Positions 1 through 64,000 of a stretch of DNA of 64,000 nucleotides are shown piece by piece (position 1 is the first letter of the stretch; the number at the start of each line of letters is the position of its first letter). Origin of the DNA: an uncultured Planctomycetaceae bacterium. Lineage in GTDB: Bacteria; Planctomycetota; Planctomycetia; Planctomycetales; Planctomycetaceae. A program made the position numbers and the translations under genes. Location: assembly GCA_963976765.1 (NCBI GenBank), contig CAXBME010000003.1, positions 372,001-436,000 on the forward strand, in the 5' to 3' direction. The notes beneath the pieces are model-generated. The model was not told the DNA's origin. It saw only the letters and a list, made by a program, of their open reading frames with translations, and ran no database searches.

Positions 1-1122
1 GTCCACCGAATCCGGAAGTCCAGTAACGGCATCGTAGGTTGACGAGTTGGTAACATAGAACATGACTCCCTCCGCGTTAATCCGCCCACCTGTCATCAAC
101 AACGAAATGCCGTCTAGAGGTTCAGCACTGCGAATGACGTAAATTCCTGGCTCGAAATTCACCTTGCCGGAAATAATGTGAATCCACTCGTAAATTCCAG
201 GCTCCAGCGTGACCGGTAGCCCGATCGGTAACCCTGCAATCGTGACGCCGCCACGCAAGGTCGTATCAACGTTGACCGGATCAACACTCGCCACCGGCAC
301 GGGCAGGCGTCGGAACGGGTCAGCAACCGGCGACTGGTTGGCCTTCAGCGGGTTCGATTTGGCGGGGTCAACGTGCCCGGTGCTGGATGGCGTATCGACT
401 CCACCAGTCACGCGAATTTCCTCCGCGAGCAGTTTCGACGTTCCGATAAATGGCGTTGCGGCAAGAGCGTACGGCGGGCCTGCGCCTGTCGAGACGGTCT
501 GGCCGGCCTCGTCCACACCGCCCCATTCGTTGTTGATGGCGACCCTTCCATCCACGATCAGTCGGCCCAACCCTTCGACTTCCTGACCGCCGATAATTAC
601 CGGCAGAGTCGGGATCGCAGGAGTGACGGACAGCACGGTGATCGCCTCTGGAGACGGATCGAGCACGATCAATGCCTGATCAACCGGGACGGCTTCGATG
701 CCGGCGACAGACACCGTCCGGATTGTTGCCGGTGTGTCGTCGCCAAATGTACCCGCAAAAAACGTTGACGCCGGGTTGGAAACAACGACCTCGACAAAAC
801 CGGTTCGTCCAGCAAAAGGCCCCTCAGATGGAGGACTACTGAGCGTCACCGTCGCACCGGCCAGGTCATTGAGATCGTGCACGAAATCTTCCGCAACGGA
901 CGTGGCAGCGCTGAGTGATCCACCATCGGCGAGCACGTTCACTGCTGCAGTGCCCGCCGCGTCGGTCGCGTTCTGACAATGCCGATACTCCGCCATCAGG
1001 ATTGCACTATCGATCACAAGGGCAAGCATGCCGAAGATCGCAGTCAACGAGACAGCAACCAGCACAAGCACCTGGCCACTTCTCGGCGTGACAGCATTGT
1101 GATGACGATTCGCTTTTCGCAT
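1..1122 (-). CDS. TadG-like pilus assembly protein with N-terminal Tad domain (3' end runs off window)
   Basis: Manual translation from ATG at 1122: MRKANRHHNAVTPRSGQVLVLVAVSLTAIFGMLALVIDSAILMAEYRHCQNATDAAGTAA, a pilin-like N-terminus with Q..xDAAxxAA motif. Lies downstream of the tadE genes. Absent from the ORF track because it has no stop in the window. Confidence 0.8.
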   Translation of the reverse strand, partial: MRKANRHHNAVTPRSGQVLVLVAVSLTAIFGMLALVIDSAILMAEYRHCQNATDAAGTAAVNVLADGGSLSAATSVAEDFVHDLNDLAGATVTLSSPPSEGPFAGRTGFVEVVVSNPASTFFAGTFGDDTPATIRTVSVAGIEAVPVDQALIVLDPSPEAITVLSVTPAIPTLPVIIGGQEVEGLGRLIVDGRVAINNEWGGVDEAGQTVSTGAGPPYALAATPFIGTSKLLAEEIRVTGGVDTPSSTGHVDPAKSNPLKANQSPVADPFRRLPVPVASVDPVNVDTTLRGGVTIAGLPIGLPVTLEPGIYEWIHIISGKVNFEPGIYVIRSAEPLDGISLLMTGGRINAEGVMFYVTNSSTYDAVTGLPDSVD

Positions 1123-1287
1123 TCGGAGTGTCTGCTGTCTGAAAATAGTTGACGAGGTAAAGTCTGGCGGCTGACTTTGCAGCCCTTTCACTGGTTCCAT
1201 AAACGTCGTTTGAAACTCAACCAACGACGCGTTCCTGTTCTTCGACGCAGCGATTTTACGAGCCACTGTGGCCATAAATTCGTGAGG

Positions 1288-1782
1288 CTAATGCTGAATT
1301 CGCATAGTGCTGGCCCCTCGAAGCACAATTGGTTCTGTTCCAAACAGGAACGGAACGATGGGTTGATGTTGATAACTGACCAGGATGCGGACACGGTCAT
1401 TCATGGCGTTTCCACCGTCCGGCCACTCCGCCGTGATCGAGACATTCGCTGGCTCAAGTGCCACAAGCGCCGATCGGATAGTCGTTGCAATCTCGGATGA
1501 GTCTGCAGCCGAACCATTAAACGTGGACGGTCCCCATGACGCTCGTTCCGGTTCCGACAGCTCTCCTCGGACAATTGCTTCACGTGTGCCTCGCCGGGCT
1601 GCCTCCGAAACCAGGTTGAACCGAAGCACGCCCATCGCCAGATCAAGCATTCCCAGCAACAGAATCAGAATCACACTCAGAACAACCGCGCCTTCAATCA
1701 CGACGGCTCCACGTCGCTGATGGATCGTCGCGAATCGTCGCGTCATTGCACGGTCTGGGAATCGAGTTGAGGATGTTTTCAT
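1288..1782 (-). CDS. tadE: TadE/TadG-family pseudopilin
   Basis: RRGAVVIEGAVVLSVILILLLGMLD...EAARRGTREA, the TadE prepilin motif (G-x4-E, hydrophobic helix, AAR.G.R.A); tad context. Confidence 0.85.
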   Translation of the reverse strand: MKTSSTRFPDRAMTRRFATIHQRRGAVVIEGAVVLSVILILLLGMLDLAMGVLRFNLVSEAARRGTREAIVRGELSEPERASWGPSTFNGSAADSSEIATTIRSALVALEPANVSITAEWPDGGNAMNDRVRILVSYQHQPIVPFLFGTEPIVLRGASTMRIQH

Positions 1783-1813
1783 GGTGAGTCTCCAGGCGGT
1801 GTCGCAAATTCAG

Positions 1814-2257
1814 TCAAAGCTGGAGTTTCATGGTTGACTGTCGGTTCAGCTGAATGGTTTCCGGCAACCCGTTACTGCTGATCACCGGTTTAAACTCGTA
1901 GCCTGCATCGACCGAAACACGTTGACCACCAGCAGGGTCTACCGATACCTCGATCGCGATCTGAAGTGCCTCGATATCGAATCCGGGAGTCTCTGCCATT
2001 TCCTCGATCGCCGCCGCACGAATATCTGCTTCCCATTGATCCTGGGTGGCCGGAGTCACTCGATGATTGGCGCCGTACTCTGCGCCCGTTCTGGCCGCAT
2101 TCGTGAGCGCCACCCAGACGCTTCCGAACTGTCCGAAATCCACACACCCAAATACGACGACAACCACGAACGGCAGAACGATCGCCAGTTCAACAACCGC
2201 TGCACCACCTCTCACCGAATGAACGGGCTGTTTCGACTGTACGAGTTGACGTTTCAT
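1814..2257 (-). CDS. tadE: TadE-family pseudopilin
   Basis: RGGAAVVELAIVLPFVVVVVFGCVDFG...LTNAARTGAEYG. Confidence 0.87.
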   Translation of the reverse strand: MKRQLVQSKQPVHSVRGGAAVVELAIVLPFVVVVVFGCVDFGQFGSVWVALTNAARTGAEYGANHRVTPATQDQWEADIRAAAIEEMAETPGFDIEALQIAIEVSVDPAGGQRVSVDAGYEFKPVISSNGLPETIQLNRQSTMKLQL

Positions 2258-2373
2258 CGTTCCCCCCTGTCTTCCTGAACGAACCGATCTTCATGGCATC
2301 CCAACGCGGCTATGCCCTCGCACCTGCACTCATCCAATCAGTTCAAAAATCCCGGTTCCAAAATCGCATCTGA

Positions 2374-3321
2374 TCAATTCACATCCAGCAGCAGATGCTT
2401 AATCTGCATGACGGCAGGGCCAATCAATACAACGAACATCGCAGGAAAAATAAATAACAACGTTGGTATCAGGATCTTGACGGAAGCTTTTTGCGCCAGT
2501 TCTTCGGCTCGATGTTCACGTTGTGTCCTCGATGCGTCACTATGAACCCGCAGGAGTTCCGCCACAGAACTGCCAACTTCACTGGCCTGTTTAAAAACAA
2601 GTCCCAATGACCGCAGTTCGTCCAGGTCGGTACGCTCTGCACAGCGAAGAAACGCCTCGTTCCGACTTCGTCCGAGTTTCATTTCCTGCTCCATCAACCG
2701 CATCTCAAGATTGAAATCGGGATGGACATTCTCAAGCTCTTCAGCCACCTTGTGAATGGCGCCGTCAATACTTAAACCACTTCCAAGACACGCGATAATC
2801 AGGTCCAGATAATCGGGAAGTGCCCGCCGCAGGATTCGTTGTCGCTTTGTTTTCCTCCGATCAAGCCACAGACCTGGGAGGATGAAGCCTGCCAGGCCAA
2901 CGCCGACCCCTGCGAGCAGACCCACTTTTGTTTTCGGCTGGCCGACACTTGCCGAAACCAGACCGACGACTGGTAAAACAACCATCATCAACATCTTGAT
3001 CGTGACGAAGGCTGAAAGAGCGAACGGCGAGTAAAATCCCGCATGCGAAAGCCGGTCCTTCAGTCTTGTCCTTTTCGCATCACTGGCCGGCAATAAGCAT
3101 GACGCGATGCGGGGAAGAGTATTCTTAATACGGTTACTGGCCGACACCTGTTTCTTTTGCGGGAATACTCGCGGGCCGTCATTGACAATGTCTAACGTCA
3201 TTCGTTCCAGACGATCATCGGCGCGATCGTCATCATGATTCAGCAGCTGCATAATCATCAACCCGATCGAGCTGACGACCGTAACGACGACTGCAATTAT
3301 TGTCAGTGAGTCTAAATTCAT
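2374..3321 (-). CDS. tadC: Tad pilus inner-membrane platform protein TadC (T2SSF family)
   Basis: ALPDYLDLIIACLGSGLS, E..LG.SR.EA, AEELAQKASVKILIPTLLFIFPA. Start moved to ATG 3321 to avoid overlap with tadB. Confidence 0.9.
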   Translation of the reverse strand: MNLDSLTIIAVVVTVVSSIGLMIMQLLNHDDDRADDRLERMTLDIVNDGPRVFPQKKQVSASNRIKNTLPRIASCLLPASDAKRTRLKDRLSHAGFYSPFALSAFVTIKMLMMVVLPVVGLVSASVGQPKTKVGLLAGVGVGLAGFILPGLWLDRRKTKRQRILRRALPDYLDLIIACLGSGLSIDGAIHKVAEELENVHPDFNLEMRLMEQEMKLGRSRNEAFLRCAERTDLDELRSLGLVFKQASEVGSSVAELLRVHSDASRTQREHRAEELAQKASVKILIPTLLFIFPAMFVVLIGPAVMQIKHLLLDVN

Positions 3322-3374
3322 CACCAAGCCAATATGTCTGAACACAGAAGCGTTACACTCGAATCCAGACACTA

Positions 3375-4334
3375 CTAGTAGTCCACATTGATAATGTGCC
3401 AAATCCAAATCGCTCCCACCGCTTCCGAAAGGAGAGTCATCCCAATAATTCCGGGATTCGCCAGAAGCAGTTCGGCATATCCGCGGCTCAGAAAATACAT
3501 CGCGGCAAATAATGCAAAAGGGAGCACAAGAAGTAACGATGCCTGCATCCGACTTTCAGCCGAAAGAGCCTTTAACTTGCCGGCGAACCGCAACCGCTTT
3601 CTCAGGACGTCTGAGAGATTATTAAGCAGTTCGGCCGAGTTGCCCCCAGTCTGACGTTGAATGAGAAGCACTACAGCCAGCATCTTCAGTTCGACAATAC
3701 CTGTGCGGCGTGCCAGGTCACGAAGCGCCGCTTCAGTCGGCATGCCCATCGTTTGCTGATCGTTGCAGTAAGAAAACTCTTCTGCCAACGGCGCGGGCGA
3801 CTCCGTCGCAACCAATTGAAAAGCGCGATGCAAAGTCTGACCTGCGCGCACAGCGCCACTCATCATTTCGCAGGCTTCCGGAAGTTGTGCACACAGAACA
3901 TTTCGACGCTGACGCCCTTTTGCAATTAGAAACAGACAAGGAGCGGGAACCACAGCCAGCATACTCACTATAGTCAACAGAGGACGACTCGATATGCAGA
4001 ACGCTGCGACGCCAGACAATACCGACAGGACCAGAGTCGTTAATAAATACCCTTTACATTGAGGTTCCATTCCGGCCTGCTCGAACAGCAGCTCCAGTCT
4101 CTCATTGAGACTTTTATTACCAAACGTGCTGGCAGAGGTAATCTTGCCAAGATCGCGAAAGAGTTGAGTCGACTGATGGGCTCGTGCTGCAATCTTTTGC
4201 TTGAATTCACTGTCCAGCCGTTTGTCGACGCGGGATTTGTATCGCGGAACGATATCCATCAGGAGAGACAGTACTCCCGCGACGGATACGCCGATTGTCG
4301 AAAGTGTCAGGATGCTGACTATGGATGGACTCAT
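3375..4334 (-). CDS. tadB: Tad pilus inner-membrane protein TadB (T2SSF family)
   Basis: QLPEACEMMSGAVRAGQTL..., IQRQTGGNSAELL.NLSDVLRKR, KALSAESRMQA. Confidence 0.9.
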   Translation of the reverse strand: MSPSIVSILTLSTIGVSVAGVLSLLMDIVPRYKSRVDKRLDSEFKQKIAARAHQSTQLFRDLGKITSASTFGNKSLNERLELLFEQAGMEPQCKGYLLTTLVLSVLSGVAAFCISSRPLLTIVSMLAVVPAPCLFLIAKGRQRRNVLCAQLPEACEMMSGAVRAGQTLHRAFQLVATESPAPLAEEFSYCNDQQTMGMPTEAALRDLARRTGIVELKMLAVVLLIQRQTGGNSAELLNNLSDVLRKRLRFAGKLKALSAESRMQASLLLVLPFALFAAMYFLSRGYAELLLANPGIIGMTLLSEAVGAIWIWHIINVDY

Positions 4335-4453
4335 GATTCAGCATTTCTTAAAACGGGGCCATTTCAGTTGGATTGTTTCAAGGCAAGTTGTTTCACAACT
4401 GTCGATTGAGCGGATCCCGGATCCCTGTCGCTCCAGACGAGTCATCGGCTGGT

Positions 4454-5755
4454 TCAAGCCTGCGTTTCCTCAAAGTGCGCCAGCGGGATTTCATTTCCAG
4501 ATTGTTCGAGTTTGGCCAGACATTCTGGCCGGATGCCGGTGGCTGAAAAGTATCCCTGCACGGCTCGTCGGGATGTCACACCAGTCTTTCGAAACGTGAA
4601 CAGCTCGTGCATGGCTATAACGTCGCCATCAAATCCTGTTACTTCCGAGATACTGGTAATCTTGCGTTTGCCTCCCGGGAGACGATTTACCTGAACGACA
4701 ATCTGGACCGCTGATGCAATCTGACGGCGAATCATCCAGATGGGGGCATCAAATCCTGCCAGTGCCTGCAGCATTTCCAACCGACCAATAGCATCGCGTG
4801 TCGTATTGGCATGCAGAGTTGTCAAACTTCCGTCGTGACCAGTATTCAATGCCTGCAGCATGTCATAGGCCTCTTCGCCTCGGCACTCGCCGACGATAAT
4901 CCGGTCCGGCCTCATGCGAAGCGTATTCCGCAGGAGATCGCGAGTGGTGACCGCTCCTTTACCTTCCTGATTGGCTGGACGCGATTCCATTCTTGCAACA
5001 TGCGGTTGCTGAAGTTGTAGTTCAGCGGCGTCTTCGATCGTGGCAACTCGCTCATCATCGGGGATAAAGCTGGAAAGAATGTTGAGCAGAGTCGTTTTGC
5101 CGCTGCCCGTTCCTCCTGAAATGACAATGTTGAGCCGGGCTTTCACACAGGCTGCGAGGAAGTCGATCATTTCCTGCGTGCAGGATCCTCTTCGAACCAG
5201 GTTCGCCGCACACAAAGGCCGATCGGGAAACCGACGAATTGATAAGAGGGCGCCATCGAGTGCTAACGGCGAGATAACGGCATTCACACGACTGCCATCG
5301 GGAAGACGAGTATCCACCATCGGCGAGGCTTCATCGACTCGGCGACCAGATCTTGACACGATTCGCTGCACGATGTCTTCAAGGTGCTTATTGTCGTCAA
5401 AAGTGACGGATGTGAGCTGTAACCTTCCGTTGCGTTCGATGTAAACGTTGGATGGTCCATTGATCAGGATGTCTGAAACGCCGGGATCACTCAGTAAGGC
5501 TTCAAGTGGACCGAGACCAAACGTTTCGTCCATCAGATCGCTGATCAAACGATCGCGTTCGGCCGAACTCATCAACTCAGCTTGCAGTTGACACAGTTCT
5601 TCTGCGCCGCGCCGCAGTTCCTGTCGAATTTCACGGTCATCCATTGTTCCAATGACTGAAAGATCCATGTGTGCCAGAAGTTGCTCATGAAGCTCCTGCT
5701 TGATCCTCCGGCATCGAGCATCGGCGTGTGTGTCGTGTGTCGCAGAGATAACCAT
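4454..5755 (-). CDS. cpaF: Tad pilus assembly ATPase CpaF/TadA
   Basis: [21 protein letters not shown], Walker [49 protein letters not shown]. Confidence 0.97.
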
Positions 5756-6072
5756 GTACGCTCCTGATCGGTGCTGATCTCAGGGATGTGGGTGGAATAA
5801 GTTCTCGATTGGGAAACTGAATAAATTCAGGCAAAGAGGCTGTGAGACAGAAACTGGGAACCAACAATGTTTCTGGGTAGCCGAAAGTACACAGCGGGTT
5901 GGGCCAGGGAACAAGCTCGACGATTTAAAGACTTGAGAGAGGTGATCGTACTTCTGTCGTGGCCCACCCGACCGTGTGATTGAAATCACGAATTTGTTCC
6001 CAACACGTCTGTAGCCAGCGTGAGTCCAGTTGAGGATGTCACACGAAAGAGAAATTGCGCCGTCCACATTTC

Positions 6073-7212
6073 TCAACTGGCTGCAAGCGTTGAGGCTCGG
6101 ATATCCCGCTTGGCCAGAGAACTGGCCAGAATCCTGATCCTTCTGGATACTTTTGAAGACGGGGATTCAAGGACGACGGGCACACCACAATTCATCGCAT
6201 GAATAACACGTTTGGGGTCGTCAGGAATGAGGTGCTGTATCGGACGTTTCAAGGCATCTTCAGCCTGAGCCTGTGAGAGTTGTCGAGACTGACCGCAACG
6301 GTTAGCGACGAGTTCGATCCTGCCAGATTCGACACCGTTTCGTTCGAGATACTCGACCGTTCGTCGAGTGTTCCTCAACGAAACAAAATCCAGACGCAAC
6401 ACCAGTAAGATCACATCGCTCAGGTTGAGTGCTGCCAATTGGTCATCGTGGAAGCTGTCCTGAACATCCAGAATGACATGCGGGTATGTGTTTCTTGCTG
6501 TTTGCAGGATTTGCGTCATTGCATCCGGACTGAGTTGGACGACTTCCGGATATTGTTGAGGTGCCCCCAGAAGATGAATTCCGTTTTCGTGTTTGTGCAT
6601 CGACTGTTCCAGCATTGCCGAATCGATTGTGCTGAGATTTCGAGCCAGATCAGCAACGCTGTGCTTCGGTCGGACATCCAGCAGTGCTGAAAGATCGCCA
6701 GCCCACGGTTGGAGGTCGAGCAACGCGCATCGCCCGTGGTCCTTCGCCAGAACCGCCGCGCAATTGGTTGCCAGAGTGCTGCATCCGCTGCCACCGTTGG
6801 CTGAATAAAGCGACACGATTTGCCCCAGTTTCGGAGCGGCAGTCTCGGTAATCCGACTGAGCAGTCGTTCGACTTCCTCATCCAGGTTGTCGTTAAGGTC
6901 AAGGTAGTCATCCGACCCTGCACGCACCGACGCCAGAATTCGATGAGCACTGACATCTTCGCCCACGGTCACCAGACAAGCAGTCGTTGTTGAACGCAAC
7001 CGTCGTAACCTCGTGACAGTTCGGTCAAATTGTGGATCTTCGATCAACAGGACAAGATCCGGGCTGTCGTCGGTGGCCGACATGTCCGTCAGTCGTTGGT
7101 CGAGTTCTTCAGAGCGAACGACGGTCGGATTACGACCACGGGTTCGAAGTGAGCGAGTGAGGGCGTCGACAACGGACTCGTTTCCGCCAGCGATCAGAGT
7201 GGGAGATACCAT
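6073..7212 (-). CDS. cpaE: Pilus assembly protein CpaE/TadZ (receiver-like domain + MinD/ParA-like domain)
   Basis: N-terminal atypical receiver (ASVRAGSDDYL), deviant Walker A YSANGGSGCSTLATN, A.N.GVPV C-terminus; directly upstream of cpaF. Confidence 0.88.
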   Translation of the reverse strand: MVSPTLIAGGNESVVDALTRSLRTRGRNPTVVRSEELDQRLTDMSATDDSPDLVLLIEDPQFDRTVTRLRRLRSTTTACLVTVGEDVSAHRILASVRAGSDDYLDLNDNLDEEVERLLSRITETAAPKLGQIVSLYSANGGSGCSTLATNCAAVLAKDHGRCALLDLQPWAGDLSALLDVRPKHSVADLARNLSTIDSAMLEQSMHKHENGIHLLGAPQQYPEVVQLSPDAMTQILQTARNTYPHVILDVQDSFHDDQLAALNLSDVILLVLRLDFVSLRNTRRTVEYLERNGVESGRIELVANRCGQSRQLSQAQAEDALKRPIQHLIPDDPKRVIHAMNCGVPVVLESPSSKVSRRIRILASSLAKRDIRASTLAAS

Positions 7213-7290
7213 TCTTGCGTCCCTTCTTTCAATTGGTGCTGAGTCTTGTAGTGATGATCGGCGTTCTGACTGAGACCGAAGAGCTTGCGA

Positions 7291-8310
7291 CTACCGATGA
7301 ATGTGGGTTCCGACGGGGTCAATTATCGCTTGAACCTGCGTGTGGTCAGTTTGCGATCCGGTGGGAGTTGCGTAGTACGGCTCGAAGTAAATACGACCTG
7401 ACTGCGAGCCTCGCATTGTTCTGATGAATCTGGGTGGCGGAGGCAGTTTCTGCTCGTTCGATGTGGTGAGCTGCGCAAGTCCTCGCTGCTGACGAGTTGT
7501 GCTCAACGGTTCTCCACGGCTGGTACTGAACGGCTCTGACCTGCCATCAATTTCTGTTTGAGGTGGCGACTGGACAACCAGCGAGCCTGGTTCATTAATC
7601 GCCCCCTCCAGTTCCGACAGGCACGCGCGGTACGGAGGGGGGACGAGTTGATCATCCGGGTGCCTTAGAATCAGGTGCAACGAGCCCCGAGTTTGTCCCA
7701 ACTGCAACCGCGAAGCCTGCTGTCGTGTAGCCAGCAGAGTGACCGACTGCATTTCATTCAGGTTGACATGATTTTCGCGTGGGATCTGGGTCTTCTGGTT
7801 GACCGCCAGGATCTCCACATTCTGAGCAACGGTCACAGTTAAGATGTCGTCTGAGCTCCGGCCGCCGGTCTGGTTCAGAGTCAGCAGTACATCGACACGG
7901 TTTCCCGGGAGTACGAATCCCGCAACGCTTGAGGAAACGGTTGGTGTCGGAATCGTGATTGCACGCATCCCTTGAGGAATCAGTGACGCGATGGTTTGCC
8001 CGACGCCTGGCAGGGCCAGCTTGTCGTCAAGAAGCGGCTCCCCTGCAACAACGGACGTCAGTACGACTCGGTCTGCCAGTTCAGAAACACTGGTCAGCAT
8101 TCCGTCCAGCATTAAGTCTTGTGGCCAGGACTTGAGTTCGACCATTTCCGGTTGAATGGTGGTTCCGCGTTCCAGTGCTTGAGTGGCGACGGCAACCTCA
8201 ATCGATTCCGCTGTCTGGTTCGCCCCGTGTGCGAGCAGTTGAATTCCAATGATCGAGGAACCCAGGAAAGCAAGGGCCAGTAAGGCGATGGTCAACGTGC
8301 GAAAAGTCAT
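7291..8310 (-). CDS. cpaB: Flp pilus assembly protein CpaB/RcpC
   Basis: SAF-like domain (VAVATQALERGTTI..GEPL), IPQGMRAITI..VAGFVLPGNRVDVLLT, QNVEILAV. Confidence 0.93.
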   Translation of the reverse strand: MTFRTLTIALLALAFLGSSIIGIQLLAHGANQTAESIEVAVATQALERGTTIQPEMVELKSWPQDLMLDGMLTSVSELADRVVLTSVVAGEPLLDDKLALPGVGQTIASLIPQGMRAITIPTPTVSSSVAGFVLPGNRVDVLLTLNQTGGRSSDDILTVTVAQNVEILAVNQKTQIPRENHVNLNEMQSVTLLATRQQASRLQLGQTRGSLHLILRHPDDQLVPPPYRACLSELEGAINEPGSLVVQSPPQTEIDGRSEPFSTSRGEPLSTTRQQRGLAQLTTSNEQKLPPPPRFIRTMRGSQSGRIYFEPYYATPTGSQTDHTQVQAIIDPVGTHIHR

Positions 8311-8673
8311 TGTTCCATTCTCGGTGTGAAGGCGACGTGTTTGTCACTTGACGAGAATGAAATTAGGTCAGGAGCTGAAGAAAGCAGACACGATCTGAAT
8401 TAATTCTGAACAGATGAGCGACGAGGCGTGGAATGTTCACCCAGTAATCCACCTAGGGTTTCTGCCTTAGCTGCCGGCTCTGACAATTGATTGTCGTGTC
8501 TACAAACATTGCCACGCAGATTCGAAGTGAAGTTCCTCAGGTTGTCGGATTGTGGACATAGATCCCCCTTTTCATGTGGGGTGAATCACTGGACAGTCAG
8601 AACTTCTTCACAGGCGTGAACGCAAAAGTGGGTTTCCCGTAACGAAGACCGCAAAGCCCTCCGATGATAATGT

Positions 8674-10551
8674 GTGACGGTCAATTCTGTTTCACAGGTT
8701 GCAGCAACGATGCCCATAATTATCCCAGGCAATAGTCTTTTGAGACTCGGCAGCATGACCTATGCCCTGGTAGTCCTTGGGCTGTGTCTTGAGACAGAAA
8801 TGGCGACTACGCAGGAAGCAGGCACGAACGCTGCGGCCACGGCGGCCTCAGCAGATTTGAACAACCCGAAGACACCTGTACACATAAACAATTCCACATT
8901 CACAAACGTCCCCATGGATGTGGACACCGTCGACGTGGGAGCGCGTGCTTCCGACATCCAATTCTTAGATTCACATGCTGAAGCAACAAGCGATGATGAT
9001 CCGAAGTCGCCGTTTATTCGAGAGGTCAGCGGGCATTCTGAGAAGCTGAACATCATCGTTGGCCAGGGGAGACTGATCACTCTTCGAGATGGGCTATCGC
9101 AAGATGGCACTCCCGCTTTCGTCGCTGCGGGAGATCCTTCAGTGATTGACTTCGAAATCATCGGGCCGCGTCAGATTCGAGTGATCGGACAATCGATGGG
9201 CGTGACGGATCTTTCCATCACGACATCAGAAGACTACACCCACAGTATCGAAGTGCATGTCGTCGCAGATCTGGAAGTCGTCGAAGCCCGGCTACAGGCA
9301 TCATTTCCAAATGCGCAGGTCAAACTGTCGCATCTCAGAAACCACCTCGTTGTCGAAGGACAGGCGCAGAGCGTCGCTCAGGCAGATCGAATTCTGCAAA
9401 CGATCGAAGCCTACCTGATGGCGGTTCACTCTTCGCAATTGAAACAGACCAACTATGCAGGTGCGCTTGCTGAAACGGGAGAAGATCAACGAGCGACGAA
9501 CCTGGCAATGACGTCGAGCCAGCCACCAGCAGGCAGCATCGCCCGCCCCGAACAGATATTAAGGGCCCGTGGTTCATCGACGGTTCAGCCGCCACAAGTG
9601 ATCAACCTGCTGAAGATTCCCGGCGCGCAACAGGTGCTGCTGAAAGTGCAGATCGCAGAACTGAACCGCACGGCGCTGCGTCAGTTGGGCGTCAGTCTGG
9701 CCAGTACCGGTGACAACGTTTCGTTTGGCAGCAACATCACAGGAGCGGCCGGAGCGGTGAATAACGGCATACTGACATTCACCAATGCAGCGACAACAAT
9801 CGCCGGAATGCACTTTGCTGCCGACCAGACGCTGCAGTACTGGGTCGATGCCTTACAGGCGAACGGGGTGCTCAAGATTCTGGCCGAGCCAAATCTGGTG
9901 GCCAAGAATGGTCACCGGGCCAGCTTTCTGGCGGGCGGCGAGTTTCCGGTGCCGGTTCCGCAGATCAATTCATCGGGAAGTGCCACGACTACTGTCGAGT
10001 ATCGGGAGTTTGGAGTCCGGCTCAATTTTATCCCGCACATTCTCGACGACGGCGTTATCGAACTGACTGTCGAGCCGGAAGTCAGCTCGATTGACCAGAG
10101 CCTGGCAACGTCTCTGGTTGCGAACGGTAGCCCGGTGCCGGGTTTGAATACTCGGCGAGCCAATACAACGGTCGACCTTCGGGAGGGGGAAACGTTGACG
10201 ATTGCCGGGCTGATGCAACTCGAAGTCAACGGCAGTGATCGGCAGATTCCGGGACTTGGCAGCCTGCCGGTCATCGGTCCCTTTTTCAGTAATCGCAGTA
10301 GTCGTCGGTTCGAGAAAGAACTCGTTGTGCTGGTAACACCTCACCTCGTGGAATCTGTCAGGAAAGAATATCTGCCACCGCTGCCCGGATCGCAGGTTCA
10401 TGAACCGAACAACGCCGAACTGTACATGATGGGCCGCATCGAGAGTCGTGTCGGTCGCGATTTTCGATCCACCACGGAGTGGGACAGCCCTCTCGAAATA
10501 CTTCAACTGGAACGCAAACATGTGCAGGGAACCGTGGGCTTTTCGGACTGA
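8674..10551 (+). CDS. cpaC: Tad secretin CpaC/RcpA (start uncertain; ATG 8710 or 8756 possible)
   Basis: QVLLKVQIAELNRT, ILAEPNLVAKNG..ASFLAGGEFPVP, EYREFGVRLNFIP, RRANTTVDLREGETLTIAGL, ELVVLVTPHLV. Confidence 0.93.
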   Translation: MTVNSVSQVAATMPIIIPGNSLLRLGSMTYALVVLGLCLETEMATTQEAGTNAAATAASADLNNPKTPVHINNSTFTNVPMDVDTVDVGARASDIQFLDSHAEATSDDDPKSPFIREVSGHSEKLNIIVGQGRLITLRDGLSQDGTPAFVAAGDPSVIDFEIIGPRQIRVIGQSMGVTDLSITTSEDYTHSIEVHVVADLEVVEARLQASFPNAQVKLSHLRNHLVVEGQAQSVAQADRILQTIEAYLMAVHSSQLKQTNYAGALAETGEDQRATNLAMTSSQPPAGSIARPEQILRARGSSTVQPPQVINLLKIPGAQQVLLKVQIAELNRTALRQLGVSLASTGDNVSFGSNITGAAGAVNNGILTFTNAATTIAGMHFAADQTLQYWVDALQANGVLKILAEPNLVAKNGHRASFLAGGEFPVPVPQINSSGSATTTVEYREFGVRLNFIPHILDDGVIELTVEPEVSSIDQSLATSLVANGSPVPGLNTRRANTTVDLREGETLTIAGLMQLEVNGSDRQIPGLGSLPVIGPFFSNRSSRRFEKELVVLVTPHLVESVRKEYLPPLPGSQVHEPNNAELYMMGRIESRVGRDFRSTTEWDSPLEILQLERKHVQGTVGFSD

Positions 10552-10606
10552 ATTCGATTCGAAATGCCGCAGTGGAATTCGGCAGACTGCCGGCTTTGAA
10601 CGTCGC

Positions 10607-11344
10607 GTGCAGCGCATAGATACGCGGAAAACGGTCCAGCGATTAATCCTTCGCGCGCTGGGGCTCGTGATCGCAGGCTTCATCATCGCTTCAGCGAACT
10701 TATGCATTGCTGGCGAGCTGGTGGGGAATCCGACCGATACCGTGCTGGCGATCTCGTCGTTACCTCCTGCTCAGGCTCTTGCCGCTGAGGACTCGGAATA
10801 CTCAATCATTCACCTGTCTCCGGCAGGTGGGGGCTGCAGTGACTGGTCACGTCAGCACAGTGCTATCGGATTGGCAGGTTGTCAGTCTTCGAGGTTCGGC
10901 TTTCTGCACCCATTCCAGAAACTGAAGGAGCGTTGGAAATACGAAGTTCGACCTCGCTGGCAACACAAGTTCCTGGGCTATCCGGAAGAGTTCTGTGAGC
11001 CACCACTGGGAATGTTTCTGACGGCACACACTGACGCCATCATCAGAAGCGGGAAACAATCGGATCTGGTTTTGTTTCAGCGTGATTTTCTAACAAACAG
11101 CGTTGAATTAAACAGTTCCGGTGTCCGCAAACTGAATCGAGCCGCTGAACAATTTTCGCAGACATCAGGGACGATCGTCATCGAGGCCGTTCCGGGACAA
11201 TCACCACTGGTAGAACGCCGACGTGTGGCCATCGCCGCGTGGTTCAGCAGTCGTCACTTCCTCATTCGGAGTGATCAGGTCGTCATCCAACCGTTAAGGC
11301 CAGGCGGCTTGAACTCACAAGATGTTGATTCGCTGCGTCAGTAA
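10607..11344 (+). CDS. Exported hypothetical protein in tad cluster
   Basis: In-frame GTG at 10607 followed by a signal-peptide-like segment (LILRALGLVIAGFIIASANLCIA); GYPEEFCEPPLG and DF...ELN..G..KL segments; sits between the secretin and TPR genes. Confidence 0.6.
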   Translation: MQRIDTRKTVQRLILRALGLVIAGFIIASANLCIAGELVGNPTDTVLAISSLPPAQALAAEDSEYSIIHLSPAGGGCSDWSRQHSAIGLAGCQSSRFGFLHPFQKLKERWKYEVRPRWQHKFLGYPEEFCEPPLGMFLTAHTDAIIRSGKQSDLVLFQRDFLTNSVELNSSGVRKLNRAAEQFSQTSGTIVIEAVPGQSPLVERRRVAIAAWFSSRHFLIRSDQVVIQPLRPGGLNSQDVDSLRQ

Positions 11345-11457
11345 CTTGCGGCCCCTGCGGGCGCGACGTCCGGTGCTCGATAGATTTCGCGATGCAGGTT
11401 CAACGGACTCCCGTAGCCGAACTTCGATCGACGCGTTTCTTCAGAAGGTCTGAGCCG

Positions 11458-12324
11458 ATGACTATTCTCAAATCGCTGATGCACACCTGCCTGATAGTAG
11501 GGCTGTTTTCTACAGGTTCCGGTTGCCAGACAGCTAACTCACAATCGACCGCGCACGTTGTTCCGTCGCAGTTTCCGAAGCAGCTCAGCGCGCAACCGAT
11601 TCCGGATGTCGCCAGTTTGAAGCTTGCATTCGCACGTTCACTGGAAGCTGGAGGCGAAGTCGAGCGCGCGATGGCTGTTTACCACGAAGTCTTGCAGCAC
11701 GACGACAAACTAACCGACGCCCACTGGCGACTGGGGCTCATTCAGTCAAAACGAGGGGAACTGGATGAAGCGTTGATTCATTTCAAATCAGCACTGAGGT
11801 CCCGCCCGAATGATGCCGACATTTATTGCGACCTTGGGTACGCTCTCTACCTTCAGAATTCATGGACTGAAGCGGAAGACTGCCTGAGAAAGGCGATCTC
11901 GCTGTCGCCAGAGCATCAAAGGTCGCACATGAATCTCGCCCTCCTGCTGGCACGAAGTAATCGTCAGCCGGAATCAGAACGTGAGTTTCTGGCGGGCGGC
12001 TGCAGTCGTGAGACATCGCGATCGAATCTTGCCATCGTCGCGAGTTTCCAGCACGGCGATCCAGAGGGATGTTCTGTCGGTCAACTCTCCGCTACCGATA
12101 CGGTTGCCGCGACCTCATTTCCACTTACTGACTCTCGACGTGCCCCCCTGCCGGCTCAAGGGAAGTCGAGCCGAAGAATCCCGCTTTCGTGTGACGCGCC
12201 GAACAGTCATACCAGAACACCGACTCGAATTGTTGTCACACCGGATGCCGCTAAATTCGCTCCCTGCCCTGAATCGTCTGGCAAAGGAAGCGACGTCGGA
12301 AATACCGAAACGGTTTCGCTGTAA
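11458..12324 (+). CDS. TPR-repeat lipoprotein, TadD-like
   Basis: Lipobox-like GSGC, then several TPRs (AHWRLGLI, DLGYALYLQ..EAE..LRKAI.L.P, HMNLALLLA). Confidence 0.78.
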   Translation: MTILKSLMHTCLIVGLFSTGSGCQTANSQSTAHVVPSQFPKQLSAQPIPDVASLKLAFARSLEAGGEVERAMAVYHEVLQHDDKLTDAHWRLGLIQSKRGELDEALIHFKSALRSRPNDADIYCDLGYALYLQNSWTEAEDCLRKAISLSPEHQRSHMNLALLLARSNRQPESEREFLAGGCSRETSRSNLAIVASFQHGDPEGCSVGQLSATDTVAATSFPLTDSRRAPLPAQGKSSRRIPLSCDAPNSHTRTPTRIVVTPDAAKFAPCPESSGKGSDVGNTETVSL

Positions 12325-12832
12325 CGAAATGACGCGAACGCATTCGGCGAACGTTGTCGTCAGTTCCGGGACAACTCTCTGCTCGAACCATGATCACGTG
12401 ACTCTGCTGGATTGTGATCAAAGCGACTTCGGACCGTGTCCGCAGACGCTTGCCAAAAGTGGCTCTGCATTCCGTATCAATGCGTCCCGGCAAGGCTGAC
12501 GCAGCGGAGGCACGTGCCCTCAAAAACGGAAACGTGTTTCTCTTGCGTTCCGTCGTGCGGCCCTCGCACCGGGAGCGGCCCGCCGAAATTTCCGTCGAGT
12601 GCATTTTCACGCACCGCCCCGATTTCTGAGCCATGCGGCGTTCAGTTACTTTTCGCCAGAGGTCAGTCAGCTATAACTCGACAGGTCGGCGATTGTCCCG
12701 CTCAGTTGCAAACTCATCGCAACAGCAACGCCGTCTACTTCCGTTTATCGAGACCGGACCGTCGTGACTCAATTGCCGCTAACTCAACGGCACAACGAAC
12801 CATCTGGACGAACCAACTGCAGGAGATTGCCA

Positions 12833-14353
12833 ATGATTCACTCAGTTACCGAATCCGAAGCCGTGATTTCTTCGCAAAAATTGTGGCAAACGCTCGACTT
12901 TATTCCGGGTCGACAGATTGCCAACTTTGCCAGAACCGCAGCTTTCGCGATGGCAATGTCGATCCTGGCGGTTCAGACACTGGCGGCAGAGGCGGTTCGA
13001 CCGAACATCATTTATATCATGGTCGACGATCTCGGGTACGGAGACCTCGGTTGCTTCGGGCAGAAGGTGATTCAGACTCCGAATCTGGACCGCATGGCCG
13101 TTGAAGGAATGCGACTGACCGATCACTACGCGGGGCACACGGTCTGTCGGCCGTCGCGACTCGCGCTGTGGCTCGGGCAGCACGTCGGGCACACCGGCCT
13201 GACGGGAAACCGGCCTCGCAGCCTGACGTCGACCGAAACGACCGTCGCCACACTTTTGAAGAAGGTGGGCTACGCGACCGGTGGAGTTGGAAAGTGGGCA
13301 CTCGGGAACGTCGATCACCCCTCGGAAATCAACAACGCCGGGCATCCCAATAAAAACGGTTTCGATTACTGGTTCGGGTATCTCAACCAGAGCAACGCTC
13401 ACAACTTCTATCCGACATTCCTTTGGGAAAACGACCAGCAGGTGCCTCTGCCGGGTAACGTCATTGGAGATTATCCCAATGGTCGCGGGCGAGTTTCGTC
13501 GAAGCGGGCCAGCTACTCGCACGACTTCATGACGGATGCCGCTTTCCGATTTGTGCGCGACAACAAAGACAATCCGTTCCTGCTGCACATTCACTGGACG
13601 ATTCCACACGCCAACAACGAAGGCGGTCGAGCACTCGGTGACGGAATGGAAATCCCAAGCTACGGGATCTACGCCGATAAAGACTGGCCGAACCCGGAAA
13701 AGGGGTTCGCAGCGATGATCACTTACATGGATGCTGACGTCGGACGTCTTTTTGAACTGCTGAAAGAATTGAAGCTCGACGAGAACACTCTTGTTGTCTT
13801 TACATCGGACAATGGCCCGCACAACGAAGGCGGCCACAATCACGAATACTTCAACTCGAACGGCCCGCTCAAAGGCTTCAAACGTTCGATGCACGAGGGC
13901 GGCTATCGTGTCCCGACGATCGCTCGCTGGCCAGGAAAAATTGCAGCCGGTACCGCGTCCGACCACCCGTCCGGCGGCTACGACTTCCTCGCAACAGCCT
14001 GCGAACTGGCTGGAGCCGAAGTACCGGCCAGCGTCGACAGCATCTCGTACCTGCCGACGCTGCTCGGACAGCCGGAAAAGCAGAAAAAGCACGAGTATCT
14101 CTATTGTGCGAGTCTCGAAGGCGAGACGTCGGTCGGGGTCCGCTACGAAAACTGGAAGCTCGTGAAATACCGCACGGCGAAACCGAAAAAGAATTCACCG
14201 AAGAATTCACCGAACCCGCAAACGTCAGCTACCTCTGACTGGCGACTTTATGACCTGTCGAAGGACATCGGCGAAGAACACAACATCGCCACCGACCATC
14301 CGGAAATCGTTAAAGAGATACTCGGACTTCTCGGACGCGATGGCCTGCTCTAA
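12833..14353 (+). CDS. Formylglycine-dependent (aryl)sulfatase
   Basis: RPNIIYIMVDDLGYGD, CxPxR motif CRPSR, GKWALG, FTSDNG, GFKRSMHEGGYRVP, LYDLSKDIGEEHN; AGGAG before ATG 12833. Confidence 0.95.
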   Translation: MIHSVTESEAVISSQKLWQTLDFIPGRQIANFARTAAFAMAMSILAVQTLAAEAVRPNIIYIMVDDLGYGDLGCFGQKVIQTPNLDRMAVEGMRLTDHYAGHTVCRPSRLALWLGQHVGHTGLTGNRPRSLTSTETTVATLLKKVGYATGGVGKWALGNVDHPSEINNAGHPNKNGFDYWFGYLNQSNAHNFYPTFLWENDQQVPLPGNVIGDYPNGRGRVSSKRASYSHDFMTDAAFRFVRDNKDNPFLLHIHWTIPHANNEGGRALGDGMEIPSYGIYADKDWPNPEKGFAAMITYMDADVGRLFELLKELKLDENTLVVFTSDNGPHNEGGHNHEYFNSNGPLKGFKRSMHEGGYRVPTIARWPGKIAAGTASDHPSGGYDFLATACELAGAEVPASVDSISYLPTLLGQPEKQKKHEYLYCASLEGETSVGVRYENWKLVKYRTAKPKKNSPKNSPNPQTSATSDWRLYDLSKDIGEEHNIATDHPEIVKEILGLLGRDGLL

Positions 14354-14410
14354 GAAGACATGACTGAATTCTCTACGTCAGACAACAACGAACCTCACCA
14401 GGAAACTGCC

Positions 14411-15820
14411 ATGAATCGACTTTCAACTCTCGTTACCGCCGCGATGCTGTTCTGCACTCCGGTGTCGTTGACGTTTGCTGAAAGTCCAGCGAAGCCATCC
14501 TGGAAAGCGGGTGTCAGCAGCGTAAAGATCACGCCCGAGGGACCGGCGTGGATGGCCGGCTACGCTTCCCGCGACAAACCGTCAGACGGCGTCGAGCACG
14601 ACCTGTTTGCCAAGTCGCTGATCCTTCAGGACAGCGCTGGTCAGACGCTGGTCATGGTTACGCTCGACCTGATCAGCGTGCCCGGTCCGCTCCGGAAGCA
14701 CATCGAGGAAAAGTTGAAGCAGTCCCACGGTCTCAAGCCAGAAAATCTGTTGATAAACTGCTCGCACACACACAGCGGCCCGGAAATCCGAACGACCGGA
14801 GCGGCCCTGGAAGGAATTGATGCGGAGCGCCGTGAGAAATCGGTCGCGTATGTCGAGAACCTGCAGACAAGAATTCTCTCATCGATCGGCGCAGCGTTTA
14901 TCAAACTGGCTCCTGCGAATCTTTCGTTCCAGAAAGCTCGTGCCGGTTTCGCTATGAACCGTCGACTGCCTTCGGAGACGGGCTACCAGAACAGCCCGAA
15001 TCCAGACGGCCGAGTCGACCACGCAGTTCCGATTCTTCGAGTTGAAAACGCCGAAGGAGCCATCACAGCAATCGTTTTCGGATACGCCTGCCACAACACC
15101 ACACTCAGCCTTTACCAGATCAATGGCGACTATGCCGGCTACGCTCAGAGCTACATCGAAGAGGCACATCCCGGAACGGTCGCCATGTTCATGATGGGCT
15201 GCGGTGGCGATCAGAACCCTTACCCTCGCCGGACACTTGAACTGGCAAAACAGCACGGTCGAACGCTGGCAACCGCCGTCGAAGCCGGCCTCGAAACGCC
15301 TGAACGAGCCATCACCGGCTCCCTGAAAATGTCGCTCGCAACGGCAGAACTGAAATACGCCGAAGCACCGACGAAAGACCAGCTGCTCGAACAAACGCAG
15401 TCGACTAACGAGTACGACAAAAGGTACGCCAAACGTCTGCTTAGAGAACTGGAAGAAGGCACGTTAATTACAAGTTACCCGGCGCCGGTTCAGGTCGTCA
15501 GGTTTGGCGATTCCGTTCTTTTTGTCGCGTTGCCCGGCGAAACAGTGGTCGACTACTCGCTTCGCGTTAAACGGGAAAATCGACAGAAGGGTGGTCCCGA
15601 CGTCTGGGTTGCCGGTTACTCCAACGACGTCTTCGCCTACATCCCGAGCCTCCGGGTTCTTCTCGAAGGAGGCTACGAAGCTGGCGGCGCGATGAAGTAC
15701 ATGACAACCGTCGTCCAGCCCGGCGCATTCGCTCCGGACGTTGAAGACCTGCTCATGAACCGTGTCAACGAGCTGATCAGACTGACCGCCGATGACACAT
15801 CCACGACGCCGCCACAGTAG
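14411..15820 (+). CDS. Neutral/alkaline non-lysosomal ceramidase-like hydrolase (exported)
   Basis: KAGV..VKITP..WMAGY..R, CSHTHSGP, YACHNT, GCGGDQNP, LPGE, GYSND..YIPS..EGGYE. Confidence 0.8.
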   Translation: MNRLSTLVTAAMLFCTPVSLTFAESPAKPSWKAGVSSVKITPEGPAWMAGYASRDKPSDGVEHDLFAKSLILQDSAGQTLVMVTLDLISVPGPLRKHIEEKLKQSHGLKPENLLINCSHTHSGPEIRTTGAALEGIDAERREKSVAYVENLQTRILSSIGAAFIKLAPANLSFQKARAGFAMNRRLPSETGYQNSPNPDGRVDHAVPILRVENAEGAITAIVFGYACHNTTLSLYQINGDYAGYAQSYIEEAHPGTVAMFMMGCGGDQNPYPRRTLELAKQHGRTLATAVEAGLETPERAITGSLKMSLATAELKYAEAPTKDQLLEQTQSTNEYDKRYAKRLLRELEEGTLITSYPAPVQVVRFGDSVLFVALPGETVVDYSLRVKRENRQKGGPDVWVAGYSNDVFAYIPSLRVLLEGGYEAGGAMKYMTTVVQPGAFAPDVEDLLMNRVNELIRLTADDTSTTPPQ

Positions 15821-16501
15821 CAACCACACTTTGCGTGCTGTCGCCTGAAATTCGCAGGTTTCTGACTGCAGACAGCACGACGGAACGCGACAGCTGCGAT
15901 CAAAATTCGACCAAAGCAGCGAGATCACTTCCGTGAAAACTCTGTCATCACGGAGTTTCTGCACCTTCCGCGTCTGTCGCCGGCGCCTCTCTCGCAATGA
16001 TGCCATTCTCGCTGAACCTTTGGGCTCGCTACCTGCTCCGCCGGCGTTGCATCGCCGAGCAGAAACTACCCATCCCCCCCTGCCTGCCGCGTGACGCTGA
16101 AATAATTGCAAGTCAGCTCCGTTCGAGCGTGCTGTCGGTTGTTGCTGCCCCAAAGGTTTAGCGAGTTCTGAAGAATTTCTTGTCAAATCTTCAAAAGCGT
16201 TTCAGACACGCTGCAAAGTCTTGCCGGAATTTCGCGAGCGGCGATACACATCCGCCTCGCCTGAACGACAGGCGTTGCAGCGACTTCAACCCGTCGGTCA
16301 ATTCGAAATCGCAGTCAACGCGAACTTTCAACGACCAGAAGTCAACGCGAAACGCAACGGCGGAGTCTCCCCTCGAACCGCTCCGGTGATGAGTTCTCTT
16401 CACCAGGTTCTGCTCCGCTGATCGAGCCGATGCAATGTCGGTTTGAGCGTCAGATCATCACCCCAATTCATCTCTCCGCAATTTTGCCAGGAAGGTTTGC
16501 A

Positions 16502-17614
16502 ATGACTCGACAGATCCGCTGGGCATTCAGTGCTCTCGCAGGTGCGGCTGTCCTCACCTCTGCATCAGCCGTCTCGGCCCAATGGTTCTCATCGCCGGGC
16601 TGCGGCTGTGCAACTCAGCCAGTTGCGCGTCCCGTTGCCCAGACATGTTACCAGCAGGTGCCGGTCACTCAGTACCAGCAGGTCAAACAGAAGGTACGAC
16701 GACCGATCACCGAGGTCGAGTACATCGAAGAACCCGTCACCACGTACCGACCAGTTGTCGAAACAAAAACCGTCGACGTCCCGGTGACTGAGTATCAGAA
16801 CGTGACCGAGTATCAAACTCGCGTGACGCAAACCGGTAGCTGGCAGACCAATTACCACTGCCGACAGAAACTGACTCCGTGCCAGTACGATCCTTCACCA
16901 AGTCCGCTGGGCTGGCTGAACCGATCGGCCTATCGAATCCGTTCGGCATTCACACCAAATGTTGTTGCCACTCGGCAGTTTGTGCCTCGAACATGCACCG
17001 CTCAGGTACCAGTGACTCGCCAGGTGGCTGTGCAGTCAGTCCGACAGCAGACCTATCAGGTAACGAAGTACGTACCCGAGCAGACAACTCGAAAAGTCGC
17101 TGTGAACAAGGTTCGCTGGGTTGAAGAAGAAGTTACGGCCATGAAACCGGTAACGATCATGCAGACCGTCCCGGTCACTCGTACCGCCTGGGGTTTCAGC
17201 AACTACACTCCGGCCACTCAGACAGCTTTCGGTTGGAATTCTTACGGCACACCAGCGATCAGCTATGCCGCTCCGACAACGACGATTTCGCTCGCTCCTA
17301 CTCCTGACCCAGTCAGCGCCGCCAAACCAGCTGCAACGAGATCTGCTTCCCGCGACGCTGACGACATCAACAAAGCACTTGACGATCGCAGCGAAATTAA
17401 CCGAATTGAACGTAATCAGGAACCAGTTCGAAGCAGCTCGGTCGAACAGCCGGGCGCGGGTCTCGGGCAACGGTCCCTGTTCGAGCCGGTCCGACCAACC
17501 TCCAATCGAGCTGCCGGAATTGCAAGAGTCGGCGGTTGGCGAGCCAGCACTCCGACAGAAATCGCCTCACCAAAACTCCCCTCAGTGAGCATGCCCATCG
17601 CGGCCGCTCACTAA
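16502..17614 (+). CDS. Exported Val/Pro/Thr/Tyr-rich repeat protein (YTV/articulin-like composition)
   Basis: Signal peptide, CGC motif, repeated VPVT/YRPV/YVP units, low-complexity C-terminus; AGGAAGG before ATG 16502. Confidence 0.7.
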   Translation: MTRQIRWAFSALAGAAVLTSASAVSAQWFSSPGCGCATQPVARPVAQTCYQQVPVTQYQQVKQKVRRPITEVEYIEEPVTTYRPVVETKTVDVPVTEYQNVTEYQTRVTQTGSWQTNYHCRQKLTPCQYDPSPSPLGWLNRSAYRIRSAFTPNVVATRQFVPRTCTAQVPVTRQVAVQSVRQQTYQVTKYVPEQTTRKVAVNKVRWVEEEVTAMKPVTIMQTVPVTRTAWGFSNYTPATQTAFGWNSYGTPAISYAAPTTTISLAPTPDPVSAAKPAATRSASRDADDINKALDDRSEINRIERNQEPVRSSSVEQPGAGLGQRSLFEPVRPTSNRAAGIARVGGWRASTPTEIASPKLPSVSMPIAAAH

Positions 17615-17776
17615 TCTCCCCGCCGGTGCTATCCGGCAGCCGGGCTCCATCCGGCAACGTTTCTCCCTTCCCTCCCTCCCTTCTCCTCTCCCTCTCTCCC
17701 CTCTTGTAAGCAGCGTCCTCCCTCCCAGGTTGCTTACAAGGCAGTCTCCCCTCTGCTGCGTTTCTCTCTTCCCCGC

Positions 17777-17806
17777 GGCACCGGTATCACACCGGTGCCC
17801 TTTTTT
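17777..17806 (+). terminator. Rho-independent terminator
   Basis: GGCACCGGT-atcac-ACCGGTGCC followed by CTTTTTT. Confidence 0.85.
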
Positions 17807-18031
17807 ATGCGCGGTGATAATTTACAGGATTTTTCTGGAAACGTTCTCAGCCACGGAGAGCACAGAGTGATGCGTAAGAATTCTTCTCTGCATCCTTTGT
17901 GTCAGAATTCCCGGACTCCTGTTTTAGCGGAACCGATTTCGAACGAGTGTCAGAGTCAGTATCCTCGCTGCCGATTCACCATTTCGAAACTCGTATCCAG
18001 AACACTCCAGATATTCAAAACCGAGGGCGCC

Positions 18032-19030
18032 ATGACAAACTCCTCATTCGGGCAACTTGTAATCGTCGCCATCCTTGCGACGTCCATTCTTCCATCCGGC
18101 CAGTTATCAACGATAAGTCTCGCCGACGAAGCCCCCGCTGCAACGTTCAGTTCGATCATTGCGAAACAGACACGAACAACCTTCGATCAGATCGTCGAAT
18201 ACGTTACTGAAAACGGCGAAGCATCCGACGCCGAACGCGCCTGGCAGTGGCTGTTTCTGACATCGCTTGAACACGGCTTTGAAACAGAAGCCGTCGAGCT
18301 TGCTCGAACTTACATCAAGTCTCCCAACGCTTCGCCCACGACGAAAGGTGTCGCGCAGCAGACTCTGGCTATCGGACTGGCCAAAGATGGAAAGTCGGAA
18401 GAAGCCGTTCAACTTTTCACTGCACAGCTTCGTTTCTCGCGGTTTCAGTCCGGAGGAGCCTTGATTGAATTCGGGCGACGGCTGGCGACAGAACTCCAGC
18501 TTGCTCGTGACTTTGGTGGCGCTCGTCACGTTTATGAAGAAATCGCCAGTAAGTTCTTTCTCAACGCCGATATTCGCAGCCTCTGTGAAAACCGCATTAA
18601 GAAGATGGACATGATCGACCAGCCAGCCCCGACAGTTGAGGGCTCAGACATCACGGGCGGAACGGTCAGCCTGCCCAGTCTCGAAGGCAAAGTCGTGCTG
18701 ATCGATTTCTGGGCAACCAACTGTCCGCCGTGTCTCGAAGAGATGCCCAATCTCAAACAGATTTACGCAGACCATCACACACAAGGCTTTGAAATCATCG
18801 GCATCAGTCTCGACGAGGATCCTTCGATTGTCGAGCAGTTCACGACCCGAGCAGAAATTCCGTGGCCAATGATCGTTGAACGGGGCACAGTCGACACGCT
18901 GCGGGCGAGCTATTTCGTCCCAACAATTCCGTCGCTGTTCATCATCGATCAAAGCGGAAAACTGCACCAGTTCGACGTTCGAGGCAATGACCTTCGGAAG
19001 GTTATCGAAGGACTGCTCAAGAAACCGTAG
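18032..19030 (+). CDS. TlpA/ResA-family thiol-disulfide oxidoreductase with helical N-terminal domain
   Basis: LEGKVVLIDFWATNCPPC, FEIIGISLD, IPSLFIID..G. Confidence 0.9.
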   Translation: MTNSSFGQLVIVAILATSILPSGQLSTISLADEAPAATFSSIIAKQTRTTFDQIVEYVTENGEASDAERAWQWLFLTSLEHGFETEAVELARTYIKSPNASPTTKGVAQQTLAIGLAKDGKSEEAVQLFTAQLRFSRFQSGGALIEFGRRLATELQLARDFGGARHVYEEIASKFFLNADIRSLCENRIKKMDMIDQPAPTVEGSDITGGTVSLPSLEGKVVLIDFWATNCPPCLEEMPNLKQIYADHHTQGFEIIGISLDEDPSIVEQFTTRAEIPWPMIVERGTVDTLRASYFVPTIPSLFIIDQSGKLHQFDVRGNDLRKVIEGLLKKP

Positions 19031-19047
19031 GATGGGCATTGCCCACC
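19027..19047. repeat. REP-like short palindrome (GTAG-type)
   Basis: GTAGGATGGGCATTGCCCACC; related copy AGGGTGGGCACCGCCCACCT at 27621-27640. Confidence 0.5.
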
Positions 19048-19092
19048 AGTCCAAGCAACAGTGGCAGGCCAGGCCCCCTGCCGAGTATGCAA

Positions 19093-20133
19093 TCACTTCC
19101 GCGGACGGGCGTCGTCTTTTGGCTCAAGGCCAAGCGTCTCAGCGGGCGACTCCAGCGTCTCGGTGATTCGAATGGCCTTTTTGCCACGGTACACACCGGG
19201 AACACCTCGAAACATCGGGCGACCGCTGATTCTGATGGAAGCTCCCTGTTCGGCAGGAGCCTCGGTCATGATGATGTCGCCGACCTCCAGATTCATCACG
19301 TCGGCTGTCGACAGGTTTGTTTCGGCAATCTGCACGTTAAGTTCGACGCGTGCCAACGAGAGGCTGGCGTTCAGATTCTTCTTTTGATCGTCGTCCAGTT
19401 CACGTTTCTCATAAGCCCCCCAGCTGCTTGATGTCAACTTGCTGGCTTTGGACTCGATCGTGTTGAACGGGATGCAAAGATTCAGAATTCCACGAGATTC
19501 GGCGAGCGTGATTTCAAAGCTGACCAGCACGACAACTTCGTTGGGCGGAACGATCTGAACCAGCTGAGGGTTGCTTTCGATCTGCTCCACATTGAGCTGT
19601 AGATCGCAGATATTGCTCCACGAATTCGACAGAGCCTGCAGGATGAGATCGGTGACGCGCGATGCCAGTCGAATTTCGATTTGCGTCAACGGTCGCTTCG
19701 TCGAACCGTTTGCTCGTGTCTCCCGACTGCCTCCAAGCAGACGATCGACAATCGGAAAGACAATGCTCGGATTCAGGTCCAGAATAATCTGCCCATCCAA
19801 CCCCTTTGAATTAACAAGAATAAAGCACGTTGGGTCTTCGAGACTGAAAACGAACTCGCTGTACGTCAGCTGGTCGACGCTGATCAACTTGACCTCGCAG
19901 ATGCTTCTGAGCATGGCGCTCATCGCTGCGCCGAGTTCCCGGCTGAAGCCCTCGTGCAGTGTTTGAAACGCCTGCATCTGCTCTTTCGAAACACGTTCCG
20001 GGCGTTTGAAATCGTAAACCGAGACTCGTGCGGCACGGTCCGTCTGACGATTTTTTGCACCGGTAGCGGCATCGCCTGGCTCAAGAGCTGCCAGCAACGA
20101 TTCAACTTCTGATTGACTGAGAACGTCTGCCAT
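19093..20133 (-). CDS. fliM: Flagellar motor switch protein FliM
   Basis: MADVLSQSEVESLL (CheY-binding peptide), YDFKRPERVSKEQ, DQLTYSEF, ESNPQLVQIVPPNE, C-terminal SpoA domain. Confidence 0.96.
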   Translation of the reverse strand: MADVLSQSEVESLLAALEPGDAATGAKNRQTDRAARVSVYDFKRPERVSKEQMQAFQTLHEGFSRELGAAMSAMLRSICEVKLISVDQLTYSEFVFSLEDPTCFILVNSKGLDGQIILDLNPSIVFPIVDRLLGGSRETRANGSTKRPLTQIEIRLASRVTDLILQALSNSWSNICDLQLNVEQIESNPQLVQIVPPNEVVVLVSFEITLAESRGILNLCIPFNTIESKASKLTSSSWGAYEKRELDDDQKKNLNASLSLARVELNVQIAETNLSTADVMNLEVGDIIMTEAPAEQGASIRISGRPMFRGVPGVYRGKKAIRITETLESPAETLGLEPKDDARPRK

Positions 20134-20256
20134 CCGTGGCTGCTCCCAGGTTGATCCACCGTGTCCTGCCATCCTGAAACGTGCGTCTTTCAAGGCGTAA
20201 TGGCGAGGCAAATGGGCGTTTTAGATTTCAGCGTTCAACCTGATTTTGAGATGATG

Positions 20257-21528
20257 TTACCTTACCTGGCCGCTTCCGTGGACGATGTACTTGTAACTGG
20301 TCAATTCTCGAAGTCCGCATGGCCCGCGAGCGTGAAACTTGTCCGTGCTGATACCGATTTCGGCTCCGAGTCCGTACTCGCCGCCATCGTTGAACCGGGT
20401 ACTTGTGTTAATGTGAACCGCCGCCGAATCAACGGATGCTGAGAACCGGGTCGCCGTCGAGATGTCTCGCGTCACGATCGCCTCGGTGTGGTGCGAGCCG
20501 TACTTGTTGATGTGAGCGATCGCCTCCTCGACGTCGTCCACAACTTTGACGGAAATAATGAGGTCGAGAAACTCGGTATAAAAGTCTTCGTCCGTTGCGG
20601 CGATTGAGTCGGGGATCAGTTCCAGAGATTTCGGGCAGCATCGCAACTCGACACCGGCTTCTCGTAACGCAGCCGCGATATCGGGCAGCATCTCTGCCGC
20701 GACGTCTCGATGAATTAACAGAGACTCCGCCGCGTTGCAGACGCCAGGGCGATGGGCCTTGCTGTTGACTGTGATGTTTCGAGCCATTTCGGCGTCGGCA
20801 AACTTGTCGATGTAGACGTGGCAATTTCCGTCGTAATGCTTGATCACCGGCATGGCTGCGTCGCGAGCGACACGCTCGATCAACCCTTTTCCGCCGCGCG
20901 GTATTGTGACGTCAATCAGGTCGCGAAGTCGCAGGAATGAACCAACCGCTTCCCGATCCGTCGTGTCGACCAGTTGAACGGCGTCTTTCGGCAAGCCTAT
21001 TTCCTCGAGCGCTTCAACAAGTAATCCGTGCAATGCCTGATTGCTGTGGAAGGCTTCCTTGCCTCCTCGAAGGATCACCGCGTTGCCGCTCTTGACGCAG
21101 ATCGCCGCCGCGTCTGCAGTCACGTTAGGACGCGATTCGAAAATGAAAAACACAACCCCCAAAGGAACTCGAACTCGCGTGACAAGCAAGCCGTTGGGGC
21201 GAGTGTTACTTTCGAAAACTTCACCGATCGGATCGGGCAGCTTCGCGATCTCTTCCAGAGCCGACGCGATGCCTTCAAGCCGAACGGCATCTAGCCGCAG
21301 TCGGTCGACCTGAGCATCACTCAGACCAAAACCTGGTGCCGCTTCAATATCTTTTACGTTTGCCTCAAGGATGGCCGCCGTGCGCGTCCGCAGCAACTCG
21401 GCAGACCGCTCCAGCCAGGCGTTCTTCTGCTCGCCCCGCGCAACAGCCAGTGCTCGCGACGCATCCCGAGCACGAGTCGCCCATTCTTGAGCATATTGGT
21501 CAAAATTCGTTTGAGCAGAATCAGTCAT
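20257..21528 (-). CDS. proA: Glutamate-5-semialdehyde dehydrogenase
   Basis: [75 protein letters not shown]. Confidence 0.98.
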
Positions 21529-21817
21529 CAGAACTCTTCGATCAGGTCACAACCGTCAGCAGGATGTCGCTAAAAATGCCACAGATTTCGGTAACTCCAA
21601 GCCACGAGGGAGTATCCGGCAACGGCAGAAACGTGTCAACGCGGCTAAATCCCGTCGCGGTTCGCCCGCTTTGAGGGGAAGCAGACCTGCGAGACACTGA
21701 CGGCAGGAAAACATCGCACGAGAAATTCTGAAACGCAGTATTTGGCGGCAGATTTTCGCCGATGAACGCAAACTGAAGACAGAAACCCTACGTTGATCAC
21801 TAACGTCTGTGATCAAT

Positions 21818-22267
21818 TCAGAACGTGAACGAAGCATCTTCTTCGGAATAGGCAGATGGATCAAAATTGACGAGCCGGCCTTCGCGAAACACCAGAATGA
21901 GACTCTGCCCGTTGCGATCCTGTTCCCATTTCCAGGCTTTGTCGCCGCTCTGGTAGTAACCGCCGCCCTTCTTCACCCAGTTATCGTCGTGGAGCCGCCG
22001 TCCTTCTTCGCCGATGATTCGACCGACTTCTGATACAGACATTCCTGAGCTAATGCGATTGGCCAGCAGCCATCGAAGATCAGCAGGCTCCCGCGTCCTC
22101 TGAAAGTTTCGGCGATGCTCTTCCTCGTTCTGGATGCCCGACTTTTCTCCGAACATGTCACCCATATCAGGAAGTTTCGGGATCGATGCCGTACCGCAGC
22201 CCGTCGCCAGGAGCATCAGCACCACCGTAAAAACAGTCACACATGAGGCATCGGAGAGCCGAACCAT
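21818..22267 (-). CDS. Small lipoprotein, possible SmpA/OmlA(BamE)-like fold
   Basis: Lipobox LATGC; GMSVSEVGRIIG and LILVFREGRLV segments. Confidence 0.6.
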   Translation of the reverse strand: MVRLSDASCVTVFTVVLMLLATGCGTASIPKLPDMGDMFGEKSGIQNEEEHRRNFQRTREPADLRWLLANRISSGMSVSEVGRIIGEEGRRLHDDNWVKKGGGYYQSGDKAWKWEQDRNGQSLILVFREGRLVNFDPSAYSEEDASFTF

Positions 22268-22673
22268 CTTCACTTTCCTTGTTTGATTCGCACTGCCAAC
22301 CGAGCTGCACATTTCCGAGGCCGTCCGTTCCGGACAGCGGTTTATCGGGGTCATGCCGGTTGCGACATCGTTGAGAGGCAACTTAAGAGAGAGGTGCCGA
22401 TAAGGCAGGTACGACTGAATCTGCAGATCAATCATCAAAGTGATGCGGCAACCTGCGAGCAGGTCCACCGAGCCAGCAGTAACGCGTTGCTTATGCAGAT
22501 CTTGCGTTGATATAGTCGATCCTGAAATTGCGTGGAAGACGGTCTCGCGCGACCCGTTACGGACCGTGCCGACCAGGCTTGTACCAGGACCGCTGTTGGA
22601 ATCTCGCTCAGAGTTCCGGTCAGCGAGTCCAGATCGTTCTCGTATGTCCGCTCAGGATGACGGAGCAACTCTG

Positions 22674-23693
22674 ATGACAACACCTCGAAGTTTTCTTCTC
22701 CCGTTTGCCGGTCGATGCCTTGCTGCATTCGCCCTGCTGGGCAGCGTCGCCGTTGCTCAGAAGGTCGAGACTCGAAGCGGATTCGATGTCATCGCCAAAC
22801 CTGTTGCCACCGGTGAAGAGCGACAGGCTCAACCTAACCTCTGGATTTTTGAACTTGAGTTCAAATCTTTGAGAATGATCGAAGTCGAGATCACCGACGC
22901 TCGCACCGGAACCAAACGCCCCGAGCTGCTGTACTATCTGGTCTACAAAGCGATCAACCGGGAAATCGATCGAAAAGTCGACGATGAAGATCGCCGCCCG
23001 GTCAACGATCCGGGCGAGAACCCGCCGACGGATTTTTTCATTCCAGAGATCTCGCTCGTCGCAACTGATAACGGGAAACGCACGGTCGTTAAAGACTCGG
23101 TGATCCCGGAAGCTCAAAGTGTCATCAGCCGCCGAGAGCGGCTTCGGTTGTTGAATTCGGTCGAAGCCGTTCAGCCAATCCCGACTCCCGTTCCAGCCGA
23201 TGCTGAAGATCCGGAAGCATTTTACGGTGTGGCAATCTTTCGCGGCGTTCCTGCCGACACCGACTACTTCAGTTTGTTTCTTGCCGGTTTTTCGAACGGC
23301 TTCAAACTGGTGAAGGGCCCCGTTTCCTACGATGAGCTGAAACAGCGGGCTGATGCCGGAGACCTTCGGGTGAGCGATCAGGTCTGGAACGGTGTGCTGA
23401 CACAACAATGGCAAGCTGCCACTCAAGTTGGCGACCTGCTTCGCGAAAACAAATTCCCGCCCGACGGAGCCGCCGAGCAACAGTGGTACTACACCGTCAC
23501 GAACGACCGCGTCGACGACGAAGTGATTGTCTGGCGAAAGAGCCTGACGCAGGATTTCTGGCGACCTGGCGACAGCTTCGACCAGAACGAACGCGAAATC
23601 AGAATCAAAACGCAACCACTATGGATCTATCGTCCTGACGATGCTCGCCCGGCAAAAGCCAGCGCCGTCGAAACAGCGTCTTCAGCTCCCTGA
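22674..23693 (+). CDS. Exported hypothetical protein with GYF_2-like insertion
   Basis: Signal peptide; LEFKSLRMI, YYLVY, LLNSVE, FWRPGD motifs; followed by a terminator. Confidence 0.75.
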   Translation: MTTPRSFLLPFAGRCLAAFALLGSVAVAQKVETRSGFDVIAKPVATGEERQAQPNLWIFELEFKSLRMIEVEITDARTGTKRPELLYYLVYKAINREIDRKVDDEDRRPVNDPGENPPTDFFIPEISLVATDNGKRTVVKDSVIPEAQSVISRRERLRLLNSVEAVQPIPTPVPADAEDPEAFYGVAIFRGVPADTDYFSLFLAGFSNGFKLVKGPVSYDELKQRADAGDLRVSDQVWNGVLTQQWQAATQVGDLLRENKFPPDGAAEQQWYYTVTNDRVDDEVIVWRKSLTQDFWRPGDSFDQNEREIRIKTQPLWIYRPDDARPAKASAVETASSAP

Positions 23694-23723
23694 GCATCGG
23701 CTAAACCTGAGCATACGAACTTC

Positions 23724-23763
23724 AAAAGCCTCCCATGCACCGTATCGGGAGGCTTTTCTTTTT
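23724..23763 (+). terminator. Rho-independent terminator (possibly bidirectional)
   Basis: AAAAGCCTCCC...GGGAGGCTTTT followed by CTTTTT. Confidence 0.85.
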
Positions 23764-24063
23764 GTTCCCTAACACTTGCTGGCTTTTATCACACAAGCAC
23801 GGCGATTCATGCAAAACCGCTTCTCTGTGTCTTCGCCTCTGTGTGGTCAGAACGTTGCCTGGATCAGACAAAATTGAATGGGTCGCAACGCGCCGTCGGA
23901 TCTCCGGAATCCAGGGTTCCGATGAAAATTCTCAGACTTCGAAATCCGCCTCAGATCGCTGATCCTCGGCAAAATCCTGGCGTTTTCTCTGGCATGAATG
24001 AACCCGGCGAGGCTCTTCATGTCGAACGAGTCTTGATGACCGGTTCCGAGAAAGGATGTAGCC

Positions 24064-25011
24064 ATGTCTACAGTCACGAAAGGCTCACAGAAGTCGCACG
24101 GTGCATTGTTCGGCGTTTTGAAGGCCACAGTACTGACGCCATTAGTGGTTGTGTTCTGGCCGCTGGCGAAGTTATGGAGCGGCTTTTACAACCACTTTCT
24201 CTCCTACCTCATTGGACGAGTGGTCCGTGACCGCGACCGAATTTACCGCATCCGATTCGTGTGGTACGGCGACTCGATCTACCTGCACCCGATGATCTGG
24301 GGAAGTCTGGCACTATTTGGTCTGACGGTCGGCGGCGCGCTCTCTGCCGGCTGGGCGTTGCTCGTCTGGTTCGTAGCGCTTTTCGTCTGCTACATCACGA
24401 TCCTCTACAACTTCGACATCATCCGCTGCTCGATCCTGGCAACGGGTATTGTCGCATTCTTTGGCATGGCTCACTTCGCCACCGTTGAGCTGGCCTGGAA
24501 CCCGCTGACCGCAGTGGCTGACCATGTTCGATTGCTCGACGCATCGGTTTCTCCCGGCTTCTTCATTGCGGCAGCCTACGTGTTCACCGCGTTGATCTCG
24601 GCCGAAGTGGTCTGGGCATGGTTGTTCCACCGCGTCGAAATTGACGAGTCGTACGTCTACGAGCATCAGTTCATGAAGACATCAACCCGCGAGCCGATCT
24701 TCGCTCGCGGGCTGAAACGGGAAACGCGAGACATCCTGGAACTCATCCTGCTTGGAGCTGGCGACATTCAACATCGAACTCGGAAAGGGTATCGAATTTT
24801 TAAGAACGTTCCGTTCGCCTCGCTGTGGCTGGGAACGGCCATCGATTCGCTGCTGGACTTTCGTCGCAAGGGTGAAATCGCTCTTCAAAAGGAAGGAGCC
24901 GACGATGGAAGCGACGTGCGAATTTCGGACGCCAATCCAGAACTGGCCGATGAATTCGAAAGCGACGACGCGGACGACGGACTGGATGAGGAGGCCGATG
25001 ACCAGTCCTGA
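24064..25011 (+). CDS. Hypothetical integral membrane protein with acidic tail
   Basis: Several hydrophobic helices, D/E-rich C-terminus, AAAGGA before ATG, terminator downstream. Confidence 0.75.
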   Translation: MSTVTKGSQKSHGALFGVLKATVLTPLVVVFWPLAKLWSGFYNHFLSYLIGRVVRDRDRIYRIRFVWYGDSIYLHPMIWGSLALFGLTVGGALSAGWALLVWFVALFVCYITILYNFDIIRCSILATGIVAFFGMAHFATVELAWNPLTAVADHVRLLDASVSPGFFIAAAYVFTALISAEVVWAWLFHRVEIDESYVYEHQFMKTSTREPIFARGLKRETRDILELILLGAGDIQHRTRKGYRIFKNVPFASLWLGTAIDSLLDFRRKGEIALQKEGADDGSDVRISDANPELADEFESDDADDGLDEEADDQS

Positions 25012-25035
25012 TCGGCTCGACTTCGAAACCTGATG

Positions 25036-25074
25036 AAAAATGGCGGCGCATGGGTTTTCATGCGCCGCCTTTTT
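25036..25074 (+). terminator. Rho-independent terminator
   Basis: GGCGGCGCATG-ggtttt-CATGCGCCGCC followed by TTTTT, preceded by AAAAA. Confidence 0.85.
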
Positions 25075-25372
25075 GATGCGCCGACAGGTTCGTCAAGACT
25101 GCACCAGCCAGATTGTTCCCCCACCTTCCGCAACCGAAGAGCCCGTTACGATTGCCACAGTCATTCAAGTCTCTGTCCGTTCAGAATCCCCGCAGATCGA
25201 CACGGCCGTCACACACTTTCCATGATTCACCTCGCCGAACCGCTCCGGGATGCCGATCCAACAGCTATAGTCACTCGCAGTCGCCAACTGCCTGCGTGTT
25301 GTGCCTTCATCAGGTCGTGGGCTAACTTCCACGAATTCACATCACGGGTCGTACGGAGTTTGCCCCGGATCT

Positions 25373-27496
25373 ATGACTCAGGATTCCCCAGCAACAGAGC
25401 CCGCCGCTTACGAAGAAACATGGCGGGAGATCGAAGCAGTTGTCCAGGAGGTCACTCGGCAATCAAGAGCCGTCGTGCCAGCGGATCGCTTTTTCACAGG
25501 TCTGCTGCAAAGTTCCATCCGCACGCTGGCGGCGACGGGCGGAGCGATCTGGCTCAGGCACCCGGAAGGTCTGCGGCTCGAACACCAGGTAAATCTTGTC
25601 CGAACCGGTCTGGTCACCGGCCCCGATGCCGACGACATTCCGAACGTCGAGCAACGAGCGCATCAGCACCAGCGTTTGCTGGAACGGATCTCGCGCCAGA
25701 CAGAGACACACGCCGTCTCGCCACAGTCGGGGACGATGTCCGCAGCCGCTCCGGATGGACTCCCCGAAAACCCGACGGACTTTCTGTTGCTGTTCTGCCC
25801 GGTCATTGTCGACGACCGCGTGCTCGGCGTGCTGGAAATTTTTCAGCGACCGAACGTTTCCCCCGGAGCGGTCCAGGGCTTTCTGCGTTTCCTCGCAGCG
25901 CTGGCTGAACTGGCAGCCGACTTCCTGAGGAACTCTCAGCTTCGCGAACTCCAGGATCGCGCAACACTCTGGAGCCAGTTCGAACAATTCACCGAACGCG
26001 TCCACAGAGGTCTCGACGTCGACCAGATCGCCGCGTCGATTGCCAACGACGGACGACACCTGATCGGTTGCGACAAGGTTACCGTCGCTGTGCAGAAGGG
26101 TTCGCGATATCCCGTACGAGCTGTCAGCGGCCTGGATTCGATCGACCGCCGTTCCAACGTGCTGCGCGCGGCGCAGGATTTGATCCACCGAGTCGTCGTG
26201 ACCCGGGAACCATTCTGGTATCAGGACTCCGCCGACGAAGACCATGCTCAACCGCACGTCGACATCGCTCCTCAACTCGAAGACGCGGTTCACAAATACC
26301 TTGATGAATCGCCGGCCCGACTGCTGGCAGTCTTTCCGCTGATGCCGTCTTCAACGACGGACGATGGTACCGTCGACGTAAAGCAGAATCGCTCGCGTGG
26401 CATAAAGCCTGTCGGAGCCATTCTGATTGAACGGTTCGAAGGCACCAGCACGTCAGACCTGGCTCGTCATCGCTCTGAAGTCGTTGCGAAACAAAGCGCC
26501 GCTGCACTTAAAAATGCCCTCGAACATTCCAACCTTCCGTTCCTTCCGGTTCTACGGCTTGTCGGAAAAGCAGCCTGGCATCTGAAACTCCGGCAGCTTC
26601 CCAGGACCGTACTTATTCTGGGAACACTTGTCGCTGCGGCAGTCGCCCTGTTCGTTGTGCCTGCTGATTTTACCGTAGAGGGACACGGCGAACTTCAGCC
26701 GGCAGTTCGTCGAGGAATATTTGCATCAAGCGACGGAGTCGTCGCCACTCTCGCACCGACATTAGCAACGGATAAAACTGCAGCCGTTTCTGCGGGAGAA
26801 ACTCTGGTCGAACTAACGAACACGGATCTCGATTTCGAACTCACACGAGTCCTCGGCGAAATTCGCACCGCAAAAGAAAGCCTCAGCACGAAAAAGGTCG
26901 AGCAGTTGAACGTCGACGATTCCAACCCGAACTGGGAATCGCAACTCGAAAAACTTTCCGCTGAAGAGAAGGAACTGGAAGTCAGCATCGCCAGCCTGGA
27001 AGCTCAACTGAAAGTCCTGAGACTTCAGCAGTCTGACCTGATCCTGGCCAGCCCGATCAACGGACAGATTCTGACGTGGGAAGCCGCGAGAATTCTCGAA
27101 AGCCGGCCAGTTCGGCGAGGCGACCTGCTCGTTGAAGTGGCTGACGTCGCCGGGCCGTGGGTGCTGGAAATTCGCGTTCCTGACCAGGACATCGGATACG
27201 TCAACGACGCGCGGCGGGAACTGAAGCCGGACCTCGATGTCTCATTCATCCTCGCGACAGATCCGAAAACAACGAGGTACGGCAAGGTGATGGATGTTGC
27301 CTCAGACACCCGTTCTTACGGCGAATCCGGCCCCACCGTACTGGTCACCGTCGAAATTGACCGCAGCAACATTCCCGAGACCCAGCTCCGCCCCGGGGCG
27401 ACGGTCATCCCCCACATTCACACCGGACAACGCCCCATCGGCTTCGTCTGGTTCCGCGAACTGATCCACACCGTGCAGACGAAACTTCTGTTCTAG
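25373..27496 (+). CDS. GAF-domain-containing HlyD-type membrane fusion protein
   Basis: Two GAF-like regions (LLFCPV..LGVLEIFQR; AVSG...IDRRS), TM helix, then barrel/lipoyl/coiled-coil MFP motifs (GELQP, ASPINGQI, RPVRRGDLLVEVAD, LRPGA). Confidence 0.82.
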   Translation: MTQDSPATEPAAYEETWREIEAVVQEVTRQSRAVVPADRFFTGLLQSSIRTLAATGGAIWLRHPEGLRLEHQVNLVRTGLVTGPDADDIPNVEQRAHQHQRLLERISRQTETHAVSPQSGTMSAAAPDGLPENPTDFLLLFCPVIVDDRVLGVLEIFQRPNVSPGAVQGFLRFLAALAELAADFLRNSQLRELQDRATLWSQFEQFTERVHRGLDVDQIAASIANDGRHLIGCDKVTVAVQKGSRYPVRAVSGLDSIDRRSNVLRAAQDLIHRVVVTREPFWYQDSADEDHAQPHVDIAPQLEDAVHKYLDESPARLLAVFPLMPSSTTDDGTVDVKQNRSRGIKPVGAILIERFEGTSTSDLARHRSEVVAKQSAAALKNALEHSNLPFLPVLRLVGKAAWHLKLRQLPRTVLILGTLVAAAVALFVVPADFTVEGHGELQPAVRRGIFASSDGVVATLAPTLATDKTAAVSAGETLVELTNTDLDFELTRVLGEIRTAKESLSTKKVEQLNVDDSNPNWESQLEKLSAEEKELEVSIASLEAQLKVLRLQQSDLILASPINGQILTWEAARILESRPVRRGDLLVEVADVAGPWVLEIRVPDQDIGYVNDARRELKPDLDVSFILATDPKTTRYGKVMDVASDTRSYGESGPTVLVTVEIDRSNIPETQLRPGATVIPHIHTGQRPIGFVWFRELIHTVQTKLLF

Positions 27497-27620
27497 AGCA
27501 CTTTCAGAATTCGTCTTCAGTGTTCTGCAGGAGGCCACCAGGGAAACAATGGCTACCCCGGGTGCCAGCTCCCGCACAGAAACCATGAAAATGGTCTAGC
27601 GACCAATCCGTCTGCGACAC

Positions 27621-27640
27621 AGGGTGGGCACCGCCCACCT
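27621..27640. repeat. REP-like short palindrome
   Basis: AGGGTGGGCACCGCCCACCT, same family as 19027-19047. Confidence 0.45.
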
Positions 27641-27671
27641 GCGGTTATCTGCACGATCGAAAGGCAAGCTC

Positions 27672-28613
27672 ATGCGTCAGAATCATTTTCCAAAGCTCGT
27701 TGCCGCCGCTCTTCTGCTGGTGGTATGTGGTATTTCAAGCGACCACGCAACGGCTGACGACGAACCGGTCATCGTCAAAGGTGGGCTGGTCACCGTCATT
27801 CAGGAACGCAACATCGCGGCGAGAGAAACCGGATTGATCTCAAAGGTCCATTTCAAAGCTGGTGAGTTCATCGATGCCGACTCGGTGCTGGCAGAACTGG
27901 ATTCAACACAGGCACAGCTCAAGCTGGCTGAAGCCAGAATTCAGTACGACAAAGCTCTGGAAGCGGCAAAGAGCGATGTCGAGACTCGCGCAGCCAGGAA
28001 AGCACTCGAGGTTTCCAGGGCAGAACTGGCACGTGCCCAGAAAGCGATCGAGCGTTTTTCAAAGTCGATTTCTCAGACAGAAATGGATCGACTCCGCCTG
28101 AGCACGGAGCGAGCGGAATTACTCGTCGAGCAATCCGATCAGACGGCCAGACTCGCCAGACTGGATGCCGACCTGCGGAAAAATCAGCTTGATTTCGCTC
28201 AGCACACGCTGGATCGACATCGAGTGCTGACGCCAATTTCCGGCATGGTTGTCCAGGTGAGCTTTCACCCTGGCGAGTGGGTCGAAACCGGTAAGAGCGT
28301 TGCCCGCGTCCTGAGACTTGACCGGCTCGGCTGTGAAGGCCGCGTGGCTTCGGAATCCGTCGACGTGTCTATGATCGGACGCCCGGTTAAGGTCACAATT
28401 CACCCGCCGAACGGAAAATCGGTGACACTGCCAGGGATCCTGACGTTCGTCGACCCCGAGGTAAACCGGATCAAAAAAGATGTTCTGGTTCGCGCAGAAT
28501 TCGACAATCCCAGGCTGGCGATACTTCCGGGTATGGCTTCCGAGATCGAAATATCAGAACGCGGCGACATCGCCAGGAACAACATCCGGAACGACGCGCC
28601 GGCGATCAAGTAG
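27672..28613 (+). CDS. HlyD/RND-type periplasmic adaptor subunit
   Basis: IAARETGLI..V...GE.I, TPISGMVV...PGEWVETG, FVDPEV, RAEFDN...ILPGM. Confidence 0.85.
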   Translation: MRQNHFPKLVAAALLLVVCGISSDHATADDEPVIVKGGLVTVIQERNIAARETGLISKVHFKAGEFIDADSVLAELDSTQAQLKLAEARIQYDKALEAAKSDVETRAARKALEVSRAELARAQKAIERFSKSISQTEMDRLRLSTERAELLVEQSDQTARLARLDADLRKNQLDFAQHTLDRHRVLTPISGMVVQVSFHPGEWVETGKSVARVLRLDRLGCEGRVASESVDVSMIGRPVKVTIHPPNGKSVTLPGILTFVDPEVNRIKKDVLVRAEFDNPRLAILPGMASEIEISERGDIARNNIRNDAPAIK

Positions 28614-29826
28614 TCGCGTCACGCTCGGGGCAGACCGACTCAACCAGAAGCCGCTCCAGCTCGCACGGCCCAAGCCCGAACGTTGAGCGAACCGTCTTGA
28701 CGCTTTCAGGAATGGCTGACGAACTGTCTGCTGCATCCCGGATCGCTCTGATGAGGATATTCTTCGGAGTGTGTTCCAGACTGATGAATTCCAGAACCTG
28801 GGTCCGATATCCACAGCCTTCCAGCAAATCCGCACGCAACGAATCCGTCAGCAGTTCTGCGAATCGCTCCTTCAAAATCCCTCGCCGCATGATTGGCGAA
28901 AGAAATTCGGTCTTGAGTTTCGAAGCGACTTCGTGATGACAACACGGAACGGCAAAAATGACTTTCGCGTTCCACTCGACAGCCCGCGCCAGAGCGACGT
29001 CGGTCGCCGTGTCGCAGGCGTGAAGCGAGACGCTCAGATCGACAGATTCCAGCGGTGAGTACCCGGCCATGTCTCCCGATTCGAACCGCAAGCCGTCACA
29101 GCCAAGCCTGTTCGCAATCCCGTTGCAGTGCTGGACGACATCCGATTTCAGATCCAGCCCGACGATGTCGACCTTCCGACCGTGAATCCGGTTGAGCAGG
29201 TGATGCAGCGCGAAGGTCAGGTAACTCTTTCCGCACCCGAAATCAACGACTCGAATCGGACCAGACTTCGGGAACGACTCGTAAACGTCCTCGACGAATT
29301 CGAGGTAACGATTGATCTGGCGAAACTTGTCGAACTTCTGCTTCCGAACGTTTCCGCCAGCAGCCATCACCCCGATTTCCTGCAGGAACTCACACGGCGT
29401 TCCGTCAGGAATCAGGTACTGCTTCTTCCGATTGTGCTCAGTCGGTGCGGCCTGCTGTCTGGATGGCGGGAACTGATGAGCCCGTACCTTGCCGCTGGCT
29501 TTCACCTTGACGGTGAAGTCGAACTCTGTCGTGAACAGATGCCCCCGCCGAAACAGACCGGTGATCAGTCTTTCGACTTCGCCGACCGCTTCATCCAAAG
29601 GAAAGTTGCGATGAGTTTCCCGTCGAGCCTCGCTATACGTGAACTGAAGGTTACGACCGGATTTGAGATCCACCGGACGGACGCCAATCTTCTCGACGGC
29701 GGCCAGAACTGCATCCTCAGATTCTGACGAAGGGTTAAGACGGTCGCGAAACGGGTCACTCAGCACCAGCTGAATCAGTGAGCCTGATGAGGCGGCTGTC
29801 TGAAATCGGGTTGTGAGTTCATTCAT
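28606..29826 (-). CDS. SAM-dependent methyltransferase (Methyltransf_32-like)
   Basis: HNRKKQY, KFRQINRYLE, VDFGCGKSYLTF, SLHACDTATD, VPCCHHE, EFI..EHTPKN. Confidence 0.9.
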   Translation of the reverse strand: MNELTTRFQTAASSGSLIQLVLSDPFRDRLNPSSESEDAVLAAVEKIGVRPVDLKSGRNLQFTYSEARRETHRNFPLDEAVGEVERLITGLFRRGHLFTTEFDFTVKVKASGKVRAHQFPPSRQQAAPTEHNRKKQYLIPDGTPCEFLQEIGVMAAGGNVRKQKFDKFRQINRYLEFVEDVYESFPKSGPIRVVDFGCGKSYLTFALHHLLNRIHGRKVDIVGLDLKSDVVQHCNGIANRLGCDGLRFESGDMAGYSPLESVDLSVSLHACDTATDVALARAVEWNAKVIFAVPCCHHEVASKLKTEFLSPIMRRGILKERFAELLTDSLRADLLEGCGYRTQVLEFISLEHTPKNILIRAIRDAADSSSAIPESVKTVRSTFGLGPCELERLLVESVCPERDATT

Positions 29827-29969
29827 GGTTGATCAGCGTACAATCTTTGCGGGCGTGCCAATGACTCCTTCCCGATGCTCTAACAGCACGATGCGCCAAC
29901 GAGTGAATTTTCAGCAGCCACTCACTGTTTCGTCGCGCGGGAGTCGGGAATCGATTTCGAACGCTTTCG

Positions 29970-30851
29970 TTAATCGCGGTCGACGTTTGCATCGAGAAAC
30001 TTGAGGAACTGCTCGGTGGCAGGATCATCGGATTTGCCAAGGTCGTTATTGAGGCGGCTGTGATTGCTGTCTCGCTTGCCATAAGCAGCAACCGGAATCC
30101 CGGACTCTTTCAGCATGTCGTTCAGGCAAGCGGCCTGCGCTCGAGTATCGGGATTACCAGGAAAGTAAAGAAGCAGAAACGGCGGAATACCTTTGCCCCT
30201 GGCCACGTGGGTGACGGCCGAAAAATCAACGTGCTTCTCGGGATCGTTTCCGAATTTCTGACGATGCCCGAAGGTGAACATCTTCCCGCCGTAGAGAGCC
30301 TGCCGGTGCTCAGCCGTCATGATGATTCTGGGAATGTCGTACGTATCGCCGTCCACGGGAATGCAACCTCTAAGCACGTCGAAAGACACTCCTTCTTCTT
30401 TCAGATATCGATCATCAATGCAGATCAACGCGGCGAGCTGCGCCCCAGCAGAATGACCGCCCACGAAAATCCTTTGAGGATCGCCACCGTACTTCGTGAT
30501 GTTCCGATAAACCCAGCCGAACGACTTTGCGACATCACGAGTCAGCACGTCCATCGTCACTTCCGGTAATAATCGGTAGTTTGTCGAAACAACAACGAAC
30601 CCTCGCTCCGTCAGCACTTTGGGCTTCAACGCGACATCACTCTTGTCACCAGCCTGCCACCCGCCACCGTGAATCCAGAACATGACCGGCAACTTCTTAT
30701 CGGTCGATTTCTCCGGCGTATAAATGTCCAGAACGTGTCGTGCGTGGCCGTTCTCAACGTAAGGAACGTCAGCCGTCAACTTCTGAGCTGATGCCAGGCT
30801 GGACATCATCAACACCGGCAACGTGACGGCGATCAATAGCTTTAAATTCAT
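29970..30851 (-). CDS. Alpha/beta hydrolase (carboxylesterase, HSL-like)
   Basis: LDIY, HGGGW..GDK, NYRL, GHSAGA nucleophile motif. Confidence 0.9.
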
Positions 30852-30982
30852 GACACAAAACCTGTTTACACGAGAATCGAAACTCAAACATCACTCTCCG
30901 GTACATCCAGAAGATTACCGTCTGACGAATTTTGCGATAGCCGTCATGGCTTTGCCACACACGCATCTCATAGGCTCAGCCA

Positions 30983-32239
30983 TCAGGCTGCTGCGGTGAC
31001 TTCTGAATCACCGGCAGGGAATTCGAAGAACGAATCCCAGGCTTTGTCGAGGTGAGCAAGTGCTTCGGGGAGTTGAATGGCGATGCAGCGGCCGGTTGAG
31101 GTTTCGACAGTCAGACCGAGGCGTTTCAGTTTGGCCAGGGCGTCGTCGACTTCGAAATCGATGTCGACTCCGGCCTTTTCCTGGAGAAAGGATTCAACTC
31201 GGCGGTCGAGTTCATCCTGCGTCCAGCCACCGGACGGGGCTTGTCGGCGGAGAATTTCGTAAGCCAGGATTGCTTCGCGAAATTCCTGCTCTTCCACTTC
31301 GTCGAGCAGACGGAACAGGACTCCGGCGTTGTTGTCGAGGTTCTGGTAGTACAGATTCTTCGTCAGGTTGAGCTGGTACTTGTCTTTGGCTCGAAGGTAG
31401 CCGAAGAACGATTTAACTCCGTATCCGACCGTGCCGCCGATCAGACCGAGGAACGCGAGAATCCCGGACATCCCGGACGCCAGCATGCCGACCGCGTTGT
31501 TGATGATTTTTCCGACGGTGACCACGACGCCGGAAATTGTCGGCAGTAGAATCTTCGCCCGATCCAGGAGCGTCATGCAGACCTTCGTGCCGGGAAACAG
31601 CATCTCCAGGTCGACTCGCGGAATGTTTTTGAAAATCTTCAGCGTCACGGCGTCAAGGTTCGAATTCGCGGCCAGCCGCTGGTGGTCCTTCAGCCGGAAG
31701 ATGATGACCAGTCGCTGGTAGATCGGAACTTCGACTTCCTGCTGCTTGAACAGCGTGCGGAAATTTCGAACTGTTCGTGTCGTCGTCACTTCGCCGCGTG
31801 AGTAGACCTCAAGCCTCTCGAACACGTCGAAGTCAACGTCCAGGCGAACTCCCCAATCAGTCGTATCGTTCAGCGCGGCTTCGATTTCATCCTGATCAAG
31901 ATGCCGAAAGTTCGCTCGCTCCAGCAGGGTCACCATATGCTGAAAGAGCGTCGCCACGTCGCCGTCGTTCGAGTAAGTACGCAACTGATCGTTCACGACG
32001 GTGTCACGATCCGGGTCGAACGCAGCATAGGCGTCCTTCAGTTTTTCCAACTCATCGTGATACTCGAAGTGGAACGTCGCTTCGAGCATCCGGCACAGAT
32101 CCCGAAACTGCGAACGTTCCAGCTCATTCAGCGAATGATCGTCGACCAGCAGCCGGATCAGATCGGCTTTTCGGACCGGAATGAAGTGTTCGCGTTTTTC
32201 GACAGCCGGTGCAAGCAGCGGGAGAATGTTCGCATCCAT
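30983..32239 (-). CDS. DUF3754/TMEM143-family protein
   Basis: REHFIP, YAAFDPD, LKIFKNIP..DLEMLFP, LYYQNLDNN.GVL, EEQEFREA.LAY, DFEVDDALAKL. Confidence 0.82.
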   Translation of the reverse strand: MDANILPLLAPAVEKREHFIPVRKADLIRLLVDDHSLNELERSQFRDLCRMLEATFHFEYHDELEKLKDAYAAFDPDRDTVVNDQLRTYSNDGDVATLFQHMVTLLERANFRHLDQDEIEAALNDTTDWGVRLDVDFDVFERLEVYSRGEVTTTRTVRNFRTLFKQQEVEVPIYQRLVIIFRLKDHQRLAANSNLDAVTLKIFKNIPRVDLEMLFPGTKVCMTLLDRAKILLPTISGVVVTVGKIINNAVGMLASGMSGILAFLGLIGGTVGYGVKSFFGYLRAKDKYQLNLTKNLYYQNLDNNAGVLFRLLDEVEEQEFREAILAYEILRRQAPSGGWTQDELDRRVESFLQEKAGVDIDFEVDDALAKLKRLGLTVETSTGRCIAIQLPEALAHLDKAWDSFFEFPAGDSEVTAAA

Positions 32240-32439
32240 GCGAATTCGATCCTGTTGAACAATTTGAGCGATTATAAGCGGGCAGTTTTGTAGTCGAACA
32301 TTGCCAGTTCGGGGTATGCCAGCTTTGGGCAGGAGAGTGAGGATTGATCGAGGAAAGTCCCCTTTCATTCGCAATTGAGACCACGTGAGGTGGTGACATT
32401 ATCGTAGCAACAGCCAGCACGTCTTCAGGTGGAATCGCA

Positions 32440-33350
32440 GTGCTGGTGACGCGCAACGGGGAGATAGTTCATCGCCGCGGCTACGGTTCCACCAGCGGTC
32501 GTCCGATTACAAGCCAAACCAGGCTAAGCTTTGCGTCGGTGACAAAACAATTTGCGGCTATGTGCGCCGCAATGCTGATCGAAGAAGGCCGACTTGATCC
32601 AGACGAGAAGGTGTCCCACTATTCGCTGGGCCTCAAGCTGCCGATGAAGGGCCGCGAACTGCGTGTGAAGGATCTACCATGGCACACGCGCGGTCTCACA
32701 AATTTCATCCACTCGAAAGAACAAGAATCTATTGCTGAGTTCAAGCAAGAACATGGTTTACAGTACCTGAACAATTCAACCCACGCGCAGTGGCTGGCAA
32801 CGATGAATCTCCGTCGTGCTCCGGGGCAGGAGTTTGAATACACAAACTCCGGCTATGTGCTACTGGTAATGTGCTACTGGTTCGGATTATCGAGGTGATC
32901 GCCCGCGAACCATTCTACAAGATTCAAAAACGACGCATCTTCGATGTGCTGGGCATGACACAAACGACGGACAGTACACGCTTCAATGGTTCCGGCAACA
33001 TGGGGACCACGCTCGTCGACTACACCAAATGGGATCGGGCGTTGTGGCAACAGGATCCTCGGTTGTTGTCCGTGGCTGGTTATAAAATGCTTTTCGCTCA
33101 AGGCAAGTTTGATAACGACGAACCAATTGACTACGGATTCGGTTGGCGGCTGGAATGCCGAAACGGCAAACTGTTGACTGCAGAACATGACGGTGCAGGC
33201 AGTGGAACGACTGCCGCTCGCAATCTCATTCGTCGTCACTTTAAAGACGGAATCACCGTCGCAATTTTCGCTCAGGACCCCCCCCAGCTTGGTCGAAGCA
33301 ATCGCGAGGAATTCGTGAGCGAAATCTACGAGTGGCTACTCAGAAATTGA
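32440..33350 (+). pseudogene. Serine hydrolase (beta-lactamase/AmpC-like), frameshifted and apparently 5'-truncated
   Basis: SxxK (ASVTK) and YxN (YTNSGY) in ORF 32440-32898; continues in a second frame (IIEVI..IFDVLGM..YGFGW) after a 14-nt insertion at 32868-32881. Confidence 0.8.
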
Positions 33351-33382
33351 CACGCTCCCCTGTGCCCTTCTAGCCAACTCTG

Positions 33383-35530
33383 CTATTCGCCAGAAGATTC
33401 GGCTCCCCATGAATCAATGAGCCGGAGCTTCTTCGCTTTCAGTTCCGAGTAACAATCCGGCAAGTCGAATTTTGCCAGGACGTTCGGCAGTAAGGTCGAG
33501 AGTGGCCAGTCGTAGTGTTCGCTTTCCGCGATGTCTGCATAGGAAGTAAGCGTATGTTTGAGCGTCACTTGCGTGATCTGGTCGGACATCACGGCGGCGA
33601 ATGTCGCGGCGAGCGCTCCCCAGCCTTGACCGATCAGATGGATGTCGGTGTGGCCTGCCGCGGCCAGCCAGTCGAGAACTCGCAGGACGTCGAAAACCTT
33701 CTGGCCAAGGTACGGCCGATCCAGCATCAGGCTGTGGATTGCGTAGAAGTAGTCGCTACCGTACGCGGTGTGGAAGGATCCGGGATTGCATGTGTCCGGC
33801 AACGACTCACCAATACCGCGGACGTCGCAGGTGTAGACGGGCGAGTCGGGTTCCGCCTTCATCACCTCACGAATTAATGGCTCGTCGCGCAGTTCCGAGT
33901 CGCTGGAAAGATGCGACACGTAAAGAATTGCACGTTTGCCGGCACGAGGCGGGCGCGAATGCCAACTTTCATTGGTCAGCCGGTAGACGATCGCCTGGAT
34001 GCCCGGCTCGGTGTCGACGGTGTATGCCATTGCATATTTTGTTGGATAGCCGCTCGCCTTCAGGTGTCTGTAGTTGCGATAGTCAGGTACGCCCATGCGA
34101 TTTGCAGGCAGCTTCAACACATCCGCCACGGCACGCTTCAGCGCGGCGCCGCTGAGCGACTTGCGGCCGGACCTCAGTTGCTGCGATTTTTCGCGAGTGA
34201 ATTCAAACACGGTACGCGTCCCGTCGAGCGTGGCCACCTGTCCCTTCTCGGTACACCACAGTGTTTCGTCTTTCTCAATCGTAATCTTCGGTTCCGCAGC
34301 AAACGCTACGCCGACCGTTGCCGTGAGCACTCCGTCGAACGTCCGATTCGCGTCATCGGCAGAAAGCCCGGTTGCCCGGTTGAACCACGAATACATGGCT
34401 TCGCGGTTCTCCCGCGAGTAGCCATGACCGGTGGGTCCAACAAACAGAGCCACATTGTCTTCGGCATCCAGCAGACGATACAGTCGCCGCAACCGTTCGT
34501 AGGTTTCTTCCGATCCGCGCACATCGAAGTAGTCGCGTTCCTTAGCGAGAATAATGACCGGGTGGGGAGCCATAGCGGCGAGAAAGTCGGCATGATCCAG
34601 ATTGAGTGCGAGGGCACGGGGCGGGCACTGTTCCGTGTCCTGCGGCAATTCGTTTTCCATGTTGCGACGAAACGTTGTTACAAAGCAGCTCGGGGCAGCC
34701 ATCGTCCAGCGGGGTTCCACGCCGCTTAACCATGTCGTCATCGTCCCGCCACCTGAGTTGCCGGTCACGCCAACTCGCTGTTTGTCGATTTCCGGACGAG
34801 TGAGTAGATAATCGAGCGCTCGGATACCGTCCCACGCCCGCCACATCCCGAAGAATTCGCCGACCAGGAACTGCTGGTTGCCCGCATGCAGATGTTCGCG
34901 CACGCCCACGCCGATGTGTGATGACAGATCATCCTGGACGTACTGCAGTCGCTCTCCCTGGCCAATCGGATCGTAAATCAAACAGACATAACCCAGCCGC
35001 GCCAGTCCCTGAGCAAACGCCTGGTAGGCTTCCTCTGCCTTTCCGTTGGTGGAGTGGCCGCAGGTGCCGACGACAGCCGGCAGCGGTCCCGTGTGATTCG
35101 CAGGAATGTAGAGATTTGCCGTGACGGGAAACCCGGGACGACTTTCGAAAATGACGTTTTCGATTCGGTAACCGTCGCGCTCAATAGTTTTTGTCACGCG
35201 AGGATTTAACGGTGTGCGTTGCGGTTCCGGCCCGAAGGACTCACGGATACGAGCCCGAGCATCATGCACGTACTGCTGCGCGTCGGCTTTCGTCTTGAGG
35301 CGATTCAGCTTCTCAATGTGTCGACGCCCCGACGTTCGCACCTGACTCACAAACCATTCATGCACCATGCGTGGAAAGCGGTTCATCGGCTTCGAATCAT
35401 CAGCCGCCGCAGCGTCGAGCCAACTGAGAGCTGGCAGAGCGATAACGCTGGCACCGATTGACACAAATGCCCGTCGACGCGAGAGCTCCTGGTTACGCGA
35501 TTGGCCAAACTCTGTTTGATCCGTTTTCAT
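33383..35530 (-). CDS. Tat-exported alpha/beta hydrolase (acetyl-xylan-esterase-like, two-domain)
   Basis: SRRRAF twin-arginine-like signal, FESRPG..VTANLYIP, GQGER, WDGIRALDYL, GNSGGG. Confidence 0.85.
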   Translation of the reverse strand: MKTDQTEFGQSRNQELSRRRAFVSIGASVIALPALSWLDAAAADDSKPMNRFPRMVHEWFVSQVRTSGRRHIEKLNRLKTKADAQQYVHDARARIRESFGPEPQRTPLNPRVTKTIERDGYRIENVIFESRPGFPVTANLYIPANHTGPLPAVVGTCGHSTNGKAEEAYQAFAQGLARLGYVCLIYDPIGQGERLQYVQDDLSSHIGVGVREHLHAGNQQFLVGEFFGMWRAWDGIRALDYLLTRPEIDKQRVGVTGNSGGGTMTTWLSGVEPRWTMAAPSCFVTTFRRNMENELPQDTEQCPPRALALNLDHADFLAAMAPHPVIILAKERDYFDVRGSEETYERLRRLYRLLDAEDNVALFVGPTGHGYSRENREAMYSWFNRATGLSADDANRTFDGVLTATVGVAFAAEPKITIEKDETLWCTEKGQVATLDGTRTVFEFTREKSQQLRSGRKSLSGAALKRAVADVLKLPANRMGVPDYRNYRHLKASGYPTKYAMAYTVDTEPGIQAIVYRLTNESWHSRPPRAGKRAILYVSHLSSDSELRDEPLIREVMKAEPDSPVYTCDVRGIGESLPDTCNPGSFHTAYGSDYFYAIHSLMLDRPYLGQKVFDVLRVLDWLAAAGHTDIHLIGQGWGALAATFAAVMSDQITQVTLKHTLTSYADIAESEHYDWPLSTLLPNVLAKFDLPDCYSELKAKKLRLIDSWGAESSGE

Positions 35531-35693
35531 AGGTTTCCATCTCTGCTGCGGGTCTTCGTTTGATTCGTAAAGCCAACGGACAGACCCACTCCTGAGCTAT
35601 TGCGAATTGAGACCAGGGTATTCGCAGTGAGTCTCGATTCACGAGGTGCTTTCCAGGTGCATGCAGGAAGTCTCGAAGCATTGTGAATTTCAT

Positions 35694-38600
35694 TCAACGG
35701 GCATTGAGTTCCGGTTGCAGATGTGATCTTTCTGTCTCGCTGTGTGCGATTGGTCGCAGGAGATTCAGCACATCTTCCAGGATCAGGTACAGACAGGGGA
35801 CCAGTACAAGAATAATCGCCGTTGAGAACAGGATTCCAAAGCCGAGCGAAATGGCCATGGGAATGATGTATTGAGCCTGTAGCGATTTCTCAAAGATAAG
35901 CGGGACCAGTCCGCCAAATGTGGTCAGAGTGGTCAGCAGGATGGGTCGGAAACGCCGGAGTCCTGCCTGGGAAATCGCGTCAAAGGCTCCAGCGTCCTGT
36001 TCGCGCCGACGGTTTGCGTAGTCGATCATGATCAGCGAGTCGTTGATCACAACACCAGACAGCGCAATCACTCCCATCAGGCTGACGAGCGAAATGTCGT
36101 AGCCCAGCCAGATGTGTCCCAGCACTGCGCCGACAATACCAAACGGAATAGCGACCAGGACAATGAGTGGCTGCACATAGTCCCGGAAAGCGACTGCCAG
36201 CAACGAATAAATCACAGCGAGTGCCAGGCCGAAGTAACCCCAAAGCGTCGCCGTGGCTTTCCGCATCTCAGCGTCGCTTCCTTCGAACGTCCAGGTGATT
36301 CCAGGGAAGTCGCGCCGCAATTGCGGCAGCGCGTCGTTGCGCAAGGCGGTGATAACCTGCGCGATGGCTCGCTTTGGCTCCACATCCATCGAAACACCGA
36401 TGGCTCGCCGTCCGTCTCGACGGTTGATTCGCGAGAACGACACTTCTTTCCGCAGTTCTGCGACATCCAGCAACGGAACTTCGGCGCCGTCGGGAGTCTG
36501 AATCACCAGGTCTTCGAGATGGTGGATGTCTTCCCGCTGCTCTTCGGGAAGTTTGACTCGGACTTCGACTTCGTTAGTTCCGCGAAGCAGTCGCAAAGCG
36601 AGCGAGCCGAAGAAAGCACCCCGAAGCTGTTCACCCAGAGACTCGTCAGTGAGCCCCAGCGCCCGGCCTTCCTGTCGAAGGCGAAAGTCGTACTGAGCCT
36701 TGCCTTTGTTGTAGTTGTCGCTGACGTCCCGCACATTGGAAAACTGTTCTACTCGCTGCACAAATGCAGGGGCCGCTTTTTCCAGGACGCTGATATCGCT
36801 GTGGCTGAGAGCGATGCTGATATCCCGCCGGTGACCTCCGGGCCCTCGTTCGGCTTCAAACGTGACCTGATCGACGCCAGGAAGATCGCCGATGGAATCA
36901 CGCCACAGCTCGATGACTTCGTTGGCCGTCATGTCTCGCTGATCGGGCGGCTTCAACACGATTTCGACATCGATAAAACTCTGCCCCCGGACGTTTGTTT
37001 TGATTCCTTCCGCAACTTCATGAAGGTTGTGTTCGTCGAACATCTTCAAGCTGGCTTCCGTGACCACGCGAGCGATCTCGGCTGATTGATCCTGAGTCGT
37101 TCCGACCGGCATTCGAACGCCGGCTTCGATTTCGTCGGCGGAGACTTCAGGCATCAGAATCATGCCCATATGGGTACTCGTCGCATAAACGCCGATCAGC
37201 AGGAACAACCCGAGTGCGACGACAGCAGTGACATAGCGGTAGCGCAGACTGAGGCGAAGAATCGGGCCATAGATGAGTTCCACAAGTCGATTGAAAATCC
37301 GGGCGAATCCCTGCTGTCCACCATGCAGCAATCGAGTCAGCCAGAATGTGCGTTTCCTGGAAGGTGCATGCGCCAGATGTGACGGGAGAATGAACAGAGA
37401 TTCAACCAGCGACAGCGTCAGCACGATGATCACGACGACCGGCAGCGGACTCCAGAACTTGCCGGTCTCGCCAGGGATAAACAGCAGCGGCACAAAAGCC
37501 ACGATGTTTGTCAGAATGCTGAAGACAACGGGTGAAGCGACCTCACGCGTTCCGTCTACTGCGGCGCCTTCGAAGCTCTTTGTCGTCAGTCGTTTCTCGT
37601 AGACGTTTTCACCAACGACCACGGCATCATCGACAACGATCCCGAGCACGACCAGAAATCCGAACAGCGAGATCATGTTTACGCTGACCCCGGCTACCGG
37701 AAGAAACATGATGCCGCCGATGAATGACACGACCATGCCCATCATCACCCAGAACGCCAGACGGAATTCCAGGAACATTGCCAGAATGACCAGCACGATC
37801 ACTACGGCCATCAGAGCATTATCTGTCACCAGCTGCAGCCGTCGGCGAAATTCTTCCGCGTTGTTGCCGTCGATTCGCCAGGTGACTCCGGGCGGAAGCA
37901 AAGCCTCGAATTCCGCCATCGTCTCCTTCACAATGCGTTCGATGTCAATGGGAGACTGATCACCGACTCGGAAGATATCGAGTTCGACGGACGGCGTCTG
38001 ACTGAATTGCGAATGAAACCCGACTTCTTCAAAACCGTCTCGAATTATCGCGATGTCGCCCAGAGTCACGACCGGACCGTCTCGCCCGGCAACAATTTCA
38101 ATCCGGGCAAATTCGTCTGCCCACTGCTTTCGCGCTTTCACACGCAGCAGAATCTCACCGGCACTCGTCTGGACAGATCCGGCGGCAACGTCCTGACTGG
38201 ACCGACGAATGATGTTGGCCACTTCCGGCAGCGTCAGGCCGTACTCACGAAGCTGCTGACGAGGGATCTCGATATGAGTCACATATTGAGGCACGCGATG
38301 CAGTTCGACCTGCGTGATTTCGTCGGTCGAAAGAAGAGTGTCCCGTAGCTGCTCGGCAAGTTTCCGCAGCGCCCAGATTTCGATGTCGCCATAGACGGAA
38401 ATCTGCATCACTTCGCGTTGTTCGGTCTGCAGGCGAACTTCCGGCTGCTCGATCTGGTCGGGGAAGGTTCGAATTCGACTGACCGCCTGATCGATATCCT
38501 GAAACGCCTTCATGCGGTCCTGACCGGCGACGAGTTCGATCAGCACCTCGCCGCGGCCTTCGCGAGCTTCGCTGTCGATGCGCTGAATGCCGTCGACGCC

Positions 38601-38849
38601 GCGAACTGCGCCTTCAATCGGTCGCAGGATTCCCTGTTCGACTTCGGCTGGCGAGGCTCCCGGATAGCCAACCTGGATCTCGACGATGTCCAGTTGCGAT
38701 TCCGGAAAGACTTCCTTCTGAATCGAAACGGCTCCCCAGATGCCTCCGCCGAGCAGAATAAACATCATCAGGTTGGCGGCAATCGAGTTGCGTGCCATCC
38801 ATGCGATTGGTCCTCGCGGGATTTCGCCAGTATCTGCGGGAGAACTCAC
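35694..38849 (-). CDS. RND efflux permease (AcrB/CusA-like)
   Basis: [54 protein letters not shown]. Confidence 0.96.
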
Positions 38850-40186
38850 GGCGACGCCCCTTCGGCAGGGTTTTCGTCAATGAAGATGCCATCAGCCGCG
38901 GTGACTTCGCCGCTGTTGCCATCAGCAGAGTCGTCGTCGCCGTCGGTGTCGCCAGCTGCGTTCTCATCAACAGCGTTGTCTTCGACGGGCTCATCTTCCC
39001 CGGCGTTTGTCTTCCGCAAGAGCACACCGTTGGCCACGGTGGCCAGAGTCGTCGTGACAACTTCCTCACCGTTTTCCAGACCGGACCGGATATAGGCGAA
39101 TTCGGGATCCTGAAAAACGACCTCGGTCTCCCGGACTTCAAGCTGTCCGTCTTTCATGACCCACACCGTGTCGCGATCGTGAACGTATTCACGGTTCAGT
39201 CGAACGACATTTTCGATGGGTGTCCCGGCAATCCGTACCTGGATGATGGTATCAATGATCAAAGGCGGCAGGTCCGATTTCAGGCCGAGCGGATCGTCGA
39301 CGGTGATCAGAACCCGGGCGAGCCGAGTCTGTTCGTCCAGTGCACCAATCATCCGCTCCACGCGACCTGGCCGAGTTATCTCCGGTCCCCACGCATCGGG
39401 GTTGCCAAGTGTGACCGACGAGCCGTCGAGTTCGACATCCGTAAAATCTATCCAGCGGAGGTTTCGCACGGGAACGGCTGCCATGACCCAGTATTCATCA
39501 ATGCCGACGAGTTGCCCAAGATCGTCGCCGGGCTGAACCTGGGATCCCACGTTGACGTCACGTCGCAGAATCTGAGCATCGAACGGCGCCAACACTGTGG
39601 TGCGTTCCAGATCCAATTGAGCACGGTCCACGGCCGCTCTGGCTGCGGAAAGCTGCGACTGGATCGATGCAGCCTGAGGTTCGCGAAGCACGAGCGCGCG
39701 GCTGACGTCGCTGATGGAATCGCCAAGCAGTTCCAGTTCCTGTTTGGCGAGGGTCTGTCGGCCTTCTTCGATTCTCCAGGAGGCTTCGACCTGTTCCAGT
39801 TCGCTCTGACGTATCGAAACGGTGTTCTCAAAATCTGCCGGATCGATCTGCAACAGCAACTCACCTTTTTTGATCATCCCGCCAGGCGCAAAGGACGGGG
39901 ACAGCGACAGCACCTGCCCACGGACGCGAGGGCTGAGCACGATGTCCTGAGCCGGCTGCACTGTACCCAGAACGACCAGTTGAGGTGACCAGTTCCTTCG
40001 TTCGACGGTGACAGTTTCCACCAATGCCGCCGATTTCCGTCGATGGTTGATCTGCTCGGCCTTCGGCTCCGTCCGGTTAATCCACCAGACACCGGCAGCT
40101 GTCGCCGCAAGAACGACGAGGCACGTGAGTGTGTTGAGAATCACGCTCAACCAGCCGCGACCTCCTGTTGACCTGACATCACTCAT
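38846..40186 (-). CDS. RND periplasmic adaptor (membrane fusion protein)
   Basis: [38 protein letters not shown]; start ATG 40186 overlaps the end of the OMF gene; acidic tail. Confidence 0.92.
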
Positions 40187-41681
40187 CGACGCTGGCTTCC
40201 TCCTCGCGTTCATCCGCCTCAGTGGCGTCCGATTCAGGGGCGCCTGGTTCAGGTGGTAATAATGGTGGCGATACGGGAAATGTTTCCGGTAGTTCAGTTG
40301 CCGGGTCGGGGCGAGTATCAAAATCGCCAGCCAGCGCGAGATACAGACCAATCCGGATCAGAATCAAATCCAATCTGGCTGATAGCATCGCCCTTTGCAA
40401 ACGCTGTTGCGACTGAATGGCGCTAAGAACATCGAGGAAACTGGCATCGTCGGTGATTATCCTCTGGCTAAGTTGTTCGGAAGCCAGTTTGGCGAGGTCA
40501 AGCTGATCCTGAAGTTTTTCGATTCGCTGAATCTGGTAGCGTTCCAGAGCGAGACCATCTTCGACTTCCTGAAGTGCGATCTGCGTTGTCTGACGATATT
40601 CCGCAAATCGCTGGTGCATCACAGCACGAGCCCGTTCGACTTCCGCTCTCCGCTGACCGCCGTCCAGGATCGGGCCGATCAACTGGCCGCCGATCGACAG
40701 AAACCAGTCGCGGAAGAGCGATTCGGGATGCTCCGCCGCATTGACCAGCGACGCTCTTAGATTCAACCGCGGGTACTGATCCGTCACGGCCGCTTCGAGA
40801 TCGCGCTCCGCAGCAGAAAAGGCCAGATAAGCTCGGCGAACATCGGGGCGGCGATTCAGGAGGTCGGACGGAAGGCCGGTCGTCGGAAGTGGCGGCAGGT
40901 CGGGAAACACACTGCCCGGTGAATAAGTGGCCGTCTGTGGTGGCTGTCCAGTCAACACCGCGAGCTGATGTTCAAGTACCTCGATGTTCGCTTTAACGAC
41001 AATGATCTGCTCCAGCGTGGACTGAACAAGCTGCCGCTGCCGCAAGACGTCTGGACTGCCACCGCTACCGCCGGTCGCGAATCGCAGTTCAACGTTCTTC
41101 TGCGCCGTGCGATTGGAATCCAGTTGTTCGTCAAGCAGATCCAGTTGAGCGTATGATTCAATCAGAGAAAACCACGTGCGCGACACTTCGGCTGCCAGTG
41201 ACAACGCGACAGTGTGATAGTCAGCCTCCGTGGCGTCGGCACGAAACTGCTCCGCATCGACTCGTGCCTGAATCTGCCCCCACAGGTCAAGCTGATACGA
41301 AGCGTCGAGCCCCCATGTCGTGCGCGTCTGATTCTGACCAGACTGAAACGTGTGGCCGATGTCGACCAGGCCGTTCACGTCAGGGAAAAAATCTGAAGCT
41401 TCTCGCCTCGTGACTGCTCGGGCCGCCCTGAGTCGCTGTAGCGCAACCGTCAGGTCGAAGTTCCCCGTCAGCGCGAGATTCACTTCCCCGTCCAGCCCGG
41501 CGTCGCCAAATTCTTTCCACCAGCGCTCTTCCGCAACGGCATGTCCACTACCGGAAAACGGTGGAATGGAATCCACAGCGAACGACGGATAGGCGCCTTT
41601 TCCGGCACACCCCGATACCGCAAAGGCCAACAGGACGACACCTGCGACTACAGTTGGATGTGCGTCTTGAGCCATAACCAT
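40179..41681 (-). CDS. Outer-membrane efflux lipoprotein (TolC/OprM family)
   Basis: Lipobox [38 protein letters not shown]. Confidence 0.93.
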
Positions 41682-41963
41682 CCCGCATCACCCCGTACCG
41701 CTCGTCTGAATCCGAAAGCTGCAGAAATCAGGCTGACTTTTTCTATTCTGCTCAATGAATCGATAACGGCGCATCGGATCGTTATTCCTTATCGAACGAA
41801 AAGCACGCCACACCCTAGCATTTTCTGCTCAAGTGGCTCAGTTCAACGGACAAACATCCCTTGACGGACACATCTGGACACTGGAGACACCAGATTCGCT
41901 GTCATAACGAAGGTCAGGTTGAAGCGCCCGGAGAACCAGTGAGTCGCGTATGTCGGAGGAAGT

Positions 41964-42077
41964 TTACGCAGCCGTGCGGTGGTAGTACCTCAGCAGACCG
42001 CCGAGCTTCAGCTCATCAATCGTCTTGAGGATCATGCCGACGTGGGAGTCCAGCTCCTGCACGTGCTCACGAAACAG
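41964..42077 (-). pseudogene. Chimeric remnant: sulfatase-like fragment joined in frame to an integrase/transposase-like C-terminus
   Basis: Manual translation LFREHVQELDSHVGMILKTIDELKL-GGLLRYYHRTAA*. Confidence 0.55.
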
Positions 42078-42079
42078 TC

Positions 42080-42375
42080 ACCTGTGAGACAGCATGGATT
42101 CAAGGCATCGACCTGTATGGAGCATTGGACAGCCGACTGCTGAGAGGATTCGAGTACACACAGCAAAGTACAACCTCGGATTCGACGTCCTTTATGAGCC
42201 CTACGAAAGTGTGGAAGGACGCTATCACTACAAGACACATTCAACCGACAGCCGCGGCCGGCTTCGCCCGATGTACGAGCGAGTCCAGCATCACGGCCAC
42301 AACGGCATCACGGCCACAACCGCCAGGGACGGGCAGCACCATTCACCGAACAGGCTGCTCTCAAACTCCGGTCGA
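42080..42375 (+). pseudogene. Fragment of alginate-lyase-family (PF05426-like) gene, twice frameshifted
   Basis: Reconstructed CETAWIQGIDLYGALDSRLLRGFEYT/AKYNLGFDV...RGRLRPMYERVQHHGHN/RQGRAAPFTEQAALKLR; 2-nt CA insertion at about 42161 and 17-nt duplication at 42288-42320. Confidence 0.65.
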
Positions 42376-42471
42376 CTGCTTCTCAGGTAGATGCCGAGTC
42401 ATCGAGGTTCTGCTGTATCCGGCTCCTCAAGTCTTGAAACGCGACTTCTGCCGACGAAAGCGTTTGTTCGT

Positions 42472-45400
42472 TCACTGCCGACGCTGGACCTGGGCGCCGA
42501 CGATCGATCGAAGCCGATTGACAGCCACATCGGCGTCACTCGGAACGGATTCCAGCACTGTTTCGCGAGGCAGATGGCGAGCGTCGGTCACTCGGCCTGA
42601 GCGACTTCTGATTCGCCACTGGCCATCAAAGAAACTCATCTCGTTACCAATGCCACCGGTGACCCATCTGCGAGGTGATGGTTCTCCGCCATGCAGACGG
42701 GACGCGAACGAGACGCCGTCGAGTTCGATGTCTGCGGGCACTGTGATGCCAGCCAGGTCACAGATCGTTGGAAACCAGTCGGCCATGTCAATCAGGTCGT
42801 CGGCGATTGTTCCGGCCGCGATCGTGTCGGGACGCCGTACGATGAGTGGGATGTGAGTACCGGCATCATTGAGGTCACGTTTACCGCCGGACACCGGGCC
42901 GGCCTGCGTCTGGCGAGTCGTGTTCACATCCGTGCCGTTGTCACCCATAAAAATCACATACGTTCGATCGGCGATGCCCAGTTCGTCCACCGTGGCGATG
43001 ATGCGGCCACAAAGAGCGTCCATGTAGTGAATCATTCGACCGAGGGTCGCCGGCTGGCCGCTCTGTCGTTCAGCGGGCGTGTCGACGATCGGCACATGTG
43101 GCAGCATCATGTTGTGGTGAATGTAGAATGGCCGGCCGGCATCGACGGCGGACTTCATCTGAGCGATCACGTAGTCTGCCAGCACGTCCGGTCCGAATCG
43201 CTCGGCGATGTCGTCGCGAATCCGACCGTCGTGGTTCAGGCACGGATTCCAGTAACGTGTCGTCTTCGCTCCCTGCCGCCAGATCTGCCAGACGCACCAG
43301 GAATCGAATCCGGCATCACGGCAGTGATCAGGATGAAACTCCAGAGCAGCGAGCTGCCACTTACCGGTGACCGATGTTGCATACCCAGCAGCACGCAGAA
43401 GCTGTGGAAACGTGGCAAATCGCTGGCGAAAGTCGACGGCCTGTTTCGTACCAACATGCACGGGCAGCACGTTGTAATAACCATGTCGTGAGGCATACGT
43501 CCCCGTGTAGAGACTCATGCGCGACGGCGTGCAAACCGGACTTGTATACGCCCGAGTGAACCGCATCCCGTTTGCCGCCAGTCGGTCCAGATGCGGCGTC
43601 TCGAAGTCCTGTCCGCCGTAACAACCCAGCGTTTCGTAGCCGAGGTCATCCGCGAACAGCAGCAGAATGTTGGGAGCGTCGGGACCAGCCTTCTGCACCG
43701 TCCAGGTTTGCGGAGACGGTTGTTGATCGACGCGGCTCGTCGTTTTTTCCGTTTCCGTTTTCGCTTTGTCGTCCGCTGGAAGGAACTGCACGGCATCCGC
43801 GATGACATAGCCATCGGTGTCTTTGTTGGAGATCTCGACGACAGCCTCTGTTCCAAACGCCCAGGTACCGATTGAATTGAAGCCGTCCTGACCGCTGTTC
43901 TTCTGATTGACTGTTACGGTCGTCACTTCACGACCGAAGCGAACGGTAATCGGTACGTTGGTGGCGCGGTTTGGATTCGGCGGCCAGCTCACGCGGACTT
44001 CGTAGTCCCCCGGCTTCGGAAGTGTAAACGCGTATCGAGCAATGCACTTGCCTTTCGCTTCGTTGTTGTCATGCACGTAGGTCGGGCCGACGCGCGGATG
44101 CGTCACGTTATTGAGTTGCCAGGGACCGGCCAGTTCGGCCTTGTCGTTATCAACAACAATGCCCGGCAGACTCTTTGGATCAACGCCTGCTGCACCGCCG
44201 CGTCCGCGATGACGAGGCGGGCCGGTGTATTCCAGAATCTGGCCGTCTTTCAGGAGTCGCTCGCGCAGCTTCTTATAGTCGATGTCCTGCACGTTGATGT
44301 CGGCTTCGATGGCCTGCGACGCAGCCGTTGCAGCGCTCTGGCCCAGCAGCATGAAAACCGGTTCCATGCGGATCGAGCCGAACGCGATGTGCGAAGACGA
44401 CAGAGCAACCGGGACCAGCAGATTGGTGCATTCATCGCGTTTCGGCGTGAGCGCCCGATACGAGATCGGGTATGGCTCGACGGGGATCTCGACGTTGCCT
44501 TCGTTGCGGACGGCGCCATCGACGACGGTCATCTGGCAGTGATGCGAGTCCATGTTGTACGACGCCAGCCCGACCGAATCCTCGGGCACTTCGCGACCCT
44601 GACAATTGTGTTGCGTCATCACATAGTCACTCACCATCCGCCGGCCTTCGCGAATGTAAAGCTGATGAGTCCAGCCGCTGGTGTCTGTGTACTCGTCGCG
44701 AGGCAGTCCCCACTTTCGGATTTCTGAACGATGCGGCTCGGGGATGCGATCGCTGTTGGCGAGAAACCACATGACGCCAATCTGATAATTCGCATGAGCC
44801 TGAAAGATGCGTTCCCGCTCACTCCAGCTCGCATTCGGCCAGTTATAGTTACCACCAACGAAGTCTATGAAATACGCGCCGCTGAACAGGTGATGGTTAT
44901 TAGTATCCAGGCTCCATTGGATCTTCGGGCTGGCCCCGGACTCGAACAACCGGGCCAGGAGTTCGTACTGCTCTTCTTCGTAAACCGTGGGTTTCGGAAA
45001 CGGCAGAGGATCATTCTTCGTCAGCCACATTCGGAAGCAGAACGCCTGGATCTTCTTGTCTCCGTCGCCGGGACTCCCGGGGCTGTCGTTCACTCGCGGC
45101 AGTAAACCGCTCGATGCATCGCCCTTCACGCGATACGGATCGATCTTCACCGGCCAGTTGTGTCCGCCCTGTCCGGGAGTGCGGATGCCGTTGTACGTTT
45201 CGTTGTAAACCAAGTTGGCTTCGCGTCCGGCGTGCCAGGAAACGCCAGCCCGAGCGAGCAGGTCGCCTTCGTAAGTCGCATCAATGAACTTTTTCGCGCG
45301 GACAGTCAGACCGTCTTCCATTGTGATCGACACGATCCGCGCCCCGTCCTTCTCGACGTTGTCTAGATGCGCGAGTTTGCGAACGATGACCTTTGTTGGT

Positions 45401-45795
45401 TCCAGGAGTTTCTCAAACGCCGCTTCTGCTTCGGACGGGCGAAAGCTGGCCTGCCCGATGATGTTGTAGAACTCGCGGGCAATCCCGCCGCACACTGACT
45501 TGTCTCCACCGTCAGTGTGACTCAGCCCGCCGGAACTCAGCCCTCCCAGGTGCTTTCCGAACTCCAGAAGCACGACTCGCTGTCCCATTCGATCCGCCTG
45601 AATCGCCGCGACGACTCCGGCACACGTTCCGCCGTAGATGCAGACATCCGTCTCGACAACGCGAGGTTCGACCTTCTCCGGCGGGTAGTAATACCGCAGT
45701 CCCGGAATGGCCGGTTCCGGAAGCGCTTCGGTCTGTGCCTGAAGCGTTGTGGAAATCAGCAGCACAACGGATAACGCCGAGACTGTTCGATTCAT
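42472..45795 (-). CDS. Fusion of FAD-dependent oxidoreductase (PF12831-like), golvesin/xanthan-lyase-type beta domain and sulfatase
   Basis: DVCIYGGTCAGVVAA, FIDATYEGDL, YIREGRRM, GSIRMEPVFM; GIVVDN..PG.YEV..NRATNVP..YVIADAVQF; PNILLLFADDLG, CTPSR, GKWQL, FMGDNG. Confidence 0.88.
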   Translation of the reverse strand: MNRTVSALSVVLLISTTLQAQTEALPEPAIPGLRYYYPPEKVEPRVVETDVCIYGGTCAGVVAAIQADRMGQRVVLLEFGKHLGGLSSGGLSHTDGGDKSVCGGIAREFYNIIGQASFRPSEAEAAFEKLLEPTKVIVRKLAHLDNVEKDGARIVSITMEDGLTVRAKKFIDATYEGDLLARAGVSWHAGREANLVYNETYNGIRTPGQGGHNWPVKIDPYRVKGDASSGLLPRVNDSPGSPGDGDKKIQAFCFRMWLTKNDPLPFPKPTVYEEEQYELLARLFESGASPKIQWSLDTNNHHLFSGAYFIDFVGGNYNWPNASWSERERIFQAHANYQIGVMWFLANSDRIPEPHRSEIRKWGLPRDEYTDTSGWTHQLYIREGRRMVSDYVMTQHNCQGREVPEDSVGLASYNMDSHHCQMTVVDGAVRNEGNVEIPVEPYPISYRALTPKRDECTNLLVPVALSSSHIAFGSIRMEPVFMLLGQSAATAASQAIEADINVQDIDYKKLRERLLKDGQILEYTGPPRHRGRGGAAGVDPKSLPGIVVDNDKAELAGPWQLNNVTHPRVGPTYVHDNNEAKGKCIARYAFTLPKPGDYEVRVSWPPNPNRATNVPITVRFGREVTTVTVNQKNSGQDGFNSIGTWAFGTEAVVEISNKDTDGYVIADAVQFLPADDKAKTETEKTTSRVDQQPSPQTWTVQKAGPDAPNILLLFADDLGYETLGCYGGQDFETPHLDRLAANGMRFTRAYTSPVCTPSRMSLYTGTYASRHGYYNVLPVHVGTKQAVDFRQRFATFPQLLRAAGYATSVTGKWQLAALEFHPDHCRDAGFDSWCVWQIWRQGAKTTRYWNPCLNHDGRIRDDIAERFGPDVLADYVIAQMKSAVDAGRPFYIHHNMMLPHVPIVDTPAERQSGQPATLGRMIHYMDALCGRIIATVDELGIADRTYVIFMGDNGTDVNTTRQTQAGPVSGGKRDLNDAGTHIPLIVRRPDTIAAGTIADDLIDMADWFPTICDLAGITVPADIELDGVSFASRLHGGEPSPRRWVTGGIGNEMSFFDGQWRIRSRSGRVTDARHLPRETVLESVPSDADVAVNRLRSIVGAQVQRRQ

Positions 45796-45859
45796 TGTTT
45801 TCGCCTGTGGCTTTTTGCTGCGAGCAGAACGGGCTCTCTTGAACGCGGGACAGAACTTC

Positions 45860-47134
45860 TCAGCGTCCGTAGGTCGGGAAGATGGCCGGGGTTGGGAAGC
45901 GGTCTTCGTGGGTGACGCTCGAATCTTTCAGGTATTCCTCGCGCGGGATGTGTAGGTCGGGCCAGTTTGCTGGGCGGAGTCGGACGATTCTTCCGGGACG
46001 AATGCCCTCTGTGATGAGGTCCGTTTCGAAGTGGATTTGGATTCCGCTGCTCCCCAGAGGAGCCTCTCCATCTGTTTTCGTGACAGCCAGAATCGGACCT
46101 TTTGAGGCCATCTGGGCGGTGCCTGCAGTCCCACCGGCCCAATGCTTCAACGTGTTCTCAGATTGTGCCAGCAGAGCCCGGCTCCCTTTCTTAAAGTCGG
46201 CGTAGAGTGATTCGTCCATACCGCCGAACAGAGTCACTTTCACCTTCGCATTGCCGAACTTGCCATACTCAACGGAATCGACCCAGCCGGGCATCCAGCG
46301 ACTGCGGATGAAAGCCTTGTGCGTTTCAGTCTGGTTGCGGACGGCACGCCGCATGGCACCGTCGTCCATCCAGATATCCGAGATGTGGAATCGTGTGAAG
46401 ACACCGCCTGGCGTGGGCTTCCAGGTAATTCCAAGCAGGACGACCTGGCCATCGAGGGATTTCTTTCCATCGACGGGCCAGATGCCTTCGGTGATCAGAT
46501 CCTGGACAGCCAGATACTCGCGACCGCGCCAGATTCGTGTCGCCGCATCGAAAGTCATCGCTTCTTCGTGGGCCTTGCCGGCTCCGCCTGCCTTCCGTTC
46601 GCGACTCGCGATGATCATCCCCTGGTTGTTAGTGACTTCGACTTCTTTCAGCTTCCAGACTTTGCCCGTGCGCAGGCAGTAGCTGGGTTCGTCTTCGAGC
46701 AGGAGGACGTGGTTCTCGGCGGGGGCTGATCCGGTGCCGGCGTTGCCCGACTTCTTTTTTCGGTTGTCGACTGGCAACACAGGCACGGCGGAGATTTTCG
46801 GATCCGGCGGCAGAAAGGCCCGAACGTGCAGCATCGTGCCCAGCGGGATATCCCGGAGATCTGCCGGTGCACCGTGATACCGGACGATCCCGTAGGGAAG
46901 CATCGCGAAGGGAGACGGACTGGTGAATCGAAACTTGCCCTCGGTTTGTATGCGGACGCTGCCGCGACGATTGGCATGATCCACGAACACCAGTTCGCCC
47001 CGATAGGAATGGGAACTTTCCAGAGGATGAAACTTGCCTGTCTCGGGACGGAACGGCTCGTCGTCGGCAGTTGCAAACAGAGACATGCCGACGTGCAACG
47101 CAGCGACACAGAGGGCGATCTTGAACTGTGTCAT
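45860..47134 (-). CDS. Exported protein of unknown function, paralog 3 of 3
   Basis: Signal peptide; shares [42 protein letters not shown] and RFPTPAIFP with both neighbours. Confidence 0.9.
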   Translation of the reverse strand: MTQFKIALCVAALHVGMSLFATADDEPFRPETGKFHPLESSHSYRGELVFVDHANRRGSVRIQTEGKFRFTSPSPFAMLPYGIVRYHGAPADLRDIPLGTMLHVRAFLPPDPKISAVPVLPVDNRKKKSGNAGTGSAPAENHVLLLEDEPSYCLRTGKVWKLKEVEVTNNQGMIIASRERKAGGAGKAHEEAMTFDAATRIWRGREYLAVQDLITEGIWPVDGKKSLDGQVVLLGITWKPTPGGVFTRFHISDIWMDDGAMRRAVRNQTETHKAFIRSRWMPGWVDSVEYGKFGNAKVKVTLFGGMDESLYADFKKGSRALLAQSENTLKHWAGGTAGTAQMASKGPILAVTKTDGEAPLGSSGIQIHFETDLITEGIRPGRIVRLRPANWPDLHIPREEYLKDSSVTHEDRFPTPAIFPTYGR

Positions 47135-47166
47135 AGGCGGGCAATTACAACGACGTGGGATGTACG

Positions 47167-47272
47167 AAATGATTAATGATTACTGGAAAATGAAAACTGC
47201 AAAAGTTGGGAAGATATGGGCTGCCGAGTTTCCACTCTGCATTTTTCATTCTCCATTACTCATTAATCATTC
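47167..47272. repeat. Heptamer-periodic inverted repeat (empty copy)
   Basis: AAATGAT TAATGAT TACTGGA AAATGAA AACTGCA versus reverse complement of 47238-47272, GAATGAT TAATGAG TAATGGA GAATGAA AAATGCA (30/35 by hand count). Confidence 0.9.
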
Positions 47273-47330
47273 TCGAAAGTGTCTCCACCGAATTCCATAG
47301 ACAGCATTGGTTACCAATCTGACTACCCGA

Positions 47331-48602
47331 TCAGTACTTCGGAAAGATGGCCGGCGTCGGGAAGCGCTCTTCAATGGCGGATGTTCCGAGATACTCCTCA
47401 CGCGGCACGTTGACCTGAGGCCAGTTGGCGGGGCGGACACGAACGACTCGGCCAGGGCGGATGCCTTCGATGATCAGGTCGGTTCTAAAACGGATCTGAA
47501 TGCCGCTGCTTCCAGAAGGCACTTCGCCGTCCGTCCTGAGAACATCGACGATAGGACCTTTACAGGCCATGTGTGCGGGACCGTACGCGCCGTGACCGTG
47601 CTTCAGCGTGTTCTCGACGGCGTTCATCAGACCAGAGGCACCCTTCTTGAAATCAGCGTACAGCGAGTCATCCATTCCGCCGAACAGAGTTGCGGTCACC
47701 GTTGCGTTGCCAAACTTGCCATACTCGATGGCATCGACCCAGGCAGGCATCCAGCGGCTGCGGATAAAGGCTTTGTGAGTTTCGGTCTGATTGCGCGCGG
47801 CACGCTTCATCGCCGTGTCGTCCAGCCAGATGTCCGAGATGTGGAACCGTGTGAACACGCCATCTGGCGTGGGCTTCCAGGCGATTCCCAGCAGGACGGC
47901 CTGGTCCTCTAGAGACTGCTTTCCGCTGACGGGCCAGATGCCCTCTTCGATCAAGTCCTCGACACCGAGACGCTCGCGGCCGCGCCAGATGCGTGTGGCG
48001 GCATCAAAGGTCAACGTTTCTTCGCTGGCTTTGTCTTCGCCTGACTTCCGTTCGAGCCTGGCGACAATCATTCCCTGGTTGTCGTTGATGTCTACTTCCT
48101 GCAGCTTCCAGACTTTGCCCTCGCGCTGGCAATGGCTGGGTTCGTCTTCGAGAAGCAGGACGTGGTTCTCGGCGGGTGCGATTCCTTTGCCGCTGTAGCC
48201 CGACGTTTTGTTCTTGTTTCCGACGGGCAGCACAGGCACGGTGGAGGTCTTTGGATCCGGCGGAAGAAAAGCCCGCACATGCAGGACCGTGCCCAGCGGG
48301 ATGTCTCGAAGATCCGCTGGAGCTCCGTGATAGCGAACCATGCCGTAAGGAAGCATGGCGAAGGGATGTGGTGCGTTACGGAAATACGTGCCCGCTCCCT
48401 GCACACGAAGACTGCCGCGACGGTTGGCATGATCCACAAACACCAGCTCGCCCCGGTAGGAGTGAGCCATTTCCACAGGTGGAAATGTTCCAGCCTCGGG
48501 ACGGAAGGGTTCGCCTTCATCTTCGGCGGTGGTGGTGCTCGCGAGCAGGGACACGCCGAGATAAAGGACGGCGACCCAGCAGGTAGATTTGAGATGTGTC
48601 AT
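47331..48602 (-). CDS. Exported protein of unknown function, paralog 2 of 3
   Basis: Signal peptide and the same conserved blocks as its neighbours. Confidence 0.9.
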   Translation of the reverse strand: MTHLKSTCWVAVLYLGVSLLASTTTAEDEGEPFRPEAGTFPPVEMAHSYRGELVFVDHANRRGSLRVQGAGTYFRNAPHPFAMLPYGMVRYHGAPADLRDIPLGTVLHVRAFLPPDPKTSTVPVLPVGNKNKTSGYSGKGIAPAENHVLLLEDEPSHCQREGKVWKLQEVDINDNQGMIVARLERKSGEDKASEETLTFDAATRIWRGRERLGVEDLIEEGIWPVSGKQSLEDQAVLLGIAWKPTPDGVFTRFHISDIWLDDTAMKRAARNQTETHKAFIRSRWMPAWVDAIEYGKFGNATVTATLFGGMDDSLYADFKKGASGLMNAVENTLKHGHGAYGPAHMACKGPIVDVLRTDGEVPSGSSGIQIRFRTDLIIEGIRPGRVVRVRPANWPQVNVPREEYLGTSAIEERFPTPAIFPKY

Positions 48603-48619
48603 AGTCCGATTTCCCTGGA

Positions 48620-49990
48620 TCAGTATTTCGGGAAGATGGCCGGGGTTGGGAATCGGTCCTCGGGGCTGTTGTTGAAGAGGTATTCTTCCCGGGGAATCTG
48701 CATCTTCGGCCAGCTTTCCGGGCGGACGCGAACGACTCTTCCAGGGCGAATGCCTTCGATGATCAGGTCGGTCTCAAACTGGATTCGGATACCGCTGCTG
48801 CCGAGCGGGATTTCTCCGGCTGCCCTGGTGACGTCAAGGATCCTGCCATTGGAAGCCACGTGGGAGGGGCCGTAGTGGCCGGCTGCGTGCTTCAAGGTAT
48901 TCTCGGCTCCATTGATCTGTGCGCCGACGTCTTTCTGGAAGTCGTTGTAGAGCGAGTCATCCATGCCGCCGAACAGAGTCGCGGTGACTGTCGCGTGGCC
49001 GAACTTGCCATACTCAACGGCATCCACCGCAGCCGGCATCCACCGACTGCGGATAAAAGTCTTGTGTGTCTCGGTCTGAAAATAGGCTGCGTTCTGGATG
49101 GCGTCGTCGTCCAGCCAGATGTCCGAAATGTGGAATTGAGTAAAAGCGCCACTCAACCCATCCCCTGGTGCAGGCTTCCAGGTGATTCCGAGCAGGACGG
49201 CCTGTCCACCGAGGTCTTTCCTGCCGCCGGTGGGCCATACTTTTTCGGCGACCAGGTCAGCAATTCTAATTCGCTCTCGCCCGCGCCAAATGCGGGTGCC
49301 GGCGTCGAAGGTCAGCTCTTCTTCCGTGGAGTTGCCGTCTCCACCCGCCTTCGGTTCGCGACTGGCGGTGATCTTCCCGGCATTGTTCCTGACCTCCACT
49401 TCCTGCAGCTTCCAGACCAGTCCGTTGTCCAGGCAGTGACTGGGCTCGTCTTCAAAGAGCAGCACGTGGTTTTCGGCCGGTGCCGTACCTGTTCCACGAT
49501 AATGTCCGGCGTCTTTCTCCTTGTTGTTGACCGGCAAGACAGGCACCGCGGAAATCTTCGGGTCCGGCGGAAGAAAGGCCCGGACGTGCATCACGGTGCC
49601 GAGCGGGATGTCGCGCAGATCCGCCGGAGCGCCGTGATACCGGATCACACCGTAGGGAAGCATGGTGAAGGGTTGAGGGTCGTTTCGGTAAAACTTTCCC
49701 GTCCCTGCCACACGGATGCTGCCGCGGCGGTTGGCATGGTCCACGAATACAAGTTCGCCCCGGTATGAGTGTGCCTTTTCAACAGGCGGAAACTTTCCCG
49801 CCTCGGGACGAAACGGTACTTCACCGGCGGTTACGTCCGATGCAGGCAGCAAGAGTCCCAGACAAACCGCCACGAGCCATAGCGACATTCTGGAAACCCG
49901 ACGCGTTAGTGAGGGACGAGCCTCACCGATGACACCAGACTCGCATCCCTCGCTCATGCTTCGAGTTACCTTGTGAAGCAGCAGTTTCAT
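48620..49990 (-). CDS. Exported protein of unknown function, paralog 1 of 3 (N-terminus extended by a palindrome)
   Basis: Same conserved blocks; its ATG overlaps the DUF1552 stop (ATGA). Confidence 0.9.
49892..49970. repeat. REP-like palindrome pair inside coding sequence
   Basis: GGAAACCCGACGCGTTAGTGAGGGA (49892-49916) versus reverse complement of 49946-49970, GGTAACTCGAAGCATGAGCGAGGGA (19/25). Confidence 0.7.
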
Positions 49991-51342
49991 AGTTCGATCA
50001 CCGTGTTGCTGTCGCCAAATCGATCGGTCTCCACACCCATGCGCTGAGCCATCAGGACCAGCAGATTGCTCATGTGGGCGTCCGTGTTTACGGGGCGACT
50101 ACAGAGACGGTAATGGTCGCCGGGCTTGTCGAGCGTGTAACCGTCGAAGTGCCCCTGGTTGAAGTCGAGATGGCTGCCGTGCTTCAGACCAAGGTCTGAA
50201 CCGCCAGCGAGTACCAGCGGGAGGTTGGCGTTACCGTGGCTGTGGCCGTAGGACATACCGCTGCCGAAGAGCGCCATCGTTGACCCAAGCAGCGGCCTGC
50301 CATTGACGTCCTTCGTCTCGTCCAGCCGCGAGAGGAAGTAGCTGAACTGCTCGATGGCAAAGGTGTCGTAGTTGGTGAGCTTTTCCATATAGCCTTCATC
50401 GCCGCCGTGATGGCTGAGCTGGTGGCGCGACTCGGTGATGCCGATTTCGGGAATGGCGAAGGCGTCTCCTTCGCCACCCAGGCTGAACGTGGCCACACGC
50501 GTCACATCCGTCTGAAAGGCGAGCACCATGAGGTCGTAGACTGTGCGGAAATACTCGCCCGCCTGAGTCCTTGGAATATCACGGTTGGTGCGTTTGCGAT
50601 CGGCGTCGGAGATGTCAGGCAGCGGTGTGTCGAGCCAGGCATCGGCGCGTCGCGTGCGAATCTCCGCCTCACGAACTGAGGTGAGGTATTGATCAAGGCG
50701 TCCTTTGTCGGCCGCCCCAATCTTCTGCTCAAGCCGCCGCACTTCAGCGAGGTTGTCATCAAGGACGCTGGCCTTGCGGCGCAAAGCTCTGCGCTGGGCC
50801 GCGATGCCACCTTTGGGCTCCTCGAACAGCGACGCAAAGATCTCGCTGCAACGACGCATCGCGGGCAGCTGAACGCCATCCGCGGTCCAGGCGAGGGAAC
50901 CCTGCGTCAGCGCAATCTCCATGGATGGGTAGCGAGTGTGCTGAGCCGTGACTGCGGCCATCTTCTGGTCCACGGAGATCGTGTTGCGTGCCGAAGGGCC
51001 GATCTTTCCACCGGTCAACCAGATGTTGATGCAGTTGTGATGATGGCCAAGCCCTCCCGGATGATGCAGACCGCTGACAGGCGTGATGACCTGCCGGTGC
51101 TTCTCCAAAGGCTTAAGCGACTGGGAAAACTCATAGTCTTTACCCGGTCTGGTGATCTGATAGTTCAACGAGTGAACGCCGTTCGCGAGATAGATAAAGG
51201 CACTGCGCCGAGGCGATTCGGTTTGCTCTGCCGCGTTGAGCGGGATCATGCATTCCAGCATGGGCAGGGAGATGCAGGTCCCCATCGCGCGAAGGGCGTG
51301 GCGACGATCGATCAGCCACGACTGGGTTTGAATATTGCTCAT
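49987..51342 (-). CDS. DUF1552 (HXXSHH) domain protein
   Basis: [58 protein letters not shown]...NLPLVLAGG. Confidence 0.92.
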
Positions 51343-51386
51343 GGATTTTGTCCTTCGGGTAAGTGACCGTGTTTGTGGCCAGCGAG

Positions 51387-51431
51387 GAAGAGAATGACTA
51401 ATGAGTAGTGGAGATTGGAGAATGCAGAATG
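51387..51431. repeat. Heptamer-periodic repeat, copy C (inverted relative to A and B)
   Basis: GAAGA GAATGAC TAATGAG TAGTGGA GATTGGA GAATGCA GAATG. Confidence 0.88.
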
Positions 51432-51504
51432 TCAGGTCCTTGTCACGTCATACGTTACCAGACACGCCGCGTTGAGTTCTTTCGCATTTGTTCCCCAATA
51501 CTCA

Positions 51505-51906
51505 TTAATCATTCTCTTCTCTCCTCGTGTAATGCTGTGATTGATTTGATTTCGCCGTTACGAGGGATTTGGCGATGATTTTGCAGAGCTGATCACACTC
51601 GTCCCGAAGCTGCTCGAGCCGTTGTTCCGGGATCAGGTCCGATTTCACAATCAGTCGTATCCACACATGGCTTTCGCGAAGTTCCTTCAATGCGATCGCG
51701 AGCTTGTGGATAAAGTCTTTCTTGCTTTCCGCCGCACAGGCTTCGGCATAATTGGGAGCCGGGGAAGTTCCTGACCGTACGAGCTGCCCAGCAATGTGTC
51801 TTGCAAGCCGAGTGTCTGGCAGTGCATCGACTGCTTTTCCAACCCGAACAGCAAACTCCAGCAGCCGTTCTTCAATGTCTGCTCCTTTCCTCCCTTCATT
51901 TTGCAT
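51505..51906 (-). CDS. Four-helix-bundle protein (23S rRNA intervening-sequence protein family)
   Basis: IEERLLEFA.RV, QLVRSGTS..PNYAEA..AESKKDFIHKL.IALKELRES..W. Confidence 0.93.
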   Translation of the reverse strand: MQNEGRKGADIEERLLEFAVRVGKAVDALPDTRLARHIAGQLVRSGTSPAPNYAEACAAESKKDFIHKLAIALKELRESHVWIRLIVKSDLIPEQRLEQLRDECDQLCKIIAKSLVTAKSNQSQHYTRREEND

Positions 51907-51936
51907 TTTCCAATCTCAGTTACTCAATAATCATTC
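51897..51936. repeat. Heptamer-periodic repeat, copy A (contains the four-helix-bundle start codon)
   Basis: Reverse complement GAATGAT TATTGAG TAACTGA GATTGGA AAATGCA AAATG; 33/40 to copy C. Confidence 0.88.
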
Positions 51937-51950
51937 CTTCGCGCAGCAAG

Positions 51951-54425
51951 TCAGCGTTTCCTCATCAGATTGGACATCGCCACTGTGCGCACAATGTCTT
52001 TGACCCGGTATTCGTTCTTCTTTGCTGCGTCGACAATCGCCTGGACCTCGTCACGATCATCGATCGTCAGCACGCGACGGAGCGCGTAGGTGCAGAGGTG
52101 TTCGATGAACGCTCGCGCGACTTTGTCGCGATCCTCAAGCAGGAGCCGTTTGAATTGAACGGAATCGGTGAATGGACGGCCGTCGGGCATGATGCCGGAA
52201 GCGTCAACCAGTGGATCTTCACCGACGCCTGTTTCTACCCGCTCACGGGTTCGCCACTGGCCGATGGCGTCGTACTGGTCAAACGCCAGCCCTAATGGAT
52301 CAATTGTGCGATGACAGGCAGCGCAACTTGCGTTACTGGCGTGTGCTTCAATTCTCTGACGAATCGTGATCTTCGTTCCCGTTGGTGGAATGGGCTCGAT
52401 CGGTTCCACATTGGCCGGTGGTGGTGGCGGTGTCCTGTTGAAGATCGCTTCGCTGAGCCAGACACCGCGATGCACCGGGCGGTGGCGTGTTCCATCTGAC
52501 GTCAACCCGAGCACGGCCCCCATCGTCAGTAGCCCGCCGCGATGATCTTCAGGCCGCAGCGCGACGCGGTGGAAGTCGCCCGTTTTCGGCTCCGGCAATC
52601 CGTAGAAATCACAGAGCCGGGCGTTGGCCATGGTCCAGTCGGAATCGAGGAAGCCCTCGATGGGCAGATCCTTCGCAAGCATCTCGCGGAAGTACTCAAC
52701 CGGCTCAGCCCGCATACTCGCCTCCAGCCAGTCGTCGTAGCCGGGGTAAAGTTTTTTGTCCGGCGGGAACATGCCCACGCGGTGCAGTTGCAGCCATTGC
52801 CGCGAGAAATCGTCGATGAAGCGGTTGATGCGGCTATCGGACAACATCCGATCGACTTCTTTCTTCAGGTCCTCACCCTTCAAAGCTCCACTTCTGGCCG
52901 CCGTGAAAAGCGCGTCGTCGGGCATCGAACTCCAGAGGAAATACGAGAGCCGCGAGGCGAGTTCCCAGTCGGTGAGCCGTTCGCGGGCTTCGGGTTCGCC
53001 CTCGACGAGGTAGATGAAGTTTCTGGACGTCAGCACGTTCTGTAACGCGATCCGATAAGCATCGGTGGCCTTCTCACCCGCCTCGAGTTCGGCGCGGTAA
53101 GTTTCCAGATAGTCCTCCAGCTCTTCCTTCTTCACAGGCCGCCGCCAGGCGCGTTCGGCAAAGCGGTGCAGGCGTTCGGCGACTACTTCGGACGTCGCAC
53201 CGTCAGGCGGCAACGCCGCATTTTGCCGAGCCTTTTCCGCTTCCGACACCAGCGGCCCTTCCCATTCGATCCAATCGAGAAGCACCGTCGAAAAGATGCC
53301 GTTCCCCTCGCCGTCGAACATCTGCGGAGCGTTGGGGTTTAAGAGCACGGTCTCGCTGCTGTGCGTAAAAATATACCCACTGCTGGCGATCGCATTGCGG
53401 AAGGCAGCTCCGCCCCGTCTGTCCACGCCGTCTGTGGCGACGACGCAAAAGTGCAGGTCGATCGGCATCTCCAGAAACACTTCGAACTCATACACCTGCG
53501 GACTGTCTTCGGGCGCCGTGATGTCGAATTCGATGAGGCCATCAACGGTTTCCTCACTGGTCTGCTTGCCGATGCTCAGGTGGGCCGGCTGGCCGCCGGG
53601 CGGACGAATCCCGCTGGCCTGAAGTCGAAGTTTGTAAAGTCCGCTGTGTTCCGGCCCCGACCTTCCAAACCAGTTCGGCTGAAGCGCCGACTGAACTCGC
53701 CCCGGAAAGTGGAGGTAACGCAGTGGCCGCTTAATGCCAAACCGGTTCAGTGCCTCCTGCTCGCTTTTCCCACCGCGGTAACGCAACTCGGCGGCTGTCT
53801 TTCGAACTTTGCGAGCCTCGCCGGACGTCACTGGGAAAGCACGATCGAGCACAATGTCGGCCGCTCGGTAGTAGCGGTCCACATGCGATGGCGAGAGCGA
53901 AAGCTGCGACCCGATCCGTTCATACCCGTGCCAGAGCGTGTCCTCATTCAGCTCCCCCGGTTTGGCCGGATCGTAGCGCACGCCAAGCAGGTCGTAGACC
54001 GTGTTCTGATATTCTTTCCGACTCAGGCGATAATGCGCCACCGCCGGCCGCGCCGACATCCGTGCTGCCCGTCCTTCTCGAATTCGCCCGTCGAGCTGAT
54101 CGACGACCGCTGCGATCTCGTCGATCGTCGGCTGAGGTTCATCTTCCGGCGGCATCTCGCCGGAATTGATCCGTTCCACGATCTCGGCCCAGAGATGCCC
54201 GTCGATTCCGGTTTTGAAATCGCGTGACAGCTGATCGATTCGCAGTTCACGCTCAACCTTCTCAGGTCCGTGACAACGCACGCAATGCTTCGTCAGAAAC
54301 GCCTCAAACGGTTCAACCGCTGAAACAGCGTCGACAGCAATGACGTTGATCAAACACCAGACAGCCACACCGGGCGCGATAATTCGTACGAGGTCAGTTC
54401 GTGTCATCAAAGGTTCGACTTTCAT
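51951..54425 (-). CDS. DUF1592/DUF1588/DUF1595/DUF1587/DUF1585 protein with heme-c motifs
   Basis: [76 protein letters not shown]. Confidence 0.94.
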
Positions 54426-54429
54426 GGTC

Positions 54430-55518
54430 TCAATCTAAGGCATTGACATTTTCATACACAGCGAAGGCAGTGTCCCAGCTCACATCTTCTTTTGGAGCGG
54501 TGAACACGGTGTCCCACTTCACTCCGTCTTCGCTCCGTTTGATGTCGTAGCGGCGGCGTTCGACGTTGATGATGGTTCCACTATTGCCTTCGACGAACCG
54601 GCCACCGGGAGTTCCTTTCGGGAGATCCTCCCAGGTAATGCCGTCTTTGCTTCTGCGGCCGTGACTGCCTTTCTGAGCGGTCAGCCAGAACTCACCGCGG
54701 ACGAAACTCAGACCTCGCCACGACTTGCCCCAGCCTTTGAGTCCAGTTTCGTGCAGCGTCCAGGTGACTCCACCATCGTCTGATCGAGCAACGTACGTCT
54801 TATAGCTGACCAGGAAGACTCCGTTACCGTACACGATGACTTCCTGGCCTGGACCGGCTTCTTCCGGAATTCGGCTGTGCTTCCAGGTCTGGCAGTTGTC
54901 GTCGCTGTAGAAAACGTGCTGGTTATCTCCGACGACGAGGAAGCGTCCGCCTTTGTAATCGCCAAAGCCGCTGATCATGTGATGCGTCTTACCACCGTCG
55001 AGCAGTGACTTCACACTGTGAGCATTCCATCCGGAGAACGCTTCGCTCGAACTGGTCATGCCTCGCCACTGATCGGCACTTGTCAGCAGGATGCCGTTGC
55101 CTCCGGCTGCTCCCCAGACACTGCCGAGATTCGACGGCTCCTTATTCAAGTGCGTCCAGTGCTCGCCGTCGTCCGAGCCAATGTAAACGCCGGGTGTCCC
55201 CCAGCCAGAGAAAACTCCAATTACTCCTTTCGTCGCAGCCATGCCATAGACCGCGAACGTCCCGTGCCAGCCGCCGTCTTCGAGCGACTCCGTGCCGAGA
55301 AACGTCTGCTTCCACGTCCGGCCATCATCGCGGGAGACCAGAATCCGCATCCCCTGTTTGGAACACACCGCAAATACCGGCTCTTCGCTGCGGGGAGTAA
55401 GCGGCGTTCCATACGGGATGTCCGCACGGATCGGAGCGTGCTTCTTCTGCGCGTGAGTCGCCGTGGCGCTGGCCAGAATTAAGAAGGCCAACAGGCCGCG
55501 TTGCAGAAGATTCGTCAT
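54430..55518 (-). CDS. Exported BNR/Asp-box repeat beta-propeller protein
   Basis: Signal peptide from ATG 55518; repeats [45 protein letters not shown]. Confidence 0.85.
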
Positions 55519-56122
55519 CGATCGTTCTCTTTCAGACAGGATGGTTTCCAGGCTCCACCATTGTCTGGTGTACTGCAGCTGTTCGACCAGCGTGACGCCG
55601 TCGCCGAGTCGCGTTCGCAGGGAGTTTCGGAACTTTTGAGCCCTTGAGGGTAACTTCATCGTCGGAACTACCATAGTGATGCAGTGACTGCACGTCGAAA
55701 TATTGACGACTCGCCGCTTGAGCAGGCAATCCAACGCACACCTGAATACGAAACTGTCACCTTCGAAATCGCGGCATGCCAATTCGAGACGCTGTTGCGA
55801 ACGTGGCTCGCGGGCATGTTCCACAGGGAATCGACGTTGACGAAGCAGCTTTGGAAGATCCGGCAGAAAAATCATCAATGCGTGAGAATGTCCGGGACAG
55901 TGGCACGACCGCTGCAGACGCTGCGGTTCCGTACGATGACCGTCGCGATTAACCTGTCTGACCTGGGCGATGACGACGGTGTGACCGCCGATGATTTTTT
56001 CCATGATGTCCTCGACGAAAGCGATGTCGTTGATCCTGTTTTCGTTGCTGGATTGCCGGCAACCCCGTAACAGACTCCTCAAGAGTTTCGCTACGGTCGC
56101 TGAATCCAAGTGAGTTGCTTCA

Positions 56123-59100
56123 ATGCTGCGCCGCACCTTTCTCATGACGCTTCTGCTGACCAGCTCGTCCGTGGTCGCCGCGAATGACTCGCCGGACACC
56201 GAGCACGTCAAATTTTTCGAGATGCATGTGCGGCCGCTGTTGGCTCGACATTGTCTTGAGTGCCACAGTGCCGGGAAGCAGAAGGGCATGCTGCGGCTCG
56301 ACTCGCGGGCGGCCATGATCACGGGCGGCGAATCGGAAGAATCCGCAATTGTCCCTGGCAAACCCGATGAAAGTCTCCTGATCTCTGCCGTGAGGTATGA
56401 GTCCTATGAAATGCCGCCGAAAGGAAAGCTGCCTGCGAAAGATATTGCCGTTCTGGTCAAGTGGATTGAACTCGGCGCTCCCTGGCCCGGAGGTGACAAC
56501 TCGCTGATTGTTCGACAGGACGGCGACCTCATCACCGATGAAGATCGCGCGTGGTGGGCCGTTCAACCGGTCACCGAGCCTGAAGTACCGCAGGTCGGCG
56601 ACGGCTGGGCGCGAAACGAAGTCGATCGCTTCGTCGCAGGAAAGCTGGTCGAAGCGGGACTCGAACCGGCGCGTGAAGCCGATCGATACGAACTCGTAAG
56701 ACGAGCTTATTTCGATCTGCACGGTCTACCGCCGACTCTGGAGCAAATCGACGCTTTTGTAAAAGACGATCGTCCAGATGCGTGGCAGCGATTGATAAAA
56801 CAACTGCTGGCGAGTCCGCGATATGGCGAACGCTGGGCTCAGCACTGGCTCGACGTCGTCCGGTATGCCGAGAGCGATGGCTATCGCGAAGACAGATTCC
56901 GTCCGGATGCCAGAGCATTCCGCGATTATGTCATCCGGTCATTGAACAATGACAAGCCCTACGACCAGTTCGTCCGCGAACATCTGGCAGGCGACGAGAT
57001 CGATCCGGATGACCCGGATGTCTTCATCGGCACAGCTTATCTGCGTCACGGGATCTACGAATGGAATCAGCGAGACACGCGGATGCACTGGGATCTGATC
57101 ACTCATGAAATGACACGTGTGACCGGCGAAGTGTTTCTGGGCATCGGTATCGGGTGTGCTCAGTGCCACGACCACAAGTTTGATCCGATTCTACAAAAGG
57201 ATTACTTCGCTCTGCAGGCGTTTCTGTCCTCGGTGGCCTGGCCGATCGATCGACCGCTGGCGACTGCCGAGCAGATCGCGGCGTATCAAAAGAAACAACA
57301 GAAATGGGAAGAAGCAACTCAGGCGATTCGGAATGAAATCGACAGCCTGGTCGAAAAGGCAATCGAGACCAGAGAGCGAAACCTCGTCAAACAGTTCCCG
57401 GAAGACATTCAGAAGATCTATGACAAACCCGATTCGGAAAAGTCGACCCTGGAAAAGCAGTTGTCCTATCTGGTGTGGCGTCAGGCTCTTCGTGAGAAGG
57501 AGAGTTTGAATCGAGCCAAATCGCTTGAGAATTCGCCCGAGAAACTGAAGCGATACGAAGAGCTTCAGGCCGCTCTGAAGAAGTTCGATTCGATCAAACC
57601 GGTTCCGCTTCCGACGGCGTTTATTGCAACCGACACAGGCACTGAACCTGCGGAAACATTTCTGCGAACGCGCACAACAACGGAACGGGTCGAGCCCGCG
57701 TTTCTGACGCTGCTCAACAATGGTCCTCCAGAGATCACTCCGACCGCTTCAACCACCGGTCGCCGAACGGCGCTGGCAAACTGGATCGTCCGGGATGACA
57801 ACCCGCTTTCGACACGAGTGATCGTCAACCGGATCTGGCAAAGGCACTTCGGTCGCGGCATCGTCGCGACTCCGAACGACTTCGGAAGACTGGGAGAACC
57901 GCCGAGCCACCCCGAGTTGCTGGACTGGTTGACGCGACGGTTTCTCGAGTCGGGGTGGAAGCTGAAACCGCTGCACGAGCTGATCATGAACAGCGCCACG
58001 TATCAACAAACGGCGTGGCGTGAACCGGGCAACAACATCGACCCCACCAACCGCCTGCTGTGGCGATTCCCCCCACAGCGGCTGGATGCCGAGCAGTTGC
58101 GCGATGCGATGCTCGCTGTGTCAGGCGAGCTGAAACATCGCAGCGGCGGCCCGTCAGTCAGTGGCTCAGCTCCGTATCGAAGTGTTTACGTCATCCGGAA
58201 GCGAAACGATCCGGACGAGATGCTGTGCGGGTTTGATGCCCCGCTGCGTTTTGACTCCGCCCCCGATCGAATTGCGACGACGACTCCCGTTCAGTCGCTG
58301 TTGCTGGTCAATGGTGACTGGACACTGGACCGCGCTCGAACATTCGCACGACGCCTGCTGGGGGAGAAAGAGGAACTGACCGCAGACGAGATCCGCACAG
58401 CGTGGCAACTGGTCTTCGGTCGCGAAGCTACTGACGACGAAGTCGCTGATGCACTGGCGTTTCTCCGTCTGCAATCAGAGGCCATTGAAGTGTCGACTGA
58501 CGATACAGGACTCCGACCGGTGATCGAGCATTTTGCAGCGGTCAAAGACTTCGGACTTGGCACGAAGGCGTTGAGGATTCAACCGGGCAGTCGCTTCGAA
58601 CGATTGCATGTGAAAAACGCAGATGGTTTCGACGACCAGTTCACCTTTGAAGCGGTCACGGTTCTCGATCGCGTTTATCCCGATGCCACTGCCAACACGC
58701 TGATCTCACGCTGGAACGGCAACCTCACAACCAGCGGCTGGAAGATCTGCGTGACCAGCGAGAAATCGGCCTACCAGCCACGCAACTTCGTCGTGGCTCT
58801 GGTGGGACGCACAAGTCAGGGAGACTCGAAATACGAAGTCGTCGCATCTGGTCTGCGATATCCGCTGCACAAACCCGTTTATCTTGCAGCCGTGATTTCT
58901 GCAGCTCCAACAAATGACAATCCCGCTGCAGGATCGGTGACGTTCTATATGAAGGATTTATCCGATCCGAATTCCGAGCTGCAGATTTCGCAGGTCGCGA
59001 CGTCCATCATTGGGCACATTCAGAACCCGGCAATGAAGATCATCGCTGGCGGTCGAGATTCAAGCTCGCATCTCTGGGATGGCCAGTTCGCCCGTGTGAC

Positions 59101-59341
59101 CATCAGCCGTGGCGCCCTGCCGCTCGAACAGCTTCTTATCGGTAGCGAATCAGATAAAGCCGTCCGAATAATCGACTGGAATTTCAATGGCGACGACGGC
59201 GAACACCCTGCTCCGGAAACCGCGTGGCTACGTCAGAGTTCGAGTACCGGCGGTTCTGCAGCATCCGCGAACACACTCTCCGCTGTTACCGATTTCTGTC
59301 ACGCCCTCTTTAATTCCAACGAGTTCCTATACCTGCATTGA
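56123..59341 (+). CDS. Planctomycete cytochrome c (PSCyt1) + DUF1549 + DUF1553 protein with C-terminal LamG-like insertion
   Basis: FFE..VRPLL..HCLECH, RRAYFDLHGLPPT, YGERWAQHWLDVVRYAES, CAQCHDHKFDPI, NRIWQRHFGRGIV.TPNDFG, PSHPELLDWL, NSNEFLYL. Confidence 0.95.
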   Translation: MLRRTFLMTLLLTSSSVVAANDSPDTEHVKFFEMHVRPLLARHCLECHSAGKQKGMLRLDSRAAMITGGESEESAIVPGKPDESLLISAVRYESYEMPPKGKLPAKDIAVLVKWIELGAPWPGGDNSLIVRQDGDLITDEDRAWWAVQPVTEPEVPQVGDGWARNEVDRFVAGKLVEAGLEPAREADRYELVRRAYFDLHGLPPTLEQIDAFVKDDRPDAWQRLIKQLLASPRYGERWAQHWLDVVRYAESDGYREDRFRPDARAFRDYVIRSLNNDKPYDQFVREHLAGDEIDPDDPDVFIGTAYLRHGIYEWNQRDTRMHWDLITHEMTRVTGEVFLGIGIGCAQCHDHKFDPILQKDYFALQAFLSSVAWPIDRPLATAEQIAAYQKKQQKWEEATQAIRNEIDSLVEKAIETRERNLVKQFPEDIQKIYDKPDSEKSTLEKQLSYLVWRQALREKESLNRAKSLENSPEKLKRYEELQAALKKFDSIKPVPLPTAFIATDTGTEPAETFLRTRTTTERVEPAFLTLLNNGPPEITPTASTTGRRTALANWIVRDDNPLSTRVIVNRIWQRHFGRGIVATPNDFGRLGEPPSHPELLDWLTRRFLESGWKLKPLHELIMNSATYQQTAWREPGNNIDPTNRLLWRFPPQRLDAEQLRDAMLAVSGELKHRSGGPSVSGSAPYRSVYVIRKRNDPDEMLCGFDAPLRFDSAPDRIATTTPVQSLLLVNGDWTLDRARTFARRLLGEKEELTADEIRTAWQLVFGREATDDEVADALAFLRLQSEAIEVSTDDTGLRPVIEHFAAVKDFGLGTKALRIQPGSRFERLHVKNADGFDDQFTFEAVTVLDRVYPDATANTLISRWNGNLTTSGWKICVTSEKSAYQPRNFVVALVGRTSQGDSKYEVVASGLRYPLHKPVYLAAVISAAPTNDNPAAGSVTFYMKDLSDPNSELQISQVATSIIGHIQNPAMKIIAGGRDSSSHLWDGQFARVTISRGALPLEQLLIGSESDKAVRIIDWNFNGDDGEHPAPETAWLRQSSSTGGSAASANTLSAVTDFCHALFNSNEFLYLH

Positions 59342-59491
59342 ATCGCCGCACATCGACAGTCATGCCCATTTCTGACGAATCAGCATGTTCTGGCCAGCTC
59401 CCCTCAATCATGAATGTCGGCCGGTCAACGATCCAGTTCATTGCAATCCACTCCGCACAAAGAACGCGACTTTCGCTGTCTGAGAATACAC

Positions 59492-60922
59492 ATGGCTCAC
59501 TGTGACAACATCGAACATCCCGCCTCCCGTCGCGACTTTCTCTGTCGGGCCGGTGGTGGCTTCGGGGCACTGGCCTTTGCGGCGATGACCGGGCATTCGC
59601 TGTTTGCTGCGGCTCCGAAGAATCCGTCAGCTGCAAAGATTCCGCACCGGCTTGGCCGGGCCAAACATATTATCTGGCTCTTTATGGAAGGTGGTCCAAG
59701 CCATCTCGACCTGTTCGATTACAAGCCGGACGTAAACCGTCTGGCCGGACAGAAGCTGCCTGAAAGCTTTCCTCGACCGGTCACGGCGATGGGTGAAGCG
59801 AATTCGCCGATTCTCGAATGCAAACGCAAGTGGTCACAGTGTGGAGACAGCGGTCTGTGGATTTCCGACTGGCTGCCGCAGCACCACGCGATTGCCGACG
59901 ACCTGTGTGTGATTCGTTCGTGCGTTACAGACGGAATCTCGCATGCGAACGGTGTCTGTCAGATGAATACCGGAGCGGTGTTTGGCGGTCGGCCATCACT
60001 GGGAGCATGGGTGTCGTACGGACTTGGTTCGAGCAGTGAGAACCTGCCGGATTTTGTTGTCATGAAGGACAGCGACTCAATGGTTGTCAACGGAGCCCGC
60101 ACCTGGGGTTCCGGCTTCATTCCGTCGACTCATCAGGGCGTGCTCTTCGAAGGCGTCGATGAACCGTTGCCAAACCTGAACAATCCGAAAGGCATCTCTG
60201 ATTCGCAGCAACAGCGGAAGCTTGCGTTTATCAATCGGTTGAACCGGCAGCATTTCGTCGGACGGGAATCGAACACGGAACTCGAAGCACGCATTCGCAG
60301 CTACGAACTCGCGGCGCGGATGCAGGCGGTTGCTCCGGAAGCGGTCGATCTGGAGAACGAGCCGGAGCACATTCAGAAACTGTACGGTCTCGATCAGAAA
60401 GAGACGGAAGTCTACGGCCGCCAGTGCCTGTTGGCCCGGAGGCTTGTCGAGCGAGGCGTACGGTTTATTCAGCTCTACTCGGGAGCCGGCAGCAAGTGGG
60501 ACAGTCACTCAAATATCGAAGGCAATCATTCACGGCTGTGCCGAAGCGTTGATCAACCGATTGCCGGCCTGATCGTGGACCTTAAACAACGAGGACTGCT
60601 GGACGACACACTGGTCATGTGGGGCGGCGAATTCGGACGCACTCCGATGAGCGAAAAAGGAAATGGCCGCGACCACAACCCGACCGGTTTTACGATGTGG
60701 ATGGCTGGCGGTGGAGCCAGAGGTGGCCACACCATCGGGGCAACAGACGACCTTGGCCTTTACGCGGTCGAAGACAAGCTGCATGTGCATGATATCCACG
60801 CAACGGTCATGGGCATGCTCGGGCTTGATCACACGAAAGTTGTCTACATGCACAAGGGCCGTCCGGAACGGGTGGATCTCAATGAGGGACATGTGCATCC
60901 AGAACTGGTCACCGAGGCGTAG
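59492..60922 (+). CDS. DUF1501 domain protein (Tat-exported)
   Basis: SRRDFL, AKHIIWLFMEGGPSHLDLFD.KP, SYELAARMQ, CLLARRLVERGVRF, WGGEFGRTP, GRDH. Confidence 0.95.
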   Translation: MAHCDNIEHPASRRDFLCRAGGGFGALAFAAMTGHSLFAAAPKNPSAAKIPHRLGRAKHIIWLFMEGGPSHLDLFDYKPDVNRLAGQKLPESFPRPVTAMGEANSPILECKRKWSQCGDSGLWISDWLPQHHAIADDLCVIRSCVTDGISHANGVCQMNTGAVFGGRPSLGAWVSYGLGSSSENLPDFVVMKDSDSMVVNGARTWGSGFIPSTHQGVLFEGVDEPLPNLNNPKGISDSQQQRKLAFINRLNRQHFVGRESNTELEARIRSYELAARMQAVAPEAVDLENEPEHIQKLYGLDQKETEVYGRQCLLARRLVERGVRFIQLYSGAGSKWDSHSNIEGNHSRLCRSVDQPIAGLIVDLKQRGLLDDTLVMWGGEFGRTPMSEKGNGRDHNPTGFTMWMAGGGARGGHTIGATDDLGLYAVEDKLHVHDIHATVMGMLGLDHTKVVYMHKGRPERVDLNEGHVHPELVTEA

Positions 60923-60991
60923 GCTGTGTCAGCTAATTTCGTACGACGGCCTTCCAGCCAATCCGAATCACTTAATTCGAACGAGTGAGCC

Positions 60992-63900
60992 ATGAAGACG
61001 ACAACATTTATCGCAACCGTTGTTCTTGCGATCTCCAGCCTCGCCGTCGCCGCCGAACCGATCCTCGAATGGCGATTCGATGGCAAGGCACAACCCGGAG
61101 CCTGGCTGGGCACATTCGGAACTCTCGACGACGGTCCTCGTCCGCCACGTTATCCCGGCTTTGGCACGGATAATCGGGCCATGTCTGTAACGGGACATGA
61201 AGCAGCCCTTGTCGTCAAAGATCACGAACGGGGCGGATTCACGAATGTGCGATTCGGAAAGGGCGACACATTCGGTTTCGAAACCTGGGTCAGGTTCCGA
61301 ACGATCGGCAAAGGCCAGGTCGCTTATCTCGTCGGCAAAGGACGACACGTCAAACACGGCGAGGACTTTCCGGAGAACAACCAGAATTATTCCGTGCGAT
61401 TTCTCGGGAGTGACAGTGGAGCTCAGTTCGGCATCCTGTTTACCAGTGAGCATCCTGAAACGAAGGAGCGTGCGTGGCACCGCTGGTGGAGCGACAGCTC
61501 TGTGCCGACCACGGGCTGGCATCACGTGGCGCTGCAGTTCACGTTCGGAAAAGCCAACAGCCTGCAAGCCTGGATCGACGGCAGGCCGACCGAAGGGCGA
61601 TGGGACGAGAGCGGTGCGACCGATCTGCCTCCCGTTCAGGATGCCGACGACCTTGTTATCGGAACCGGCTACGCCCGCACCGAAGGCTCCTCGTTCAATG
61701 GATGGCTCGACAATCTCGCGATCTACCGTTCCGGCTTTGACGCGAACGAGATCGCGAAACGATACCAGTACGTTCCGCCGCCGCCTGCCGTCACGCGCGA
61801 GATGATTCCCCCCGGAAGAGTCCTTGTGCAGATCAGTGAGAAGGGCGTGCCGGAGTCCAATGGCTGGCCTGCAGAGCCGCAGGTCACCGAAGCCTGGGTG
61901 GAAGACGTGTTCGGCTTCTTTGAGGTTCCGCACAAGTACATTTCCACGGGCGTCCGCGCGGATCGCGCGAACCCGTCGCACTTTCGAGCTTCGGCGATTG
62001 TCAAACTGCCGAAAGGAAAACACCGGCTGCTGCTGCGAGGCCGGGGATTGTCGCGACTGTTCATCGACGGAAAGGAACTGCTGGAGAACGGACCGCGAAC
62101 GCTCGATTCCGGTGGCCATACGCCGCTGGCCGTCCAGGACGATTACCTCGACCTGGGTCCCGACTTTCGTTTCGCACCACCCGGAAATCGTGATGCCTGG
62201 TGCGAGTTTGAATCGACTGGCGGCGAGCACTTCGTGATTCTCGAAACCATGCTCGGGAACATCAAAGGCCGGCTGAAACAACGACCGGAACTCGGAGAAA
62301 CTGTTGTCGCGATTTCGTTGGAAGGCAGCGAGAACTGGTCGCTGCTTTCGCCTGGAAAACGCCACGTCGCCTATAACGACAATGGCTGGGCGGTCTTTGC
62401 CGCCGAACGCCGCGAGTGGCTCGGTCACGTCAATGCCGCTGCCAGAGCGAAATGCCGCGAAGCCAACAGCGAGTACTGGCACAGGCGCCGCACGGTCGCC
62501 GCCGACTGGCTGACAGAAACAGAACCGGTCACGGTTCCCGAACTGTCGGATGGTTACTCTGCAAACAATGAAATCGACCGCTTTATCGCGGCGAGGATCG
62601 CCGCCGTTGCCCGCGATTCGAAACAGAGTCAGCAGTCCGAAGTCGACTACTTCAAGGACATTCGACCGTTGCTGGAGAGTCGCTGCTACGACTGCCACCA
62701 GGGCGGAAAAGCCGCTGGCGGACTGCGCATTGATGACCACGTATCTGTTCTTCACGGCGGTGAATCCGAAGGACCGGCCATCGTTCCCGGCAAGGCCGAC
62801 GAGAGTGCCTTGATCGCTCACGTGACGTCGAAAGACAAAGACATCCGGATGCCGCCCAAAGGAACTCCGCTTTCTGCCGAAGAAATCGCTTTGCTCAAGC
62901 ACTGGATCAACAGCGGAGCAGTTTGGCCTCAATTCGATGTGAAGGACTTCGAGCCGACTGAGCTCGCTGATGACCTTGCATTTCTGCGCCGGGTGACGCT
63001 CGACACGGTTGGAGTCACTCCGACAGAAGCCGAAGTCGACGCATTTCTGAAGGACAGTGCGAAGACTCGTCGGGCGGCAGTCATCGATCGGCTGCTGGAC
63101 GATGACCGATGGGCCGATCACTGGATGGGCTACTGGCTCGATGTCCTTGCCGAGAATCCGAATATTATCAATCCGACATTGAACAATACCGGTCCGTTCC
63201 GCTGGTGGCTGTACGAATCGCTGATTGATAATAAACCTGCCGACCTGTTTGTTACCGAGCTGATTCGGATGGAAGGCAGCGAACGATTCGGAGGGCCGGC
63301 CGGATTCGGTACGGCGTCACAGAACGATCTGCCGATGGCGGCCAAAGCGATTATCGTCAGCTCCGCGTTTCTGGGCGTGGAAATGAAGTGCGCCCGTTGC
63401 CACGACGCTCCGGCGCACGTCTCGCAGCAGGAAGAACTTCTTCAACTGGCGGCGCTGCTGAAACAGGGCACGATTCAACTCCCCGAATCAAGCAGTGTAC
63501 CTCCCGGGCGACTGCATCAGACCGGGCGTCAACCTTTGATTGAGGTGACTCTCAAACCCGGTGCCCAGGTCAAGCCAGCCTGGCCGTTCGAGCGTTACTG
63601 CGACGAGTCCGTTGCTGACGGTCTGGCCGAACATCCGGACAACTCGCGCGATCGACTCGCGGCACTCATCACGGCACCGCAGAACGAACGCTTTGCCCAG
63701 GTGATGGTCAACCGCATCTGGCAGCGTCTGATGGGGCGCGGCCTCGTGGTCAATGTCTCGGACTGGGAAAAGGGCGGAGCATCTCATCCAGACCTGCTGC
63801 GCTGGCTGGGTCATCAGTTCGTCGCCTCCGGCTACGACATCAAGGCAGTCAGCCAGCTCATTCTGAACTCGCATGCGTATCAGCGAGCCACCGATCCGAG

Positions 63901-64000
63901 GCTTGTTGAAAGCAGTCCGCTCTATGTTTCTCCCGCACCTCGGCGGCTGACGGCCGAACAGATCGTTGACTCCGCCTTCCACGCAACAGGAGCACCATTC
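60992..64000 (+). CDS. LamG-like + cytochrome c + DUF1549/DUF1553 protein (3' end runs off window)
   Basis: Manual translation MKTTTFIATVVLAISSLAVAAEPILEWRFDG...; GWHHVAL and WLDNLAIYR (LamG-like); CYDCH; FLRRVTLDTVG; WADHWMGYWLDVLAENP; CARCHD; NRIWQRLMGRG; HPDLL.WL. Absent from the ORF track (no stop). Confidence 0.9.
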   Translation, partial: MKTTTFIATVVLAISSLAVAAEPILEWRFDGKAQPGAWLGTFGTLDDGPRPPRYPGFGTDNRAMSVTGHEAALVVKDHERGGFTNVRFGKGDTFGFETWVRFRTIGKGQVAYLVGKGRHVKHGEDFPENNQNYSVRFLGSDSGAQFGILFTSEHPETKERAWHRWWSDSSVPTTGWHHVALQFTFGKANSLQAWIDGRPTEGRWDESGATDLPPVQDADDLVIGTGYARTEGSSFNGWLDNLAIYRSGFDANEIAKRYQYVPPPPAVTREMIPPGRVLVQISEKGVPESNGWPAEPQVTEAWVEDVFGFFEVPHKYISTGVRADRANPSHFRASAIVKLPKGKHRLLLRGRGLSRLFIDGKELLENGPRTLDSGGHTPLAVQDDYLDLGPDFRFAPPGNRDAWCEFESTGGEHFVILETMLGNIKGRLKQRPELGETVVAISLEGSENWSLLSPGKRHVAYNDNGWAVFAAERREWLGHVNAAARAKCREANSEYWHRRRTVAADWLTETEPVTVPELSDGYSANNEIDRFIAARIAAVARDSKQSQQSEVDYFKDIRPLLESRCYDCHQGGKAAGGLRIDDHVSVLHGGESEGPAIVPGKADESALIAHVTSKDKDIRMPPKGTPLSAEEIALLKHWINSGAVWPQFDVKDFEPTELADDLAFLRRVTLDTVGVTPTEAEVDAFLKDSAKTRRAAVIDRLLDDDRWADHWMGYWLDVLAENPNIINPTLNNTGPFRWWLYESLIDNKPADLFVTELIRMEGSERFGGPAGFGTASQNDLPMAAKAIIVSSAFLGVEMKCARCHDAPAHVSQQEELLQLAALLKQGTIQLPESSSVPPGRLHQTGRQPLIEVTLKPGAQVKPAWPFERYCDESVADGLAEHPDNSRDRLAALITAPQNERFAQVMVNRIWQRLMGRGLVVNVSDWEKGGASHPDLLRWLGHQFVASGYDIKAVSQLILNSHAYQRATDPRLVESSPLYVSPAPRRLTAEQIVDSAFHATGAPF

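Follow-up and report, generated by a model that had tools for sequence, protein, structure and literature searches.

Organization of the locus

The window analyzed here, a 64,000-nucleotide stretch of DNA from an uncultured Planctomycetaceae bacterium, carries on its minus strand an operon in which an 824-aa gene of the DUF1592/DUF1588/PSCyt type (51951..54425) lies upstream of a 451-aa DUF1552 gene (49987..51342). Between these two flanking genes, and outside any rRNA gene, is a small cassette made of a 133-aa four-helix-bundle gene (51505..51906, minus strand) and three copies, or arms, of a degenerate repeat, all given here on the minus strand. The left arm, A (51897..51936), starts 14 nt past the DUF1592 stop codon, consists of five xAWTGxx heptads and the start of a sixth, and contains the ATG of the gene. 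The right arm, C (51387..51431), is inverted relative to the other two, and its end is 44 nt from the DUF1552 ATG. Arm B (51492..51519) is a shorter second copy of the left arm in the A orientation, which in the window allele contains the stop codon; the loop between B and C (51432..51491) is similar to the loops of a three-arm allele from genome G114 (L223) and of a gene-less hairpin from genome G002 (L005). A and B are direct repeats (15/16 match), while A and C form terminal inverted repeats, as in an insertion sequence or a MITE.

The first-pass annotation of this DNA had described a gene wrapped in 7-nt-periodic repeats, with A matching C at 33/40 and B matching C at 20/21. Both matches are correct on re-reading of the sequence: the A:C pairing of 33/40 joins 51897-51936 with 51392-51431, and over 28 nt the B:C pairing (51492-51519 with 51387-51414) is 89%. 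The 7-nt periodicity holds in all three arms, whose lag-7 self-match beats 10,000 shuffles (p=0.0016 for A, p=0.039 for B and p=0.0001 for C), and that annotation was right about the ATG in A, the TAA in B of the window allele and the operon junctions, which measure 4, -4, 17 and 64 bp. Its three arms are real, but two further ones had been missed, D (47233..47274, minus strand) and E (47166..47205, minus strand), which make up the left and right arms of a solo hairpin, built from this repeat but enclosing no gene. The hairpin (47166-47274) occupies another junction of the operon, 196 bp long, where the second of a set of unnamed paralogs gives way to the third. Three such paralogs of 424-456 aa lie in tandem at 45860-49990, with no Pfam match in the two that were scanned, and there are one to three copies among relatives. 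A promoter and terminator scan of 51200-52100 found none, and an Rfam scan of 45000-56500 returned only two miRNA-like hairpin matches, both sub-threshold.

The four-helix-bundle protein

The 133-aa protein scores 66.7 bits against PF05635 (cut-off 33.8, E 2.5e-18) and 94.8 bits against TIGR02436 (cut-off 24), which bears out the four-helix-bundle family identity proposed for it earlier. A structure model built from the single sequence was weak (pLDDT 53), and an alignment-based model with a pLDDT of 91.5 was used instead. The best Foldseek match of this model is PDB 2RLD (E 2.9e-6, TM 0.74-0.90), followed by 2GSC. Both of these structures contain five chains, and an S23-type protein of Xanthomonas is described as a pentamer in the accessible text of PMC4990558; by analogy, we infer that the window protein forms a homopentameric ring. 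Avd, the accessory protein of diversity-generating retroelements (DGRs), is a far weaker structural neighbour (PDB 4DWL, TM 0.64-0.75, E 0.1), and the window protein has about 12% identity to it and does not match the Avd models NF033474 or PF22296. It matches four-helix-bundle models only, with no REP-associated tyrosine transposase, and a PADLOC search gave a single weak match, with an E of 0.023. The searches revealed neither a catalytic function nor an enzyme that might act as its partner.

Heptamer arms accompany the gene family

The earlier proposal that such repeats should co-occur with four-helix-bundle genes holds in a sample of 108 distinct family loci with enough flank, weighted to the window clade and Planctomycetes: inverted arms bracket the gene at 88/108 loci, compared with 0/91 control window pairs taken from the same loci. 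Self-matches at lag 7 are present upstream in 74/108 and downstream in 77/108 loci, those at lag 8 in 9 and 8, respectively, and the left arm contains more G than C in 84/88. The arm type tracks the protein clade, not the site, mean arm 4-mer cosine being 0.70 between loci at >75% protein identity and 0.11 at <30% (80 loci). Taken together, these comparisons indicate that gene and arm type travel together, although arm-gene co-inheritance is also expected from plain linkage.

One could object that simple repeats and REP-like hairpins simply gather in intergenic gaps, with the gene an unlinked passenger. The window genome does contain 54 lag-7 tracts, diverse in their units, for a single intact family gene, and REP-like palindromes sit in the same junction in other alleles. 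Such chance company is nevertheless very improbable given the contrast between armed loci and controls, the preference for lag 7 over lag 8, the dependence of arm type on protein clade and the conservation of arm bases far beyond neutral sites.

The arms of the window type are strikingly local. A weight matrix built from the arms of relatives finds only five arms in the 8.57-Mb genome, all in the window operon, which answers the call of the first-pass annotation for a genome-wide repeat search; in five related genomes, 15/18 pattern matches lie inside the same operon, and G002 accounts for the remaining 3, which share a single location elsewhere. Among the 54 lag-7 tracts of the window genome, 19 have an inverted partner less than 1.5 kb away, and the comparison lags 5, 8, 10 and 11 give 7-16 tracts with 0-3 inverted partners; many of the lag-7 tracts may be relics of lost cassettes. 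The genome has one intact PF05635 gene only. A second four-helix-bundle gene, at G000:C39:10833-11143 (about 1300-1700 of locus L022), is broken into two pieces in different frames with one stop, and is bracketed by inverted arrays whose heptamer is G-rich and differs from that of the window arms. Elsewhere (G000:C31:92363-93050), two heptamer tracts in inverted orientation, separated by about 650 bp, enclose the gene of a histidine-rich, exported-looking protein, which may be another kind of cargo or may be bracketed by chance.

The unit and its variants

Among the 80 loci listed, 21/22 relatives at >=79% identity (at least 79%) are located before the same DUF1552 gene, and most of them are two-armed, with the order A, gene, C. 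Three-arm alleles like that of the window are L063 and L223, and extra hairpins occur in L061, L070 and L076. The ATG is in arm A in 14/16 alleles and the stop codon is in the repeat in 4/16, all of them B-bearing (16/18 alleles could be parsed by pattern). The claim that the repeats supply both start and stop codons is thus upheld for the start codon, and the stop codon in the repeat is rejected as a design feature, since it is restricted to three-arm alleles. Because most alleles are two-armed and the stop is in the repeat only where B is present, the unit is arm A, gene and arm C, with B, which is missing from two-arm alleles, as a secondary copy.

B could have arisen as a local copy of an arm; in the five multi-arm alleles it is closer to C in 2 and to A in 3. 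A deletion between A and B would then produce a solo hairpin. The G002 junction, in which the A flank is followed by a loop like the B-C loop of the window and then by C (loop similarity p=0.013, shuffle test), has the layout expected of the remnant of such a deletion, with the reverse path possible as well. About 1390-1500 nt past the DUF1552 start, two pairs of loci (L203/L228 and L223/L289) carry window-type hairpins in which the right arm comes first and the left arm second, an order that would be expected where two copies meet in tandem or where a circle has closed.

The DUF1592-DUF1552 junction in relatives

To compare filled and empty sites, 181 loci with both flanking genes were reduced to 135 alleles and then to 125, a set without the window and without those alleles to which the gene itself was the sole route; junction classes were assigned by reading the sequences, not blind. 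In 82/125 junctions there is neither the gene nor a recognised heptamer arm, some of these having REP-like palindromes, and 80/82 such junctions are 130 bp or shorter. The window clade is intact in 9/125 and present as relics in another 9/125 (3 decayed copies, 3 solo hairpins and 3 tips). A further 9/125 junctions are filled by genes of three other clades, with a different heptamer for each clade (one of these genes is frameshifted), and solo or half arms of an other-clade type are found in 8/125. The remaining occupants are RAYT-like (REP-transposase) genes, scoring below the model cut-off, in 3/125 (L211, L224 and L234) and unrelated genes in 5/125. The empty-site comparison proposed by the first-pass annotation therefore identifies the cassette as an insert, and a fixed operon gene is rejected; the cassette-free orthologous junctions equally bear out the idea of an insert that lacks a transposase.

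The four-helix-bundle genes found in this junction do not form one clade (AU test, p=1.6e-36, with 23 of 88 rows), which argues for separate entries. On the DUF1552 tree (131 rows), the 28 window-type alleles need 20 state changes, compared with 25.8 when shuffled and with 0/300 shuffles as low: window-type alleles are clustered and yet very patchy. The junction that follows DUF1552 houses yet another four-helix-bundle clade, the fifth, whose heptamer arms are again of a separate type (L069, L074, L247, L253 and L262), as well as an IS200-like gene in L072, named from reading its sequence, and a decayed copy in L226.

Could the cassette serve the host? A ring that binds heptad hairpins at the junctions of its own operon might set downstream processing or translation, being kept where useful and replaced by interchangeable versions. 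Consistent with such a role, the arms are confined to the junctions of the window operon, and the gene, as described below, has a very low dN/dS and a long residence. The right arm of several other-clade alleles directly adjoins the start codon of the next gene, like the TAACTGA repeats of Beggiatoaceae (PMC4679880, main text). In these alleles (L166, L193, L188, L242, L271 and L282) the right arm reaches the start codon of DUF1552, a Shine-Dalgarno-like word is not evident before it, and pairing of the arms could mask the initiation region. Against a service to the host speak the prevalence of cassette-less junctions and their shortness, the fact that in other alleles the same slot is occupied by REP-transposase genes, by a toxin-antitoxin pair or by unrelated enzymes, and the commonness of decayed or interrupted copies (L120, L209, L213, L226, L188 and the G023 insertion). 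On balance, we regard a regulator kept for the host as decidedly unlikely. In G023, the window-clade gene is interrupted by an insertion at an assembly break, with arms A and C on separate contigs (L310, G023:C210, and L024, G023:C36).

Age, loss and probable exchange of cassettes

In 16 alleles, synonymous divergence is equal in the gene and both flanks (mean pS 0.69), and the median dN/dS of the gene, 0.038, compares with 0.049 and 0.075 in the flanks, values that indicate strong purifying selection on the cassette gene. Well-supported clades agree between the gene and flank trees, but none of the three alignments accepts a tree other than its own, and this holds even between the two flanks; the operon is therefore mosaic regardless of the cassette. 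Because the gene is as diverged as its flanks and the trees mutually reject each other, the cassette is best described as an old resident of a mosaic operon. Free genome-wide transposition of the window clade is rejected, its divergence being that of its neighbours and 21/22 relatives being in the same junction.

Losses have left traces at the nucleotide level. In relic L253 the outer units of A and C are fused, in L248 and L256 the upstream stop codon is fused to the tail of C, and in L209 and L213 it is fused into the gene, the join in every case being at a short matching word. These relics, as read from their sequences, show the cassette to be lost by deletion between short matching words, which would generate the solo hairpins, half arms and tips, and the distribution of clades described above likewise shows the junction to be refilled, as far as can be judged from sequence, by genes of other clades that come with heptamers of their own.

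Evidence for recent swaps comes from three pairs of alleles, one of which consists of two metagenome contigs that are possibly chimeric. L173 and L195 are near-isogenic (DUF1552 identical at 1242/1251, with only 5 differences in the 300 bp upstream) and differ by a whole cassette, one having a 40-bp half arm and the other a 573-bp cassette of another type. In this single pair, which belongs to another clade than that of the window, the cassette fills the stop-to-start gap with no target-site duplication; for the window allele itself, the closest empty sister is only 85.5% identical. L242 differs from L248 by 21.7% in the 120 nt next to the junction and by 1% further up, with about 130 nt of divergent upstream flank, and in L059/L208 the pS is 0.18 in the gene and 0.50 and 0.47 in the flanks. 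The three pairs suggest exchange through flanking homology. Divergence near the junction exceeds that farther away in same-state pairs (10.6% vs 6.6%, 17 pairs) as well as in different-state pairs (17.6% vs 7.4%, 8 pairs), and is thus not specific to the latter; a general co-conversion tract beside the junction was rejected, as there is one clear pair only.

RNA stem or DNA arms

The first-pass annotation had raised the possibility of an mRNA-level intervening sequence (IVS) and of a choice between a long A:C stem and a local B:C hairpin. When the whole junction is folded with ViennaRNA, A:C prevails over B:C (summed pair probability 36.9 vs 0.08), in line with duplex energies of -51.0 and -45.7 kcal/mol, and the 641-nt region overall folds at z=-1.84 only. 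The long stem is therefore the favoured fold, but the A:C/B:C choice, being available to three-arm alleles only, is not part of the design of the element.

The link of the protein family to 23S rRNA intervening sequences is real. In the 23S IVS of Coxiella burnetii (helix 45, S23p), heptamer repeats precede the S23p start and RNase III cuts in the first repeat, while the excised RNA decays rapidly and the ORF, according to the authors, is in decay and unlikely to be expressed (PMC4990558, accessible text). A cassette that works through its A:C stem in mRNA would be released by RNase III as a gene-bearing RNA, which the ring would bind and protect and which a reverse transcriptase acting in trans would turn into new insertions, in the manner of Avd in DGRs. 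The favoured fold and the same layout and cut in Coxiella agree with such a scheme, as do the RNA binding of Avd and its structural neighbourhood (weak as the E of 0.1 is), the concerted change of the arms, and the near confinement of solo hairpins to the same operon (5/5 arms in the window genome, 15/18 in relatives), which a cis-acting RNA route predicts.

Selection for a stem in mRNA predicts that, on the sense strand, G-U mismatches exceed A-C mismatches. Among mismatches in 80 stems there are 84 G-U and 88 A-C, and in 15 loci of the window clade 22 G-U and 16 A-C, both counts being made without a positive control; the near equality gives no support for an mRNA-only stem. Further points against the mRNA scheme are that no reverse transcriptase family is among the 7 window proteins scanned, that the gains and losses that can be traced are events of DNA recombination or deletion, and that the excised Coxiella RNA is short-lived. 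The mRNA-level idea is thus weakened, and we consider it unlikely, if less so than a role for the host.

The arms themselves have features of DNA-element ends, which likewise present the same array facing inward on both sides. The median ungapped stem is 34 nt (quartiles 28-38.5, in 80/88 armed loci), a length that hinges on alignment thresholds, and arms with three to six or more units exist. Within the heptad, conservation reaches 91-100% at positions 2, 4 and 5 of either arm and 71-87% at the other positions (15 loci; 3/18 were dropped for register problems). Since these positions are conserved while synonymous sites are near saturation, their conservation points to sequence recognition, beyond pairing alone. 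Variants of arm A are matched in their own C in 21/55 cases compared with 7.4 expected, several of them among kin, and this sharing would fit selection for pairing as well.

A cassette that probably reads its own arms

The reading that we prefer, to which we assign a probability of roughly 0.5, is that A, gene and C constitute one gap-filling cassette whose protein, likely a ring of five subunits, reads its own arms at about one 7-base unit per subunit. A ring reading about five heptads would fit because the median stem is 34 nt and the solved relatives have five chains. The TRAP protein, a ring that wraps periodic RNA, provides an analogy for the predicted ring. Homologous recombination in the flanking genes would carry cassettes from one allele of a junction to another, and entry into a new junction would involve ring-bound arms and a host enzyme; a cassette would persist by inheritance and allele exchange and decay by slippage. 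In the mRNA, the stem would be cut by RNase III as it is in rRNA IVSs, and tolerance of a cut between genes may explain where cassettes survive, not necessarily how they move. The cassette would thus probably be mobile and recognise itself, much like the rRNA "intervening sequences".

The likeness to the Coxiella 23S IVS comprises the protein family, terminal inverted repeats that enclose the ORF, heptamers just before the ATG and the lack of a transposase. The window cassette, however, lies between protein genes, has a stem of about 40 bp instead of 28 bp, and contains an ORF that appears to be under strong purifying selection, unlike the decaying ORF of Coxiella; its type also has solo and multi-arm derivatives and is replaced by other clades, unlike what the accessible text of PMC4990558 describes. 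With REP/REPIN-RAYT systems, as far as PMC5581495 and bioRxiv 10.1101/2022.05.22.493013 describe them in their accessible parts, it shares a single-copy, conserved, long-resident gene in inverted repeats as well as gene-less hairpins, and RAYT-like genes compete for the same junction. It differs from them in having no tyrosine-transposase domain, arms that are 7-periodic arrays and not short palindromes, and few solo copies, nearly all in the same operon and not dispersed over the genome. Its predicted four-helix-bundle fold is similar to that of DGR Avd, which forms a pentameric barrel resembling S23 proteins and binds RNA next to its own gene (bioRxiv 10.1101/2023.10.23.563531, accessible part); the Avd-model, identity and neighbour scans described above set it apart from Avd. 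The TAACTGA heptamer repeats of Beggiatoaceae, for which a regulatory role has been suggested, are likewise patchy, intergenic tandem arrays of 7-nt units, often just before a start codon; unlike them, the window arrays consist of degenerate units, stand in inverted orientation and go together with a gene (PMC4679880, main text). That main text contains no mention of four helix, intervening, 23S, S23 or PF05635, while its supplements may list repeat-adjacent genes. The cassette fails the defining features of rRNA IVS, DGR and REPtron alike. Within partial literature coverage that excluded supplements, no published description of such a cassette outside 23S rRNA was found, and in the accessible part of PMC5524665 such genes appear only as table entries.

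More tentatively, PF05635 genes with heptamer arms could represent a large undescribed class of self-recognising mobile elements, in which a pentamer recognises five units through a code particular to its clade, earmarks the hairpin it came with so that a host enzyme copies it into nearby junctions, and leaves heptamer arrays scattered in many bacteria. The 23S IVS would be a special case of this class and the DGR Avd a domesticated offshoot. So wide a generalization is possible, though we would still bet against it.

Although structures have been solved for PF05635, this widespread family has no known function; the junction described here ties it to intergenic heptamer arrays, an old puzzle in their own right that has no known transfer mechanism (PMC4679880, main text). 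The junction is also a ready test set, with four protein clades and four arm types at one site, together with filled, solo, relic and empty alleles. If the ring reads its own repeat, the family would provide both a modular nucleic-acid reader and a mobile element that has no transposase.
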